Assembly: GCA_963737065.1 (NCBI GenBank)
Contig: CAVTRC010000001.1
Span: 2,400,001 to 2,464,000 of the forward strand
Source: Candidatus Eremiobacteria bacterium
GTDB lineage: Bacteria > Vulcanimicrobiota > Vulcanimicrobiia > Vulcanimicrobiales > Vulcanimicrobiaceae
Direction of reading: 5' to 3'
Length of the DNA stretch: 64,000 nt
Position 1 is the stretch's first letter; each line of letters begins with the position of its first letter. Positions 1-64,000 of this stretch are shown piece by piece. The position numbers and the translations under genes were made by a program. Under the pieces are notes generated by a model. That model worked only from the letters and a program-made list of their open reading frames with translations, searched no databases and had not been told where the DNA came from.

Positions 1-141
1 GAGATCGGGCCGGATACGGTCGTTGCCGTGAAGCGCCATCCCAAGCGCGTGCGTTTCGCGCGTCTTTCTCCTCTGCGATTCTTCGAACGCCTCGGAGAAA
101 AAATGAGCTGGGGCCTTTCCATAAAGGGCGCACAGCGGTAA
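1..141 (+). CDS. nadK: NAD kinase, C-terminal fragment (partial at window edge)
   Basis: Frame 1 reads EIGPDTVVAVKRHPKRVRFARLSPLRFFERLGEKMSWGLSIKGAQR*. The FF..L.EK..WG tail is typical of NAD kinases, and the position upstream of recN is the usual one. Confidence 0.7.
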   Translation, partial: EIGPDTVVAVKRHPKRVRFARLSPLRFFERLGEKMSWGLSIKGAQR

Positions 142-257
142 TGATGCGACAGATTTTCTGCCGTCGCGTCGCCGGAGATATCGTCATGGACGATAGTCCA
201 CTTCGGGTCTTCCCGGCTTAGCGACGACCCAAAATCCGCGCATCATTGAGCGGGCAT

Positions 258-1925
258 ATGTTGCGAAGATTAGAGATCAGAAATTACGGGTTGATCGAGG
301 CGGCCGAAATCGAGTTTTCGGATGGCGCTACGGTTTTTACCGGTGAAACGGGCTCGGGAAAAACCATGGTTCTCGGCGCGCTCGCAAGCGCGCTCGGAGC
401 GCGCGCGAATGCCGATGTCGTGCGACGCGGCGCAGCGCGCGCAATCATTACGCTTGCGTTCGAGCCGGACGATGCGTTGCGCGAACGGATGACTGCCGAC
501 GGATTCGAAGTCGACCCCGGTGAAGAGTCGACGCTCGTCCGCGAGATCGGCGAGAACGGGAAGTCGAGCGTCCGCGTCAACGGCCGCACCGCGACCGCGA
601 GCTACGTCCGCGAGCTCGCGCCGCTGATCGCAGAAATCGTCGGCCAGCACGAGGCGCAACGGCTTCTCTCTCCGGTGTATCATCTCGAACTCGTGGACCG
701 CTTCGGCGGCGACGACGTACGATCCGCGCGCGTCGCGGTTCGCGCCGCATACGACGCGCTCGTCGACGTAACGCGCGAACTGAACCGGTTGAGCGCGGAC
801 GAACGCCGCGCGCAGGAACGCTACGAGGACGCAAAGTACGCGCTCGAAGAACTGGAGCTCCTTGCGCCGATTCCCGGCGAAGACGAGCGCCTGACGGAGC
901 GGCGGCGATTTCTCGATAACATCGAGCGCATTGCCTCTTCGCTTAGAGCGGCGCACGAGGCGCTTACGTCGGATGACGCCGGCGCCGGGACATCGGTCGG
1001 GGCTGCCGCGGCGGCGCTGCACGGAATCGCCGAGATGAGCGGCGCGCTCGCCGAGATGCACGTCCAAGCGGCGGCACTACAAAGCGAGGTCAACGAACTC
1101 GCGACCGCAATCGCGCGCGAACTCGATGCCTCGGAATTCGAGCCGCAAGAACTCGAAACGATCAACGCTCGGCTCGACGCGCTCGATCGCGCGAAGCGAA
1201 AATACGGCGCGACGACCGACGCTCTCATCGCGCACGCGGAGCAGGCGCGAGACATCGTTGCCGAATTCGAAGGCAAAGACGCGCGCACCGCGGAGTTGAC
1301 GCGCGCGGTTGCGCAAGCGCATGCCGCGCTCGAAACGAGTGCGGAAAGACTCTCCAACCTGCGCGCCTCATCCGCGAAGCGTTTGTGCGCCGCCGTCACG
1401 CACGAATTGAAGGATCTTGCGCTCGGTTCCGCGCGATTCGAGATTTCGCTCGAGTCGCTTCACCCGATCGGTCCGGAAGGCGCGGAGAGCCTAGAATTTA
1501 CCTTTGCGGCCAACGCCGGTGAAGCGTTGCGTCCCCTCACGCGCATTGCGTCCGGCGGCGAACTCTCGCGCGTGCTGCTCGCGCTCGTCGTTGCGCTTGC
1601 CTCCACACGCGAGCGCGTGGCGCTCGTCTTCGACGAGATCGATGCCGGTGTGGGCGGAGCGACGGCCACCGCGGTCGGCGCGCGTCTCGGCCGCCTCGCG
1701 CAAGACGGTCAAGTGATGTGCGTGACGCATCTCGCGCAGCTTGCGACCTGGGCGAACCGTCATTACACGCTGGAAAAAAACGAACGGCGCGGCGCGACGA
1801 CGATAGCGCTTCGTGAAGTCATCGGTGAAGAGGCGCGGGCCGTGGAGCTTGCGCGGATGCTTTCAGGAGAATCGCACGCTGTCGCACTCCAGCATGCGCG
1901 CACGCTGATGAAAGCCGCGAGATGA
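258..1925 (+). CDS. recN: DNA repair protein RecN
   Basis: Walker A GETGSGKT, GQHE Q-loop, coiled coil, ASGGELSR signature, VFDEIDAG Walker B, VTHLAQ. Confidence 0.97.
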   Translation: MLRRLEIRNYGLIEAAEIEFSDGATVFTGETGSGKTMVLGALASALGARANADVVRRGAARAIITLAFEPDDALRERMTADGFEVDPGEESTLVREIGENGKSSVRVNGRTATASYVRELAPLIAEIVGQHEAQRLLSPVYHLELVDRFGGDDVRSARVAVRAAYDALVDVTRELNRLSADERRAQERYEDAKYALEELELLAPIPGEDERLTERRRFLDNIERIASSLRAAHEALTSDDAGAGTSVGAAAAALHGIAEMSGALAEMHVQAAALQSEVNELATAIARELDASEFEPQELETINARLDALDRAKRKYGATTDALIAHAEQARDIVAEFEGKDARTAELTRAVAQAHAALETSAERLSNLRASSAKRLCAAVTHELKDLALGSARFEISLESLHPIGPEGAESLEFTFAANAGEALRPLTRIASGGELSRVLLALVVALASTRERVALVFDEIDAGVGGATATAVGARLGRLAQDGQVMCVTHLAQLATWANRHYTLEKNERRGATTIALREVIGEEARAVELARMLSGESHAVALQHARTLMKAAR

Positions 1926-2833
1926 AGATTTCGCGTAACGGCGAGGCCGCGACCGTACGAGCCGCCGGCAACGACGTTGCGCTGACGAATCTCAATAAGG
2001 TGTTCTTTCCGAAGACCGGAGCAACGAAGCGCGATCTGCTGCAATACTATGCCGATGTGTCGACGTATCTGCTGCCGCACGTAGCGCATCGCGCGATGGT
2101 GATGAAACGCTATCCGAACGGTGCCGAGGGCGATTTCTTCTTTATGAAGCGCACGCCGTCACCGCATCCCGATTGGCTGGAAACGTGCAGCATCGAGCAC
2201 GCATCGGGGAGCGTCATCGCCTTTCCTATGGCAAACGATCTCGCGTCGCTGCTCTGGATCGTCAACCTCGGATGCATCGATCTCAACCAGTGGTATGCAA
2301 CGTGCGACGACATCAACCGTCCGGACTACGTGCACTTCGATCTCGATCCCGGAAGCGCGGAGTTCGATCGCGTTCGGGAAACGGCGCTACTCGTTCGCGA
2401 CGGTCTTGCGGCGCTGGGACTGACGAGTTACGCCAAGACGTCCGGTTCGAAAGGTATTCACGTGTACGTACCGATCGTGCGCGGGCCGTTGCAGAAAGAC
2501 GTTTGGCGTTTTGCAAAAGCATTTTCGGTCGCGCTCGCGCGACACGAACCGGCCCTCATGACGTCGGAGTATCGCAAGGAAAAGCGCCCTCCCGGACGCG
2601 TGCTCGTCGATTACAATCAGAACCGGTGGGGCGCGACGCTTGCATCGGTATATTCGGTTCGCCCCACCCCGCTTGCAACGGTGTCCGCGCCCGTAACGTG
2701 GGATGAAATCCAAGCCGGCATCGAGATCGAACGTTTTCGCATGGACAACATGGCGGAGCGCATTGCACGCGTAGGTGATCTCTGGAAGCCGCTGTGCGCA
2801 AAGCGCGGACGTTTCACGCTCCCGCAGATCTAG
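1922..2833 (+). CDS. Stand-alone LigD-type primase-polymerase domain protein (NHEJ/excision-repair polymerase)
   Basis: MKRYPNG, FDLDP, KTSGSKGIHVYVP, LVDYNQN and SVYSVR motifs. ATGA overlap with recN. Confidence 0.92.
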   Translation: MKISRNGEAATVRAAGNDVALTNLNKVFFPKTGATKRDLLQYYADVSTYLLPHVAHRAMVMKRYPNGAEGDFFFMKRTPSPHPDWLETCSIEHASGSVIAFPMANDLASLLWIVNLGCIDLNQWYATCDDINRPDYVHFDLDPGSAEFDRVRETALLVRDGLAALGLTSYAKTSGSKGIHVYVPIVRGPLQKDVWRFAKAFSVALARHEPALMTSEYRKEKRPPGRVLVDYNQNRWGATLASVYSVRPTPLATVSAPVTWDEIQAGIEIERFRMDNMAERIARVGDLWKPLCAKRGRFTLPQI

Positions 2834-3025
2834 CAGGCTGACGGTTTATCAGCCGCATACCGTGTGAGCTATGCAACCGTCTGCTCGCTTTGCAGACGCG
2901 CAATTCAAACGCGCGCGCAATAGGACGTATTGCCCTATGTGCGCTCCCTTTTCAGCAGTCTAAGGGAACGTTAAGCTTTGCTACGCTGAATGCGTTTTCT
3001 CTTGCATTGTCGGAGCTCGGCATAT

Positions 3026-4664
3026 ATGAAGTCGCGTCTTGCTGCGGTACTCGCCTTTTTTGCGCTTTCGCTTGCCGCTTGCGGCGGCGGAGGAGGCGGC
3101 GGCACGCTGCCAAGCGGCCCGCAGCCGGGAGGTTCTCCGACGCCGCCCCAGTCCACGCCGACGGTAAAGCCCTCCACGGGACCCACCCAAATACCGACGT
3201 CGGGCCCGACGCAGTCACCGACAACCGGCCCGACGACGAAGCCGACGACCGGACCCACGACGAAGCCTACCACGGGACCCACGTCTTCGCCGACGACGAA
3301 ACCGACGACCGGGCCGACGCCGACAACAAAACCTACGATCGCGCCGACACCCACGCCGACGCAGTCCTCAACACCGTCGCCGACGCAGTCGTATTACCCA
3401 CCGGATCCCCCGTCGGTGCTCACGAGCACGTACGGGAAGATCGGTCTCGCGCAGATCTTCGACTACTATCCGTCGGACAATACGAACATTCCGACGTCAC
3501 AAGCGCAAGCGGATGCACACCGGTATAACTTCGTGTGGGGATCGTTCCCCACGCAAAGCGACCCGAACCGTCCGTCGGCGTGGCGCCAAGGTAATGCTTC
3601 GATTCTCGTGAGCCGCTATTACATCATCGAAGAAGACAACGTCATCTTGTCGGGAAACAACCTTGCGTGGTTCCAGCAGAATCATCCGGATTGGATTTTG
3701 TATGCGTGCAATTCGTCGGGACAAATGACGAACGACTACGCGTACGACCCGGGCGTGGGTTTTCCCGACGTGCCGCTCAACTTCGAGAATCCGGCCGTGA
3801 AGCAGTATCAGGTGCAAGGCCTCATCAATTACGCGAAAGCGAACGGCTACAACGCAATCGCGCTCGATCAAGTTATCTTCTCGAACTTCATGGTCGGTGG
3901 TAATCCGAAGCTCGGGCAGACTGAGAACACGAGCGAGTACGCGTGCGGTACGCGCAACAACGATGGAACGGCGAATATCATCTATAGCGGAAAAACGGAT
4001 CCGAAGTTCACGTCCGACATATTGTCCTGGGTCGCATACGCCTATCAGCAAGCGCACACGGCGGGCCTCGACGTCGCGGTCAACCATCCGCTGGGAAGCG
4101 CGACGAACTCGAACGAAACCACGCTGATGGCCAATACGGACATCATGCTCGACGAGCCGGGCTTCTCCGACTACGGAAAGAGCGCAGTTCACCAATCCGG
4201 GCGTTTACAACACCGCATACACATACATGGAAGCCGTGCAGTCGCGCGGTAAAGCGATGGTCGACATCGATCGCTGGGCCAATGACGGCTCAGCTCCTAC
4301 GAACGCTCACGCGGAATACGGCACCGCAACGTATGCGTTGACGAACGAAGGCAACCTCGATCTCTACCAGATCGGAGCGATTGGGCCGGGGTACGGTTAC
4401 GGCGCGGAAAGCTACTTCCAAGCATATCAAACGGCTCTCGGTCCGCCGTGCACCGCGGCGCAGAACGGCGGCGGGGCGATCCGTTATCGCCGGTTCGCGA
4501 ACGGTCTCGTGGTGGCAAACGTTGGAGCGACGTCTGCGCAAACATACACCTTACCGGGCAATCACTCGTACAGCGACGTCTTCGGACGGCCGGTGAGTAA
4601 TCCGCTCTCGGTTAATTCCGAAGACGCGTACGTTCTCGTGACGAGTGGGAATGGATGCCAATAG
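3026..4664 (+). CDS. Secreted lipoprotein with Pro/Thr linker and putative glycoside-hydrolase-like domain; split by a frameshift at ~4177-4179
   Basis: Lipobox LAAC followed by G7 and (PTT[G/K]) repeats. Domain motifs NHPDWILY, GYNAIALD, RRFANGLVVAN. Removing one A from GGAAAG joins ORF 2990-4252 to ORF 4227-4664 (DYGRAQFTNPGVYNTAYTYMEAV). Confidence 0.65.
3170..3390 (+). repeat. Imperfect 12-bp coding tandem repeats (PTTG/PTTK linker)
   Basis: Repeated ccgacgacc/ccgacgacgaag units encode PTTGPTTKPTTGPTTKPTTG. Confidence 0.8.
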
Positions 4665-4671
4665 TTAGACG

Positions 4672-5700
4672 ATGAACTTGCCCATCGTACCGCCCTACGA
4701 GCCGATGGAGATGACGCAAGTCGAGCGCATCCCTGACGGACCGCAGTGGGAGTACGAACCGAAATGGGACGGATTTCGAGCACTCGTTTTTCGCGACGAT
4801 CACAACGTCGAGGTTCAATCAAAGTCGGGACAGCCGCTCGCACGATACTTTCCGGAGATCGTCGAGCGGGTCCGCGCGCTTGCGGCACGCCGGTTTGTGC
4901 TCGACGGTGAATTGATGGTGCAGATCGGTGACGAGCTTTCGTTCGACGCGCTCTTGCAACGCATTCATCCGGCCGAGACGCGCATTGCCCGGCTTGCGAA
5001 GGAAACGCCTGCGCGTCTCGTCGTCTTCGATATTCTCGTCGATGCGGACGGCAACGATCTCACGGGGCAAACGCTCGACGTACGTCGCGAAACGCTCGAA
5101 GCGTTTGCGAAGCGATATTTCAAAGCCGACGATCCCGCATTGTCGCCCGCGACGTACGATCGCGCGGTGGTTGACGCGTGGTTTGCGCATGTCGGAAACG
5201 CGCTCGACGGTGTCGTCGCAAAGCGTCGCGATCTCCCGTACGCCGGCGGCACGCGCGGCGCGGCGGTGAAGATTAAGAACCTGCGCAGCGCGGATTGCGT
5301 CGTCGGCGGCTATCGATTGAACAAGGACAAGAGCGGCGTTGGGTCGCTTTTACTCGGGCTCTACGACAACGAAGGCAAGCTGAATCACGTCGGCTTCACC
5401 TCCGGTTTTAAGACGCGCGAACGCAGCCCGCTACTCAAGCAGCTGCGTGAATTGGAAAAACCGCCCGGCTTTACCGGCAGCGCCCCCGGGGGACCGAGCC
5501 GTTGGCGACAAACCGAAGAACCATGGTTTCCGCTCGATCCCAAGCTCGTAGTGGAAGTGCAGTACGATCACATCACCGGCAATCGCTTCCGTCACGGAAC
5601 CAAGCTCTTGCGTTTTCGTCCCGACAAGGCGCCGCGTCAGTGCACGATGGACCAGCTACGTATCGACGAAGCCGCATCACCTCTGCAATTCCTCAGGTAA
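4672..5700 (+). CDS. ligC: ATP-dependent DNA ligase (LigC type)
   Basis: EPKWDGFR adenylation motif, LDGEL, DGVVAK, DCVVGG, RFRHG..RFRPDK.P.QC. Confidence 0.93.
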   Translation: MNLPIVPPYEPMEMTQVERIPDGPQWEYEPKWDGFRALVFRDDHNVEVQSKSGQPLARYFPEIVERVRALAARRFVLDGELMVQIGDELSFDALLQRIHPAETRIARLAKETPARLVVFDILVDADGNDLTGQTLDVRRETLEAFAKRYFKADDPALSPATYDRAVVDAWFAHVGNALDGVVAKRRDLPYAGGTRGAAVKIKNLRSADCVVGGYRLNKDKSGVGSLLLGLYDNEGKLNHVGFTSGFKTRERSPLLKQLRELEKPPGFTGSAPGGPSRWRQTEEPWFPLDPKLVVEVQYDHITGNRFRHGTKLLRFRPDKAPRQCTMDQLRIDEAASPLQFLR

Positions 5701-5785
5701 GAGCCGTTCCCGCTCTCTTCCCGGCTGCTTCATAGCGGTCGCCTATCATCATGCGCATTACGCACGATGTAAGATAGAGGGTGCG

Positions 5786-6286
5786 ATGACGGGCAACATC
5801 ATCCACGCATCGGCGCTCGTCCGGTGTCCCTTTTCCGTATCGATTGAAATGATGGCGCGAGCGCTGCGCGAGCGACATGACATCATCGTTTCGCCGATGC
5901 GCGGCCTGCGTGAGCGGGTGCACGTCGGTTGGGCGATCGTCGACGATTTCACAGATGAATGCCGTCGCCATGATGCGCTCACGATCTATTGGAAACCCGA
6001 GCACCGGACGTTTCCGTCGTTCTCCGGAACGCTTACCGTTCGGCCCCATTTCCGGAACGTGAACGTACGGATCACGGGCTGTTACGAGCCACCCGCCGGC
6101 GGCGTGGGCCGGCTCTTCGACCGCATGGCCGGACGGCATATTGCACGCCTGACGCTTCGCCGCCTGATCCGCAGCCTTGCGCGCGACGCCGAATCACGGT
6201 ATCTCGTGTATCTTCAGGAGATTCGTGCCGCCACCGCCTACGGGCATGCCGGTCGTGAACGCGATGAGGTCCTTCGGACGCACTAA
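5786..6286 (+). CDS. Hypothetical protein (SRPBCC-like fold possible)
   Basis: 166-aa ORF with GAGGG SD. Motif FPSFSGTL...G.YEPP.G.VG..FD. Confidence 0.6.
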   Translation: MTGNIIHASALVRCPFSVSIEMMARALRERHDIIVSPMRGLRERVHVGWAIVDDFTDECRRHDALTIYWKPEHRTFPSFSGTLTVRPHFRNVNVRITGCYEPPAGGVGRLFDRMAGRHIARLTLRRLIRSLARDAESRYLVYLQEIRAATAYGHAGRERDEVLRTH

Positions 6287-7654
6287 CCCGGCTTGCGTCA
6301 TACGCTGCTCGGTCATATACAGCAGCACGTCGATCGATGAGTAGTGATCGATCAACAGCGATTCGACGCCCCACAACAGCGACAATCTGCGTGCGACTTC
6401 GGGTGTCGGCGTGAGTGCGATGATGCGCGCGCGCGGACGAAACGCCGCAATGTGATGCGCGGTGTTGCCGGTCGTCGTGCCGGTGACGATGAACGGAATA
6501 AACAGTTCGTCGCTCGCGCGCGTTGCCGCTTCGGCGATTGACGTTGCGATCGTCGGGCTCACGCCCGCTAAGCGGCGGTCGCGCAGCATGACATGCGGGT
6601 AATTTTTCTCGACTTCGCGTGCGATCTCGGCCATCGTGCGTACCGCTTCCATTGGAAAGTGACCGCGCGCCGTTTCGCCCGAAAGCATCACCGCGTCAGT
6701 CCCATCCAGAATGGCGTTCGCAACGTCGGTTACTTCCGCACGCGTCGGCTTTGAACTGAACGTCATGGATTCCAGCATCTGCGTCGCGGTGATGACCGGT
6801 TTGCTCGCGCGATTGCATTTCGCGATGATCGCTTTTTGCACGAGCGGGACTTGTTCGAGTGGGATCTCGATACCGAGGTCTCCACGCGCGACCATGACGC
6901 CGTCGGCAGCGTCGATGATGTTCTCGAGATCTTCGAGTGCTTCGTGCTTCTCGATCTTGGCGAGCACCGGAACGTTGCGTCCGCGCTCGTTCATGAACGC
7001 CTTGACGCGGTTGATGTCTTCCGCGGTTCGGACGAATGATACCGCAACGTAGTCTACGCCGTGATCCAATCCGAAGGCGAGGTACTCAAAATCGCGCTCG
7101 GTCACCGACGTGATGTTCAGCGAGCCGTCCGGATAGTTGATGCCCTGCTGCGAGCGTAAATCGCCGCCGAATTCCACGGTCGTTTCGATCTCGGTTGTCG
7201 ACTTTCCGATGATGCGCAGCGTGATCTGCCCGTCTTGCAGATAGATACGGTTGCCGATCGACACGTCAAGCGGAAGATCTTTGTACTGCACCGCGATGCG
7301 TTCGTTCGTGCCCGGAACCTCGCCCGTCGTCAGTACGAAGCGCTGACCGCGCTCGAGACGCACCGACGTCAGGCCGTCCTCGAGCTTCCCGGTGCGCACT
7401 TTGGGACCCGGAAGATCTTGCAGGATCGCGGTGTGAATGCCGAGCTCTTCGGAGATTCTGCGCGCGGTTGCGATCGCTTCGGCGTGCTCCGGTGGAGTAC
7501 CGTGCGAGAAATTTAAGCGCAAGACGTTTGCGCCGCTGATGAATAGCGAACGCATCACGGCGGATTCGCGCGATGCAGGCCCGATCGTTGCAACGATCTT
7601 CGTGCGCTTTTGCAGGACGGTTTCCATGTCGGCTCTCACGGTGCGCGTCGACAC
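6194..7654 (-). CDS. pyk: Pyruvate kinase
   Basis: RTKIVATIGPAS, RLNFSHG, AKIEK, MVARGDLG, ATQMLESM, MLSGETA. Confidence 0.98.
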   Translation of the reverse strand: MSTRTVRADMETVLQKRTKIVATIGPASRESAVMRSLFISGANVLRLNFSHGTPPEHAEAIATARRISEELGIHTAILQDLPGPKVRTGKLEDGLTSVRLERGQRFVLTTGEVPGTNERIAVQYKDLPLDVSIGNRIYLQDGQITLRIIGKSTTEIETTVEFGGDLRSQQGINYPDGSLNITSVTERDFEYLAFGLDHGVDYVAVSFVRTAEDINRVKAFMNERGRNVPVLAKIEKHEALEDLENIIDAADGVMVARGDLGIEIPLEQVPLVQKAIIAKCNRASKPVITATQMLESMTFSSKPTRAEVTDVANAILDGTDAVMLSGETARGHFPMEAVRTMAEIAREVEKNYPHVMLRDRRLAGVSPTIATSIAEAATRASDELFIPFIVTGTTTGNTAHHIAAFRPRARIIALTPTPEVARRLSLLWGVESLLIDHYSSIDVLLYMTEQRMTQAGLVRPKDLIAFTTGMPVGGGGTNLLKIHEIP

Positions 7655-7723
7655 ACACGGGCTCCTGCGAAGTGCTTTTGAAAAAGAGGGGTCGACAAAT
7701 CGCGACGCAATTTGGGGAACTGC

Positions 7724-9094
7724 ATGCGGTTATGGCGCGACCCGCGGGACCGGCGCTATGGTGAGCGGCTTGCGGGAAGTTATCTCGCGTCGCTGCTGTT
7801 GCACGCACTCTTCGCATTGCTCGTGTTCAGCGTCGTCGCAAATACGTCTGAAGAAGGCGCGAGCGAAAGCCGCATCGGCGGTTCGATCGTGACCGTCGAA
7901 CAACGTGCGCCGGTCGTCGCGCAAGCGCCGGTGAAAACGCAAGCCGCACCGCTTCCGCATGCGCCGCGCATTGCGCCCGTCCAACATGCGCATGCTGCGC
8001 AACCGGCACATCAACCGCAACCACCCGCGCATCACGAACTTGCGAAATTTGCGCCGACCGCTCCGCCGAATCCGACGCCGTTGCCGCAAGCGACGACGCA
8101 ACCGAACGTCCAGCCGACGCAAGCCGTCTTCGAACCGCAGCCGCAGAACGAATTGCCCGCAGTGCCGAGCTCCGCTCCGACCGCTGCCGCCGTTGCGGTT
8201 AGCGTCACGATCCCGCCGACGGCGGCGCCGATGCCCGTTCCGACCGCGGTTGCCACGGTAAGGCCGTCGACGCGCCCGGTCGCGACCGCCGCGCCGACCA
8301 CAAAGCCGCAGACTCCGGCTCCCGCTACTCCGAGTCCCGTCCCGTCAGCGGTCGCCGTCGCGCCGAAAGCATCCGCTGCGCCGACGCTATCGCCGATCCC
8401 CGCACCGAGCGTCAGCACCGCGCCGGCCGCGAGGCCGGGCGTGCCGAGTCCGAGCCCGACGCGAGCGGCGGCGGCCGCGCAAACGAAGGGAACAGCTCCC
8501 TCACCAGGGCCGAAGGGGCTCGTCTCGCCCGGTCCGCGGGCGGGCAGCGCCGGAGCACCGAAGGCTGCGCCCGAGCGTCCCGTCGCCGTGAGCCCAACCG
8601 CGACGCCGGTTCCGTCTGCGCGCCGCAACGGACCGAAGCCCACGGGAGCACCGAACGACATCAACTCGAAGTTGCGCGCGATGCTGCCGCACGGTCCGGT
8701 TAATCCAACCGAAGGTTCGTACCATCCGTCGATTACGCTAAACGGAACGATGGAACCGACACCGCCGCCGGACGTGGTTGCGACGACGAAGTTCATTTAC
8801 GAAACGCCGAACGGCGACGAGCGCATCAAAATGTGGGTTACGAACGTTCGGCACGTCGGCATGATCACGATGTGCGAGGGATGGATGTTGCGCTATCCCG
8901 CTGCGGGCGGCGTCGGCGCGCAACGACAAATCGGGACGGCAACCAATCCGATTTCCGGCGGCATTCAAGTCTCGACTACGGTCGGTGCAAAGCACGTCGG
9001 CACCTTAGCGCCGATTGTCGAAGCGAATGCATCTGCGGTATGTAGCGAACGAAATTTGGTGCCCTACGCTCCCTCGGCCGTGCCGTCGCCGTAA
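7724..9094 (+). CDS. Membrane-anchored Pro/Ala-rich protein, TonB/TolA-like architecture
   Basis: N-terminal TM helix with SxxxH (SLLLH), a long Pro/Ala-rich linker and a globular C-terminal domain. Confidence 0.6.
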   Translation: MRLWRDPRDRRYGERLAGSYLASLLLHALFALLVFSVVANTSEEGASESRIGGSIVTVEQRAPVVAQAPVKTQAAPLPHAPRIAPVQHAHAAQPAHQPQPPAHHELAKFAPTAPPNPTPLPQATTQPNVQPTQAVFEPQPQNELPAVPSSAPTAAAVAVSVTIPPTAAPMPVPTAVATVRPSTRPVATAAPTTKPQTPAPATPSPVPSAVAVAPKASAAPTLSPIPAPSVSTAPAARPGVPSPSPTRAAAAAQTKGTAPSPGPKGLVSPGPRAGSAGAPKAAPERPVAVSPTATPVPSARRNGPKPTGAPNDINSKLRAMLPHGPVNPTEGSYHPSITLNGTMEPTPPPDVVATTKFIYETPNGDERIKMWVTNVRHVGMITMCEGWMLRYPAAGGVGAQRQIGTATNPISGGIQVSTTVGAKHVGTLAPIVEANASAVCSERNLVPYAPSAVPSP

Positions 9095-9110
9095 TTACTC
9101 AGACTCCCAC

Positions 9111-9139
9111 TTGAACTGTGACTTTTCGCTGATTAAAAT
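9111..9139 (+). promoter_or_regulatory. Sigma70-type promoter
   Basis: TTGAAC (9111-9116), 17-bp spacer, TAAAAT (9134-9139), in an AT-rich patch. Confidence 0.7.
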
Positions 9140-9145
9140 TAAGGT

Positions 9146-9447
9146 GTACCTACATAGAAGGTATCAAGACGGATACGCGGATCGGAGCGCAGCGAAGCTG
9201 CTAAAGACCGCAAGAGATTCGCGAAACGCGGATCGGGCGTGTGGATTCCTTGGTACGGAATCCGAAGAGGAGGTGCGGTTGGAACCGCAAGATCCACCGG
9301 GCTATTTAGCCGGCGAAGCACGCGCGATGATGGGTGGTCTTGTTCACCCGAACGGAGCCGGACGTAACCGGTAGCGCGTTAGTTCGCAAAACCGTAAACA
9401 AAAGGCGAGGGGCCGTAATCCACGCAGGATTGCGGCCCGTCGCTTTT
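9146..9447 (+). ncRNA. Candidate structured non-coding RNA (~300 nt, family unassigned)
   Basis: Lies between a promoter and a strong terminator, has at least 8 short hairpins plus long-range helices, and contains no convincing ORF. Confidence 0.55.
9400..9447 (+). terminator. Intrinsic terminator (potentially bidirectional)
   Basis: AAAAGGCGA-G-GGGCCGTAATCC-ACGCA-GGATTGCGGCCC-G-TCGCTTTT. Confidence 0.75.
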
Positions 9448-9553
9448 CTGGCGATTGAACCCCCCAACGTCCTGTTGCTAAACGAGGGGCCGCTTTGCGG
9501 TGGGGTTGCGGCCCGTCGGCGTTTCCGGTATTCTTAGCGATGGTCGATCGTAC

Positions 9554-9574
9554 AGCGTGGGCATGTCCCGCGCT
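9554..9574 (+). promoter_or_regulatory. rimP leader hairpin
   Basis: AGCGTGGG-CATGT-CCCGCGCT followed by a T-rich tract just upstream of rimP. Resembles the conserved GTGGG..CCCAC hairpin of rimP-nusA operon leaders. Confidence 0.6.
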
Positions 9575-9600
9575 TCGTTGTTGTAAAAGGGGGCAGTCGC

Positions 9601-10113
9601 GTGTCTGCGTTCACGGACAAGTTCGAGCAAACGTTGGACGCGATCGCTCACGACGGGCAGTTTCCCGGGGTCGAGGTCGTCGCGCATTCGGCGCATGTCC
9701 GCCGCGGCATGACGACGCTCAGCGTCACGATCGACAAAGAGGGCGGCGTCGATCTAGCGACGTGCGAGCGAATTGCATCGCGAATCAACGACGCGCTCGA
9801 TGAATTCGAGGATCCGTACTCGCTCGAGGTCGAGTCGGCCGGCCTCGAACGCCCGCTCGTGCGTCCGCACGATTACGAGCGCTTCGCGGGGAAACGCGCG
9901 CGTATCGTAACGTCTTTAACGATCAACGGCGGCAAAACACATCGCGGTACGCTCGTCGGGCTGCGAGGCGAAACCGTGATTCTCGCAACGGAACATGGCG
10001 AACTGCCGCTTCCGATAGCGACGATCAAATCGGCAAACTTGGAATACGATCCGCGCGCGGATCTTACTCGCGACAAACGTGAACGGAAGACACATGGCAG
10101 AACCGGTAGCTGA
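9601..10113 (+). CDS. rimP: Ribosome maturation factor RimP
   Basis: IDKEGGV..C..I, YSLEVESAGLERPL; precedes nusA. Confidence 0.95.
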   Translation: MSAFTDKFEQTLDAIAHDGQFPGVEVVAHSAHVRRGMTTLSVTIDKEGGVDLATCERIASRINDALDEFEDPYSLEVESAGLERPLVRPHDYERFAGKRARIVTSLTINGGKTHRGTLVGLRGETVILATEHGELPLPIATIKSANLEYDPRADLTRDKRERKTHGRTGS

Positions 10114-11314
10114 CGAAAAACTACTCGACGTTTTACAGTTTATCTCGAAAGAACGCAACATTCCGTTCGAGATGCTGCTCGAAGCGCTCGAAGCTGCGCT
10201 GTTGACCGCATACAAACGTCATTACGGCAGCGAAGCCAATGCGATCGTAATGGTCGATCGGCAGACCGGCGAATACCGTGTCTTCCATCGTCGCACGGTC
10301 GTGGAAACCGTCGAAGATCCGAAGTTGGAGATCGAGGTCAAGAAGGCCGGCGGCCCGTATCAGCCGGGCGATTTCTACGATGAAGAAGTGACGCCGAAAG
10401 AGTTCGGCCGCATCGCTGCGCAAACGGCGAAGCAGGTCATCGTGCAGCGCATTCGCGAGGCCGAGCGTGATACGGTCTACAACAAGTATGCGCGCAAGCT
10501 CAATGATCTCGTCACCGGAACCGTGCAAAGGTACGAACAACGCAACATGTACGTGCTGCTCGAAGGACGCGACGAAGCGATTCTGCCGCTCTCCGAACAG
10601 GTGCCCGGCGAAGCATTCCGTATCAACGATTTCATTCGCGCGTACGTACTCGACGTACGCAAGTCGCCGAAAGGACCGCAAGTCGTCCTCTCGCGCTCGG
10701 CTGAGGGTTTGGTGCAGCGTTTGCTCGAGCTCGAAGTCCCCGAAATCGCCGACGGCGTCGTCGAAATCATGGCGATTGCGCGTGAAGCCGGAAACCGTTC
10801 AAAGGTTGCCGTGCGATCGCTGCGCGCGGAAGTCGATCCGATCGGCGCGTGCCTCGGGCCGAAGTCGTCCCGCATCGCTAATGTTTCCGATAATCTACGC
10901 GGCGAAAAGATTGACGTCATTCGCTTTGACGCCGATCCGCAAGCGTTCATCATGAATGCGCTTGCGCCGGCCAAAGTCATCACCGTCGAACTCTTCGAAG
11001 ACGACGGCGTTGCACTCGTCGTTGTTCCCGATTATCAACTGTCGCTTGCGATCGGACGCGATGGTCAAAACGTTCGTCTTGCGGCGCGATTGACGGGTTG
11101 GCGTCTCGACATCGCGAGCGAAAGCGAAGCCGATGAGGCGCGCGAACGGTATCTCGCCGAGCGCGCGGAGCGAACCGGCATCGATGAAGCACCACCGGTC
11201 GCCGAAGTAGCAGAACCGGAACAAGAAATCGAAGCGCCCGCTGCCGGTGTCGATGAGGAACTGATCCGTAAGCTCGAGGAGTTCCGTCGCGAACGACTCG
11301 GCGGTGGAGAATAA
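10094..11314 (+). CDS. nusA: Transcription termination/antitermination factor NusA
   Basis: FGRIAAQTAKQVI, S1 and KH domains, LSLAIGRDGQNVRLA. Confidence 0.98.
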   Translation: MAEPVADEKLLDVLQFISKERNIPFEMLLEALEAALLTAYKRHYGSEANAIVMVDRQTGEYRVFHRRTVVETVEDPKLEIEVKKAGGPYQPGDFYDEEVTPKEFGRIAAQTAKQVIVQRIREAERDTVYNKYARKLNDLVTGTVQRYEQRNMYVLLEGRDEAILPLSEQVPGEAFRINDFIRAYVLDVRKSPKGPQVVLSRSAEGLVQRLLELEVPEIADGVVEIMAIAREAGNRSKVAVRSLRAEVDPIGACLGPKSSRIANVSDNLRGEKIDVIRFDADPQAFIMNALAPAKVITVELFEDDGVALVVVPDYQLSLAIGRDGQNVRLAARLTGWRLDIASESEADEARERYLAERAERTGIDEAPPVAEVAEPEQEIEAPAAGVDEELIRKLEEFRRERLGGGE

Positions 11315-11636
11315 GGGGAACGCAGTCGGAGCAGCGTCAAACAAACGGCGTCCGCGGCACGCGGAGCGCGGTGCGAAATATCCGATCCGCACGTGTGTCG
11401 GGTGCCGCCACACGCGGCCGCAAAATGAAATGACGCGATTCGTGCGCGCGGAAAATCGTTGGGTTCGCGATGCGGGAATGAAAGCACGGCAGCCCGGCAG
11501 GGGAGCGTACCTCTGCTCCACCGCGTGCATCAAGTCGGTCGTAAAGAATCGCCGGTACCCGGGGCTTGCATCCGCAGCGGAAGAATATGGTTTAATAAGT
11601 AGTTCGGAATCAATGATGGACAACAATGTTCGGTAA
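11304..11636 (+). CDS. ylxR: YlxR/DUF448 family RNA-binding protein (start uncertain)
   Basis: PIRTCVGCR and GRGAYLC motifs; lies between nusA and infB. Confidence 0.85.
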   Translation: MENKGNAVGAASNKRRPRHAERGAKYPIRTCVGCRHTRPQNEMTRFVRAENRWVRDAGMKARQPGRGAYLCSTACIKSVVKNRRYPGLASAAEEYGLISSSESMMDNNVR

Positions 11637-11871
11637 CGACGATGCGCTCTAGAGGATTCGGGCTACGCCCGAATCCGTCACGGTCCGCTTTCGGCGGATC
11701 CGTCGCCCGTTGGGCGAGGGCGGCTCTGTGACGACTTAGCGGGACCCGAAGCGGCTCACACCGTTTGGGGGCCCGCGTTGATAAACGCGGGAGCGCGCGC
11801 AGCGGCGAAAACCGCTGAGGTGCTCTCAAACTGGTGGGGCGCCGATGTGGGCGTGCCCACATTGGGGTTAA

Positions 11872-14700
11872 ATGACAACTTCGACCGGTAAGGTACGTAT
11901 TTTCGAGCTCGCCAAAGAGGTTGGGCTCACGTCGAAAGAACTCATCGCCCTCTTCAACGACCGCCTGGGCGGTGTGTTCGAGGCGAAAAATCAGCTGAGC
12001 GTGGTCCCGGATCAGATCGCAGACCTGGTTCGCAGTGTCCTCAAGCCCGCCCCGGGTGCAAAGCCGGCGGCGAACAAAGAGGCCGTCGCCGCGTCCGCCG
12101 CTCCCGCTGCCGCGCCGCCCAAACCGCCCGTCGACGGCGGTTCCGCACCGCCCGCCGCGGCGAAGTCCGCCGCCCCCGCGGAACCGGTCGCGCGTCTCAA
12201 ACCGGTCTCCCCGACATCGACGCGCGCCGTCCAACCGAAACCCGCGGCGCGGCCAGCGGCTCAGCCCGCCGTGTCCGCAGCGCCGCCGGAGCCGTTGAAA
12301 ACAGCTCCGCTAGAACCGGCGCCGCCGGCGCCGCAGGCACCCGCAGCAGCGGCGACCCCGCGCCCGGATGCTGCGACCCCGCTTCCCGAAACGGCACAAC
12401 CACGTCTTCCGGCACCCGCGCGACCGGCAGCTGTAAAGCCGCCGGCAACGCCTGAAGTGCCGATCCCGCGGCTTCAGCCCGTTCCGCACGGACAATCCTC
12501 GATTCAGCGCCGTCCGCCGCCGCCGACCACGACCGCGTCTGCGTCACCCGGGCCGTCGACCGGCATGCCCGGCCGCCCCGGCGTTGCTCCGCGCCCGGGT
12601 CAAGCGCTGCCCGGCCAGGGCGGAAAAGGTCCGCTACAACCCGGAGGGCAGCGGGGTAACGGTCCGCTCACGCCTCCGGCACAGCGCCGTCCCGCGGGCA
12701 ACGGTCCCTTCCGTCCGATGGGTCCGGCCGGTCCGCGCCCGATGGGTCCGCGCCCCGGCATGCCGTCGAGTGCGACGGAGGCTCCCGCGCCGTCCACGGG
12801 CGGGCGTCCCGGCGACCGTCCGCGCAGCCATGAAGATAAGGCGGCCGCGAAAAAGGACCGCGAAAAGGAACTTTTGCTCGAGAAAGAGCGTCAGCGTAAG
12901 AAGAAGGGCGGCGATCACGCCGCCGCTGCGCCGCCGCGTCAACTCGAGACGATCGAAATCCCCGACTTGCTGACGGTGCAAGAGCTGGCAACGTCGATGA
13001 TCGTTCCGGTCAAAGACGTCATCACCGAGTTGATCAAGACCGGTACGATGGCGACGATCAACCAGAACATTCCGAGCGACGTTGCAATCAGCGTTGCGAA
13101 GAAATTCGGCTTCAATGCGGTCGTTAAAGAAGCCGGCGAAGAAGTCACCGTCGAGCAAGAAGAGGACAAACCCGAAATGATGACCGCGCGCCCGCCGGTC
13201 GTCACGGTGCTCGGTCACGTCGACCACGGGAAGACGTCGCTGCTCGACAAGATTCGAAGTGCCAATGTCGCCGCCGGCGAAGCGGGCGGCATCACGCAGA
13301 AGATCGGTGCGTACACCGTGGAGCGCAACGATCGCAAGATCACGTTCATCGATACGCCGGGTCATGAAGCGTTCACCGCAATGCGCGCGCGCGGCGCGAA
13401 AGTCACCGACGTCGCAATCCTCGTGGTTGCGGCCGACGACGGCGTTATGCCGCAGACGAGAGAAGCGATCGCGCACGTCAAAGCGGCGAACGTTCCGATC
13501 GTCGTCGCGATCAATAAGATGGACAAAGCCGACGCCCAGCCGGATCGCGTGAAGCAACAGCTCTCGGAGAACGGTCTTCAGCCGGTCGATTGGGGCGGTG
13601 CGATCGAAATGGTCCCCGTCTCTGCAAGGACCGGCGACAACATCGAGGGCCTCCTCGACACCGTATTGCTCGAAGCCGACATCAAGGAGCTCAAGGCGAA
13701 CAAGACTCGCCGCGCGTCCGGTGTCGTGATCGAATCGCAACTCTCACGTGGACGCGGCGCGGTTGCGACGGTGCTCGTGCAAAATGGAACGTTGCGTGTT
13801 GGCGACATCGTCGTCGTCGGCGGTACGTTTGGTAAAGTGCGCGCGCTGATCGACGACAAAGGTAAGCAAGTGAAAAAAGCCGGACCGTCGATTCCGGTCG
13901 AAGTCATGGGCTTGCAAGACGTTCCGGCGGCAGGCGACACATTATTGGTCGTCAGCGACGAACGCGTCGCGCGTGAAACCGCCGAGAAGCGCGCGGTGCG
14001 CCGTCGCGACGTCCGCATCCAAGGCGGCCCGCAACGCGTTTCACTCGAGACGTTCATGCAGATGCCGGCCGAAGGCAAGAAGACGTTGAATCTGATCATC
14101 AAAGCGGACGGTCAAGGTTCGCTCGAGGCGCTGCGCGCGCGAATGGAGTCGCTCTCGACGGACGAAGTGGACGTTCGCGTCATTCACGGCGGCGTCGGCG
14201 CGATCTCGCCGAACGACGTGAACCTCGCAAGCGCGTCCGGCGGCGTCCTCATCGGCTTCAACATTCGTCCCGATGAAACGGCGAAGCGTTTGGCCGAGAA
14301 CGAAGGCGTCGATTTGCGCTTCTATCAGGTCATCTACGAGATCGAAGAAGACCTGAAGAAGGCGATGACGGGCATGCTCGCACCGGTCGAACGTGAGGTA
14401 ACGCTCGGTCACGCGGAAGTACGCGAAGTCTTCAAAGTCTCGAAGGTTGGAACGATCGTCGGCTGTTACGTCAAAGACGGCAAGATCGCGCGCAACGGCA
14501 AAGTTCGCGTGCTCCGCGATGCCGCCGTCGTTTTCACGGGCGAACTGGAATCGCTGCGTCGTTTCAAAGACGACGTGCGCGAAGTCGCTGAAGGCTTCGA
14601 GTGCGGTATCCAAGTTGCGCGCTTCCAAGACCTCAAGCCCGGCGACGTCATCGAGGCATACCAAACCGAACACATCGCTGCCGAACTGGTGCGAGCGTGA
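11872..14700 (+). CDS. infB: Translation initiation factor IF-2
   Basis: [11 protein letters not shown]-terminus, [26 protein letters not shown]. Long Pro-rich N-terminal linker. Confidence 0.99.
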
Positions 14701-14745
14701 TGAAGTCCCGGTACACCACTGCACGCGCCGAGCCGTTTGTTTGGC

Positions 14746-14875
14746 GCGCCCTCGGGGAGTCTTTTGCGGACCAAACTCGTGAGCGCGCCATAGTTCGGGG
14801 ACGCCACGCGACGCGTGGGGGGCGCCCTTCGACAGAGCTCAGGGCAGGCTCCGGCCGGGCCGGAGCGCCTTCAAA
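14746..14875 (+). repeat. Palindromic intergenic repeat, copy A (diverged), with embedded CCCTTCGACAGAGCTCAGGG element
   Basis: Shares GCCCT.GGGGAGTCT, CCACG..GTGGGGGGCGC and CGGAGCGCCTTCAAA with copies at 21661-21884. Confidence 0.75.
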
Positions 14876-15244
14876 GTGAAATCGCAGCGCTTGGCGCGGA
14901 TCGATCACGAGATTCAGCGGATTCTCAGTACGTTGATCACGCAGCAACTTCGGGATCCGCGGCTTGGGTTTGTGACGGTTACGCGCGCGGAAGTTACGGA
15001 CGATCTTCGGCATTGCAAGGTGTTTGTGTCGATTATCGGCGATCGTCATCAGGCACGTCAGTCACTTGATGCATTGAAGAATGCATCGAAGTTTCTTCGC
15101 GGCGAGCTCGGGCATCAGATCGATTTGCGCCATACGCCCGAATTGATCTTCGTCGAGGACCGGTCGACGGAACGGGCGATCTCGCTTGCGAAGACGCTTC
15201 GCGAAGATATGGAACGGCGTACCGGGACGGAGGATCACGAATGA
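14876..15244 (+). CDS. rbfA: Ribosome-binding factor A
   Basis: LRDPRLGFVTVTRAEVTDDL, LRHTPELIFVED. Confidence 0.96.
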   Translation: MKSQRLARIDHEIQRILSTLITQQLRDPRLGFVTVTRAEVTDDLRHCKVFVSIIGDRHQARQSLDALKNASKFLRGELGHQIDLRHTPELIFVEDRSTERAISLAKTLREDMERRTGTEDHE

Positions 15245-16221
15245 TCGACAGCGAGCTGCGCAATTCTTCGACTGCGGAAGTGGTCGCGGAATTGCAGCGT
15301 CGCCCGGCGTTCGTCATGGTGAGCCACATCAAGCCCGACGGCGATACGCTCGGCGCCGGTCTTGCGCTCGGCATTGCGCTCAAACGCTTCGGTAAGCGGG
15401 TGTACTATTTCCAGCAAGATCCCGTTCCGCGCAACTTGCGCTTTCTTCCCGATGCGCAATTCGTCTCACGCGACGTCCCGCGCGATTTACCGCCGGACAC
15501 GCTTTACGTCTTTTGCGACATGAGCGATTTTACTCGCGCGGGCGAGTATCTGCCGAAGATCGCGCGTGAAAACATGCTCGACATCGATCATCATCTCGGC
15601 AACTCGCACTTCGGCGCATTCAATTACGTCATTCCGACGGAATGCTCGACCGGCACAACGGTCATGCATCTGCTGCGCGAGCTCGACGTCGAGATCGATC
15701 GCCCGATCGCGACGTGCATTCTCACGACGATCATGACCGATACCGGCGGGTTCATGCATTCCAACACGACGCCCGAAGTGCTCGAACTCTCCGCGCAGCT
15801 CATTCACGCCGGTGCTGATAAAGAAGAGATCACCGAGGAGATCTTTGCCAACAAGCGCATTGCGGCGACGCGTCTACTCGGGCGAGTCATCGATGCAATG
15901 GTGTTCGCCCATGACGGCCGGTATTGTTACTCGTACGTCGACGACGCAATGCTGCGTGAAACCGGCGCGGACGGCGAGGACACGGAAGACGTCGTGAACG
16001 TGCTTCGCTCGCAAGAGAACGTCGAAGTGGCCGCGCTCTTCAAAGCGTATGACCGCGAACTGCGCGTGAGCCTGCGTTCGAACGGGCGCGTGAACGTGCA
16101 GGCCGCCGCATCGCGCTTGGGCGGCGGGGGACATTTTCGTGCATCGGGCCTGACGTTCGAGGGTTCGTTGCCCGACGCGTTCCGCGCGGTCGATGGCGCG
16201 CTCGTAGCCGAAGGTCTGTGA
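15241..16221 (+). CDS. nrnA: DHH/DHHA1 phosphoesterase (NrnA-type oligoribonuclease/pAp phosphatase)
   Basis: H..PDGD, IDHH, TDTGGF, VSLRS, GGGGH..ASG. Confidence 0.92.
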   Translation: MIDSELRNSSTAEVVAELQRRPAFVMVSHIKPDGDTLGAGLALGIALKRFGKRVYYFQQDPVPRNLRFLPDAQFVSRDVPRDLPPDTLYVFCDMSDFTRAGEYLPKIARENMLDIDHHLGNSHFGAFNYVIPTECSTGTTVMHLLRELDVEIDRPIATCILTTIMTDTGGFMHSNTTPEVLELSAQLIHAGADKEEITEEIFANKRIAATRLLGRVIDAMVFAHDGRYCYSYVDDAMLRETGADGEDTEDVVNVLRSQENVEVAALFKAYDRELRVSLRSNGRVNVQAAASRLGGGGHFRASGLTFEGSLPDAFRAVDGALVAEGL

Positions 16222-16475
16222 GTATCGCCGCAGGCGTCTTTCTTTTCATCTTCGGTGGGCTCGGAACGTGGCTGCTCTTTACCCGCTATCCGAACGCGCA
16301 CTACACGCGCGCGTCATACGTGTTCATGGGAATCGGCGGACTCGTCTTCGTGGCGTGGACGCTCTCGCATCTGATCGGCATCGGCGTCGCGGGCGTTGCG
16401 CTCTTGGTGATGGGTGGCATTTGCGGCGTGATCGGATGGATGCGTAAGGAGATGCGCGTCTTTCCGAATTTGTGA
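16218..16475 (+). CDS. Small membrane protein (3 TM)
   Basis: 85-aa hydrophobic ORF, overlapping the nrnA stop (GTGA) and ending 10 bp before truB. Confidence 0.7.
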   Translation: MSIAAGVFLFIFGGLGTWLLFTRYPNAHYTRASYVFMGIGGLVFVAWTLSHLIGIGVAGVALLVMGGICGVIGWMRKEMRVFPNL

Positions 16476-16485
16476 GCGTTTCCGA

Positions 16486-17390
16486 GTGATCGGCTTCATC
16501 AACGTTTTCAAGCCGGCCGGTCCAACGTCCGCACAGATCGTTGCACGCGTGCGACGCATCTACGGCGTGTATGCTCGCGATCGCCGCATCGCGGTGGGCC
16601 ACCTCGGCACGCTGGATCCGCAAGCGGCGGGCGTTCTTCCGATCGCCGTTGGAAAGGCGACGCGCCTCATACCGCTGCTGACCGATCAGCGTAAACAGTA
16701 TGCAGCAACGCTCGTGCTGGGCCGTTCGACCACCACGCAAGACGCGCTCGGCGAAACCGTTGCTTCTGCAGAAGTGCCCGATGAGTGGCGTGCGCGCCTA
16801 GAAGCCGTGCTTCCGCGCTTCGCCGGTAAGATTGCGCAAACGCCGCCGATGTTTTCCGCGGTTCACCATAACGGAAAGCGTTTGTACGAACTCGCTCGCG
16901 AAGGAAAAACCGATCGAACGAAAGTCACGTACGGTGATCGTGTACGGGATCTCGCTGCTCGGAATTGAGCTGCAATCGACTGGCTCGGGCCGAAGCTATT
17001 GCGCGCATCCGTATTGCGTGCGGCGAAGGGACGTACGTGCGCACCCTGTGCGAAGACATCGGCGCGGCAATCGGTGTCCCATCGCACATGGGCGCGCTGG
17101 TCCGCGAGGGCTCCGGCCCGTTCATACTGTACGAAGCGCGCACGCTCGATGAAGTGGCGAACGATCCCCAAGGTGCGATGATTGCACCCGAACATATCAT
17201 CCCGTTTCCAACGATCGTCCTCGATCTGCGCAGCTCCGCCGATTTCCGTGCCGGACGCATCGTCGCGCTTCCCCACGGCGCGCCCGCGCAACAAGTTTTC
17301 GTACGCGATCATTCGCGGACGCTCGTCGGGGTGGGGGAGGCTCACGGCGCGATGCTCGCGCCGCGCAAGGTATTTGTATCCAGTGATTAA
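16486..17390 (+). CDS. truB: tRNA pseudouridine(55) synthase TruB, broken by two single-base frameshifts (~16905-16909 and ~16987-16989)
   Basis: VGHLGTLDPQAAGVL and PPMFSAV in frame 1, EGKPIERKSRTV in frame 2, CGEGTYVRTL in frame 3. Confidence 0.9.
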
Positions 17391-17410
17391 CGGCCGTTTC
17401 TGCATCGCAC

Positions 17411-17466
17411 TAAGGGGTAATGCACCGCCTGGCATGGGGGCCCCACGTCGTGGGGGGGCGGGAGCT
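17411..17466 (+). repeat. Palindromic repeat, copy B (truncated; left flank of island)
   Basis: TAAGGGGTAATGCACCGCCTGGCATGGGGGCCCCACGTCGTGGGGGGGCGGGAGCT is nearly identical to 21690-21745. Confidence 0.9.
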
Positions 17467-17475
17467 AAGGCAATT

Positions 17476-17760
17476 TCAGGCCGGGGACAATTGTGAGGTA
17501 TGGTTGATTCTGAATCGATCGGCGAACTCCGTGGGCGTCTGCAGATCGAGGGCTGAGCGCGGTCGGATGTCATTGTAGTCCGCGCGCCAGGCGTCGGCTG
17601 ACCGGCGGGCTTCGAAGATGGTGGTAAATGAGTGCACGTTGAGCAGTTCGTCGCGGATCTCTCCGTTAGGCGATTCGATGTTCGCATTTTGCGTTGGCTT
17701 GCTGGGTGCGATGAAGTGCATTTGAATCGTCCGCTCCGGGCTCCAGCGCAGCATTGCGAG
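17476..17760 (-). pseudogene. IS3-family transposase, C-terminal (integrase core) remnant
   Basis: HFIAPSKPTQNANIES.NG.IRDELLN...W..DYN..RP.SAL...TP.EF. N-terminal part is missing. Confidence 0.85.
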
Positions 17761-18211
17761 GTGCCGCGCACGATCTGAAGTCCGAATCTGCGGTCCAGCG
17801 GCTCGTCCACGTTACCCTCCGCGGGCTGCGACGAGACGAAGCATTGCCGCGCTCCACCATAGTAGAAATCAGCGTGGCCGGCTTACTGTTCATCGTCATT
17901 TGCGCGCCTATGCCAAGCACTTGGATCGGCGGGTAAACTCGGCAGATGCCGTGACTGAGCGGAGCCGCGCGGTCGCGACGCCGTGCGGCCGCCCCGAAGC
18001 GACGGCGCGTAATGCGCTTCTTGCTGGCGGTCGGTTGCGCGCCCGCCCACAGTCGCCGCTGCTCCGAAGTTTTCGGATCGCCTGTACGCCCTGTGAGCAG
18101 GCGGGGCGAGCGATCAGCTCGCATGTCTATGGGGCGAGAAACCTGTTCGTCTTACTGTTGGAGGCCCAACTAGCCCTCCCCCTTTTGGTACAATCGGCGT
18201 ATGGTCGCTCC

Positions 18212-18829
18212 ATGAAGACGTCATTTGCAACTCTCGTCCAACGGCTTCGCCGACCCAAGCGCGGGCTCGATGAAGAACATCGCTTCCGTGAGCGCCATCC
18301 GGACGCCGTGATCGGGGACGATGTTCTCCTGCGTGGGTCAGATCGCATCTCCGCCGGAAAGCGCTTGTTCTTGGATCATCGTGCGTATCTTAATACCGGC
18401 ACGTTGAATGATGGACGGGGTTTTATCCGGATGGGTGACAATGTCGAAATCGGTCCATATGCAGTGCTTTGGGGCGCAGGCGGTATTTCGATTGGGAACA
18501 ACGTACATATTGGTGCGCATGTCAGTATAACAGCACACGAAGCTCTTCAAATCTCGCCGGATCGGACCGACGTGTTTGCGCCCCTTGAGTTCGAATTTGC
18601 GCCGGTATCGATCGAGGACCACGTCCTAATCTGCTCGGGGGTTCAGATCGTACCCGGAGTGACGATCGGCCATCACGCAATGGTCGGTGGCGGAGCGGTA
18701 GTCGTGAAAGATGTTCCACCGTACGCCCTCGTCGTTGGATGCCCGGCGCGAGTTATACGCTATAGCACAGTGAACGGCACCGCTTCAACGGAATCGCTTC
18801 GAACGTTTGACGTTGCCGAACGCAACTAA
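18212..18829 (+). CDS. Hexapeptide-repeat (left-handed beta-helix) O-acetyltransferase
   Basis: IGPYAVLWGAGGISIGNNVHIG, PGVTIGHHAMVGGGAVVVKDVPPYALVVGCPAR. Extended -10 TGGTACAAT upstream. Confidence 0.88.
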   Translation: MKTSFATLVQRLRRPKRGLDEEHRFRERHPDAVIGDDVLLRGSDRISAGKRLFLDHRAYLNTGTLNDGRGFIRMGDNVEIGPYAVLWGAGGISIGNNVHIGAHVSITAHEALQISPDRTDVFAPLEFEFAPVSIEDHVLICSGVQIVPGVTIGHHAMVGGGAVVVKDVPPYALVVGCPARVIRYSTVNGTASTESLRTFDVAERN

Positions 18830-19112
18830 CCATTTCCTCGAACATCGATCACCAGGCCCGTTCAACAATGCGGCGTTTGTTGGGGCGTGATTCGGACGGG
18901 TTTAGCGCGCTGTGTCCCGATGGCCATGGTTTGGAACAGCTGTCTAACGGCGAGATTCGCTGTTCAAGCCCGTGCCGGGAGAAGCCGATCCTGCAATTAA
19001 CGTGCCGGCAATAGCGCCCGTCGCACCTGCGACTTTTTGCAGCTCGAAGGAGCAAAATCATAGCATCCGACAGCGTGTAGCGTCGATGAGTGGGCTAGCA
19101 TAGCTGACTTCT

Positions 19113-19482
19113 TCAATCGCCGGATGAACCCGCTGCCATCGGCAAGAGTTCGTATGCTCCTTGCGTCACCACGCGTGCTCCCGGCTGCAATGCGGATGCC
19201 GCAATTGCTGTCCGGTCTCCCGATTGCAACTTGATCGTCACCGGCACCGCTTTGTACTTTCCGTCAGCTACGGCGACATACACCAATGGACTGCCGGTCT
19301 GGGGATCCTTGGCACTGCAGTACGGGCACGACAAATGCATCGCCCCTGTGCGTACCACAATTGGGGCCTTTGCCGCTGCGCCCGGCGTAAGGGCCGCATG
19401 ATCGGGCTGGATGCGAACAGTCATCGTCCGCGTTTCTTCACTCAAAGCCGGGCTTAGAACTTGCACTCTGCCTGATATTACG
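19113..19482 (-). pseudogene. Efflux RND periplasmic adaptor (CusB/MFP-like), 3' fragment truncated by IS481
   Basis: GRV..LSPAL.EETRTMTVR and L.PG.RVVTQGAYEL. The 5' part ends exactly at the IS481 left terminus. Confidence 0.7.
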
Positions 19483-20655
19483 TGCAATAGTCAGGATATG
19501 ATCGGACAGTTGGTGAATCTCACCGGGTCCACCTTCTGGGGAAACGATCATGAGCAACCAAGAGAAGAAAATCATCAAAGGTAAGGTTGGCCTTCTGAAC
19601 CTCGCCAAGCAATTGGGTAACGTTAGCGAGGCCTGCAAGGTCATGGGGTACAGCCGCGATACGTTCTATCGTATTCGCGATATGTACGAGACTGGCGGCG
19701 AGACGGCGCTGGTCGAAATCAGCCGACGAAAGCCGAACCTAAAGAACCGTATTGCAGCGGAGGTGGAAGAGGCAATCGTTACGCTTGCGATCGAGCAGCC
19801 GGCGTACGGGCAGGTCCGCGTTGCGAACGAATTGCGTAAGCGCGGCATGACGGTTTCGCCCGCCGGCGTTCGCTGCATCTGGCAACGGCACGATCTTGAA
19901 ACGACAAAAAAGCGGCTGAAGGCGCTGGAAGCCAAGAGCGCCCAAGAAGGGCTCGTGTTGACCGAATCGCAGCTCGCGGCGCTTGAAAAGGCGCAGCTCG
20001 ACAAAGAAGCGCACGGGGAATTCGAAAGTGAGTGCCCCGGATATTGCGGTGCGCAAGATACGTTTTACGTCGGCACGCTTAAAGGCGTGGGACGCGTCTA
20101 CCAGCAGACGTTCCTGGATACCTATACGAAGGTCGCGTTCGCCAAGCTCTATAGCGATAAGACGCCGGTTACGGCTGCCGATCTTCTCAACGATCGCGTG
20201 CTGCCGTTCTTTGAAGAGTACGACTTGCGCCTCGTCCGCGTGCTTACCGATCGCGGAACGGAGTTCAATGGCGACCCGCAAAAGCATCCGTACCAACTCT
20301 ATCTGGCAATCGAAGACATCGATCATACACGCACGAAGGTGAAGAGCCCACAGACCAACGGCATCGTCGAACGCTTCCACAAGACGATTCTCAACGAATT
20401 CTACCGTATTGCTTTCCGCAAGAAGATCTACGAAAGCATCGAAGCCTTGCAGGCCGACCTCGACGCCTGGGTTCGGAGTTATAACACCGAGCGACCACAC
20501 CAAGGACGCTGGTGCTACGGAAAGACACCGATGCAAACGTTCATTGACAGCATCGAACTCGCGAAAGAAAAGCTTATCGCATAATCAGGCAGCTACGATA
20601 TCACTGACAACCCGGTAAGATTCGTCGGCTGTCCGATCATATACTGGCTTGTACA
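19483..20655 (+). mobile_element. IS481-family insertion sequence
   Basis: Imperfect terminal inverted repeats: TGCAATAGTCAGGATATGATCGGACAG on the left versus the reverse complement of the right end, TGTACAAGCCAGTATATGATCGGACAG. They enclose an intact transposase. Confidence 0.9.
19550..20584 (+). CDS. IS481-family transposase
   Basis: [25 protein letters not shown] core QDTFYVG / TDRGTEF / [17 protein letters not shown]. Confidence 0.95.
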
Positions 20656-20656
20656 C

Positions 20657-21633
<977 letters not shown>

Positions 21634-21660
21634 CCGGCGCTAACAATGAGGATTACTGGA

Positions 21661-21884
21661 GTGCCCTGGGGGAGTCTGTTACGTGGCGGTAAGGGGTAAT
21701 GCACCCCCTGGCATGGGGGCCCCACGTCGTGGGGGGCGCGGAGCTCCGAGCGGAGCGCAGTCTACCACGATCAATGGGGGTGCCCTAGGGGAGTCTTTGG
21801 CATGGCAGTAAGACCTAATGCACCCCCTAGCATGGGGGCCCCACGAAGTGGGGGGCGCGGAGCTTCGAGCGGAGCGCCTTCAAA
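21661..21884 (+). repeat. Two tandem full copies (C 21661-21758, D 21780-21884) of the palindromic repeat
   Basis: GTGCCCT.GGGGAGTCT...TAATGCACCCCCT.GCATGGGGGCCCCACG..GTGGGGGGCGCGGAGCT.CGAGCGGAGCGC occurs twice. Confidence 0.92.
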
Positions 21885-22796
21885 CTGAAGATCTATCACG
21901 AGCCCTTTCGGGAGAACGAGCGGCCGTTGTCGCTTGCGATCGGGTTCTTCGATGGCATGCACCGGGGGCATCGCGAGATCGCGCGAGCTGCATTTCGCAT
22001 GCGAAAGCCCGGATGGCGCAGCGGCGTATTGACGTTTGCAAATCATCCGGCGGAACATTTGCGTCCGGGAAGCCAGCCGCCGCTATTGACGACGAACGAC
22101 GAGCGAATCGACCTCTTCGCAAAGACCGGCTTCGAAGAGTGTTTTTTCATCCGCTTCGATCAGTCGATTGCAGACCTCACACCGCAAGCGTTTCTCGATC
22201 AACTCGTGGGTGTTCTCGGAGTGCGCGCGGTCGCGGTCGGCGCGACGTTTCGCTTCGGTCATAAGCGTGCCGGCGATACCGGGTTGATGCAGCGCTATTT
22301 TGGCGAGCATGATGTCGCGTTCACGGCAGTCGACAACGTGATGGATGGCGGCGAGCGCATCTCGAGCACGCGCATCCGCAGACTCGTGGAAGACGGCAAT
22401 TTGGAGCTTGCCGATCACCTCCTCGGACACGCCTACGAATTGCGAGGAGAAGTCAGATTGGGATTCGGTCGCGGTCACGACCTCGGATTTCCGACCGCTA
22501 ACCTTGGCGTGCCGGAAAAACTGCTGCCGAGGGACGGGGTTTATTCCGCGGTTGCGCGGTACGACGGGCGCGATTACGCCGCGCTCGTTTCGATCGGAAC
22601 GAATCCCCAGTTCGACGGCGCGTGTCGTACGATAGAGGTCTGGATGCGCGATTTTCACGAGACGATCTACGGACACGAACTCGCGGTGCGCGACCTGCGT
22701 TACGTGCGCGAGCAGCGCGTGTTTGGCTCGGTAGACGAATTGATCGCTCAAATGCGCACCGACCTTGCGGCGGTCGCGTACCCGGTGTATGGATAA
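21885..22796 (+). CDS. ribF: Bifunctional riboflavin kinase/FAD synthetase (probable CTG start; TTG at 21927 is the alternative)
   Basis: IGFFDGMHRGH, FRFGHKRAG, ISSTRIR, LGFPTANL, IGTNPQF. Confidence 0.95.
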   Translation: MKIYHEPFRENERPLSLAIGFFDGMHRGHREIARAAFRMRKPGWRSGVLTFANHPAEHLRPGSQPPLLTTNDERIDLFAKTGFEECFFIRFDQSIADLTPQAFLDQLVGVLGVRAVAVGATFRFGHKRAGDTGLMQRYFGEHDVAFTAVDNVMDGGERISSTRIRRLVEDGNLELADHLLGHAYELRGEVRLGFGRGHDLGFPTANLGVPEKLLPRDGVYSAVARYDGRDYAALVSIGTNPQFDGACRTIEVWMRDFHETIYGHELAVRDLRYVREQRVFGSVDELIAQMRTDLAAVAYPVYG

Positions 22797-22800
22797 GATA

Positions 22801-23316
22801 ATGAAACGTATTGCTGGTATTCTGGCTGTGATCGCGCTCAGCGCGTGCGCGCACGCAACGAGCAGCGACGCGACGGCTGACAATACCGGGCCGGTCTCAC
22901 TAGCAAAGGTCGGTACGAAAGCTCCGGCATTCGACGAACCGACCGTTGCGGGCACGAAGCTGTCGATGGCAGAGCTTCGCGGAAAGCCGGTCTATCTGAA
23001 CTTCTTCGCCAGCTGGTGTCCGCCGTGCAATGAAGAAGCGCCGGACGTGAACGCGGTTCAGCTACAATTCAAGGGCGACGGCTTGCAAGTGGTCGGCGTC
23101 GACATTCTCGAAGATAAGACGAAGGCGAAGCTCTTCGTTGACCAGCATCGTTTGAGCTATCCGGCCGTCGTGGATTCCGGAACGTTGCGCGACGCGTACA
23201 ACATCAACGGCATGCCCGTTCACGTGTTCATCGACCGCAGCGGCGTCGTGAGGAAAATCGCAATCGGGGAGCTCTCAAAAGCCGAGATGATCGCTGACGT
23301 AAAAACAGTTCTCTGA
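22801..23316 (+). CDS. TlpA/ResA-like thiol-disulfide oxidoreductase lipoprotein
   Basis: Lipobox LSAC; NFFASWCPPCNEE. Confidence 0.9.
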   Translation: MKRIAGILAVIALSACAHATSSDATADNTGPVSLAKVGTKAPAFDEPTVAGTKLSMAELRGKPVYLNFFASWCPPCNEEAPDVNAVQLQFKGDGLQVVGVDILEDKTKAKLFVDQHRLSYPAVVDSGTLRDAYNINGMPVHVFIDRSGVVRKIAIGELSKAEMIADVKTVL

Positions 23317-23325
23317 GGGCGTGAC

Positions 23326-23883
23326 CTAGATCTTCTCGTAGAGTTGCGCAACATCGATGCGTAATTGCGGATAGATGTCGCTCTTGGCGATTTCGCCGGC
23401 GTTGAATTCGTGAACCGCGTCTGCGTCGTAGAGGACGATGTTCCGCTCGATAGGATTCGCGACGACGATCAATCGGGTTCCACTCGCACGATAAATCCGG
23501 ATCTTTTGCTCGAGCACCGTGCGCCGGTCGTCGGGTGAAACGACTTCGACCGCGATATCCGGGGCGATCGTCGGCTTTTCACGCAATTCACCCAGTTCCG
23601 GCGGCATGCGTGCGAATGAAACGTATGCGACGTCGGGCACGAGCGAGCTCGGTCTCGTTCCGGGCGCGAGGATATAGAAACGCCATTCCGTTCCCGTTTC
23701 GCCGCTTTCACCGAACGCAGTAGTAAGAATTTGCCAAAGCCGCCCTTGCACCAACGCATGCCGGCGGCGCGGGCTCACTTTTTGCTGCCACGAGCCGCAG
23801 ATAGATTCGATGGCCGGTTTAACCTCCGGGATACCGAGATCAGGCGCTTCTTGCATCGTGGCCATGACACATAAGGCGATCAC
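23326..23883 (-). CDS. Uma2-family (DUF820) endonuclease
   Basis: SP...H, LVPDVAYV, APDIAVEVVSP, K..IY...G. Confidence 0.85.
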   Translation of the reverse strand: MIALCVMATMQEAPDLGIPEVKPAIESICGSWQQKVSPRRRHALVQGRLWQILTTAFGESGETGTEWRFYILAPGTRPSSLVPDVAYVSFARMPPELGELREKPTIAPDIAVEVVSPDDRRTVLEQKIRIYRASGTRLIVVANPIERNIVLYDADAVHEFNAGEIAKSDIYPQLRIDVAQLYEKI

Positions 23884-24332
23884 TCCTTCGTGCAGATGTC
23901 GCTACCCCGATCGATCACTTTCCCATTGATGCGCTGCGCGAATTTACGTTGGATCGTGCCGTTCGGCATCAACGTCCACGTGATGTCGGGCGTTGTGTCT
24001 TTCGCACCACCGACCGGGTAGTACACGCCGGTCCAATGCCACGTACGCCCATCGGAAGGCAGCGGCGAGGAGAGCCGCGCCAGCGCGCCATCGGTGTGAA
24101 AATCGCTGTAGAGGTAGGCGTTTTCTTGCGGCAGCCAGCCGACGTATGCGGTGCCGCCGAGGTGGTCTTTGTCGGTCCCGTACGTCACAAGGGTCCACGC
24201 CGTGCCGGCGGGACTCGTGATGGACCATTGCGTGTGATAGTTCTCGTTGCCGCACGTCCACGATCCGCCGAAGTCGTGGAAGAACTGCGTCGCCGCGGAC
24301 GTGACCGCAGCGAGAACGAGCGCTGAGAGCAT
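23880..24332 (-). CDS. Hypothetical secreted protein
   Basis: Signal-like N-terminus, G.WTC motif, GGAG SD, coupled to the downstream gene. Confidence 0.65.
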   Translation of the reverse strand: MLSALVLAAVTSAATQFFHDFGGSWTCGNENYHTQWSITSPAGTAWTLVTYGTDKDHLGGTAYVGWLPQENAYLYSDFHTDGALARLSSPLPSDGRTWHWTGVYYPVGGAKDTTPDITWTLMPNGTIQRKFAQRINGKVIDRGSDICTKE

Positions 24333-24365
24333 GCGGACTCCTTCATCGGGTCAGGATGACACGGG

Positions 24366-26273
24366 TTAGGCGGCTCTTACAACGAGTGAATCTCCTTGCA
24401 GTGTGACGTCGGCGGTTCCACCTTCGCCCAGTTCCCCGCGCAGAATGGCGCTCGATAGCGGCGTGGAGACGTAATGGGAGACGGTCCGTTGCACGTACCG
24501 TGCACCGCTCCCCGCGCCCATCGACACTTTTGCGAGGTACCGTTTCGCTTCGTCCGAGAGACGAAGTGTAACGTTACGCGTGCCGAGTCGTTGCGCCAGC
24601 GCATCGACGTGAATTTCAACGATTGTTTCGATTTGCGGCAGCTGCAATTCGTTAAAGCGGACGACGTCATCGATCCGGTTGAGCAACTCCGGCCGGAACG
24701 AGAGATCCATCTCGTCTTCGGGAAGGTTCGTCGTGAGCACGATCAGCGTGTGGCGGAAATCGATCGTGCGGCCCTTCGCATCGGTAACGCGCCCGTCGTC
24801 GAGAATCTGTAGCAGAATCGCAGCAACGTCGGGGTGCGCTTTTTCGAGTTCGTCGAAGAGCACGACGCAGTACGGGCGGCGGCGAACCGGTTCCGTCAGC
24901 TGTCCCGGCTCATCGTGACCTTGGTATCCCGGCGGCGCGCCGAGCAGCCGCGAAACGGTGTGCGCTTCCGTGAATTCCGAAAGATCGATCCGCACCAGTG
25001 CATTCTCCGTGCCGAACAATGCTTCGGCCAGAGCTTTCGCAAGCTCCGTTTTGCCGACGCCGCTCGGTCCCGCGAAAAGAAAACTGCCGAGCGGCTTGCG
25101 GGGATCGTGCAGGCCGGCGCGCGCGCGGCGAATCGCTTCCGACACCGCTCCAATCGCGCGTTTCTGTCCGATCACGCGGCGTGATAGCACGGATTCGAGT
25201 TCCAGCAACGCATTCGCTTGCGACTCCGAAAGCGTCGCTTGCGGAATTCCCGTCCATTTCGTGACGACTGCCGCAACCGTTTGCGCGGTCACCGGCGGCC
25301 GCACGACAGCGCCTTTGTTCATCAGAGCGACGTTCGCTGCCGCTTCGTCCATGAGATCGATCGCCTTATCCGGCAAGAATCGGTCGGCAATGTAACGCGC
25401 CGATAGCTGGGCTGCGGCGTCGATCGCATCATCGGCAATCGTGACATTGTGATGCTCGGCGTATTTGCTGCGCAATCCGCGCAGGATGGCGATCGTCGCT
25501 TCGATGCTCGGCTCTTCGACCATTACCGGTTGGAAGCGCCGTTCCAGTGCAGCATCCGACTCGATGTATTTCCGGTACTCATCGAACGTCGTTGCGCCGA
25601 TGCATTGGAGATCGCCGCGAGCGAGTTCCGGTTTGATCATCGAACCCAGATCGAGCGAACCCTCCGCGGCACCCGCGCCGACGAGCGTATGCAGTTCGTC
25701 GATGAACAGAATCACGTCGCGAGCGCTGCGTTTGACCTCATCGAGGATCCGTTTCACGCGGCTCTCGAATTCGCCGCGGTATTTCGTGCCGGCAACGAGC
25801 GGTCCGAGTGAGAGCGAAAGCACGCGCTTGTTCCGAAGCGCGGACGGAACGTTTCCCGCGACGATGCGCTGCGCCAGACCCTCGACGATCGCGGTCTTGC
25901 CGACGCCCGGTTCGCCGACGAGTACGGGATTGTTTTTGCTGCGGCGCGCGAGGATCGATACGACCCGTTCGATTTCATCGTCGCGTCCGACCACGGGATC
26001 GAGTTTTCCGTTTCGCGCGAGATCGGTGAGGTCGCGCGAAAAATTCTGCAGGGTCGGCGTTCCGGCGAGCGGGCTAAGGCGCTTGCTCAGTTCTTCGCGA
26101 TTCTCGAGCAGCAACGCGCCGCCGGCGACGAGACCCGCCGCAGCAAGTGCCGCGCCGAGAAACGGAAGCGCCCGCGTTGCGGCTTGCCGTTGCAAGCAGA
26201 TGTTGCAGAGCGACCCACGGCCGCTGAAGGTCGTCGCCGGACGCTGTCCGCAGGATTCGCACGTGTTCGTCAT
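24366..26273 (-). CDS. Atypical two-NBD Clp/Hsp100 ATPase with N-terminal CxxC..CxxC
   Basis: [14 protein letters not shown] in NBD1, [17 protein letters not shown] in NBD2, [20 protein letters not shown]. Confidence 0.92.
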
Positions 26274-26308
26274 GCCTAGCAGTACCCGCGGGCGCGCCGT
26301 TCGTTTCG

Positions 26309-27013
26309 TTATGGGCCGGCCGAAAAGGTCACCGTGACGTTGGCCGTGACGTTCACGCTGCCGGCGTCGAAAACCGTCGGCGCTTGCGAGGTCGCGGCCT
26401 CCTTCGCCATAACCATCGGGCGAATGATTCCGGGCGCTCCCTCGAGCTGAATGCTGCGGATCCCGGTAATCCGCAGGCCTGCCGCTCGCGCGAGATCGTC
26501 TGCCTTTGCGCGCGCGTCGTTGACCGCGTTGCGCGCGGCTTGCGCGCGAGCGCGCTCGGGATCGGCGAGTCCGAACGCGACGTTCTCGATATTCGTCGCG
26601 CCGGCTGCAGTCGCGGCATCGACGACCGCGCCGGCACGATCGATCGAACGCACTTTGATCGCGAACGAACGCGACACGGTATAGCCGTATTGGTCGAACG
26701 GCGTCGGGTTCGCCGGCATCGGATTGGGCCGAGGCACGTAATTGACGTTGTAATACGTGAGCGCGATGTCATCGCGTCTGATGCCGCTGCGAACGAGAGC
26801 CGCGGTGACCGCATTGTAGCGATTGTTGTTCTCGGAGACCGCCCCTGATGCCGACGATGCCGTCGTCACCACGGAAGCATTGACCGTCGCCTGATCGGGC
26901 ATCATCGAAACACTCGCGGTTCCGATGACCGAAATAGCCGTGGATTGCGCCGCGCCTGCAACGCCGGTGAGGGCGGCAACGCACAAAGCGAAGGGAACGA
27001 GCAGTCGATTCAT
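26309..27013 (-). CDS. SIMPL (DUF541) domain protein
   Basis: Signal peptide, ISVIGTA....PD.A, A..DARAKA..LA. Confidence 0.9.
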
Positions 27014-27087
27014 ACCACTAGTAACGACCCGTCGTCCGGTTTAATTTCCGGCGCGAGGGGAGAAGATAGCGACCAGAGGAGGTAGCG

Positions 27088-27351
27088 ATGGGCATTATTC
27101 TTTGGATCATCTTCGGGATCATCGTTGGCGCAATAGCACGGTGGATCGTTCCGGGCGAGGGCCCGGGCGGAATTATCGGTGACTTGATCGTCGGTATCAT
27201 CGGCGCCGTTATCGGCGGATGGGTCTACGGATTATTCGGCCATACCGGTGTCAGCGGCTTCAATATAGGAAGCTTCATTTGCGCGATCATCGGCGCGGTC
27301 ATACTGCTGTGGATCGTTCGTGCGGTTTCGGGACGCCGTACAGTAGCGTAG
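27088..27351 (+). CDS. GlsB/YeaQ/YmgE family membrane protein
   Basis: WIIFG.IVGAIAR.IVPG...G.IGA.IGG; GAGGAGG SD. Confidence 0.9.
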   Translation: MGIILWIIFGIIVGAIARWIVPGEGPGGIIGDLIVGIIGAVIGGWVYGLFGHTGVSGFNIGSFICAIIGAVILLWIVRAVSGRRTVA

Positions 27352-27455
27352 GACAGAAGTCTTAGACCCCCTCGGCGCGAAGGCGTAGGCTCGGAGCAGT
27401 GCTAATACGGCTCGAAGTTTATCACCGCGTTCTCGTCTGAGGGGTCTTTTTTTCC

Positions 27456-27707
27456 ATGGCGTACATCATCACCGAACCGTGTATCGGCACAAAAGACAAG
27501 TCTTGCGTCGACGTGTGCCCGGTCGATTGTATCCACGGTAAAGACGAGGAAGAGCAGCTCTTTATCGACCCCGAAGTCTGCATTGACTGCGGCGCGTGCG
27601 TTTCCGCATGCCCCGTGGAAGCGATTTTCGCAGACTCCGACGTGCCTGAGAAATGGCAAAACTTCATTGAGATCAACGCGGAGTACTTCAAGAAGGCGAA
27701 CGCGTAG
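27456..27707 (+). CDS. Ferredoxin (FdxA-like dicluster)
   Basis: YIITEPC...KD.SCVDVCPVDCI, CIDCGACVSACPV. Confidence 0.93.
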   Translation: MAYIITEPCIGTKDKSCVDVCPVDCIHGKDEEEQLFIDPEVCIDCGACVSACPVEAIFADSDVPEKWQNFIEINAEYFKKANA

Positions 27708-27758
27708 CTCCAACCGCTGCCGCAACTTCTGCAGTCTCGAAACGGGTTGGCGCCCTTG

Positions 27759-30700
27759 ATGCGCCGGCCCGTTTGCGTTTCTCACGTCAACAAAATTTAC
27801 GACCGCGGCACGGTCGCGCTCGACGATGTTAGCGTCGCTGTCGATGCCGGCGAACTGGTCGCTTTGCTCGGTCCGAGCGGGTGTGGGAAGAGTACATTGC
27901 TCAATCTCGTCGGTTGCATCGACCTTCCGGATAGCGGTGAAGTGCGCATCGACGACGTGGCGACATCGACGCTCTCCGACGACGCGCTGACGACGCTTCG
28001 CAGGGATCGGATCGGCACCGTGTTTCAATTCTTCAATTTGCTGCCGACGTTGTCGCTGCGCGAAAACGTCGCATTGCCGCTCGTACTGCAGCACCGTAAC
28101 GGCGCTGAAGTCGACCGGCGCGTACGCGGCGCGCTCGAAGCAGTTGGTATTCTCGAACGTGCCGACGCGCTGCCAGCGCACGTCTCCGGCGGTCAGCTGC
28201 AACGCGCCGCAATCGCGCGCGCAATCGTTCACGAACCGTCGATCGTACTTGCGGACGAGCCGACCGGAAATCTCGACTCGCAGAACGGCGATCTCGTGCT
28301 GTCGATTCTCGTCGACCTCGCGCGTCGCGGGCAAGCGATTCTGATGGCGACGCATAGCCCTGACGCGGCAGCACGCGCGACGCGCCGAATTCAGATGCGG
28401 GACGGACATATCGATCGTACCATGAGCTCCGCCTCGCTGTTGTTTCGTGCGCTGGTTTCCGGATACGCGCGCTCGCATGCGATGCGTTCCATCGTCACGC
28501 TCGTTGCGGTGGCGCTCGGCGTGGCAAGCGCGTATGCAATCGAGCTGGCAAATTCGACCGCGATCGCGTCCTTTTCAACGAGCGTCAACGTCATTGCCAA
28601 CCGGGTCAACGTGCAAGTCGTCGGCACCGGAGAGGGATTCGACGAGCGCGCGTTGCTACGCGTGCAGCGCGTGCCCGGGGTGATCGCAGCAAGCCCCGTC
28701 GTGAGCGGCGATTTCGTCGTCGGCGTCCGTTCGAATCCGCTCGGCGCAGAGATCGTCCGTATCCTCGGAATCGACAGTACGCGCGGAACGACGCCACCGG
28801 GCGTTCGTGACGCGCAGTCGTCCGCGGCGGCGTTCGATTTGCATCGCTTCATCGATGAGAACGGCATCTTTGTCAGCGAACGGATCGCGCGAACGTATCA
28901 TGCGCGAACCGGAGGGTCGCTGCGCGGGTACGCCGGCGCAACGCCGGTGTCGCTCAACGTTATGGCGGTTATTCCGCCGCATACCGCAGGCGTCGACTCC
29001 AGCGTCGCGTTCGTCGATATCGCGACCGCGCAACGCGTCTTTTCCTCGATCGGCCGACTCGATCGGATCGATATCGAGGCGGATCCTGCGCGCGTGAAGG
29101 CGGTCGTCGCCGCGCTCGAGCGCATCGTTCCACCCGGAGCGCGCGTGCTCACGCCGCGGACGCGGACCGGCGAAATTCAGCGGATGCTTGCGAGCTTCAC
29201 GATGAATCTCTCCGCGCTTGCCGACGTCGCGCTACTCGTCGGTATGTACTTAATCTACAACGCCGTCGCGATATCGGTCGTACAGCGTGCATCTGAAATC
29301 GGTACGCTCCGCGCGCTCGGCGCCCGGCGGCGTCAGATTTTCTGGTCGTTCGTGAGCGAGGGTGCGCTCTACGGAGTCGTCGGATCGCTGCTCGGATTGT
29401 TGTTCGGATGGTACCTCGCGCGTTTTTCGCTCGCGGCGGTCGAAACGACCGTTTCCGCCCTCTATGTCGGAGCGCATGCCGACGCCGTTGTTTGGAGTTG
29501 GCGTGCGACGCTCGAGTCATTTGCGCTCGGTACGGTGCTCTCCATGGCTGCAGCGGCGATTCCGGCAGTCGGCGCGGCCGCGACCGCACCCGCGCGCATC
29601 ATGCGCAATACCGGCGCGCGCCGAAGCAAAGGTTCGCGGATTCACGCGCATGACGGCGCTGCTCGGTGCGGCACTCCTCTTGGCCGCTGCAGGGTTCGCG
29701 CGATTACCCGCGATCGGCGACAGCGTTCCGTTCTTCGGATACGTCGCCGGAATCTGCGCAATGGCGGGCATTTCGTTGGAAGCACCGCTCGTGCTCGCAC
29801 TGCTGACGCGGCCGCTTGCGCGGCTCGCACGTGCCGCACCCGTCACGCTTGCTGCCGCGTTCCTTCACGCATCGCCACGACGGATCGCGGTTGCCGTGGC
29901 GTCGCTCACGGTTGCCGTTGCGATGATGATCGCGATTGCCGTACTCGTGGGATCGTTTCGCAGCACGGTCGTCGCGTGGACGAACGACACGCTCGCAGCC
30001 GACCTCTACATTAGCGCGCCGGGCGCGGCGGATGCAACGCTGCGCGGCGCGTTCTCGCCGCGCGCCGTTGCGGTTGTCACAAAGCAACGCGGGGTTGCCG
30101 AAGTCGATACCTTCCGCGGACTCGACGTTCCGCTCGATGGACGTTTCGCCCAACTCGGCGCGACGAATTTCCGCGCGGTGATCCGTCGGCATAAGCTGCG
30201 ATTTCTCGGACACCCCGACCGCGCGTCGCTGGTGCACCGTATGCAAACCGAGAACGCTACCGTCATCAGCGTGCCGTTTGCGACGCATTTCGGCCTCGCA
30301 CCCGGAGACTCGTTTTCGATTCCGACGCCTTCGGGAATCACGACGCTGCACATCATTGGCCAATACAACGACTACTCTACGGGCGGCGGTACGTTTTTCA
30401 TCGACGCGTCTGCGTTTCGCCGCCTCTTCCACGATGCCAACGTCGATTCGATGGCGGTGTACCTTCGGGAGGGCGCGAGCGTGCCGCGCGTGCGAACCGC
30501 GATCGAACGCGCCCTCCTGCCGATGCACGTAAGCATTAATTCGAACGCCGAACTCCGAGCGTACGCGCTCTCCGTGTTCGATCGCACCTTCGCGATCACC
30601 AACGCGCTCTACGCGGTCAGCATCATTATCGCGGTGCTCGGTGTCGTCAGTACGCTCTTTGCACTGGTGCTCGAGCGGCGCATCGACATCGCGCTGCTGC

Positions 30701-30990
30701 GCTACGTCGGCCTTACCGCCCGCGGCGTGCAGCGCGTCGTTTTTTTACAGGCGCTCGTCGTCGGCATCGTCTCCGGGTTTCTCGGCATTCTGCTCGGTAT
30801 CGCGCTTGCCGCCGACCTGATCTACGTTATCAACCGGCAAAGCTTTGGCTGGTTGATCGAGTGGCAGACGCCGGGCGCGTTCTACGCGCAGGCGTTCGTA
30901 ATGGTCGTGATTGCCGCAATTATCGCGGCGATCTACCCCGCGCGCGTTGCGTCGACGATCAAAACATCGGAGGTCTTGCGTGTGGAGTAA
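27759..30990 (+). CDS. ABC transporter ATPase (LolD/MacB type) read in frame into an FtsX-like permease starting at ATG 28422; permease frameshifted at ~29612-29622
   Basis: [26 protein letters not shown]. The permease has QR.SEIGTLRALG and ERR.DIALLR repeats across two ORFs. Confidence 0.82.
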
Positions 30991-30991
30991 A

Positions 30992-32032
30992 ATGCTCGCC
31001 GCGTTTCTCATTGCGCTTGCCCCATACACGTATCATTTTCCGCGCGACCACTTCGCGCACGATGCATATCGCACGGAGTGGTGGTACTTCACCGGACACG
31101 TGCGCGCGCCCGACGGGCATCGGTTCGGATATGAGTTGACCTTTTTCCGTATCGGCCTCGAACCGCGCGCGCCGCAATGGCGCGCGAATGAGACAAAGTG
31201 GTATGCCTATCAACTGTATCCGGCCCACTTCGCCATTACCGACGAAACGGATCGCGCGTTTGTCTATTCGGAAACATTCGCCCGTGACGCATTGCGCCAA
31301 GGGTTCGCATCCGACCAGCGTCTCTACATTGACGCGAACGGCTGGACGTTGACCGGAACGGGCGCCGAGCGTCCGGTGATGCACCTTCATGCGGTGCACG
31401 GCGGCGACGCACTCGATTTAGACGTTTCGTCGGTAAAGCCGCCGGCGATTCACGGCATCGGCGGTGTTTCGCGCAAAGGCGCGTGCGCGTCATGTGCGTC
31501 ACATTACTATTCGTTCACGCGGCTCGCTACGAACGGAACGCTGGAACGCGGCGGCGTTCGCTACACCGTGACCGGCATTTCGTGGATGGACCACGAGTTC
31601 GGTTCCGACGAGTTAGCGCGCGATCAGTCGGGGTGGGATTGGTACTCGATCCAGCTCAACGACGGCCGCGAAGTTATGCTCTATCGGTTGCGGCAAACCG
31701 ATGGGCGGACGACCCCGCAATCCTCCGGCACGCTCATCGCGCGTAACGGCGCAACCTCGCACTTGCCCCTGTCATCGTTTTCCATTGCGTCGACCGCAAC
31801 GTGGACGAGTCCGCACACGGGCGCACGCTATCCGAGCGCATGGCGCATTCATGTAAACGGTGTTGAGCGGCAGCTCGAGCTCATCCCTACGATCGCCGAT
31901 CAAGAGCTCGTCGATGCCACGGGCACGACGTATTGGGAAGGCGCAGTGGACGTGCGTGACGCGCGCACGCACGCAGCGCTCGGCGTCGGATACGTCGAAC
32001 TGACCGGCTACGCATCACCGCTTCGTTTATGA
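30992..32032 (+). CDS. Lipocalin-like (AttH / carotenoid 1,2-hydratase-like) protein
   Basis: FPRDH..H....EWWYFTG, WMDHEF, GWDW.SIQL, YWEGAV, GYVELTGY. Confidence 0.88.
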   Translation: MLAAFLIALAPYTYHFPRDHFAHDAYRTEWWYFTGHVRAPDGHRFGYELTFFRIGLEPRAPQWRANETKWYAYQLYPAHFAITDETDRAFVYSETFARDALRQGFASDQRLYIDANGWTLTGTGAERPVMHLHAVHGGDALDLDVSSVKPPAIHGIGGVSRKGACASCASHYYSFTRLATNGTLERGGVRYTVTGISWMDHEFGSDELARDQSGWDWYSIQLNDGREVMLYRLRQTDGRTTPQSSGTLIARNGATSHLPLSSFSIASTATWTSPHTGARYPSAWRIHVNGVERQLELIPTIADQELVDATGTTYWEGAVDVRDARTHAALGVGYVELTGYASPLRL

Positions 32033-32863
32033 CCGGAAGCGCAGTGCGAAGATCGTCGTTGGGCGCGCCACGATGACGTCCGCTTCGTCGAGCGGTGCGT
32101 CTCGCGCGTCGTTGGGACGGACCGCGAGAATCGCCATTGGTGTCGTCGCTGCCGGCGGTGTCGCGTAGCGCGCATCGCGGTTCGGAAAAAACAACTCGCT
32201 CGCGCGCGGTTGCGAGACCTCGCCGCGCATGCCGAGGAAGGCGCACGCATGCGAACCGAAGCTGCGAAGCACCGGACCATCGCGCGCGAACGCGATCGCG
32301 CGTTCGCCGCCGTATCCGATATCGAGCGGCACGATCAATCGTCCGCGATCTTTCAACGATCGCCACCAACTCGCTTCGATATCAGGGGCACGCGCCGTGA
32401 CGACGATGCGATCGAAGAGCGTATCGCTTGGCTCGACGCCGTTCGCTGCACGAACCTCGACGTTAACATACCCCCCTTCCCGCAATTGCCCGCGTGCGCG
32501 CTCTAGAAGATCCCGTTCGATTTCGCAACTGACGACGCGGCCGTGGGGGCCGGTAAGTTGGGACAGAAGGGCGGCGTTATATCCGCTTCCGGTGCCGATT
32601 TCGAGAACGGAATCGCCCTCGCGGACGTCGAGCATTTCGAGCATCTGCACGATCATGCTGGGCTGAGAGATCGACGAGATGACGTAGCCGTTGCGCTCTT
32701 TGATCGCGATCGCGCGATCATCGTAGGCATCCTCGACGCTGATCTCCGGGACGAAAACGTGCCGCCGAACGTGCAGCATCGCGTCGCGCACGCGCGGGTC
32801 GTGCAGCATGCCGCTGCGCTCTAAGCGCTCGACGAGTCGTTCGCGGATCTGGACTTCATTCAC
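32027..32863 (-). CDS. Protein-L-isoaspartate O-methyltransferase family
   Basis: V.RHVFVP, SSISQP, VLEIGTGSGYNAALL, FDRIVVT. Confidence 0.88.
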   Translation of the reverse strand: MNEVQIRERLVERLERSGMLHDPRVRDAMLHVRRHVFVPEISVEDAYDDRAIAIKERNGYVISSISQPSMIVQMLEMLDVREGDSVLEIGTGSGYNAALLSQLTGPHGRVVSCEIERDLLERARGQLREGGYVNVEVRAANGVEPSDTLFDRIVVTARAPDIEASWWRSLKDRGRLIVPLDIGYGGERAIAFARDGPVLRSFGSHACAFLGMRGEVSQPRASELFFPNRDARYATPPAATTPMAILAVRPNDARDAPLDEADVIVARPTTIFALRFRS

Positions 32864-32940
32864 GGTCGTTCTCGGTCGGACATTCGCTTAGGCTACGCGC
32901 GGACGCGCGGCGTTCGCGAACACATGGCCGCGCGATCGGG

Positions 32941-33165
32941 CTACACTTGCAACACTTGGGTGACTTCGGGAACGTCGGCGACGACGACGGCTTCGATGGC
33001 GCCTTTGAGTGTCATCGTCGACGCGGGACATCCGCCGCACGCGCCGAGCATCTGGACGTACGCGGTTCCGTCCTCGACTTTTATCAGCCACACCTCGCCG
33101 CCGTCGGCCGCAATTCCGGGTCGCACTTTGTCGAGCGCTGCGTTGACGCGCTCTTCAACCGTCAA
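32941..33165 (-). CDS. NifU C-terminal domain (Nfu) Fe-S carrier
   Basis: VRP.IAADGG.V, GACGGCP.S..TLK. Confidence 0.92.
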   Translation of the reverse strand: MTVEERVNAALDKVRPGIAADGGEVWLIKVEDGTAYVQMLGACGGCPASTMTLKGAIEAVVVADVPEVTQVLQV

Positions 33166-33166
33166 A

Positions 33167-34093
33167 TTATTGCTCCTGACCGTAGCCCTTCATGAGATCG
33201 TGCATGCGCGACGCTATGTCGAGCGCGCTGTCCCACGTGCGCTGCCACATGTTTCGTCCGAAGATCAGACCCGTGCAGCCGGCTTCCATTGCGGCGCGCG
33301 CCTTTTGGATCGTTGCGTCGTCACCCATCTTGCTGCCGCCGGAGACCAGCACGAGCGTACGTCCCGCCGACTTGACGACTTTTTGCAGCCCTTCGACATC
33401 ATTGTACTCGAGCGTATTATAGGGCTTCGGCAGCGCCGACGCTTTCTCAGACTCCCACTTCGGTTCGTTCAGTTTCACGATGTCGCATCCGATTTCGCAG
33501 GCGACGCGCGCCGCGTAGTCCACGGCGTAGAGCGAATCGATTCCGCCCTTCGCTTTGATCGCCGCGCCGCGCGGATACGCCCAGATTACGAGGGGCATTC
33601 CATAGCGTTCGCATTCGCGACGCACGTCGTTTGCCTGCGCGATGTCAAGGTCTTGCGCCGGGCTTCCGACGTAGAGCGTATATCCGACGGCATCCGCACC
33701 GAGACGCACGGCATCTTCCACCGACGACGTTAGCGGGCTGAACGCGTCGTCGTCGTTCGGGACGTTCGTTTTCCCGTTGATCTTCAAGAGCAGCGGAACG
33801 CGCCCGGCGTACTGCTTCTGATACTTTTCCGCAAGGCCGACGTGAAGCGCGATGCCGGAAAAATTGCCCTCGACCGCGAGGCGATAGATCCAGTCGGTAT
33901 CGATCGAATCGGGGTTGTCGAAAAAGTCGACCGGCCCGTGTTCGAGGCCTTGGTCGATAGGCAGCATCATCAGCGTACCGTTGGCCGGTCCGTGTTCGTA
34001 CATCAACCGGTGCAAACGCGTGCGTTTGCCGATCGAGAGGTTCATCTGATCGAACGTCGGACGCCGCACCGCGGCGGTCAATGTCGTGCTCAT
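33167..34093 (-). CDS. Class I (DhnA-type) fructose-bisphosphate aldolase
   Basis: LPIDQGLEHGP, AVRLGADAVGYT.Y.GS, WAYPRG, DIVK, GLIFGRN.WQR. Confidence 0.92.
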   Translation of the reverse strand: MSTTLTAAVRRPTFDQMNLSIGKRTRLHRLMYEHGPANGTLMMLPIDQGLEHGPVDFFDNPDSIDTDWIYRLAVEGNFSGIALHVGLAEKYQKQYAGRVPLLLKINGKTNVPNDDDAFSPLTSSVEDAVRLGADAVGYTLYVGSPAQDLDIAQANDVRRECERYGMPLVIWAYPRGAAIKAKGGIDSLYAVDYAARVACEIGCDIVKLNEPKWESEKASALPKPYNTLEYNDVEGLQKVVKSAGRTLVLVSGGSKMGDDATIQKARAAMEAGCTGLIFGRNMWQRTWDSALDIASRMHDLMKGYGQEQ

Positions 34094-34145
34094 GACCTCG
34101 CGGCTTCGGCCAGGACCAGGGCCGTGCCTGTATAAACTCGGGCGC

Positions 34146-35042
34146 GTGAGCGCTACGCCAAACGTTGGATTCATCGGCTTGGGTGCGATGGGCGAGCCGA
34201 TGGCTATGTCGCTCCTGCGCGCCGGTTTTCCAGTCACAGCAGCGGCACATCGCCGGAAAGAGCCGCTCGAACGCTTGGCGTCCGCCGGCGCCGCTACAGC
34301 AGCGGATCCCGCCGCGGTCGCGGCCGCAAGTAACGTCGTCATTCTCTGCGTGCCCGATGCACCGGACGTCGAGGAGTCGCTCTTCGGTGAACGCGGCGTC
34401 GTGCACGGCCTGCGCGATGATTGCGTCGTGATCGATATGTCGACGATCTCGCCGATCGCTTCAAAAACATTTTCGCAACGGTTACGCGAGCGCGGCGTGC
34501 ATTTCGTCGATGCACCGGTGAGCGGCGGACCGGCGCGTGCGAAGGAAGGGACGTTGACGATCATGGCCGGCGCGGAACACCCGGTGTTCGAGCGAGTCGA
34601 ACCGGTATTGCGCGCAATGGGTACTCCGTATTATCTCGGCGGCGTCGGCATGGGTGAAACGGTCAAGCTCGTGAACCAAATCATCATCGCGAGCGTGATG
34701 ATCGCCAACGCCGAAGCGTTGGTGTTCGCACGGAAAGCGGGAGCGAATCTGGAGTCGGTCCGAAAAGTTATCGCGACCGCGACGGGATCGAACTACGTTC
34801 TAGACCAATGGCTACCAAAGACCTGGTTTGCCGGGAGCTTCGAAGGCGGCTTCGCTATGGATCTGCTGCGCAAAGACGTGGCAGCCGCGCTCGATGCAGC
34901 GCGCGCAATGGGCTATGCGATGCCGGCAACGGGCCTTGCCTATCAACTCTATACCGCTCGATCGGCAGAAGGAGATGGCGCACTGGATTACAGTGCGATC
35001 GCCAAATCGTATGAACGGATCGCTGGAGACGAAGTCCTCTAG
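34146..35042 (+). CDS. Beta-hydroxyacid (3-hydroxyisobutyrate/tartronate semialdehyde) dehydrogenase family
   Basis: GFIGLGAMG.PMA, DAPVSGG, G..VKLVNQ, F...L..KD. Confidence 0.9.
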   Translation: MSATPNVGFIGLGAMGEPMAMSLLRAGFPVTAAAHRRKEPLERLASAGAATAADPAAVAAASNVVILCVPDAPDVEESLFGERGVVHGLRDDCVVIDMSTISPIASKTFSQRLRERGVHFVDAPVSGGPARAKEGTLTIMAGAEHPVFERVEPVLRAMGTPYYLGGVGMGETVKLVNQIIIASVMIANAEALVFARKAGANLESVRKVIATATGSNYVLDQWLPKTWFAGSFEGGFAMDLLRKDVAAALDAARAMGYAMPATGLAYQLYTARSAEGDGALDYSAIAKSYERIAGDEVL

Positions 35043-35751
35043 GGGCACGTTCGTCAAAAGCCCGGACTTCAACAAGAAGATCCTGGTTGTTGACGACGAG
35101 TCGGCAATTCTACAAACGCTGCGCTTCAACTTAGAGCGCAGCGGTTACACCGTCGTGACGGCAAGCGACGGACGCAGTGCGGTCGCGATGGCCCAGCGCG
35201 AATCGCCCGACTTGATCGTGCTCGACATCATGCTGCCCGTACTTGACGGTGTCGAAGCGTGCAAGGAGATCCGGAAGTTCAGCTCGGTCCCGATCATCAT
35301 GTTGACGGCGAAGGATCAGGAGATCGACAAAGTGCTCGCACTCGAGCTCGGCGCCGACGACTACGTCACAAAGCCGTTCGCACTTCACGAGTTCCTCGCG
35401 CGGGTCAAGGCACGGCTGCGCCGTCAGGCGCCGATTCAAGGCGGTCACGAAGAAGCGATCTCGCTCGGCGATATCGTGCTCGATCCGTCGCGCCAGCAGC
35501 TGACGGTACGCGGCAAAGGCGTGTCGCTCGCGCCGAAAGAGTTCGCATTGCTGCGCGTGCTGATGGAGAACAACGGCCGCGTCGTGACGCGTCAAACGCT
35601 TCTTGACAAAGTCTGGGGCTACGACTTCGAAGGCGAGCAGCAAACCGTCAGCGTGCACATTCGGTGGCTGCGCGAAAAGATCGAACAGGACTCGCGCAAC
35701 CCGCGACACATCATCACCGTGCGCTCACGCGGATACATGTTCAAGGCGTAG
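35011..35751 (+). CDS. OmpR/PhoB-family response regulator (probably PhoB/PhoP)
   Basis: ILVVDD, LDIMLP, GADDYVTKPF, winged helix VHIRWLREKIE; adjacent to a kinase and pstB. Confidence 0.92.
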   Translation: MNGSLETKSSRGTFVKSPDFNKKILVVDDESAILQTLRFNLERSGYTVVTASDGRSAVAMAQRESPDLIVLDIMLPVLDGVEACKEIRKFSSVPIIMLTAKDQEIDKVLALELGADDYVTKPFALHEFLARVKARLRRQAPIQGGHEEAISLGDIVLDPSRQQLTVRGKGVSLAPKEFALLRVLMENNGRVVTRQTLLDKVWGYDFEGEQQTVSVHIRWLREKIEQDSRNPRHIITVRSRGYMFKA

Positions 35752-35767
35752 GGCGGAGCGTCGCCAC

Positions 35768-36949
35768 GTGGTTGACACGGCCTCGGTCATCGGACTCCTC
35801 ATCGTTGCGGCGGCGCTTGGAAGCGTCGCCGGTTTCTTATATGGACGCCTCCGTAACGCCGGCGATACCGCGCTTGCCGTCGAACAGACGGCGCCGCAAG
35901 AAGCGCCCGGTTCCGACAACGACTTCGCGCGCCTCGTGCGCGCGCTACCCCTCGGAGTCGTGTTCGTCGATGCGAGGGCGCGGGTTCGCTTCGCGAATCC
36001 GGCGGCCGGAATCATCTTCGGCTTCGATCCTGAGCGCGCGATCGGTGGTCACGTGATTGCGTCGATTCCAAACGTCGAATTGGAGCGGCGCATCGCCGAC
36101 GCGCTGCGCGGCGAAGCGTCGGTTGCACCGATGACGTTCTCCACAGCCGAGCGGCGCAGCACCTACGGGCTTTACGTATATCCGTTGAGCGATCACGACC
36201 GCACGCACGGCGTCGTCGTCTTTGCGGACGATCAAACCGAAATCGCGCGTCTCGAACGTGCGCGTAAAGAATTCCTCACCAACGTTTCGCACGAGTTGCG
36301 CACGCCGCTGTCGTCGATCAAGCTCATGTTGGAAACGGTGGTCGAGTCACCGGACGATGAAGCCGCCGACATTTTTTTGCCGCAAGTGCTCGGACAAGTA
36401 GACCGCCTTGCCGCACTCGTCGGACAACTTCTCGAACAGGCACGCGCCGAATCCGGACAGCTCAAGCTAAATTTGCGCGACGTCGAGCTGGAAGACGTCG
36501 CGCGTCAGATCGTTGCGACGTTCGAACCGCAAGCATCGCACAAGGGCGTTCGTTTGCAGTTGCACGCGATGCGGCCCGTTCGGGTGGAGGCTGACCCGGA
36601 TCGCCTCGCGCAAGTCTGCGTTAACGTGATCGACAACGCGCTGCGCCATACGCCGAGCGGCGGCAGCGTTACGGTCGAGCTCGACGCGAGCGGAAACGAT
36701 GCGATCATGCGCGTTCGCGACACGGGCGTCGGAATACCATACCGCGATCTGCCGCACATCTTCGAGCGCTTCTACGTCGTGGATCGCTCGCGTACGCGCG
36801 AAAGCGGCGGCGCCGGCCTCGGACTCGCAATCGTCAAAGGCATTGTCGAGGCGCACGGCGGAACGGTCTCGGCCGAATCGATGCTCGGTTCGGGAACGGT
36901 CTTCACGATTCGATTACCGATCATGCGAACGGTCCCACGTAAAGCGTAA
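35768..36949 (+). CDS. phoR: PhoR-like sensor histidine kinase (TM-PAS-HisKA-HATPase)
   Basis: NVSHELRTPL, N..DNA, DTGVGI, FERFY.VD.SR, GAGLGLAI. Confidence 0.8.
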   Translation: MVDTASVIGLLIVAAALGSVAGFLYGRLRNAGDTALAVEQTAPQEAPGSDNDFARLVRALPLGVVFVDARARVRFANPAAGIIFGFDPERAIGGHVIASIPNVELERRIADALRGEASVAPMTFSTAERRSTYGLYVYPLSDHDRTHGVVVFADDQTEIARLERARKEFLTNVSHELRTPLSSIKLMLETVVESPDDEAADIFLPQVLGQVDRLAALVGQLLEQARAESGQLKLNLRDVELEDVARQIVATFEPQASHKGVRLQLHAMRPVRVEADPDRLAQVCVNVIDNALRHTPSGGSVTVELDASGNDAIMRVRDTGVGIPYRDLPHIFERFYVVDRSRTRESGGAGLGLAIVKGIVEAHGGTVSAESMLGSGTVFTIRLPIMRTVPRKA

Positions 36950-36980
36950 CGACGAATATTGTTTGTTGAGCCCACGTATA

Positions 36981-37007
36981 CCTTAATACGCCTTAATCTG
37001 TAGTTAT
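36981..37007 (+). promoter_or_regulatory. Pho-box-like direct repeats upstream of pstB
   Basis: CCTTAATACG-CCTTAATCTG. The 11-mer CGCCTTAATCT is shared with the porin promoter. Confidence 0.55.
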
Positions 37008-37067
37008 GTTTGCGCGCGGAGGATACCGTAGGAGCTGCACCGCCTCGCGGGAACTCATACGGCGCCG

Positions 37068-37859
37068 ATGATCGTTACGAATCGCGACGAAACGAGTGCC
37101 CCTGCGGCAACGAAACTCGAAACCAAAGATCTGCAGGTGTACTACGGCAAGTTTCATGCAATCAAAAATGCCGACTTGAGCGTCGGCGAGCATAGCGTCA
37201 TGGCGCTGATCGGTCCATCAGGTTGCGGGAAGTCGACGTTTCTGCGTGCGCTCAATCGCATGCACGACCTTACGCCGGATGCGCGCGTGGAAGGCCACGT
37301 GCTCTTGGATGGAACGGACATCTACGCAAACGATATCGACCCCGTCACGATCCGGCATCGAATCGGCATGGTGTTTCAGCGGCCGAATCCTTTCCCGAAG
37401 ACGATCTACGAAAACGTCGTGTACGGCCCGAAGATTCACGGAGTGCGCAACCGCAAGACGCTGATGGAGATCTGCGAGCGCAGTCTGCGCGGTGCGGCGT
37501 TGTGGGATGAAGTGAAGGATCGGCTCGATCGCAGCGCGATCGATTTGTCGGGGGGCCAGCAGCAACGCCTGTGCATTGCGCGGTGCCTTGCCGTCGATCC
37601 AGAAGTCATTCTCATGGACGAACCTGCCTCCGCGCTCGATCCGATTGCCACGAGCAAGATCGAAGACTTGATCGACGAACTGAAAAAGGCGTACACCGTT
37701 GTAATCGTCACGCATTCGATGCAGCAGGCCGCGCGCATCAGCGATTTCACGACGTTCTTTCTGATGGGCGAATTGATCGAATCGGCGCCGACGAAGGCAA
37801 TCTTCACGACGCCGCACGACAAGCGGACCGAGGACTACATAACCGGCCGATACGGCTAG
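37068..37859 (+). CDS. pstB: Phosphate ABC transporter ATP-binding protein
   Basis: [47 protein letters not shown]. Confidence 0.96.
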
Positions 37860-37946
37860 GGCGTCCTTGCGCTAGCAACGAAGCGCTATCCCGGTACATA
37901 AAAGCGGCAAAAATAGGGGCAAATGCGCGTGGAATTGAGAACGTCA

Positions 37947-37978
37947 ACTTAAGACGATGTTAAATGCGCCTTAATCTA
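37947..37978 (+). promoter_or_regulatory. Pho-box-like triple repeat upstream of porin
   Basis: TTAA at 37949, 37960 and 37971, with exact 11-bp periodicity. Confidence 0.65.
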
Positions 37979-38037
37979 CTGACGGTAGCATTGGGCCGAG
38001 ACCTCCTGACCCCGTTTTCGTAAGGAGATTCTTTTAC

Positions 38038-39636
38038 GTGTTTACCAAACTCGCGCGCATCGGCGTAGTCCTCGCGGCGATCGTTTTGGCGGGCACTTCA
38101 TTTGCGCTGGCGGAAACAACGGCAACACCAGCGTCGACGAAGGTTGCGCAGGCATCCCCTGAGCCCAGCTCCTCGCCGAATCCGTTCAGCTATCGCGGCT
38201 ACGTTCGTGCGTTTGACTTTACGCGCCAAAACGCATATGGCGGTCACTCAGCGGTGAACCAGCAATCGTTCAACGCGGCGATCAGCCTCCACGGTGATTA
38301 TCAATTCCTCGGCAGCGGCTTCGATATCGGTGCTTCGTACCTTTACGCGAACCCGCTGAGCAACTGCGTATCGGCGGTTTCGCACCTCTCGCCGCCGTGC
38401 GGCGCGAACAAGGCTCCGGACTTGAACCCGGACGACACGCTTCCGGGCTACGAACTCAATACGCTCTATGAAGCGTACGCGCAATTCAAAGCGACGAATT
38501 TCACGATTAAGGCCGGCCAAATGGTGCCGCCCGCCGATCTCGTGTGGACGCCGGCCGGTGATTCGCGCCTCAAACCGTCCGCATATCGCGGCGGATACGC
38601 GACGTTCGCTGTGAACAGCGAGTTCTCGCTCGAGGTCGGTGACTGGTACCAATGGGAAGCGCGCAATCTTTCCGACTTCAATAACTACACGCTGCTTACC
38701 GACAATCCGGCGTTCCCATATCCGGGTGCGGTCGGTCTTTCGGGGCTCTATTTCGATCCGGCGAGAGCGGGACTTTCGAATGGCGGCGTGTATTTCGGCC
38801 GCATCGGTTATACCGGCCCGAAGAGCGCTCCGCTGACCGCGGGTGTTTCGTTTTACGGTTTCAACCAAATCGCGAATGCGGTATGGGTCGATGCCCGGTA
38901 TGCGTTGCCAGTCGCTGCCAAGTTGAAACCGTACCTTGCGTTCCAGTTCGGAAATGAAACGAATCCCAGTAGCGGTTTTCTCGGGAAGATCGCTTCAACG
39001 GTCGTCGGTTTGCAAGGCGGCGTCAACGTCGTTCCAAACGTGCAGCTCGTCGTCGCCGGGGACTACCTTCCGACGAAGACCGACACGCTCTCCGCTGCAC
39101 AAATGGCATCGGGCGGTGTTATCTGCAATGCCACGCACACCGTGGCGCTCGCGCCCGGCGCGAAACCGAATCACGTGAATTTCCCGTATTTCCTTCCGAC
39201 CGGCGGTACGGGCAACTGCGCGCCGAACGCGGACGGTTCCACGAACATCTACTACGGTGGATGGGCGTCGCCATACACCGACTCGTTTGCCGCCGACGCG
39301 TTCTTCACGACGGAAATGACGCAGGGCATGGTCGATCGTCGCAGTCCCGGGACGTCGGCGAAAGCGCAGCTCACGTACACGTCGAGCGATAAGCGTCTCG
39401 TCGCATTCGTCAACCACGGCTGGTACGATTACAACAACGGCGCATACGACAACGGGACGCAAGAAACGGACTTCGACGCAACGTATTTCTTCAATCACGT
39501 TCCGAAGTCGGGCCCGTACAAGGGCTTCTCGTTCCGCTACCGTTACGGTGAGCGCGACTCGTCGCCGACCTTCAAGGGCGGTTCGCCGGTTGGACTGTTC
39601 AAGTACAACCGATTCCAGGCGGAGTACGACTTCTAG
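38038..39636 (+). CDS. Outer-membrane porin (OprD-like beta-barrel)
   Basis: Signal peptide, amphipathic aromatic strands, LYEAY...KAG, C-terminal RFQAEYDF; AAGGAG SD. Confidence 0.75.
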   Translation: MFTKLARIGVVLAAIVLAGTSFALAETTATPASTKVAQASPEPSSSPNPFSYRGYVRAFDFTRQNAYGGHSAVNQQSFNAAISLHGDYQFLGSGFDIGASYLYANPLSNCVSAVSHLSPPCGANKAPDLNPDDTLPGYELNTLYEAYAQFKATNFTIKAGQMVPPADLVWTPAGDSRLKPSAYRGGYATFAVNSEFSLEVGDWYQWEARNLSDFNNYTLLTDNPAFPYPGAVGLSGLYFDPARAGLSNGGVYFGRIGYTGPKSAPLTAGVSFYGFNQIANAVWVDARYALPVAAKLKPYLAFQFGNETNPSSGFLGKIASTVVGLQGGVNVVPNVQLVVAGDYLPTKTDTLSAAQMASGGVICNATHTVALAPGAKPNHVNFPYFLPTGGTGNCAPNADGSTNIYYGGWASPYTDSFAADAFFTTEMTQGMVDRRSPGTSAKAQLTYTSSDKRLVAFVNHGWYDYNNGAYDNGTQETDFDATYFFNHVPKSGPYKGFSFRYRYGERDSSPTFKGGSPVGLFKYNRFQAEYDF

Positions 39637-39659
39637 TACTTGCTGATCGCAAAGCAACA

Positions 39660-39697
39660 AAAGGGGCCCGCGTCATCATAAAAGGCGCGGGCTCTTT
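39660..39697. terminator. Hairpin terminator after porin
   Basis: AAAGGGGCCCGCG...CGCGGGCTCTTT. Confidence 0.6.
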
Positions 39698-39721
39698 CGC
39701 GTGCAATAGTTTGTCCCCGAC

Positions 39722-40780
39722 ATGCCATCGACGATGAAAGCGCTCTCAAAGCTCGCTCCGGAGCCCGGCTTCGTGTTGCACGACGTTGCGGTTCCGCAGA
39801 TCGGCGCGACCGACGTGTTGATCCGTGTAGAAAAAGCCGGCGTATGCGGCACCGACGCGCACATTTACGGTTGGGACAATTGGGCGCAGCATCGCGTGCA
39901 TCCGCCGCTCGTGATCGGTCATGAATTCATGGGAACCGTTGAAGACGTCGGCGCGGCCGTTCGCTCGGTGAAGCGGGGCGACCGCGTTTCGGCGGAGGGA
40001 CACATCGCCGACCTTACGTGCGTGCTTTGCCGCACGGGCCAAGCGCACATCTGCGAACATGTAAAGATCATCGGGGTCGATCGCGACGGCGCGTTCGCCG
40101 AGTACATTGCGATGCCCGAATACAATGTGTGGAAGCTGGATCGCGCGATCTCAGATGAGTTTGCGGCCGTCTTCGATCCGCTCGGAAACGCCGTGCACAC
40201 CGTCATGACGGCGGGCGTAAGCACGAAGAGCGTCGTCATAACGGGCGTCGGCTCGATCGGACTGATGGCGATTCCCGTAGCGCGCGCGGCGGGCGCGGCG
40301 ACGGTGTATGCGATCGACGTGAATCCCGCGAAGTTACAGCTCGCAAAGCGTCTGGGTGCCGATGAAACGTTTGACGCGCGCGCGCCGGGGCTCGTCGATG
40401 AAATCAAAGCGCGAACCAACGGCGACGGCGTCGAAGTGCTGCTCGAGATGTCGGGCAGCGGTTCGGCGATCGATATGGGTTTGCAAATGGTTCGCAACGG
40501 CGGGACCGCCGCGCTGCTCGGTATTCCCAGTGATTCGGTCAATATCAACCTCGCGGAGGGCATCATCTTCAAGGGATTGACCGTGCTCGGCATCAACGGT
40601 CGCAAGATGTTCGAAACGTGGTATCAGACGCAAGCGCTCGTCAAGAGCGGACGCGTGGATTTGCGGCCGATCATCACGCACGTCTTGCCGTTTGCACAAT
40701 TCGATCGCGCGTTCGAACTGATGCGCAGCGGCGAAGCGGCGAAAATCGTTCTCGACCTCAAGGGAGATTTGGCGAAGTGA
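39722..40780 (+). CDS. tdh: L-threonine 3-dehydrogenase
   Basis: CGTD.HIY.W, GHEF.G, DPLGNAVHT, GRKMFETWY; precedes kbl. Confidence 0.95.
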   Translation: MPSTMKALSKLAPEPGFVLHDVAVPQIGATDVLIRVEKAGVCGTDAHIYGWDNWAQHRVHPPLVIGHEFMGTVEDVGAAVRSVKRGDRVSAEGHIADLTCVLCRTGQAHICEHVKIIGVDRDGAFAEYIAMPEYNVWKLDRAISDEFAAVFDPLGNAVHTVMTAGVSTKSVVITGVGSIGLMAIPVARAAGAATVYAIDVNPAKLQLAKRLGADETFDARAPGLVDEIKARTNGDGVEVLLEMSGSGSAIDMGLQMVRNGGTAALLGIPSDSVNINLAEGIIFKGLTVLGINGRKMFETWYQTQALVKSGRVDLRPIITHVLPFAQFDRAFELMRSGEAAKIVLDLKGDLAK

Positions 40781-41970
40781 ATGCGACGTTCAAATCGCAA
40801 CTCCAGTCCGAACTCGACGGCTTGAAACAAGCCGGCACGTACAAACATTTGCGTCACCTGACGACGCCGATGGCGCCCGAAGTCCATATGGAAGAAGCGG
40901 GTGACGTGATCGTGCTCTCGAGCAACAATTACCTCGGCCTCTCAGACAACGCGGATGTCATCGAGGCGGGCATCGAAGGGCTACGCAAGTACGGCGCCGG
41001 CACGGCGTCCGTTCGGTTTATCTGTGGAACGTTCGACATCCACCGGACGCTCGAAGAGCGCATTGCGAAGTTCCTTGCGACGGAAGCGTCGCTGAGCTAC
41101 GTTGCGTGCTGGAATGCGAACACGGGGCTCTTCGCTACCATTTGCGGCGAAGGATCCGCGATTATCTCCGACGAGCTCAATCACGCATCGATCATCGACG
41201 GCGTGCGCCTCGCAAGTAAAGCGAAGCGCGCGGTCTATAAGCACGGCGATATGGCGGATCTCGAAGCAAAGCTCAAAGAGTTGCAAGCCCTCTCGCCGAT
41301 CCTCGTGGTGACGGACGGCGTCTTCTCGATGGAAGGCTCGATTGCGAAGCTTCCGGAGATCGTTGCATTGTGCAAACAATACAATGCCGTGAGCGTCGTC
41401 GACGATTCGCACGGTACCGGCGTCATGGGAAAGACCGGACGCGGCACGATCGAGCACTTCGGCCTCGAAGGACAGGTCGACATCATCACGGGCACGCTCG
41501 GCAAAGCGCTCGGTGGAGCCGCCGGCGGTTTTGTCGCGGGAAGCTCTGCGCTGATCGATATGCTGATCCAACGTTCTCGGCCGCAGCTTTTCTCGAACGC
41601 ATTGCCCGCGACCGTCGCATGCAGTTCGCTCGCCGCGATCGACTATGTTGACGCTCACCCGGATCTCGTTCAGCGACTGCGCGACAACGTTGCCTATTTC
41701 CGCGACGGCCTGACGCGCTTAGGATTCAAGCCGCTCGATGGGCCGAGTGCGATCGTGCCGATCATCGTCGGCGAAACGGCATTTGCGATCGCGATGAGCG
41801 ACAAGCTGCTCGAACACGGCGTTTTTGTGACGGGTTTCGGCTTCCCCGTTGTGCCGGAAGGCACGGCTCGCATTCGCACGCAACTTTCTGCCGCATTAAC
41901 GAAAGCGGAGATGGATCGCGCGCTTGCCGCATTCGAGTCGGTGGGGAAAGAGGTCGGTCTACTGAAATAG
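40777..41970 (+). CDS. kbl: 2-amino-3-ketobutyrate CoA ligase (glycine C-acetyltransferase)
   Basis: SNNYLGL, SVRFICGT, NHASIIDG, DDSH, GTLGKALGG, ARIRTQ. Confidence 0.95.
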   Translation: MNATFKSQLQSELDGLKQAGTYKHLRHLTTPMAPEVHMEEAGDVIVLSSNNYLGLSDNADVIEAGIEGLRKYGAGTASVRFICGTFDIHRTLEERIAKFLATEASLSYVACWNANTGLFATICGEGSAIISDELNHASIIDGVRLASKAKRAVYKHGDMADLEAKLKELQALSPILVVTDGVFSMEGSIAKLPEIVALCKQYNAVSVVDDSHGTGVMGKTGRGTIEHFGLEGQVDIITGTLGKALGGAAGGFVAGSSALIDMLIQRSRPQLFSNALPATVACSSLAAIDYVDAHPDLVQRLRDNVAYFRDGLTRLGFKPLDGPSAIVPIIVGETAFAIAMSDKLLEHGVFVTGFGFPVVPEGTARIRTQLSAALTKAEMDRALAAFESVGKEVGLLK

Positions 41971-41974
41971 CCGC

Positions 41975-42559
41975 ATGGCGAAATTGTATTTCCGGTACTC
42001 GGCGATGAACGCGGGAAAATCGACCGCACTTATCCAGGTCGCGCATAACTATGAAGAAAACGGTCGCCGCGTCGCACTCTACACGGCGGCCATCGATCAC
42101 CGTTTCGGCGCCGGGGTGATCGCGTCGCGCATCGGCCCACGACGTGACGCGCGAACGTTTGATGCTTCGCTCGACTTCTTCGACGAAATGTCAAAGATGC
42201 GCGACATTTCATGCGTCTTGGTCGACGAGTCGCAGTTCATGACGCCCGATCAAGTGCGTGAGGTTCATCGCGGCGCACATCTGCTCGATATTCCGGTAAT
42301 CTGTTATGGGATCCGAACCGACTTTCTCGGCGACCCGTTCCCCGGCTCGATCTATCTGTCGGCGCTCGCGGACAGTATCGAAGAATTGAAGAACGTTTGT
42401 TCCTGTGGCCGCAAAGCAACGATGAATCCGCGCTTCGATCGCGGTGGCCGCCGAATTCGTTCCGGCGAGCAAGTCGCGATCGAAGGTAACGTCGAGTATC
42501 GTCCGATGTGCGCTCGCTGTTTTTACGATGACGATGGAGGAGCGAACAATGCGCCCTGA
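41975..42559 (+). CDS. tdk: Thymidine kinase
   Basis: MAKLYFRYSAMNAGKST, VDE.QF, YG.RTDF, CSCG, Y...C..C. Confidence 0.96.
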   Translation: MAKLYFRYSAMNAGKSTALIQVAHNYEENGRRVALYTAAIDHRFGAGVIASRIGPRRDARTFDASLDFFDEMSKMRDISCVLVDESQFMTPDQVREVHRGAHLLDIPVICYGIRTDFLGDPFPGSIYLSALADSIEELKNVCSCGRKATMNPRFDRGGRRIRSGEQVAIEGNVEYRPMCARCFYDDDGGANNAP

Positions 42560-42938
42560 TGTGATCGAGGTATCGGGAATTTCCAACGTATTGCGGGACG
42601 CGAAGGTACCGATTTCCGCTGCAATCCGGGCCAACGGCTTCGTCTTCGTTTCCGGCACGCCGCCGATCGACGTCGAACGCGGCGGGTTCGTCAAGGGTGA
42701 CATCACCGTACAAGTCACGCAGTGCTTGCTCAACGTGCGCTACGTCCTCGAAGAAGCGGGCACGTCGCTCGAAAAGATCTGCATGGTTCGCGTGTACGCG
42801 AAGTCGGAGCACTACAAGGCGATCAATGAGGTCTATGCAACGTTCTTCCCGTCGGAGCCGCCGGCGCGTACGTTCGTTCCCGTGGGCGATTGGCCGTTCG
42901 ATTTCGACGTGGAAATCGATTGTGTCGCGCTCGCGTAG
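42549..42938 (+). CDS. RidA/YjgF family enamine deaminase
   Basis: FVFVSG, NEVYA.FF...PPART, VEIDCVA. Confidence 0.9.
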   Translation: MRPDVIEVSGISNVLRDAKVPISAAIRANGFVFVSGTPPIDVERGGFVKGDITVQVTQCLLNVRYVLEEAGTSLEKICMVRVYAKSEHYKAINEVYATFFPSEPPARTFVPVGDWPFDFDVEIDCVALA

Positions 42939-42959
42939 ACATACGGGATACCCCTCGCC

Positions 42960-44816
42960 TTAGCAGCGACCGCCGCTATCTTGCGTAACCGTCCCGGCCC
43001 TCGCGCTAACCGTCTTGTTCCAACAGTAGCCCGTGCTGCTGTGCACGGTGTACCGCTGTGTCGTTGCGCCATTCGATGGCGCGTACGTGCCGTTCGCGAA
43101 GAAGTTCAACGTATCCGTCGCGTTCACGACGTTCGACGATTCGAGAAAGAATGGTGCACCAAATCCGGCATTGTGACGAGCGACAACCTTCGTTTTCCCT
43201 TGTGTGACCTTCGTCGTTTGCGTCGCGCTGCCGTCCGGGTTGGCGACGTAGTCGTAGACCACGGTGAGCGGCCAGTCTCGCAGCTGCGTTTCCGTCGATA
43301 GGCCGTTGTGTCCGAAGCCGTTCGCGCTTTCACCAGACCGTGGTTGATGTGTCGTCGTTTCCGAGAAGATCTTCGTATCTTGTGCAATGTTCTGATCAAA
43401 AAGCGTCCCGGCCGTATTCACATCGATGTTCTGCTTGTTGTCGAAGCTGATTGTTTGATGGACGTCGGTTTCGATGCGCCCGGTCGATGTATTGACGTAG
43501 CCGTCGATATCGACGATATGCGTCGAACGCACGTCGATTGTTCCGGTCGCAACGCCTTGCGCGCTTGTTTTCACGTTTTCGATCACGGCCGGTACGGGCT
43601 GAAGCGCCGTTCCGTTTCTGATGATGCCTCCGGTCACTTGCTTCGAGCCGTGATCGAGATAGACGAGCAACGCACCGTTCGTGGCAAAGTAATTTCCGTT
43701 GTTGAACACCGTCACGTCGATCGTATGCGGCTGGCCGTTGCTCAAGATGCCGGCGAACGGTGTGAGGTTCACGCGATACGGATGGAAGTTAAGCGTCTCG
43801 ACTCCCGGGATTGGGCGCCACAGATACGGATCGATCCCGCCCGTATAAATCCACGGATACACGGGCACAACGCCGGCCGCCTGTCCGTCGATCGCGACGT
43901 CGCCTTCCCGGAATGCCGTGTTGCCGCAGTTGAACAATGCAGCTGCGAGATCGTTCGGAAAACACGTGTACCAGAATTCGTCACCGCCTTGCGACTGAAG
44001 ATATACGTCGAGATATGCTGCCCGCACGTTAGGTTGTAGCGTGTACGTTGCCGTCAGCGGCTGCGATGGCGTCGAAAGGTATTGATTATCGCCAAGCGGA
44101 CCGCCCGAAAGCGGATACACCGCGTCCGGAACGTCGGGCACCGGATAGTGTCGCGATGCGGGGTAGAATTCGAGCTTTGCACTCGCAGAGACAATGCCGG
44201 TATACGTGCTGTTGACGGTATTACCGAGAACCGTTTCGCCCTGAGACGCAGTTTCGAAGATCGGAGTCAGATCGGTGACGTCTTTCTCGACGTGCCAGGA
44301 CGGTCCAAGAGTGCTCGACGGTTCGGCGGTCGTGCCAAAATACACGTTGGTTCCCGCGATCCAGATTGAACCCGTGCGATCGTACTGGCGTCCCGCCGTA
44401 ACGGCAAAGTCGGCGTCCAGCACGATCTTCGCCCACGGCCCGCGGCACGACGGTGAGTAGTTGAACGTCTTAGGCGTGTAATCGCTGAATTGAACGTCTG
44501 AAAACAACGGCACGATGCACGGCGTTTCGTCAGGCCGTCTGACCGGCGGATTGGCGGTCGTTACATTCGACGGATGCGAATAATCTTGTGCGCGAACGCG
44601 TGCCGACGTATCCGTCGTTTCACCCGCGGCTAGCCGCCGCGCGGTGCTGCGTATCGACGCTTTGTCATGAAACGATGGAGCCGTCGCGCCGTTGGCGCGC
44701 GATGATGATTGCGGAGACATACCGGCGCCGGCGCAACCGGCAAGCGACGTAACGAGAAGCATCGAGACGGCGAATCGCTCGCGTCTATGGCTTAGTTGAT
44801 CCACTGCACCCTCCAC
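42960..44816 (-). CDS. Peptide-N4-(N-acetyl-beta-glucosaminyl)asparagine amidase A (PNGase A-like), probably exported
   Basis: GRQYDR, TTAEP, W.VEKDVTD, DEFWY.C, FRE...IDG..AG...YPWIYTGG..P.LWRPI; LAGC lipobox-like N-terminus. Confidence 0.85.
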   Translation of the reverse strand: MEGAVDQLSHRRERFAVSMLLVTSLAGCAGAGMSPQSSSRANGATAPSFHDKASIRSTARRLAAGETTDTSARVRAQDYSHPSNVTTANPPVRRPDETPCIVPLFSDVQFSDYTPKTFNYSPSCRGPWAKIVLDADFAVTAGRQYDRTGSIWIAGTNVYFGTTAEPSSTLGPSWHVEKDVTDLTPIFETASQGETVLGNTVNSTYTGIVSASAKLEFYPASRHYPVPDVPDAVYPLSGGPLGDNQYLSTPSQPLTATYTLQPNVRAAYLDVYLQSQGGDEFWYTCFPNDLAAALFNCGNTAFREGDVAIDGQAAGVVPVYPWIYTGGIDPYLWRPIPGVETLNFHPYRVNLTPFAGILSNGQPHTIDVTVFNNGNYFATNGALLVYLDHGSKQVTGGIIRNGTALQPVPAVIENVKTSAQGVATGTIDVRSTHIVDIDGYVNTSTGRIETDVHQTISFDNKQNIDVNTAGTLFDQNIAQDTKIFSETTTHQPRSGESANGFGHNGLSTETQLRDWPLTVVYDYVANPDGSATQTTKVTQGKTKVVARHNAGFGAPFFLESSNVVNATDTLNFFANGTYAPSNGATTQRYTVHSSTGYCWNKTVSARAGTVTQDSGGRC

Positions 44817-44860
44817 GGTAGATAACAGGCTGCAGCGCTTCTAGGCGATTGCGCGCTTCA

Positions 44861-46057
44861 CTAGGCAGCAGCCCGCTTGCAAAGTGATCCCAGCAGCCTA
44901 TACGCGACCGACACACGATCTGCGATCGGATAGTTTTCGTTCGCGAGCAGCGCGATGCCGCAACGCCGTTCCGGAATGAACGCGACATATGCGCCGAAGC
45001 CGTTCGTCGAGCCCGTTTTGTTGATCCACATGTCCGCGCGCGGCTTTTCCGGCGGCGTTAACGCGGTCACGCGGTTCGGATTGAACATCATCGTCGCAGA
45101 ATTGCCGTTCAAAAGCGTCTTCAGGGTCACCGGCAGCGTGTATTGCTCCCAGATCAGATCTTGCGTAAACGGACCTGCTGCAAAGTAGGCAGTGTGCGTG
45201 TTGGAAATTGCTCTCTGGAGCTTGCGGTCAATGCTGACAAGGTTCATATTTGCTTCGATGAAGCGCGTCATATCCGAAGCAGTCGTTCTGATTCCGTATG
45301 CTTGCTCCCATAACACGCCCGGCGTCATGCGGATCGGCGAGCCGCGCCGGTAGCCTTCGGCGTAGTTCCCGCTCTCGGAACGCGGCACGTTGATATACGT
45401 ATGATGCATCCGGAGCGCGGAAAACAACCGCTGTTGCATCACGCCGTCGAAGCTCGCACCTAGACTCTTTGCAGCGATCAGTCCCAACACCCCGATGCTA
45501 ATGTTCGAGTACGTCCGATAGGTCCGCGGCGCATACAAGGGACGCCATTGCTTCAGATACGTCATCAACCCGTCGACGCTGTGCACGTCGTCCGGAACCT
45601 GAAGCGGTAATCCTCCGGACGTGTGCGTCGCGAGGTTCAGTAGCGTGACGTTGCCGAACGGGCGGCCTGTCAGCGACGGCAAATATTTGCTCGTGCCATC
45701 CGCCAATGCCATCCGTCCGTCGCTCTGCGCGAGCGAGGCGAGTGTGGCGGTGAACGTCTTGCTGATCGATCCAAGTTCGAACAGCGTATCGTTCGTGACG
45801 GGCGCGTTCGTCTCAATGGAAGCCACGCCGTAGTTTAAAACGTACGGCTTGCCATCGATGACTAGCCCGACGCTCATCCCCGGAATTGCGTCCTTCGACA
45901 TAACGGGCCCGACGGCGGCATCAACGACAGCCTTCACTCGCTGGAAGTCCGAGTCGTCGCCTCTCACGGTTCCCGTCGCGCTCAACACGCCGGCGCAAAC
46001 AACCGCGGTGGCAAAAACGCGCTCGCCAATGTAACGGTTCACACGCGCCTCTTCCAA
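44861..46057 (-). CDS. ampC: Class C beta-lactamase (AmpC family)
   Basis: FELGSISKTFT (SxxK), LATHTSGGLPLQ.PD, YSN, AYGI, NKTGST.GFG.YVAF; signal peptide. Confidence 0.88.
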   Translation of the reverse strand: MEEARVNRYIGERVFATAVVCAGVLSATGTVRGDDSDFQRVKAVVDAAVGPVMSKDAIPGMSVGLVIDGKPYVLNYGVASIETNAPVTNDTLFELGSISKTFTATLASLAQSDGRMALADGTSKYLPSLTGRPFGNVTLLNLATHTSGGLPLQVPDDVHSVDGLMTYLKQWRPLYAPRTYRTYSNISIGVLGLIAAKSLGASFDGVMQQRLFSALRMHHTYINVPRSESGNYAEGYRRGSPIRMTPGVLWEQAYGIRTTASDMTRFIEANMNLVSIDRKLQRAISNTHTAYFAAGPFTQDLIWEQYTLPVTLKTLLNGNSATMMFNPNRVTALTPPEKPRADMWINKTGSTNGFGAYVAFIPERRCGIALLANENYPIADRVSVAYRLLGSLCKRAAA

Positions 46058-46350
46058 CGGGGCTGTTGGAAGTCTTCTTACCGCGCGACAGTTTTCGATT
46101 TGTGAACTGAACCGATCCGGTTACCGGCGCAAATCCACGTTTGAGCTAAAGTGTGTTGCCATTCCGTCGGGTCGAACCGAATCAAGAGCGGTGCACTTAA
46201 TAGCGATATGGCGAGTTCGAAACACAAGACCGACGCACCTTCACCGACCGCTGCGAATGAAAGCGTACGCTATCCGCGCGCGGTAAGCGACCCGAGAGTT
46301 TTCAGACATCGATTTTTCAATTGTCTGTTGTCGGCTGCAAGCGAAAAGAA

Positions 46351-46382
46351 ACAGGTCCGGAATTTTTGATTTCCGGACCTGT
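46351..46382 (-). terminator. Terminator downstream of tRNA
   Basis: ACAGGTCCGGAA/TTCCGGACCTGT perfect inverted repeat followed by a T-rich run on the minus strand. Confidence 0.75.
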
Positions 46383-46386
46383 ACAC

Positions 46387-46461
<75 letters not shown>

Positions 46462-46518
46462 GTGCGACTGACCGAGTTACGGCGGGTTCCACCGCATTCC
46501 CTCCGAACGTCGGCGGAT

Positions 46519-47556
46519 ATGCACGACGTCGATACGGCAATCGAAAGTCTACCAAAGATCCATCTGCATTGCCACCTCGAAGGGACGCTGCGCGCAGAGA
46601 CGTTTGTCGAGCTTACTCGCAGATACGGGATGTCGACGCGGTACCGGCCCGGCAGCGACATGCCGGGCCCGAGCGACCCAAGCGAGGTATATCGCTTCAA
46701 GAGTTTCCAAGAGTTTCTCTTGACGTTCGCTGCCGTCAGCCGAGCGCTTGCGACGCCGGATGATTACGCGCGGCTCGCCCGTGAATTCGTTCGCGATGCG
46801 GTCTTGCAGAACGTCGTCTACGGAGAACTGTTCATCTCGCCATCGGTGTGGTCGTATTTCAACCCGGCGCTCGACGTACCGGCGACGATTCGCTCCATCG
46901 TTGCAGAGCTCAACGCGCTGCAGGCTGCATCGTTTTCGCTCATCGTTGATGTGACGCGCAACTTTGGTGCGGAGTCCGCGATGCGCACGGCGCGCATTGC
47001 CGCCGGTCTTGCGGGTGAAGGCGTCATCGGCATCGGGCTGGGCGGCGACGAAGCGCGTTATCCGGCGCCGCTTTTCAAGGACGTCTTCGCGTTCGCGCGC
47101 GCACACGGCTTGAACGTTGTGGCGCACGCGGGTGAAGCGGCGGGGGCACAAAGCGTGCGCGATGCGGTTGAAGTCCTCGGCGCACAACGCATCGGGCACG
47201 GTATCCGCGCGCTCGAAGATGCGCGCGTAATCGACCTGCTGCGTGAGCGCGAGATTCCACTTGAAATTTGTCCGACATCGAATTTTCTCACCGGCGTTGC
47301 GTCGCGCGAACGCCGGCATCCGGTAGCGGAACTCGACGCGGCCGGGATTATCGTCACAATCGACGCCGACGATCCGACGCTTTTCGGAACGTCGATCACG
47401 CACGAGTATGCGTTCGTCGCGCAAGAGGTTGGAATCGATGCGCTGCGGCGGTTCGTCCATCAGGCCGTCGACGCGTCGTTCTTGGACGGTATCGCGAAGC
47501 AAGCGCTGCACGGGCGAATCGGCCCGGAAACCGTGCCGCCGCTCGCGAAGTCTTAG
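46519..47556 (+). CDS. add: Adenosine/adenine deaminase
   Basis: LPK.HLHCHLEG, AHAGE, RIGHG, EICPTSN, DDP..F. Confidence 0.92.
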   Translation: MHDVDTAIESLPKIHLHCHLEGTLRAETFVELTRRYGMSTRYRPGSDMPGPSDPSEVYRFKSFQEFLLTFAAVSRALATPDDYARLAREFVRDAVLQNVVYGELFISPSVWSYFNPALDVPATIRSIVAELNALQAASFSLIVDVTRNFGAESAMRTARIAAGLAGEGVIGIGLGGDEARYPAPLFKDVFAFARAHGLNVVAHAGEAAGAQSVRDAVEVLGAQRIGHGIRALEDARVIDLLREREIPLEICPTSNFLTGVASRERRHPVAELDAAGIIVTIDADDPTLFGTSITHEYAFVAQEVGIDALRRFVHQAVDASFLDGIAKQALHGRIGPETVPPLAKS

Positions 47557-47562
47557 AGACAC

Positions 47563-48231
47563 ATGTCGGGACACAGCCATTTCGCCGAATCCATCGAGGA
47601 ATATCTCGAGGCCGTCTACCGATTGGAACGCGAAGGGCCCGGCGTTACAACCTCTGGTCTTGCTTCGTCGCTCGGCGTTGCACCGGCGTCGGTTTCCGGG
47701 ATGCTCAAGAAGCTCGCGAAGGACGGATACGTGCAGCAAGTCGGGCGCGGCGAAGTGAAGCTGACGCGAAAAGGGCTTGAAGTCGGAGTCCGCGTGCTGC
47801 GGCGTCACCGGCTCGCGGAGCGGTTACTGACCGATGTGCTCGGCATGCCGTGGGACGAGGTGCACACTGAAGCTTGTATGCTCGAGCATGCCATCTCCGA
47901 TCGTGTTGAAGCGCAACTGATGAAATTGCTCGAGGATCCGAATAGGTGTCCGCATGGGCAACCGATTCCACCTCGCGACTTGAGCGATCCGCCCGCGTTC
48001 GGTGAACCGCTCGCGCAACTGCCTGAAGGCACTCATGCGCGCATCGAAAGCGTTACCGAAGAGCTCCCCGAGATTTTGCGTTATCTCGCGGACATTGGCA
48101 TACGGCCGGGCGTCGAAGTCGCCGTCGAACACAAAGCTCCGCTTAGTGGTCCGGTCACGATCCGCGTCAACGGCTCCGCGCACGCGATTTCGCTCGAACT
48201 TGCGCGAATGGTCACGGTTCGAATCGCGTGA
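47563..48231 (+). CDS. DtxR/MntR-family metal-dependent regulator with FeoA domain
   Basis: EEYLEA.Y, RRHRLAERLL, EAC.LEH, CPHG.PIP. Confidence 0.93.
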   Translation: MSGHSHFAESIEEYLEAVYRLEREGPGVTTSGLASSLGVAPASVSGMLKKLAKDGYVQQVGRGEVKLTRKGLEVGVRVLRRHRLAERLLTDVLGMPWDEVHTEACMLEHAISDRVEAQLMKLLEDPNRCPHGQPIPPRDLSDPPAFGEPLAQLPEGTHARIESVTEELPEILRYLADIGIRPGVEVAVEHKAPLSGPVTIRVNGSAHAISLELARMVTVRIA

Positions 48232-48890
48232 TCACACGATTTCTCATCTTCGTCAACGTCGTCGCCTTCTTGTGGGAAGCTTCGATCGCCGGTCCAGGTG
48301 CGTTCGCAATGCTCGGGAGCGAGTCGATGCTGCCGGTTCTCGATCGTGCGGCGCTGCGGCCGAATGACGTACTGATTCATCACGAATGGTGGAGAATCGT
48401 CACGTCGGCGTTTTTGCACGGCGGATTGGTCCACATCTTCGTCAATATGATTTCGCTATGGTCGCTCGGGCGCTTCATTGAATACATTGCGGGCGGCACG
48501 CGCATGGTGGCAATCTACGCGGTGTCGCTCGTGGCTTCCGGGCTCGGCGTAGTGTTCTTGACGTCTCCGGCGTTCCGAGACGTTCCGACGCTCGGTGCAA
48601 GCGGAGCGATCTTCGGGCTCTTCGGCGCACTCTTCGCGATCGGTCTAAAACTCGGACGTCCGGGTATGCAACTCGTGCGCGACAACATCGGCATCCTGAT
48701 TCTCAATTTAATTATCACGTTCACGGTGCCCGCGATCTCGTGGCAGGCGCACGTGAGCGGACTGCTCACGGGATTCATCGTAACGCTGCTGATTTATTAT
48801 CCGCCGCGCCGCGTTGCGCCGGCCGTCGTCGATGCCAAAACCGGCGACGCGTACGAAACCGAATATCAGGCACCGCAGCAGCACCAATGA
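48228..48890 (+). CDS. Rhomboid intramembrane serine protease
   Basis: WWR..TS.FLH, H..VNM, GASG, AHVSG. Confidence 0.93.
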   Translation: MITRFLIFVNVVAFLWEASIAGPGAFAMLGSESMLPVLDRAALRPNDVLIHHEWWRIVTSAFLHGGLVHIFVNMISLWSLGRFIEYIAGGTRMVAIYAVSLVASGLGVVFLTSPAFRDVPTLGASGAIFGLFGALFAIGLKLGRPGMQLVRDNIGILILNLIITFTVPAISWQAHVSGLLTGFIVTLLIYYPPRRVAPAVVDAKTGDAYETEYQAPQQHQ

Positions 48891-50788
48891 CGTCGACGAC
48901 GATCGAGCACGTCTTCTCCGCGGACGGTCCGCTCGCGCGTGCGTTGCCCGGCTTTGAAGCGCGGCTGGGTCAAGTGCAGATGGCGCAGCTCGTCGAGCGT
49001 GGGATTCTCGAAGGAATGCACACGATCGTCGAAGCGGGAACCGGGGTCGGCAAATCGCTTGCGTACCTGGTTCCCGCCGTGCGAAGCGGCAAGAAGGTCG
49101 TGCTCTCGACGGGGACGATCGCACTCCAAGAGCAACTCGTGCGCAAAGATTTGCCGCTCGTCGAACGCGCGCTCGGCGTGCCGATGCGCGTTACGCTGCT
49201 CAAAGGGCGCAATCACTACCTCTGCAAGCTGAAATACGAACGGATGCGCGCCGATCGTTTGGTGCCGCCGTCGCGCGGCATGCAAGAGATGTGGGCATGG
49301 GCATCGCGTACGGTTACCGGCGATCGCGCCGAGCTGAGTTTCGTGCCGACCGGCGATGAATGGGAACAGCTCGACGCGGACGCCGACGATTGCACCGGTG
49401 AGTTCTGCGAGCACTTTCGCGACTGCTTTTTCTTCAAGAAGCGCGATGAAGCGAAATACGCCGATATCGTGGTCGTCAACCACGCGCTGTTCTTTTTGGA
49501 TCTTGCGGTCGGCGGAGGATTGATTCCGCCATACGACGTTGCGATTCTCGACGAGGCGCACCAATGCGAACGATGGGCGACCGGTGCGCTGACCGCCACG
49601 CTTTCACGCGCGACCATCGGACGCATGCTGCGCAAACTCCACCGCGCGTACACCGTTCCCGGCCATTTCGACGGCGAGTTTGATGAAGGGATTCGCGGGC
49701 TCGAGTCGGCGCTTGCGACCGTTCCGGGCGAACGGTATCCGCTCTCGGCGAATGATTCTGCGTGGCCGGCACTCGAAGACGTTCGTACGACGCTCTACAA
49801 GCTCGAGAACTGGCTTTACGCCAACTGGCATTCCGCGCTAAAGAAGAAGCCGGAGAACGATGCGGAAGCCGAGCGCCGGCGCGATCTCGCAATGCGATCG
49901 ATTCTCGCGCACCAAGCGGCGATCGATCGAGCCCAGATGCCGAGCGATGAAGCGATTGCGTGGGTGGAGCGTTCCGATGCGGACGGACGGTTCGAAGTCA
50001 ATAGCGCGCCGTTCGACGTTGCGGAATTTCTGCGCGCGACGCTCTTTACGCGCACGCAAAGCGTGGTGCTTACGAGCGCGACGATCTCCGTGAATCAATC
50101 GTCGTTCGAGTTTCTCAAACGCTCGCTCGGCATCGAGGATGCGCAAGAACTGGTCGCGCCGTCGCCGTTCGACTATGCGAAGCAGGCGCGGCTTTTCATC
50201 GCGCCGCCGCAACTCAATCCCAAGGCGATCGACTTCTCTCGCCGTGCGGCGCCGATCGTCGAGGAGTGCTTGGACCGCACGCGCGGCCGCGCATTTGTCC
50301 TCTTCACCTCTTACGCGCGTCTTCGCGAAGTCTATGCGCTCGTGCGGGAACGCGTGCCGTTTCCGATCAGACTGCAAGGTGAACTCCCGCGCGCGCAATT
50401 GCTGCACTGGTTCCGCACGACGCCGAATGCCGTGCTTTTCGCGACGGGAACGTTTTGGGAAGGTATCGATGTCGCCGGCGAGGCGCTCTCGTGCGTCGTG
50501 ATCGACCGTTTGCCCTTTCCATCGCCGGCCGATCCGCTTGTCGCGGCGCGCGTGCGCGCATTGGAAGCGCGTGGACGAGACGGATTCGAACATTACATGA
50601 TTCCAGCGGCAATCGTACGTTTGAAGCAGGGCTTCGGGCGGCTCATCCGGAGCATGAGCGACAAAGGTGTCGTCGCATTGCTCGACGGCCGCGCCGCGTC
50701 GACGCGCTATGGAGCCACGATCCTTTCGTCGCTGCCACCCGCGACGCGAATAACGCACCTCGACGAGCTAACGGAATTTTTCGCTTGA
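48887..50788 (+). CDS. DinG/YoaA-family ATP-dependent helicase (Fe-S)
   Basis: EAGTGVGKS, KGRNHYLC, DEAH, LFTSY, FWEGID, QGFGRLIR. Confidence 0.93.
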   Translation: MTSTTIEHVFSADGPLARALPGFEARLGQVQMAQLVERGILEGMHTIVEAGTGVGKSLAYLVPAVRSGKKVVLSTGTIALQEQLVRKDLPLVERALGVPMRVTLLKGRNHYLCKLKYERMRADRLVPPSRGMQEMWAWASRTVTGDRAELSFVPTGDEWEQLDADADDCTGEFCEHFRDCFFFKKRDEAKYADIVVVNHALFFLDLAVGGGLIPPYDVAILDEAHQCERWATGALTATLSRATIGRMLRKLHRAYTVPGHFDGEFDEGIRGLESALATVPGERYPLSANDSAWPALEDVRTTLYKLENWLYANWHSALKKKPENDAEAERRRDLAMRSILAHQAAIDRAQMPSDEAIAWVERSDADGRFEVNSAPFDVAEFLRATLFTRTQSVVLTSATISVNQSSFEFLKRSLGIEDAQELVAPSPFDYAKQARLFIAPPQLNPKAIDFSRRAAPIVEECLDRTRGRAFVLFTSYARLREVYALVRERVPFPIRLQGELPRAQLLHWFRTTPNAVLFATGTFWEGIDVAGEALSCVVIDRLPFPSPADPLVAARVRALEARGRDGFEHYMIPAAIVRLKQGFGRLIRSMSDKGVVALLDGRAASTRYGATILSSLPPATRITHLDELTEFFA

Positions 50789-51804
50789 TCAGGCGCTCAC
50801 TATCGGCTTTCGTTCTCGCCGCGTGGATGCCCGCACAGGCGTTGGCATGGGGATTTACGGGACATACGTACATCAACCGCGTTGCCGCGGAGCACTTTCC
50901 GGCCGAGTTGCCGGCGTTCGTACGTACAAAGCCGGCGGTCGATGAAATCACGATGCTCGGACCGGAAGAGGATCGCCTCAAAGGCGCCGGTGGATCGTGG
51001 GACGACGACAGCGACCCGGGACACTTTGTCGACATCGACGATTCCCTTACGATCTTCGGCATCGTAAGGCTCGACGCGCTTCCGAACGACATGAACGCAT
51101 ACGCGCACGCGCTCGCGAAGGCGCACACCGATCCCTATACCGCCGGGTACCTGCCGTACACGATCATCGATGGCTGGGAACAAATGCGCAAGGATTTTGC
51201 GATTTGGCGTGTCGACGACTACATGGCCCTGCATGCAACGACCGCGGACGCGCGTGCGCGCTTCTCGGCAGACCGTTCGCTGCGCGAGACGCTCACGTTG
51301 CGTGACATCGGCGTTTGGGGGCACTTCATCGGCGACGGCGCGCAGCCGCTTCACGTAACCGTCCATTTCAACGGCTGGGGCAATCATCCGAATCCGAAAG
51401 GCTACCCGACCTCGCCTCAGACGCACGCGATGTTCGAGAGCGATTTTGTGGACGCGCACGTTACGATCGACGACGTGCGCACGTATGTCGGCGGCTATAC
51501 GCCGGTCGATCCGCACGCGTTTGTGTCCCAACCGGCAATCGCATCCGTCGTCGGTCATTATTTAATCGCGAGCGCGCAGGCTGTCCCCACCCTTTACGAG
51601 ATCGACAAAGCAGGCGGCTTTGCGCACGCGACGCCCCGAGCGATCGGCTTCACGGCGGCGCAACTCGGGCGCGGCGCGTCGATGATGCGTGACCTCGTCG
51701 CGCTCGCCTGGGAGGATAGCTTGAATGCAAGTGTCGGATATCCTGAACTTCCCGTTCGCGACATTCTCTCCGGAAAGGTGGTACCGTCGAATGCGCACCC
51801 TTAA
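50785..51804 (+). CDS. S1/P1 nuclease family, secreted
   Basis: Signal peptide then WG..GH, H.VD, HF.GD..QPLH, H..FE. Confidence 0.85.
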   Translation: MIRRSLSAFVLAAWMPAQALAWGFTGHTYINRVAAEHFPAELPAFVRTKPAVDEITMLGPEEDRLKGAGGSWDDDSDPGHFVDIDDSLTIFGIVRLDALPNDMNAYAHALAKAHTDPYTAGYLPYTIIDGWEQMRKDFAIWRVDDYMALHATTADARARFSADRSLRETLTLRDIGVWGHFIGDGAQPLHVTVHFNGWGNHPNPKGYPTSPQTHAMFESDFVDAHVTIDDVRTYVGGYTPVDPHAFVSQPAIASVVGHYLIASAQAVPTLYEIDKAGGFAHATPRAIGFTAAQLGRGASMMRDLVALAWEDSLNASVGYPELPVRDILSGKVVPSNAHP

Positions 51805-52021
51805 GACCCTCGCCCTCGCGTTGTTACTCGGAACGACGTTTAGCGCGGCCGTCGACGCGAAGTCCTCGATGCCGGCGTGCAAAGGCGCAACCGTCTACGC
51901 GGTTCCCGCGCAGAAGATCTACTACGAAAAGGGCGAGACCAAGTATGGTCACGTCAAAGGCGGCACGTACATGTGTCAGGCCGCCGCTAACGGCAAAGGC
52001 TACAAGCACGCCACACCGTAG
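51791..52021 (+). CDS. Small secreted protein
   Basis: Signal peptide, two Cys, YG....G.YMC...A...GY pattern. Confidence 0.7.
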   Translation: MRTLKTLALALLLGTTFSAAVDAKSSMPACKGATVYAVPAQKIYYEKGETKYGHVKGGTYMCQAAANGKGYKHATP

Positions 52022-52159
52022 CCGCATCATCGAAGTTGCGGGTTATCACTTCGGGTCGGTGCATGCGTAAAGCTCGCTGCGCCGGCCCGTTTTTTCGCGG
52101 TGTTGCGAACAAACGCCGTCGCAAGGATGCCGGGGCTCACAAGCGCAACGAGAGCGGCC

Positions 52160-53167
52160 GTGGAACTCGGCCGCAGCTTCGAGCGCGAAATTCGCGAACA
52201 ACCCGATGTTTGGGAACGCGTCGCGTGCACCGATGCGCCCGCTCGGCTCGCAGAGGCGATCGATGACGACGTCATCTTCGTCGGAAGCGGCAGTTCGCTC
52301 TTCGCAGGCCAACTCGGCGCGATCGCCTTGCGGCGACGCGGAATCACCGCGCAGGCCTTAGCGGCTAGCGAAGCGCGCGGCGACAACCGCGCGTACCACG
52401 AGCGCATCGTCGTCGCCGTTTCGCAAAGCGGCCGCTCGACCGACGTGCTCAATGCGCTCGACGCATTGCAGCCGAGCCGTATCATCGCGCTCACGAACAC
52501 CGTCGATTCGCCGCTCGGTGCGCGCGCGGACGTGATCGTCGACGTCGGTGCCGGGAGAGAAGTAGCCATCCCCGCGACGAAAAGCGTCTCGGCCACGATC
52601 GCGATCCTTCTTTCGGCAGCGACGCTGCTTGGCGGCGAACCTTCACGCGACGCTCAAACGCTCGTTGATACCGCGCACACGATCCGCGCCTGGCTGGATG
52701 ATCCCGCGGCGACGAAAACGGTGAAGCTCGCCGCGGAAGTCATTGCCAGGCAGCGTGACGTCATGGTTCTCGGCACGGATTACGGCGCGCCGATAGCGCG
52801 TGAAGCGGCCTTAAAGTTCAAAGAAGCAACGTATCTGCACGCGGAAGGATTCGAGGCGGGCGAGTTCCGACACGGGAGCGCCGCAATGGTAGACGCAACG
52901 AGCGTTATCATCGGCCTCATCGACGATGATGCGCTGCGCGTGATCGCGCCTCCGCTTCGCGAAATTGCATCGGCCGGCGCAGTGCGCTTTGCAATCGGTA
53001 CGACGACCATCGACGGCATCGATCGTCTCGGTCCGCTCGTGAGTGATCCGTTCAATACGCTCGCGTGGCTGGTCACGGTCCAACTTCTCGCGCTCTATAC
53101 CGCGCGGGCGCGCGGGATCGACAGCGATGCACCGCGCCGATTGACGAAGGCGGTGATCACCGAATGA
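52160..53167 (+). CDS. Double-SIS domain protein (GlmS isomerase-like; no glutaminase domain)
   Basis: EIREQP, GSGSS, SQSGRS.D, PATKS, EAALKFKE, EFRHG, PR.LTKAV. Confidence 0.85.
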   Translation: MELGRSFEREIREQPDVWERVACTDAPARLAEAIDDDVIFVGSGSSLFAGQLGAIALRRRGITAQALAASEARGDNRAYHERIVVAVSQSGRSTDVLNALDALQPSRIIALTNTVDSPLGARADVIVDVGAGREVAIPATKSVSATIAILLSAATLLGGEPSRDAQTLVDTAHTIRAWLDDPAATKTVKLAAEVIARQRDVMVLGTDYGAPIAREAALKFKEATYLHAEGFEAGEFRHGSAAMVDATSVIIGLIDDDALRVIAPPLREIASAGAVRFAIGTTTIDGIDRLGPLVSDPFNTLAWLVTVQLLALYTARARGIDSDAPRRLTKAVITE

Positions 53168-54543
53168 ACGCGCAGCGGCGCACGCTCTCGTTGTGGGACT
53201 TGATTTTTTACGGCATCGTCCTGATCCAGCCCATCGCGCCCGTCCCGCTCTACGGCGTCGCGCAGCAGCTCTCGAACGGCCACTTCGCAACGATCATCTT
53301 GATCGCGATGTTCGCGATGATGATTACCGCGGTGAGTTACGGCCGTATGGCGGCGGTCTATCCGTCCGCCGGATCGGCATACACGTACGTCGGCCGCGGC
53401 TTGAACGCGCATCTCGGATTCCTCGTCGGTTGGGCGATGTTCATGGACTACTTGCTCCAGCCGCTGATCAACACGGTGTGGATTTCGGACGCGATGACGT
53501 CGAGGTACGTGCAGCAGATTCCGTGGGCGCTATGGGCGCTCGCTATCGCGTTGATCGTTACGCTGCTCAATCTTCGCGGCATCAAGGCATCCGCGCGTGC
53601 AAATCGCGGTTTACTGATCGTGATGGTCGTCGTTATCGCGGCGTTCGTCGTCTTTGCCGTTCGGTATCTTTTTGCGGCCGGGGGCGCGGCCGCGTTACTT
53701 TCGACAAAGCCGTTCTACGATCCGAAGACCTTCGATTGGCAGCGCATTTGGGGCGCGACGTCCTTCGCCGCGCTGACCTACATCGGATTCGACGGCATCA
53801 CGACGCTTGCCGAAGATGCAAAGAATCCCAAACGAAATATTTTGCTTGCGACCGTACTCGTTTGCGCGTTCACGGGAGTCTTCAGCGGATTCCTCGCATA
53901 CATCGGGTCGCTCGTGTGGCCCGATTGGCATGCGTTCAAGGATCTCACAACGGCGTTCATGGACATCGCAAGCCGCGTGGGCGGACCGTGGCTCTTCAAT
54001 GCGATGGGGATCATCTTGATCGTCGCTGCATTCGGCAGCGCGCTGACCGGCGGGCTCGGCGCGGCGAAGCTTCTCTTCGGGATGGGCCGGGACAATGTGC
54101 TGCCCCGGCGCATCTTCGGACATCTGCACGCACGCGCGACGACGCCTACGTACAACCTCGTTATCATCGGCGTCCTGACGTTCATCGGCGCTATCTGTCT
54201 CCATCGCTATGGAAATGCTTACGAACACGCCGGGGAGATGCTGAATTTCGGCGCATTCCTCGCGTTCATGGGCGTCAATGTGGCGACGTTTTGGCAGTTC
54301 ACGTTCCACCCCCAGCCGGGTTACAAACGCAATCCGCTGCTCGACAGTGCGTTACCGCTCGCGGGCTTCATTTTTTGCGCCGCAATTTGGTGGAATTTGA
54401 ATCCACTGGCGAAGATCGTCGGAGGCGCATGGATCGCGATCGGTTTCGCGTATCTCACGATCGTCACGCGCGGTTTCCGCATTGCCCCGGTCGCGCTCGA
54501 CTTCAGCGAACCGCTCGGCGAGTCTCGCGCAACCGAGGCGTGA
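53164..54543 (+). CDS. APC-family permease (PuuP/PlaP-like)
   Basis: SYGRMA..YPSAGSAYTY, GFDGITTLAE, NFGA..AF; about 12 TM. Confidence 0.9.
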   Translation: MNAQRRTLSLWDLIFYGIVLIQPIAPVPLYGVAQQLSNGHFATIILIAMFAMMITAVSYGRMAAVYPSAGSAYTYVGRGLNAHLGFLVGWAMFMDYLLQPLINTVWISDAMTSRYVQQIPWALWALAIALIVTLLNLRGIKASARANRGLLIVMVVVIAAFVVFAVRYLFAAGGAAALLSTKPFYDPKTFDWQRIWGATSFAALTYIGFDGITTLAEDAKNPKRNILLATVLVCAFTGVFSGFLAYIGSLVWPDWHAFKDLTTAFMDIASRVGGPWLFNAMGIILIVAAFGSALTGGLGAAKLLFGMGRDNVLPRRIFGHLHARATTPTYNLVIIGVLTFIGAICLHRYGNAYEHAGEMLNFGAFLAFMGVNVATFWQFTFHPQPGYKRNPLLDSALPLAGFIFCAAIWWNLNPLAKIVGGAWIAIGFAYLTIVTRGFRIAPVALDFSEPLGESRATEA

Positions 54544-54550
54544 CTTTTGA

Positions 54551-54919
54551 TTACTGCGAGAGCAGGCGGTTGAAGAAACCGCGATAGCGCTGCAGCGTTA
54601 CCCGAAGCGCTTCCGTATCGGCGGTGCCTCCGCTATTCCATTGTGATTCGAGCCCTTCGCGTTCGCGACGGAACGTGTCGGTCAATTCATCGACGAGCGT
54701 GCGAACCAGCGACTGCGCGTCTTGCACCGCACGGCGAGGATCGTCGACGAATTCGGCCTGGACGTCGTTCCACCGGCCGCGCAAGTGATCCATGCGATCC
54801 TCCGGAAGAAACCCGCCTTCCCGTTCCACCGGCGTTTGCGTTATTTCCCCGCGTTCCGTTTGCGGCGTGTCCGTAGTCGCTTCGGTGTCGGTTCGTTTGT
54901 CGTTGACGCGTTCGTTCAT
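54551..54919 (-). CDS. Hypothetical protein (paralog of neighbour)
   Basis: W..VQ.EFVDDP..AV..A and TE.LR.....YR.FF..L; AAAGG SD. Confidence 0.75.
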   Translation of the reverse strand: MNERVNDKRTDTEATTDTPQTERGEITQTPVEREGGFLPEDRMDHLRGRWNDVQAEFVDDPRRAVQDAQSLVRTLVDELTDTFRREREGLESQWNSGGTADTEALRVTLQRYRGFFNRLLSQ

Positions 54920-54935
54920 GTTGAACCTTTCGTTG

Positions 54936-55478
54936 TTATTGGACGAGATCGTCGAAGAGCGAGCGGTACTGTACCATTGCTTGGCGGAGGTCTTCCGTCG
55001 TGACTTCGCCGGTTTCGCTGCGATGCGTGATGTCGTGCGCCGTTCGGTAATTTTGCAGGACGTTCGGGTGATCCGCAGATAGATCGGCGACCGTTTGATC
55101 GAAGTTGTCTACCTGGTATCCGCGATCGCGCATTACGTTTGCGATCAACCGATCCGCCTTGACGAGCGCCGTTTTCGGTTCATCCACGAATCGGGTCTGA
55201 ACCGTGCGCCATTCCTCGGTGTAACGCGCCTTCGCGCCGGCAGGCAACTCCTCGATATGCATCCGTTTGACGCGTTCTTGACGGCGTGCGAGTTCGCGCT
55301 CCGCTGCCTCGCGGCTGCCTCCCGATTCGCGCACCGTTCTTTCGTATTCCGGACCGAAACGGTCTTGCAGAGACTTCGAGCGGTTGCGCCGCGCGAGCGC
55401 CATTGCTGCGATGATGATGACCGCTACGACGATGATTGCGATGATAATGACGGCGGTCGAGTTGGTCGATGCTGGCAT
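54936..55478 (-). CDS. Hypothetical membrane-anchored protein
   Basis: N-terminal TM, RFGPEY.R, W..VQ.RFVDEP, TEDLRQAMV.YR.LF.DL; GGAGAG SD. Confidence 0.8.
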   Translation of the reverse strand: MPASTNSTAVIIIAIIVVAVIIIAAMALARRNRSKSLQDRFGPEYERTVRESGGSREAAERELARRQERVKRMHIEELPAGAKARYTEEWRTVQTRFVDEPKTALVKADRLIANVMRDRGYQVDNFDQTVADLSADHPNVLQNYRTAHDITHRSETGEVTTEDLRQAMVQYRSLFDDLVQ

Positions 55479-55544
55479 AACTCTCTCCGTTCGAAATGAG
55501 ATATGCTCCTCGTACCCGCAGTATGCTCGATAAGCAAACGGGCT

Positions 55545-57509
55545 TTAGTCTTCTTGCGTCACCTCGACCTTGGCCCGCTCTTGCAATTCGTGGACGATCG
55601 CGGAGTCGGCGAGCGTGGTCGTGTCGCCGAGCGTGCGTCCCTCCGCGATGTCTCGCAGCAAGCGGCGCATGATTTTGCCGCTGCGCGTCTTCGGCAGCTC
55701 TTGCGTGAACGTAATGTATTTTGGCCGCGTGAACTTCCCGAGCTTCTGGGCCACGTGGTCGCGCAATTCATCGGCGAATTGCGCCGTTCCGGTGTTCCCG
55801 GCTTTCAGCGAGACGAAGGCATAGACCGCTTGTCCCGTCATTTCGTCGAGCTTTGCGCACACCGCCGCTTCGGCGACCTTCGGATGATCGACGAGCGCGC
55901 TCTCGATTTCCGCCGACGAGATGCGATGACCGCTTACGTTCATGACGTCGTCGATGCGGCCCATGAACCAGAAATTGCCTTCTTCATCGCGCCGGCATCC
56001 GTCGCCGGCGAGAAACTTCCCGGGGAATTTCGACCAATACGTTTCGATGTAGCGTCGATCGTCACCCCAAATGCCGCGCGTCATTCCCGGCCACGGACGC
56101 GTGATGACGGCGTATCCGCCGCCGCCGAGCGGAACCGACTCGCCTTTATCATCGACGATATCAGCCGCAATGCCGGGGAGCGGAAACGTCGCAGAGCCGG
56201 GCAGCAGCGTCGTCACACCGGGCAACGGCGCGATCATGATGCCGCCGGTTTCCGTCATCCACCACGTGTCGACGACGGGCGTTCGATTACCGCCGATCCA
56301 TTCGCGATACCACATCCACGCTTCGGGATTGATCGGTTCACCGACCGAACCTAACACACGCAGCGAGGAAAGGTCATGCTTTGCGGGATACTCGGTTCCC
56401 CATTTCATGAACGTGCGAATTGCGGTCGGCGCGGTGTAGAGAATCGTGACGTTATAGCGCTCGACGATCGCCCACAAGCGGTCCTTATCAGGAAAATCGG
56501 GCGTGCCTTCGTACATAACGCTCGTCGCGCCGTTCGCAAGCGGACCGTACACGATATACGAATGTCCGGTAACCCAGCCGACGTCGGCCGCGCACCAATA
56601 GACGTCGGTGTCTTCTTTTAAATCGAAGACGAGCTTGTGCGTCATCGCCGCATGCGTCAGATAGCCGCCCGTCGTATGTTTGATGCCCTTCGGTTTCGCA
56701 GTCGTACCGCTCGTATAGAGAAGGAAGAGCAAATCTTCCGCGTTCATCGCTTCCGGTTCGCACGTCGAGGGCGCTCCCGCGATCACTTCGCTCCACCACA
56801 GGTCGCGCGTGTCGTGCATGAACACCTCGTCGCCGACGCGCTCCGCGACGATGCAGTGTTTGATCGACGGGGTACTCTCCATCGCGATATCGCAATTGCG
56901 TTTGAGCGGAATCTTCTTGCCGCGACGCCAGCCGTAATCCGCGGTAATGAGCGCAATGCATTGCGAGTCATTGACGCGATCGATGATCGAGTCGGGCGAG
57001 AATCCGCCGAAAATCACGGAATGCGCTGCGCCGATACGTGCGCACGCGAGCATCGCGATGGGCAACTCGGGTATCATCGGCATATAGATCGCGACGCGGT
57101 CGCCTTTCTTGATGCCGAGCGTACGCAACCCGTTAGCGAATTGACACACGCGTTCGAGTAACTGCGCGTACGTGATCGTCCATCGGTCGCCCGGTTCGCC
57201 TTCATAGTAATATGCTATTTTGTCGCCGTTGCCCGCGCGCACGTGACGGTCCAAACAATTGACCGAGACGTTCAGTTCACCGTCGCCGAACCATCGCGCA
57301 AAGGGTTCGGTCCACTCGAGCACTTCAGTGAACGGCTTGCTCCACTCCAACGTGCGCGCCCACGTTGCCCAAAACGCAAGATAGTCGCGTTCGGCCTCTT
57401 CATAGATCTGCGGCTGCGCATTTGCTTGCGCGGTAAATTCGGGCGACGGCGGAAATCGGCGGCTCTCTTTGGAGAGCGCTTCAATCGTTTGCGAGACTTG
57501 CGTGCTCAT
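55545..57509 (-). CDS. acs: Acetyl-CoA synthetase
   Basis: YTSGTT.KPKG, DVGWVTGHSY, VGEPINP, GR.DDV, LPKTRSGKIMRR. Confidence 0.97.
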   Translation of the reverse strand: MSTQVSQTIEALSKESRRFPPSPEFTAQANAQPQIYEEAERDYLAFWATWARTLEWSKPFTEVLEWTEPFARWFGDGELNVSVNCLDRHVRAGNGDKIAYYYEGEPGDRWTITYAQLLERVCQFANGLRTLGIKKGDRVAIYMPMIPELPIAMLACARIGAAHSVIFGGFSPDSIIDRVNDSQCIALITADYGWRRGKKIPLKRNCDIAMESTPSIKHCIVAERVGDEVFMHDTRDLWWSEVIAGAPSTCEPEAMNAEDLLFLLYTSGTTAKPKGIKHTTGGYLTHAAMTHKLVFDLKEDTDVYWCAADVGWVTGHSYIVYGPLANGATSVMYEGTPDFPDKDRLWAIVERYNVTILYTAPTAIRTFMKWGTEYPAKHDLSSLRVLGSVGEPINPEAWMWYREWIGGNRTPVVDTWWMTETGGIMIAPLPGVTTLLPGSATFPLPGIAADIVDDKGESVPLGGGGYAVITRPWPGMTRGIWGDDRRYIETYWSKFPGKFLAGDGCRRDEEGNFWFMGRIDDVMNVSGHRISSAEIESALVDHPKVAEAAVCAKLDEMTGQAVYAFVSLKAGNTGTAQFADELRDHVAQKLGKFTRPKYITFTQELPKTRSGKIMRRLLRDIAEGRTLGDTTTLADSAIVHELQERAKVEVTQED

Positions 57510-57560
57510 AGACCTCGTTTCACCGGGGACGCAGCGGAACGCCTGCCGAAAACGTCGCAC

Positions 57561-58061
57561 ATGCTGGCCGCCCTCACCCTTGCAGCAGTCACCGGAACCG
57601 GTCTCGCCACCATTCACTTCAACACCGCTACGCCCGACTTCACCATTCCAAATGCAAAGGGCGGCGAGAAGCTTTCCGACTTGCGCGGCAAGCCCGTCGT
57701 TCTCAACTTTTGGGCCTCGTGGTGTCATCCATGCACCGACGAATTGAAAGACTTCGTGCGCGCGCGCCGCATGTACGGAGACAAGATCAACGTCGTTACG
57801 ATTTCGAATGAACCTCACGATGTTGCGGCGAGCTATCTGCGGCTGTGGAACATCGACTTGCCGCTCGTCGAAGATCTCGACTCGAAGATTTCGGCGGCTT
57901 ACTCGGTTCCCCCGATTCCGGTTACGATCGTCCTCGACCGCAGTGGCCTCGTGACCCACGTCTCCGTGGGTGAGCTCGATTGGACGGAGCTCCACGAAGC
58001 AATAGACGAAGTCTTAGCACCGGAAAAGATTGGCAGTCCCAGCGGCGGAGTGCTAAGATAG
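57561..58061 (+). CDS. TlpA-like thiol-disulfide oxidoreductase
   Basis: GKPVVLNFWASWCHPC..E. Confidence 0.85.
   Translation: MLAALTLAAVTGTGLATIHFNTATPDFTIPNAKGGEKLSDLRGKPVVLNFWASWCHPCTDELKDFVRARRMYGDKINVVTISNEPHDVAASYLRLWNIDLPLVEDLDSKISAAYSVPPIPVTIVLDRSGLVTHVSVGELDWTELHEAIDEVLAPEKIGSPSGGVLR
58030..58056 (+). promoter_or_regulatory. CIRCE operator (HrcA binding site)
   Basis: TTGGCAGTC-N9-GAGTGCTAA (consensus TTAGCACTC-N9-GAGTGCTAA), 11 bp upstream of hrcA. Confidence 0.85.
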
Positions 58062-58067
58062 GAGGCT

Positions 58068-59108
58068 ATGAGGGGCGAAGGCGGACTGGACAAGCGTAAG
58101 GCCTACATCCTGGCTACGGTCGTGTACGAATATATCGCCACGGCAGAACCGGTCGGTTCGAACACCCTCACTCAGAAGTACAACCTCGGCGTCAGTTCCG
58201 CGACCGTTCGCAATGAGATGGCGGAATTGGAGGCCGGCGGTTACCTCGTCCAGCCGCATACGTCGGCCGGCCGCATTCCCTCCGATGCCGGGTATCGCAC
58301 CTACGTCGATGACCTCATGGCGCCCGAACAGCTCGGCGTGGACGATCGGCGGCGTATCCGGGACGATTTACGCGAAGCCAGCCGCGAGCTCGACGAAATC
58401 ATCGAGCAAGCGAGTCGCCTTCTCGGCCGCTTGTCCAACAACTTAGCGTTCATCACGAAGCCGCAACTCGACACGCAAAGTTTCAAACACGTACAGCTTA
58501 TCTGGCTCTCGCCGCACACGGGCGTCGCCATCGTCGTTACGTCGCTCGGCGTCGCGGCGCAAACATTGTTCGAGCTTGCGACCGGCATCGATGCCGACTC
58601 GCTCACGCGTCTTTCGAACGCGCTCAACTCGCGCTTGAGCAACCGGCTGTTGCGCGAAATCACCGACAACGATATTGCAGCGACCGTTTCCGAATTGGGA
58701 CTCAACGACGATCTGCGCGGCGCGCTTACATCCGCGTTGCATAGCGCGCGTTCCAATGAATCCTCCGGCGTTGCGACGGCCGGCGCGCAGAACTTGCTCG
58801 ATCAGCCGGAATTCCACGATCTGCGCAAAGTGCGTTCGATTTTGCGCATGGTGGAAGAGCAGAAAACACTCTACGATCTCGTCGCCGATGCAATCGGCAG
58901 CGAGTCGCCGAGCGTGAAGATCGGTGCGGAGCTCGGCGTCGACGAGATGGCGGATCTCTCCGTTGTTACGGTGCCCTACCGCTTCGGTGAACGTGCGATC
59001 GGTATGCTTTCGATCCTCGGTCCGCGCCGTATGCCGTACGCCAGGTTACTCGCGCTCGCGTCGGGAACTGCCGAGACGCTCTCCGAGCGCCTCTCCGACG
59101 TCAAGTAA
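58068..59108 (+). CDS. hrcA: Heat-inducible transcription repressor HrcA
   Basis: YI.TAEPVGS, SSATVRNEM, PHTSAGRIP...GYR.YVD, GP.RM.Y. Confidence 0.97.
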   Translation: MRGEGGLDKRKAYILATVVYEYIATAEPVGSNTLTQKYNLGVSSATVRNEMAELEAGGYLVQPHTSAGRIPSDAGYRTYVDDLMAPEQLGVDDRRRIRDDLREASRELDEIIEQASRLLGRLSNNLAFITKPQLDTQSFKHVQLIWLSPHTGVAIVVTSLGVAAQTLFELATGIDADSLTRLSNALNSRLSNRLLREITDNDIAATVSELGLNDDLRGALTSALHSARSNESSGVATAGAQNLLDQPEFHDLRKVRSILRMVEEQKTLYDLVADAIGSESPSVKIGAELGVDEMADLSVVTVPYRFGERAIGMLSILGPRRMPYARLLALASGTAETLSERLSDVK

Positions 59109-59126
59109 GGTTATCGCCAGTTTCCG

Positions 59127-60254
59127 ATGCCCACGAAGGATTACTACGAACTGCTCGGCGTCGCGCGCGGCGCATCGCCGGACGAAATCAAACGCGCGTA
59201 TCGCACGCTCGCGCGCACGCATCATCCCGACGTCGCCGAAGACAAGGCGCGAGCCGAGCATCGTTTTAAAGAGATCAACGAAGCCTATGAAGTGCTGTCG
59301 GATCCGCAGAAACGCGCGCAATACGATCGGTTCGGAACGGTCAGCGGAGCGCAGGGCGGCGATTTCGGATTCGGCGGGTTCGGTCCCGCCGGGTTCGGCG
59401 ACATCTTCGACATGTTTTTCGGCGACATGCGCGGCGGAGGAGCGCAGCAAGCGCGGCGCAGCGGGCCGCAACGCGGATCGGACCTGCGCTACGATTTGGA
59501 GATCGCGCTCGACGAAGCGTTCGCCGGAGCCACAAAAGAGATTCACTTCTCGCATCTCGCACAGTGCGAAACGTGCAAAGGTTCCGGCGCGCAGCCCGGT
59601 TCGCTCATCGTCGCGTGCGACCGTTGCGCGGGTTCGGGCGTCATGCGAACGGTGCGCCAGACACCGCTCGGTCAATTCGTCACGCAAACGACGTGCACGC
59701 AGTGCGGCGGTGAAGGGATGATCATCGCGCACCCGTGCACGACGTGCAACGGACGCGGACGCCACGAAGTCGAACGAAAACTCACCGTAAAGGTGCCTCC
59801 CGGCGTTGACGACGGTTCGCGCATTCGCATCGCGAGCAACGGTGAGGCCGGCATTCGCGGCGGCCCGGCCGGCGATCTCTACGTGTATCTCAGCATTGCG
59901 CCGCATCCGCTATTCAAGCGCGACGGCCTCGATACGTACGTCGACATCCCACTAAGTTATTCGCAAGCCGCACTCGGCGCGACGATCGAGATTCCGTCGC
60001 TCGAAGGGCAGTTGCCGCTCGCGATTCCCGCCGGCACGCAGACCGGCACGACACTACGTTTACGCGGACGCGGCATGCCGAGCGTTCGCGGTTCGCAGCG
60101 CGGCGATCATCATATCACCGTGCACGTCGTTATCCCGACGAAGCTGAACAAACGTCAGCGCGACCTGCTCGAAGAGTATGCGCGCGCCGGCGGTGATGCG
60201 ATCGAAGAGAAAAGCTTCTTCGATCGCGTCAAAGACGCATTCAAGCCGGATTAG
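59127..60254 (+). CDS. dnaJ: Chaperone DnaJ
   Basis: J-domain HPD, G/F region, four CxxCxGxG repeats. Confidence 0.97.
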
Positions 60255-60265
60255 AGACTGCCGCA

Positions 60266-61000
60266 GTGAGTGCGCGCCGCTTCTTCGTAGAGAACACGCA
60301 CGGCGCAGGCGAACGGGTCGTCATCGCGGATGCCGACGCGCATAAGATTCGCGACGTGCTGCGCTTACGCGCGGGCGACAGCTTAGAAGTCGTCGATTCG
60401 TCGGGACAAGTTTTCGACGCGATGCTGCACAGTGTCGACGGCGGGGTTGTTGCGGAGTTGCGCGAGATGATCCCGGCGCGCGATGATGCATTCCGCGTGC
60501 ACATCGACGTCGCACAGGGAGTTCCGAAAGCGCAAAAGATGGACTTCGTCGTCGAAAAACTCTCGGAACTCGGCGTCGCGTCGCTCTTTCCGCTGGCCTC
60601 GGAACGCGCGGTTGTACGCGAGCCGGCAGACGGCAAACTCGAACGCTGGCGGCGCTTGGCGAAAACGGCCGCACAGCAGAGCGGGAGACGCGCGATCCTC
60701 GCCGTGAACGACCCGATTGATTTCGACGATTTGCTCGGCCGCTTTGCGCGCTACGACGCCGTGCTGTTTCCGTGGGAAGTCGCGTCGGGTCCACATACCA
60801 TGCGCGACGTTCTCCCGGCCGTAGTGGAACGCGCACGACGCGTGCTCGTCGTTATCGGTCCGGAAGGCGGATTTTCGCATGCTGAGGCGGACCGGGCGCG
60901 CGATGCGGGTGCGCATGTGATTTCACTTGGGCGTCGGATTCTGCGGACGGAAACTGCAGCGCTTGTGGTTGTCGCGATACTGCAGTATCTCAGCGAGTAG
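60266..61000 (+). CDS. rsmE: 16S rRNA m3U1498 methyltransferase
   Basis: H...VLR, IGPEGGFS, LG.RILRTETA. Confidence 0.95.
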   Translation: MSARRFFVENTHGAGERVVIADADAHKIRDVLRLRAGDSLEVVDSSGQVFDAMLHSVDGGVVAELREMIPARDDAFRVHIDVAQGVPKAQKMDFVVEKLSELGVASLFPLASERAVVREPADGKLERWRRLAKTAAQQSGRRAILAVNDPIDFDDLLGRFARYDAVLFPWEVASGPHTMRDVLPAVVERARRVLVVIGPEGGFSHAEADRARDAGAHVISLGRRILRTETAALVVVAILQYLSE

Positions 61001-61024
61001 GCGTCGTATATCGAGCGGTCGATC

Positions 61025-61741
61025 ATGAATAGTTTTCCGTTCTCGATCGTTATTCCGACGTACAACGAAGCCGGCGGCATCGAACGGCTTCTGCGCGCGG
61101 TCGATGACGTGTTCGAGGCGAACGGTCTCGACGGTGAGATCATCGTCGTCGACGACAACTCGCCCGACGGAACGGGCGCAATCGTCGACGGCCTTTCTTC
61201 GCAATTACCGGTGCGCTGTCTGCACCGACCTGGTAAACTCGGGCTCTCGAGCGGCGTGATCGACGGATGGGAATACGCACGACCCGAATCGGTTGCGCTT
61301 GGCGCAATGGACGCCGACTTTAGCCATGACATCAAGATTCTGCCGAAGATGGTCGCTGCGCTCGCGACCGGACAGTACGGCCTCGCGATCGGAAGCCGTT
61401 ACGTAAAGGGCGGCGGCATTACGAATTGGCCCGCCAAACGGATCGTTACCTCGAAGGTGGCGTGCTGGCTCGCGCGGCCGCTCACGAATGTAAAAGATAT
61501 TACGAGCGGATACTTCTTGGTCAAACGCGACGCTTTGAAGGGCGTGCATCTCGATCCGATCGGATTCAAGATCGGATTGGAGGTCGTCGCGAAGGCGCAC
61601 TACGGCCGCGCGATCGAGATTCCGTACGTGTTCACCGATCGCATCGTCGGTGAATCGAAACTCAATCAAAAAGAAATCTTCAACTATCTCAAACAGCTGC
61701 GCAAGCTTTACACCGCGCGGCTGTTTCCTGGAAAGGCGTAA
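61025..61741 (+). CDS. Polyprenol-phosphate mannosyltransferase-like GT2
   Basis: IPTYNE, VDDNSPDGT, MDADFSH, GSRY, F.DR..GESK. Confidence 0.9.
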   Translation: MNSFPFSIVIPTYNEAGGIERLLRAVDDVFEANGLDGEIIVVDDNSPDGTGAIVDGLSSQLPVRCLHRPGKLGLSSGVIDGWEYARPESVALGAMDADFSHDIKILPKMVAALATGQYGLAIGSRYVKGGGITNWPAKRIVTSKVACWLARPLTNVKDITSGYFLVKRDALKGVHLDPIGFKIGLEVVAKAHYGRAIEIPYVFTDRIVGESKLNQKEIFNYLKQLRKLYTARLFPGKA

Positions 61742-61746
61742 CGCGC

Positions 61747-62619
61747 ATGCCGATGCCGGATTGGCTGCGTAGCCGCCGCGGCAAAGCCGCCGACACGCGC
61801 GATGCGGCGCTGTGGACGAAGTGTCCAGAATGCGGCGAGGTCCTCTACCGCCGCGAACTTTCCGCGAATCTCGACGTTTGCACCAAGTGCTCGCATCACT
61901 TCCGCATGCACGCCTACGATCGCATCAACATGCTCATCGACGGCGACTTCACCGAGATCGGAACGGCTGTGCAAGCCGGCGATCCGCTCGAATGGGTCGA
62001 TAAGAAAACGTATCCGGTGAAGATTGCCGGCGACAAAGAAAAGAGCGGGTTGAGCGAAGGTGTCGTGTGCGGCATCGGCACGATGGACGGTTTCGAGGTC
62101 GCGCTCGGCGTGATGGATTTTCATTTCCGCGGAGGCACGATGGGAACGGTCGTCGGCGAGCGCATCACGATGCTGCTCGAAGAAGCGCGGCGCCGGCATC
62201 TTCCGTGCATCGTCTTCACCGCGTCGGGTGGCGCGCGGATGGAAGAAGGCATGTTCGCGTTGATGCAGATGGCGAAGACCACCGCGGCCGTTACGCGCTT
62301 GATGGACGAGGGAAATTTTTTCGTCACCGTGTTGACCGATCCGACAACCGGCGGCGTGTCCGCGTCGTTTGCGTTTGAATCGGACGTCGTCGTCGCGGAG
62401 CCCAAAGCGATGATCGGCTTTGCCGGGCGGCGCGTCATCGAGCAAACGATCCGGCAGAAACTTCCCGATCAGTTCCAGACCGCGGAATTTTTGCTCGAGA
62501 AGGGCGCGATCGATATGGTCGTCGATCGTCACGAATTGAAGAATACGCTCATTCGATTGCTGCAGTACACCGCGCAGAAGAACGTCAGCGCCCTTCGAGA
62601 GCCTCAGGACAAGCTGTGA
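61747..62619 (+). CDS. accD: Acetyl-CoA carboxylase carboxyltransferase beta
   Basis: W.KCP.C zinc ribbon, SGGARM.EG, PTTGGV.ASFA, GFAG.RVI. Confidence 0.96.
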   Translation: MPMPDWLRSRRGKAADTRDAALWTKCPECGEVLYRRELSANLDVCTKCSHHFRMHAYDRINMLIDGDFTEIGTAVQAGDPLEWVDKKTYPVKIAGDKEKSGLSEGVVCGIGTMDGFEVALGVMDFHFRGGTMGTVVGERITMLLEEARRRHLPCIVFTASGGARMEEGMFALMQMAKTTAAVTRLMDEGNFFVTVLTDPTTGGVSASFAFESDVVVAEPKAMIGFAGRRVIEQTIRQKLPDQFQTAEFLLEKGAIDMVVDRHELKNTLIRLLQYTAQKNVSALREPQDKL

Positions 62620-63599
62620 ACAATTCGATCGTCGAGCGCGAGAAAGACTTGCTCGTTCTCGAGCGCCGCATCTCGGAATTGCGCAGCGCGAACGTGAGCC
62701 AGCCCGTCGACATGTCGGCGGAGATTGCGGCACTCCAGCAAAAATACGAAGAGCTGCAGCGCGAGATCTTCGGCCATCTCTCGCCATGGCAGAAAGTGCA
62801 CATGGCACGCCATCCGAGTCGCCCGACGTCGCTGGACTATATTTCCCAGCTGGACCGCTTCGACGAACTGCACGGCGATCGGATGTTCCGCGACGATCCG
62901 GCAATCGTGGCGGGCTTCGGTCTATTGCACGGCCGGCCGATCATGGCGATGGGGCAACAGCGTGGGCGCGATACGAAAGAAAATTTGCGCCGCAACTTCG
63001 GCATGGTGACGCCGGAAGGATACCGCAAGGTGCAGCGCCTCGCACATACCGCCTCACGTCTCGGCGTGCCGGTCGTGACGTTCATCGACACGAAAGGTGC
63101 CGACCCGGGCATTACGTCTGAAGAGCGCGCGCAATCCGAGGCGATCGCAAAGTGTCTGTATGAATTCACCGAGGCGCGCGTCCCGGTCGTCGCAACGGTC
63201 ATCGGCGAAGGCGGATCCGGCGGTGCGCTTGCACTTGGGATTGCCGATCACGTAATCATGCTCGAACACTCGGTGTACAGCGTTGCGTCGCCGGAAGGCT
63301 GCGCCGCGATTCTGTGGGGCGATGCGACAAAAGCGGAAGAAGCCGCCGCGCGGTTGAAACTAACCGCTGCGGATCTGCAGGCATTCGGGATCATCGACGA
63401 GATCGTTCCGGAACCGCTCGGAGGTGCGCACCGCGAACCGGCGAGCGTCGTGTCGACGGTTCTCGAATCCGTATCCACGGCTTTGCAGCGTTTCGGCGCG
63501 ATGTCGACCGATGCGCTGCGTGAGGCACGCTATCAGAAATATCGGCGAATAGGCGCATGGGAAGCCGAGCGCCTCGAAGTGATCGGAAGCAGCCGGTGA
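62616..63599 (+). CDS. accA: Acetyl-CoA carboxylase carboxyltransferase alpha
   Basis: ARHP.RP, ELHGDR, RNFGM..PEGYRK, GEGGSGGALA. Confidence 0.96.
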   Translation: MNNSIVEREKDLLVLERRISELRSANVSQPVDMSAEIAALQQKYEELQREIFGHLSPWQKVHMARHPSRPTSLDYISQLDRFDELHGDRMFRDDPAIVAGFGLLHGRPIMAMGQQRGRDTKENLRRNFGMVTPEGYRKVQRLAHTASRLGVPVVTFIDTKGADPGITSEERAQSEAIAKCLYEFTEARVPVVATVIGEGGSGGALALGIADHVIMLEHSVYSVASPEGCAAILWGDATKAEEAAARLKLTAADLQAFGIIDEIVPEPLGGAHREPASVVSTVLESVSTALQRFGAMSTDALREARYQKYRRIGAWEAERLEVIGSSR

Positions 63600-63916
63600 A
63601 GCGACCGACGCGCACACCGCTGATTGTTCGTCTCGTCGGTCGCGTGAGCGCTACGATTGTCGCGTTCGTCGTCTTTGGTCTCGTCGGAGTCCAGTTCGCG
63701 CGCGTCATCGATCAGAACATCGCGCTCGCGCAGGATGTCTCGTCCACGCAACACGACATCAGCGCTCTGCAAGCGCGCAAGCGGTGGCAACTCCACGAAT
63801 TGCAGCGCCTCTCCGATCCCGAAGGTGCGGTTCCCGACATTCACGATCGGTTGCGCCTGGTGCGTCACAATGAAGCGATCATCTTCGTAAGTCCCTCTCC
63901 CTCGTCCGCTCCGTGA
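63596..63916 (+). CDS. Septum formation initiator (FtsB/DivIC-like)
   Basis: Basic N-terminus, one TM, coiled coil, L.DP.......RL.LV...E..I. Confidence 0.7.
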   Translation: MKRPTRTPLIVRLVGRVSATIVAFVVFGLVGVQFARVIDQNIALAQDVSSTQHDISALQARKRWQLHELQRLSDPEGAVPDIHDRLRLVRHNEAIIFVSPSPSSAP

Positions 63917-64000
63917 ACGATCGCATCTTCGGGCTCGTGATCAACGTGAACGCGTACGGTGCCACCGTACGTTTGCAATCGGGTGAATTAGCCAGCGCGC
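63913..64000 (+). CDS. S1 RNA-binding domain-like protein (partial)
   Basis: MNDRIFGLVINVNAYGATVRLQSGELASA matches the S1 pattern G.V..V..YGA.V.L..G. GTGA overlap with the previous gene. Confidence 0.5.
   Translation, partial: MNDRIFGLVINVNAYGATVRLQSGELASA

Follow-up and report, generated by a model that had tools for sequence, protein, structure and literature searches.

The locus upstream of rimP

The window (the whole stretch of DNA analysed, 64,000 nt) contains the operon rimP-nusA-ylxR-infB, whose first gene, rimP, recognized by its Pfam matches, occupies 9601-10113 of the plus strand. Two of the proteins encoded by the operon bind RNA, namely NusA, which has S1 and KH domains, and YlxR. 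Upstream of rimP, on the same strand, lies a compact unit with a promoter and a terminator of its own, both of which a first-pass annotation had pointed out and a consensus scan confirms. Promoter P1 (9111-9139) has a -35 element TTGAAC at 9111-9116, a 17-nt spacer and a -10 element TAAAAT at 9134-9139. Hairpin T1 (9401-9447), the terminator of the unit, is identified by the scan and by covariation; its terminator-like core stem, GGGGCC...GGCCC, spans 9410-9438 and is followed by GTCGCTTTTC, with the T-run at 9444-9447.

The RNA between these signals begins with a 5' extension (9146-9263) that forms four hairpins in the fold of the window. A Shine-Dalgarno-like GGAGG follows at 9269-9273, and its GGA pairs with UCC at 9293-9295 to give helix P1a. 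Next come hairpin P1 (9275-9288, with 9275-9279 paired to 9284-9288), which has a TTG start codon at the edge of its loop, hairpin P2 (9300-9311) and a three-way junction (9313-9387). The junction is closed by stems P3a (9313-9316 with 9384-9387) and P3b (9321-9325 with 9374-9378), and its arms are P4 (9332-9337 with 9344-9349) and P5 (9357-9361 with 9368-9372). The TTG opens a short reading frame, the uORF (9279-9374), which has 31 codons in the window and starts with M-E-P-Q-D-P-P-G. The internal repeats described in the annotation do exist: a 14-nt pair at 9172 and 9223, and ACCGCAAGA at 9207 and 9284. A mechanical ORF of 119 codons (9015-9374), which shares the frame and stop of the uORF, was rejected; it has no Pfam match and runs across promoter P1, and relatives do not keep its upstream portion.

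The T1 terminator hairpin is duplicated at 9483-9518, a feature absent from the first-pass annotation. The segment holding this second copy (9483-9534; repeat families D1 and D3) bears promoter P2, the operon's own promoter, with -35 TTGCGG at 9506-9511 and -10 TATTCT at 9529-9534. A further hairpin found by the scan, T2 (9554-9585), consists of AGCGTGGGC...CCCGCGCT plus TTCGTTGTTGT and fits the description of the rimP-leader attenuator. The distance to the rimP start at 9601 is 16 nt from the end of T2 and 154 nt from that of T1. As promoter P2 is located 3' of T1, the unit may be a gene of its own.

Distribution and conservation

The element was found by nhmmer in the window and in 53 of 80 related Eremiobacterota loci. 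The structured RNA of ~300 nt upstream of rimP that had been proposed is a discrete, structured and conserved entity, but only its 3' part, about 9263-9450 (~185 nt), is conserved. A covariance model, R1, finds exactly one copy each in the window and in 52 of the 80 loci, with scores of 43.7-155.6 bits, and every match is on the rimP strand directly upstream of rimP. No extra copy better than E = 0.06 was found in 1.2 Mb of sequence. The clade of Eremiobacterota that bears the element comprises metagenome-assembled genomes (MAGs) labelled Aquilonibacter, Cybelea, Tyrphobacter and Baltobacteraceae. This is an uncultured lineage of soil and peat.

The hairpins of the 5' extension are either common to the closest relative alone (L045) or lineage-specific, and most relatives have 23-53 nt with a single hairpin in its place. 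Of 52 sequences, 49 have a promoter of the form TTGnnn-17/18-TAnnnT at 23-141 nt 5' of the GGAGG, and the spacer of promoter P1 is itself conserved, being partly palindromic in some clades. No related reading frame was found in the 26 loci without the element; in 25 of these (L061 fell outside the check), some tens of bases separate the end of the upstream gene from promoter P2.

Structure of the conserved element

The segment 9140-9450 (311 nt) folds with -135.8 kcal/mol (z = -5.68), which none of 100 shuffles equalled. The minus strand folds equally well (z = -5.77), so folding energy cannot choose the strand, and it is the promoter, T-tract and abundant G-U pairs that assign the RNA to the plus strand. 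All eight hairpins named in the annotation can be read in the sequence and most are in the fold, but conservation and covariation are confined to the four within 9263-9450, those at 9275-9288, 9300-9311, 9332-9349 and 9357-9372, and do not extend to the four in 9146-9263. The long-range closing helices proposed there are likewise not the conserved ones, which are instead P3a and P3b.

In an alignment fitted to the structure model, from which the strong covariation figures come, 94.1% of the cells at the 33 consensus pairs are paired, and 21 of the 33 pairs have changed on both sides. The covariation score in this alignment is 0.216, compared with 0.114 in shuffles (none of 500 as high) and 0.02-0.04 for slid partners. 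Hairpin P1 is paired in 98.4% of cells with four of its five pairs changed on both sides, and hairpin P2 in 93% with two of four. The covariation is weak in a MAFFT alignment that was not fitted to structure (38 of 49 sequences, 11 with large insertions or near-duplicates having been excluded beforehand): 81.1% of cells are paired against 78.9% in shuffles, the score is 0.115 against 0.097 (1 of 500 shuffles), and 8 pairs are changed on both sides against 5.2 (38 of 500 shuffles). When sequences are folded singly, on average 75% of the 33 pairs in the consensus are regained; with RNAalifold, loop indels in the raw MAFFT alignment allowed only partial recovery of the structure. Some stems are strongly conserved beyond the needs of pairing, as the G-C, G-C and A-U pairs of helix P1a and the GCCGGAC in P5 are near-invariant.

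A conserved short reading frame

The uORF carries signs of coding. The GGAGG stands 4-10 nt 5' of the start codon in all 53 sequences, and the start codon is TTG in 52 and ATA in one. Indels in the loop, judged by eye, are all 5' of the TTG. Pro-Pro-Gly is kept in 53 of 53 uORFs, and the codon changes within it are all synonymous changes at the third position: CCA 26, CCG 23 and CCC 3 for the first codon, CCG 52 for the second, and GGC 45 and GGT 7 for the third, the remaining sequence, L044, having CCA CCA GGA. Among residues 2-7, D, E and P together account for five in 18 of the 53 sequences, four in 34 and three in one; at residue 3, P, L and S occur.

The end of the frame is also conserved in position. 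In 44 of 53 sequences the uORF has 16-18 codons, and likewise in 44 of 53 its stop lies within the P3b/P4 junction. Stop triplets in any frame occur in this junction in 44 cases, of which 41 share the frame of the TTG, at distances of 48, 51 or 54 nt. The uORF of the window is atypical, as its 31 codons take it to a stop in P5, and two other uORFs stop at codon 11. A search of NCBIfam with the 31-residue peptide of the window gave no match at E<=10.

The conserved core is therefore not purely non-coding, and its short frame is predicted to be translated. A translated, conserved frame was the outcome that the first-pass annotation had itself set against a non-coding RNA, and with the short frame and its Shine-Dalgarno sequence in place the claim of a pure non-coding RNA is not supported.

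Terminator hairpins and the operon promoter

Hairpin T1 covaries even in the MAFFT alignment that was not fitted to structure, where 94.9% of cells are paired, a value reached by none of 500 shuffles, and 8 of 12 pairs are changed on both sides. Its 3' arm supplies the -35 element of promoter P2: the TTGCGG of T1 has TAnnnT 16-18 nt downstream in 48 of 54 sequences, and of the 48 with this -10 after the hairpin, 44 also have a T-run of three or more. The arrangement TTGCG(A/G)-17-TAnnnT is also present in families without the unit, and promoter P2 and T2 are conserved across all families sampled. A strict T2 pattern, GCG[TC]GGG-N3-9-CCC[GA]CGC with a TTC..TGTTGT tail, is matched by 73 of 81 sequences; on inspection by eye, a variant GC hairpin with a T-rich tail is present in seven of the remaining eight, L061 being the exception.

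A consistent terminator/antiterminator alternative was sought by constrained equilibrium folding and with truncated transcripts, the ribosome being placed at three positions in these equilibrium folds, and none was found. T1 keeps a mean pair probability of at least 0.57 in 52 of 52 sequences, whether the ribosome masks the Pro-Pro-Gly, the stop or the entire frame. In transcripts cut before the 3' arm of T1, masking the frame raised no upstream pairing of the T1 5' arm, the means being 0.53 for the free RNA, 0.33 with the ribosome stalled and 0.41 with the frame read to its stop (n = 51). The uORF ends ~30-110 nt before T1, so direct coupling of ribosome and polymerase at T1 is unlikely. As a strong hairpin with a T-run, T1 may simply terminate transcription.

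Comparison with known classes

The region fits none of the RNA families searched. At the Rfam gathering score the sole match in the whole window is a tRNA at 46388-46461, nothing was matched in 9000-9650 even at E<=10, and two relatives (L034, 9050-9520; L079, 9300-9560) gave only noise far below threshold. ARAGORN finds no tRNA or tmRNA gene in 8900-9700. A limited literature search found no published description of the uORF-plus-junction module, for which the label of an undescribed class is plausible.

The suggestion of a sponge similar to CsrB or RsmZ fares less well. Such sponges carry many GGA motifs, more than expected by chance and mostly in hairpin loops. Like them, the unit has several hairpins between a promoter and a terminator of its own, and one of its hairpin loops contains a GGA. 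The abundance of GGA triplets that had been reported is real, there being 11 in 9140-9447, but it is no excess over the region's own composition: composition-matched shuffles of the 308 nt contain 8.5 +/- 2.4, and 20% of them reach 11. Against the whole window, where the mean is 4.4 per 308 nt, only 0.4% of windows reach 11. Relatives have no repeated GGA-hairpin modules and conserve only three GGA sites, in the GGAGG, in the loop of the first hairpin and in CCGGAC, a single one of which is in a hairpin loop. Three lineages (the L046-L048/L050/L051 group, L011 and L032) have lost that loop GGA and retain the in-frame start. The GGA statistics and conservation together lead us to reject a CsrB-like sponge.

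The downstream part of the leader has a published counterpart. The rimP-leader, located 5' in rimP-nusA-infB, is described as a hairpin of the form GGGc...gCCC, with a G-rich 5' arm, a C-rich 3' arm and a T-stretch, ranked the most widespread predicted attenuator with its control unsettled; tandem upstream terminators occur in some Gammaproteobacteria, and NusA was proposed as the regulator on the ground that no antiterminator was visible (Naville & Gautheret 2010, PMC2965389). T2, in the 5' region of rimP-nusA-infB, fits this hairpin and T-stretch as described there, and the GGGGCC...GGCCC of T1 resembles it. Unlike the rimP-leader as published, which has no larger conserved element, T1 is here preceded by the uORF, the three-way junction and a promoter of their own, and T1 overlaps a promoter; neither hairpin has a match to any Rfam model at E<=10. 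A BoxA search (GYTCTTTAANA, up to two mismatches, plus strand of 9100-9600) gave no match inside the transcript. The sole match, at 9128-9138, is inside promoter P1, and the consensus is gammaproteobacterial and may differ in this phylum.

The 5' part recalls leader peptides. For the mgtA leader it is reported that translation of MgtL is aborted by the residues EPDP immediately behind the initiator Met, in a manner sensitive to Mg2+, that read-through of MgtL or its failure decides the downstream RNA fold, and that the output is a Rho-dependent terminator ahead of a Mg2+ transporter gene (bioRxiv 10.1101/2021.02.02.429294; PMC11282234). Both frames are very short, and D, E and P abound at their starts, which read MEPDPT in MgtL, as reported there, and MEPQDPPG here. 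The differences are that rimP, nusA, ylxR and infB are downstream instead of a Mg2+ transporter, that an invariant Pro-Pro-Gly is added, and that the RNA has no sequence or Rfam relation to the mgtA leader. With the his, trp and phe leaders (his leader: PMC8129111) the unit shares a short leader frame, helices that a ribosome would melt and a hairpin with a T-run, and a short frame with a ribosome-binding site is predicted in the leader, as in leader-peptide attenuators; it differs in that the alternative fold was sought and not found and in that the key codons of the uORF do not match an operon product. Premature termination at consecutive proline codons depends on the speed of ribosome transit and on EF-P (Elgamal et al. 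2016, PMC5021804). The genes concerned in that work are engineered and genomic coding genes, with no dedicated conserved leader.

Possible functions of the unit

We tentatively favour the view, though at a little less than even confidence, that the unit is a lineage-specific, MgtL-like translation-sensing module placed upstream in the rimP-nusA-infB leader. Setting out from the observed anatomy, conservation, covariation, coding signs and placement of the stop codon in the junction, we infer translation of the uORF, stalling of the ribosome and a link between the junction fold and read-through. Promoter P1 would give an RNA of ~230-300 nt, with the Shine-Dalgarno sequence and short frame, that ends at T1. 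Ribosomes on the uORF would move through the 5' sides of helices P2 and P3 to a stop codon in the three-way junction. A ribosome that stalls or drops off at the D/E/P-rich start with its Pro-Pro-Gly would leave the junction folded, and one that reaches the stop would melt it. The junction fold would then be a readout of elongation, as affected by Mg2+, by help from EF-P or ABCF proteins, or by the supply of Pro-tRNA, and would set the share of transcription from promoter P1 that passes T1 and T2 into rimP-nusA-infB. A protein factor such as NusA would probably act at the G-rich/C-rich hairpins. The further proposal that the unit gauges how well ribosomes perform, feeding the state of the ribosome back onto transcription of rimP-nusA-infB, is more doubtful.

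An autoregulatory leader is unlikely, but it accounts for a different part of the evidence. NusA, YlxR, RimP or IF2 would bind the junction, the G-rich/C-rich hairpins or both and so set termination at T1 and T2, the short frame being part of the expression platform or incidental. The conservation of P1a and of GCCGGAC in P5 beyond pairing needs is in its favour, the operon encodes RNA-binding proteins in NusA and YlxR, and the failure to find an antiterminator is the argument on which NusA was proposed for the rimP-leader. Such a leader leaves unexplained the synonymous-only variation of the Pro-Pro-Gly codons, the in-frame stop in the junction and the invariant GGAGG and TTG.

The near-consensus promoter P1, the covarying T1 hairpin with its T-run, the separate promoter of the operon and the stable structure would also suit a stand-alone RNA acting in trans, be it a small RNA, a sponge or a dual-function RNA, running from promoter P1 to T1 and adjoining rimP only by history. 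We consider this quite unlikely, as the element is adjacent to rimP and oriented alike in all 53 cases and T1 is fused to promoter P2 in 48 of 54 sequences; the coding signs oppose a pure non-coding RNA, and for a CsrA sponge the GGA sites are too few and unenriched. A gene for a small protein, in which the 11-42-residue peptide would be the product and the junction and T1 a stabilizing 3' UTR, is very unlikely: the Shine-Dalgarno sequence, start codon, purifying selection on D/N-P-P-G and conserved stop position agree with it, but conservation is limited to the first eight residues with a tail free in sequence and length, the window's peptide has no NCBIfam match, and the helices overlapping the frame covary despite amino-acid changes such as those at residue 3.

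Significance

If the reading as a gauge of ribosome performance is true, it would provide a feedback from ribosome integrity to ribosome biogenesis that we have not seen described for rimP-nusA-infB. This operon is among the most widely conserved in bacteria, and the unit is a second elaborate layer at its head in one lineage. The region also offers a caution for genome scans, since a hairpin-dense, RNA-like intergenic region may conceal a conserved coding signal of eight residues. Should the frame indeed sense ribosome performance, sensing of the MgtL type would reach beyond ion transport into the core machinery of translation, in a compact and testable system of ~190 nt.

The region upstream of rimP

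An RNA region is conserved upstream of the rimP-nusA-ylxR-infB genes, comprising a short reading frame (uORF), a three-way junction and a closing terminator-like hairpin, T1. In the window, it is flanked on the 5' side by an ORF of 460 residues without a Pfam or NCBIfam match (7712-9094) and on the 3' side by rimP (9601-10113), followed by nusA, ylxR and infB; all features described here are on the forward strand. In its middle part the 460-residue ORF has a very high GC content, reaching 0.785 around 8400-8600, and its C-terminal region adjoins rimP in many loci across the sampled families. A consensus scan recovered the unit's promoter, P1 (TTGAAC-17-TAAAAT, 9111-9139), and a scan also recovered the terminator, a 12-pair hairpin at 9410-9438 followed by GTCGCTTTTC. 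Both had been read in the first-pass annotation, and its short internal repeats were borne out by repeat analysis, but it had missed a second copy of the terminator hairpin at 9483-9518. The view that this is no known RNA also stands: cmscan against Rfam gave no family for the region at the gathering score or at E<=10, and ARAGORN found no tRNA or tmRNA gene in 8900-9700.

The stretch 9140-9450 has a folding energy of -135.8 kcal/mol (z = -5.68). The opposite strand folds equally well (z = -5.77), so folding energy cannot choose the strand. The many G-U pairs in the core are consistent with the plus strand.

The conserved core and its fold

The proposed extent of ~300 nt proved too generous, as conservation is limited to about 9263-9450. 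The four 3' members of the eight hairpins first described correspond to conserved helices P1, P2, P4 and P5; the four 5' ones lie in the 5' 120 nt, which are common only to the window and its closest relative, L045. The core comprises helices P1a (9269-9271/9293-9295), P1 (9275-9279/9284-9288) and P2 (9300-9302/9309-9311) and the three-way junction. The latter is closed by P3a (9313-9316/9384-9387) and P3b (9321-9325/9374-9378), which differ from the long-range helices suggested earlier, and has as its arms P4 (9332-9337/9344-9349) and P5 (9357-9361/9368-9372).

In the model-fitted alignment (53 sequences, 50 distinct) 94.1% of cells are paired and 21 of 33 pairs are changed on both sides, with a covariation score of 0.216 versus 0.114 for shuffles (0/500) and 0.02-0.04 for slid partners. 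Because such an alignment is biased in favour of the structure, a MAFFT alignment made without reference to it served as a check. It comprised 38 of 49 sequences, the 11 excluded being near-duplicates or having large insertions. In this alignment the signal is weak, with 81.1% paired versus 78.9% in shuffles, a score of 0.115 versus 0.097 (1/500) and 8 versus 5.2 both-side changes (38/500), and the alignment shows one-column offsets. Unconstrained single-sequence folding, a check independent of covariation, recovered a mean of 75% (median 82%) of the 33 consensus pairs across the 50 distinct sequences.

Distribution

A NusA-based scan with one genome per species, all of them MAGs, gave 80 loci, the titles of which are almost all Eremiobacterota/Vulcanimicrobiota (WPS-2), with a few other phylum names. 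In all 80, rimP immediately precedes nusA. Iterated nhmmer found the element in the window and 53 of the 80 loci. A covariance model seeded with 17 sequences of a single clade found exactly one copy each in the window and 52 loci (43.7-155.6 bits), every copy being on the rimP strand just upstream of rimP, and no further copy in 1.2 Mb better than E = 0.06. L046 is truncated at a contig end, and the upstream sequence of L013 extends for only 110 nt. The element is carried by the loci whose NusA identity is 75% or more, with titles including Aquilonibacter, Cybelea, Tyrphobacter and Baltobacteraceae. Among the 26 element-free loci, titles such as Elarobacter, Velthaea, Lustribacter and Zemynaea occur, and in 25 of these loci (L061 was outside the check) a few tens of bases separate the end of the upstream gene from the rimP promoter.

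Elsewhere in the window, an ORF of 344 residues (19550-20584), lying a few kb downstream of the operon, combines helix-turn-helix and integrase-core (rve) domains and is probably an IS transposase. A TruB-like ORF of only 160 residues (16486-16968), covering positions 8-114 of 149 of the TruB N-terminal domain profile, may owe its length to the choice of start codon, to a frameshift or to truncation of the gene. Two genes close to each other (1922-2833 and 4672-5700), one with a LigD primase-polymerase domain and one for an ATP-dependent DNA ligase, look like an end-joining repair cluster.

The short reading frame

The core opens with a GGAGG that is invariant across the 53 sequences, and TTG (ATA in L032) comes 4-10 nt on in each of them. 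The putative frame, 9279-9374 in the window, starts M-[E/S/T/D/A]-[P/L/S]-[Q/L/E]-[D/N/S]-P-P-G. Codon variants of Pro-Pro-Gly are all third-position and synonymous (CCA 26, CCG 23 and CCC 3; CCG 52; GGC 45 and GGT 7), and L044, with CCA CCA GGA, keeps the tripeptide while helix P2 is changed. Length changes in the P1 loop are, by eye, all 5' of the TTG, and three lineages without the loop GGA retain an in-frame start. The stop lies within the P3b-P4 junction in 44 of the 53 sequences. Among the 50 distinct sequences 44 have a stop triplet there in any frame, and 41 of these 44 are in frame with the TTG, at 48, 51 or 54 nt (9, 26 and 6 sequences), even with single-base indels in between. Taken together, the synonymous changes, the 5'-only loop indels, the retained start and the in-frame stop favour a real coding constraint.

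The peptide has 11-42 residues (16-18 in 44 of 53) and is poorly conserved past residue 9. Protein-level selection looks confined to the N-terminal octapeptide and the stop position. Residue 3 is P, L or S, and its changes are accompanied by compensating ones in helix P1; RNA and coding constraints thus overlap.

T1, the operon promoter and T2

Covariation of T1 (GGGGCC...GGCCC) is seen in a MAFFT alignment built without regard to structure. With 49 of 54 sequences (two identical, one truncated and two 3'-divergent rows being left out), 94.9% of cells are paired, 8 of 12 pairs are changed on both sides and the score is 0.271 versus 0.169 (0/500). A TAnnnT lies 16-18 nt beyond the TTGCGG of T1's 3' arm in 48 of 54 sequences, and 44 of these have three or more T in a row within the spacer. 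L018, L024, L030, L032, L037 and L044 are other loci without a -10 at the usual spacing after T1. In the window, T1 is duplicated ~77 nt downstream (9483-9534 versus 9406-9447). The first copy retains a TTTT run and the second carries the -10 TATTCT of the operon's own promoter, P2 (-35 9506-9511, -10 9529-9534). In the window the two roles, terminator and promoter, are thus divided between the copies, whereas 48 of 54 relatives have them fused.

The second hairpin, T2, starts about 12-24 nt past the -10 of the operon promoter. In the window it occupies 9554-9574 plus TTCGTTGTTGT (whole 9554-9585) and reads AGCGTGGGC-N-CCCGCGCT, then TTCGTTGTTGTA. Of 81 sequences, 73 match a strict pattern; by eye, seven of the remaining eight have a variant GC hairpin with a T-rich tail and L061 has none. 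T2 is conserved in every sampled Eremiobacterota family, and no Rfam model detects it at E<=10. As T2 and the TTGCG(A/G)-17-TAnnnT promoter are also present in families without the element, the operon is served by a promoter and an attenuator of its own, both phylum-wide. The unit is an addition to the -35 of this promoter that is specific to one clade.

The 17-nt spacer of promoter P1 (9117-9133) is itself conserved among L001-L070, being palindromic in several clades (CGAC-N4-GTCG, e.g. L016, L034 and L041) and GCGACTTTTATCGG-like in the window's clade. A DNA-binding regulator could use this spacer as an operator. In the element-free families (L064, L068, L074-L080) the -10 TATGAT of the rimP promoter lies within an inverted repeat, CCGCCGTCG...GGCGGACGG, ~40 nt before T2. 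Between T2 and the start of rimP, L003, L005, L045, L065, L018, L024, L030, L072 and L077 contain about 100 additional nt with further GC-rich hairpins.

Proposed working and comparison with known systems

A ribosome translating the frame to its stop would have to open helix P2 as well as the 5' strands of P3a and P3b, so that full translation and the folded junction are predicted to be mutually exclusive. This design is conserved, as seen from the stop position and frame. Four or five of residues 2-7 are D, E or P in 52 of 53 sequences. Pro-Pro-Gly is known as a strong motif for EF-P-dependent stalling. Published work on E. coli MgtL (MEPDPT...) shows that the EPDP immediately following its initiator Met destabilizes the ribosome, more so at low Mg2+, and that the folding of the mgtA leader and a Rho-dependent terminator both depend on whether mgtL is read through (10.1101/2021.02.02.429294, PMC11282234). 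At consecutive prolines, transcription-translation coupling becomes EF-P-dependent (PMC5021804). Because of its D/E/P-rich start and its Pro-Pro-Gly, we propose that the frame would gauge ribosome performance and thereby gate the junction. The junction would in turn affect read-through from the strong promoter P1 past T1 and T2 into rimP-nusA-infB.

The weak point of this proposal is its output, the step from junction fold to read-through. The antiterminator that defines classical attenuators was looked for in equilibrium folds and not found. With ribosome masks at Pro-Pro-Gly, the stop or the whole frame, T1 stayed intact (mean pair probability at least 0.57 in 52 of 52 sequences), and transcripts cut before its 3' arm showed no consistent sequestering of the 5' arm (means of 0.53 free, 0.33 stalled and 0.41 read to the stop). 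A protein factor may be required, as for the rimP-leader, NusA being the prime candidate. NusA-dependent terminators exist in Bacillus, and YlxR binds RNA. No boxA was matched within the transcript, the consensus used being gammaproteobacterial and possibly different in this phylum. The unit may instead act through occlusion of promoter P2, or it may be an independent RNA. The CsrB-like sponge suggested at first was rejected, as the 11 GGA triplets compare with 8.5 +/- 2.4 in shuffles of matched composition, and no more than three of the sites are conserved.

Searches of the open-access literature listed nothing on such an element; of the papers listed, none in one search mentioned Eremiobacter and none in another paired infB with a leader peptide. 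In E. coli the layout is metY-terminators-rimP-nusA-infB. The rimP-leader is described as a hairpin of the form GGGc...gCCC, followed by a T-stretch and lacking an antiterminator, with NusA as its proposed regulator, and tandem upstream terminators are noted in some Gammaproteobacteria (PMC2965389). T2 fits that description, and no Rfam model detects it here. In its proposed working the unit comes closest to a leader of the MgtL type linked to a terminator of the rimP-leader type, but by sequence or model it belongs to neither.
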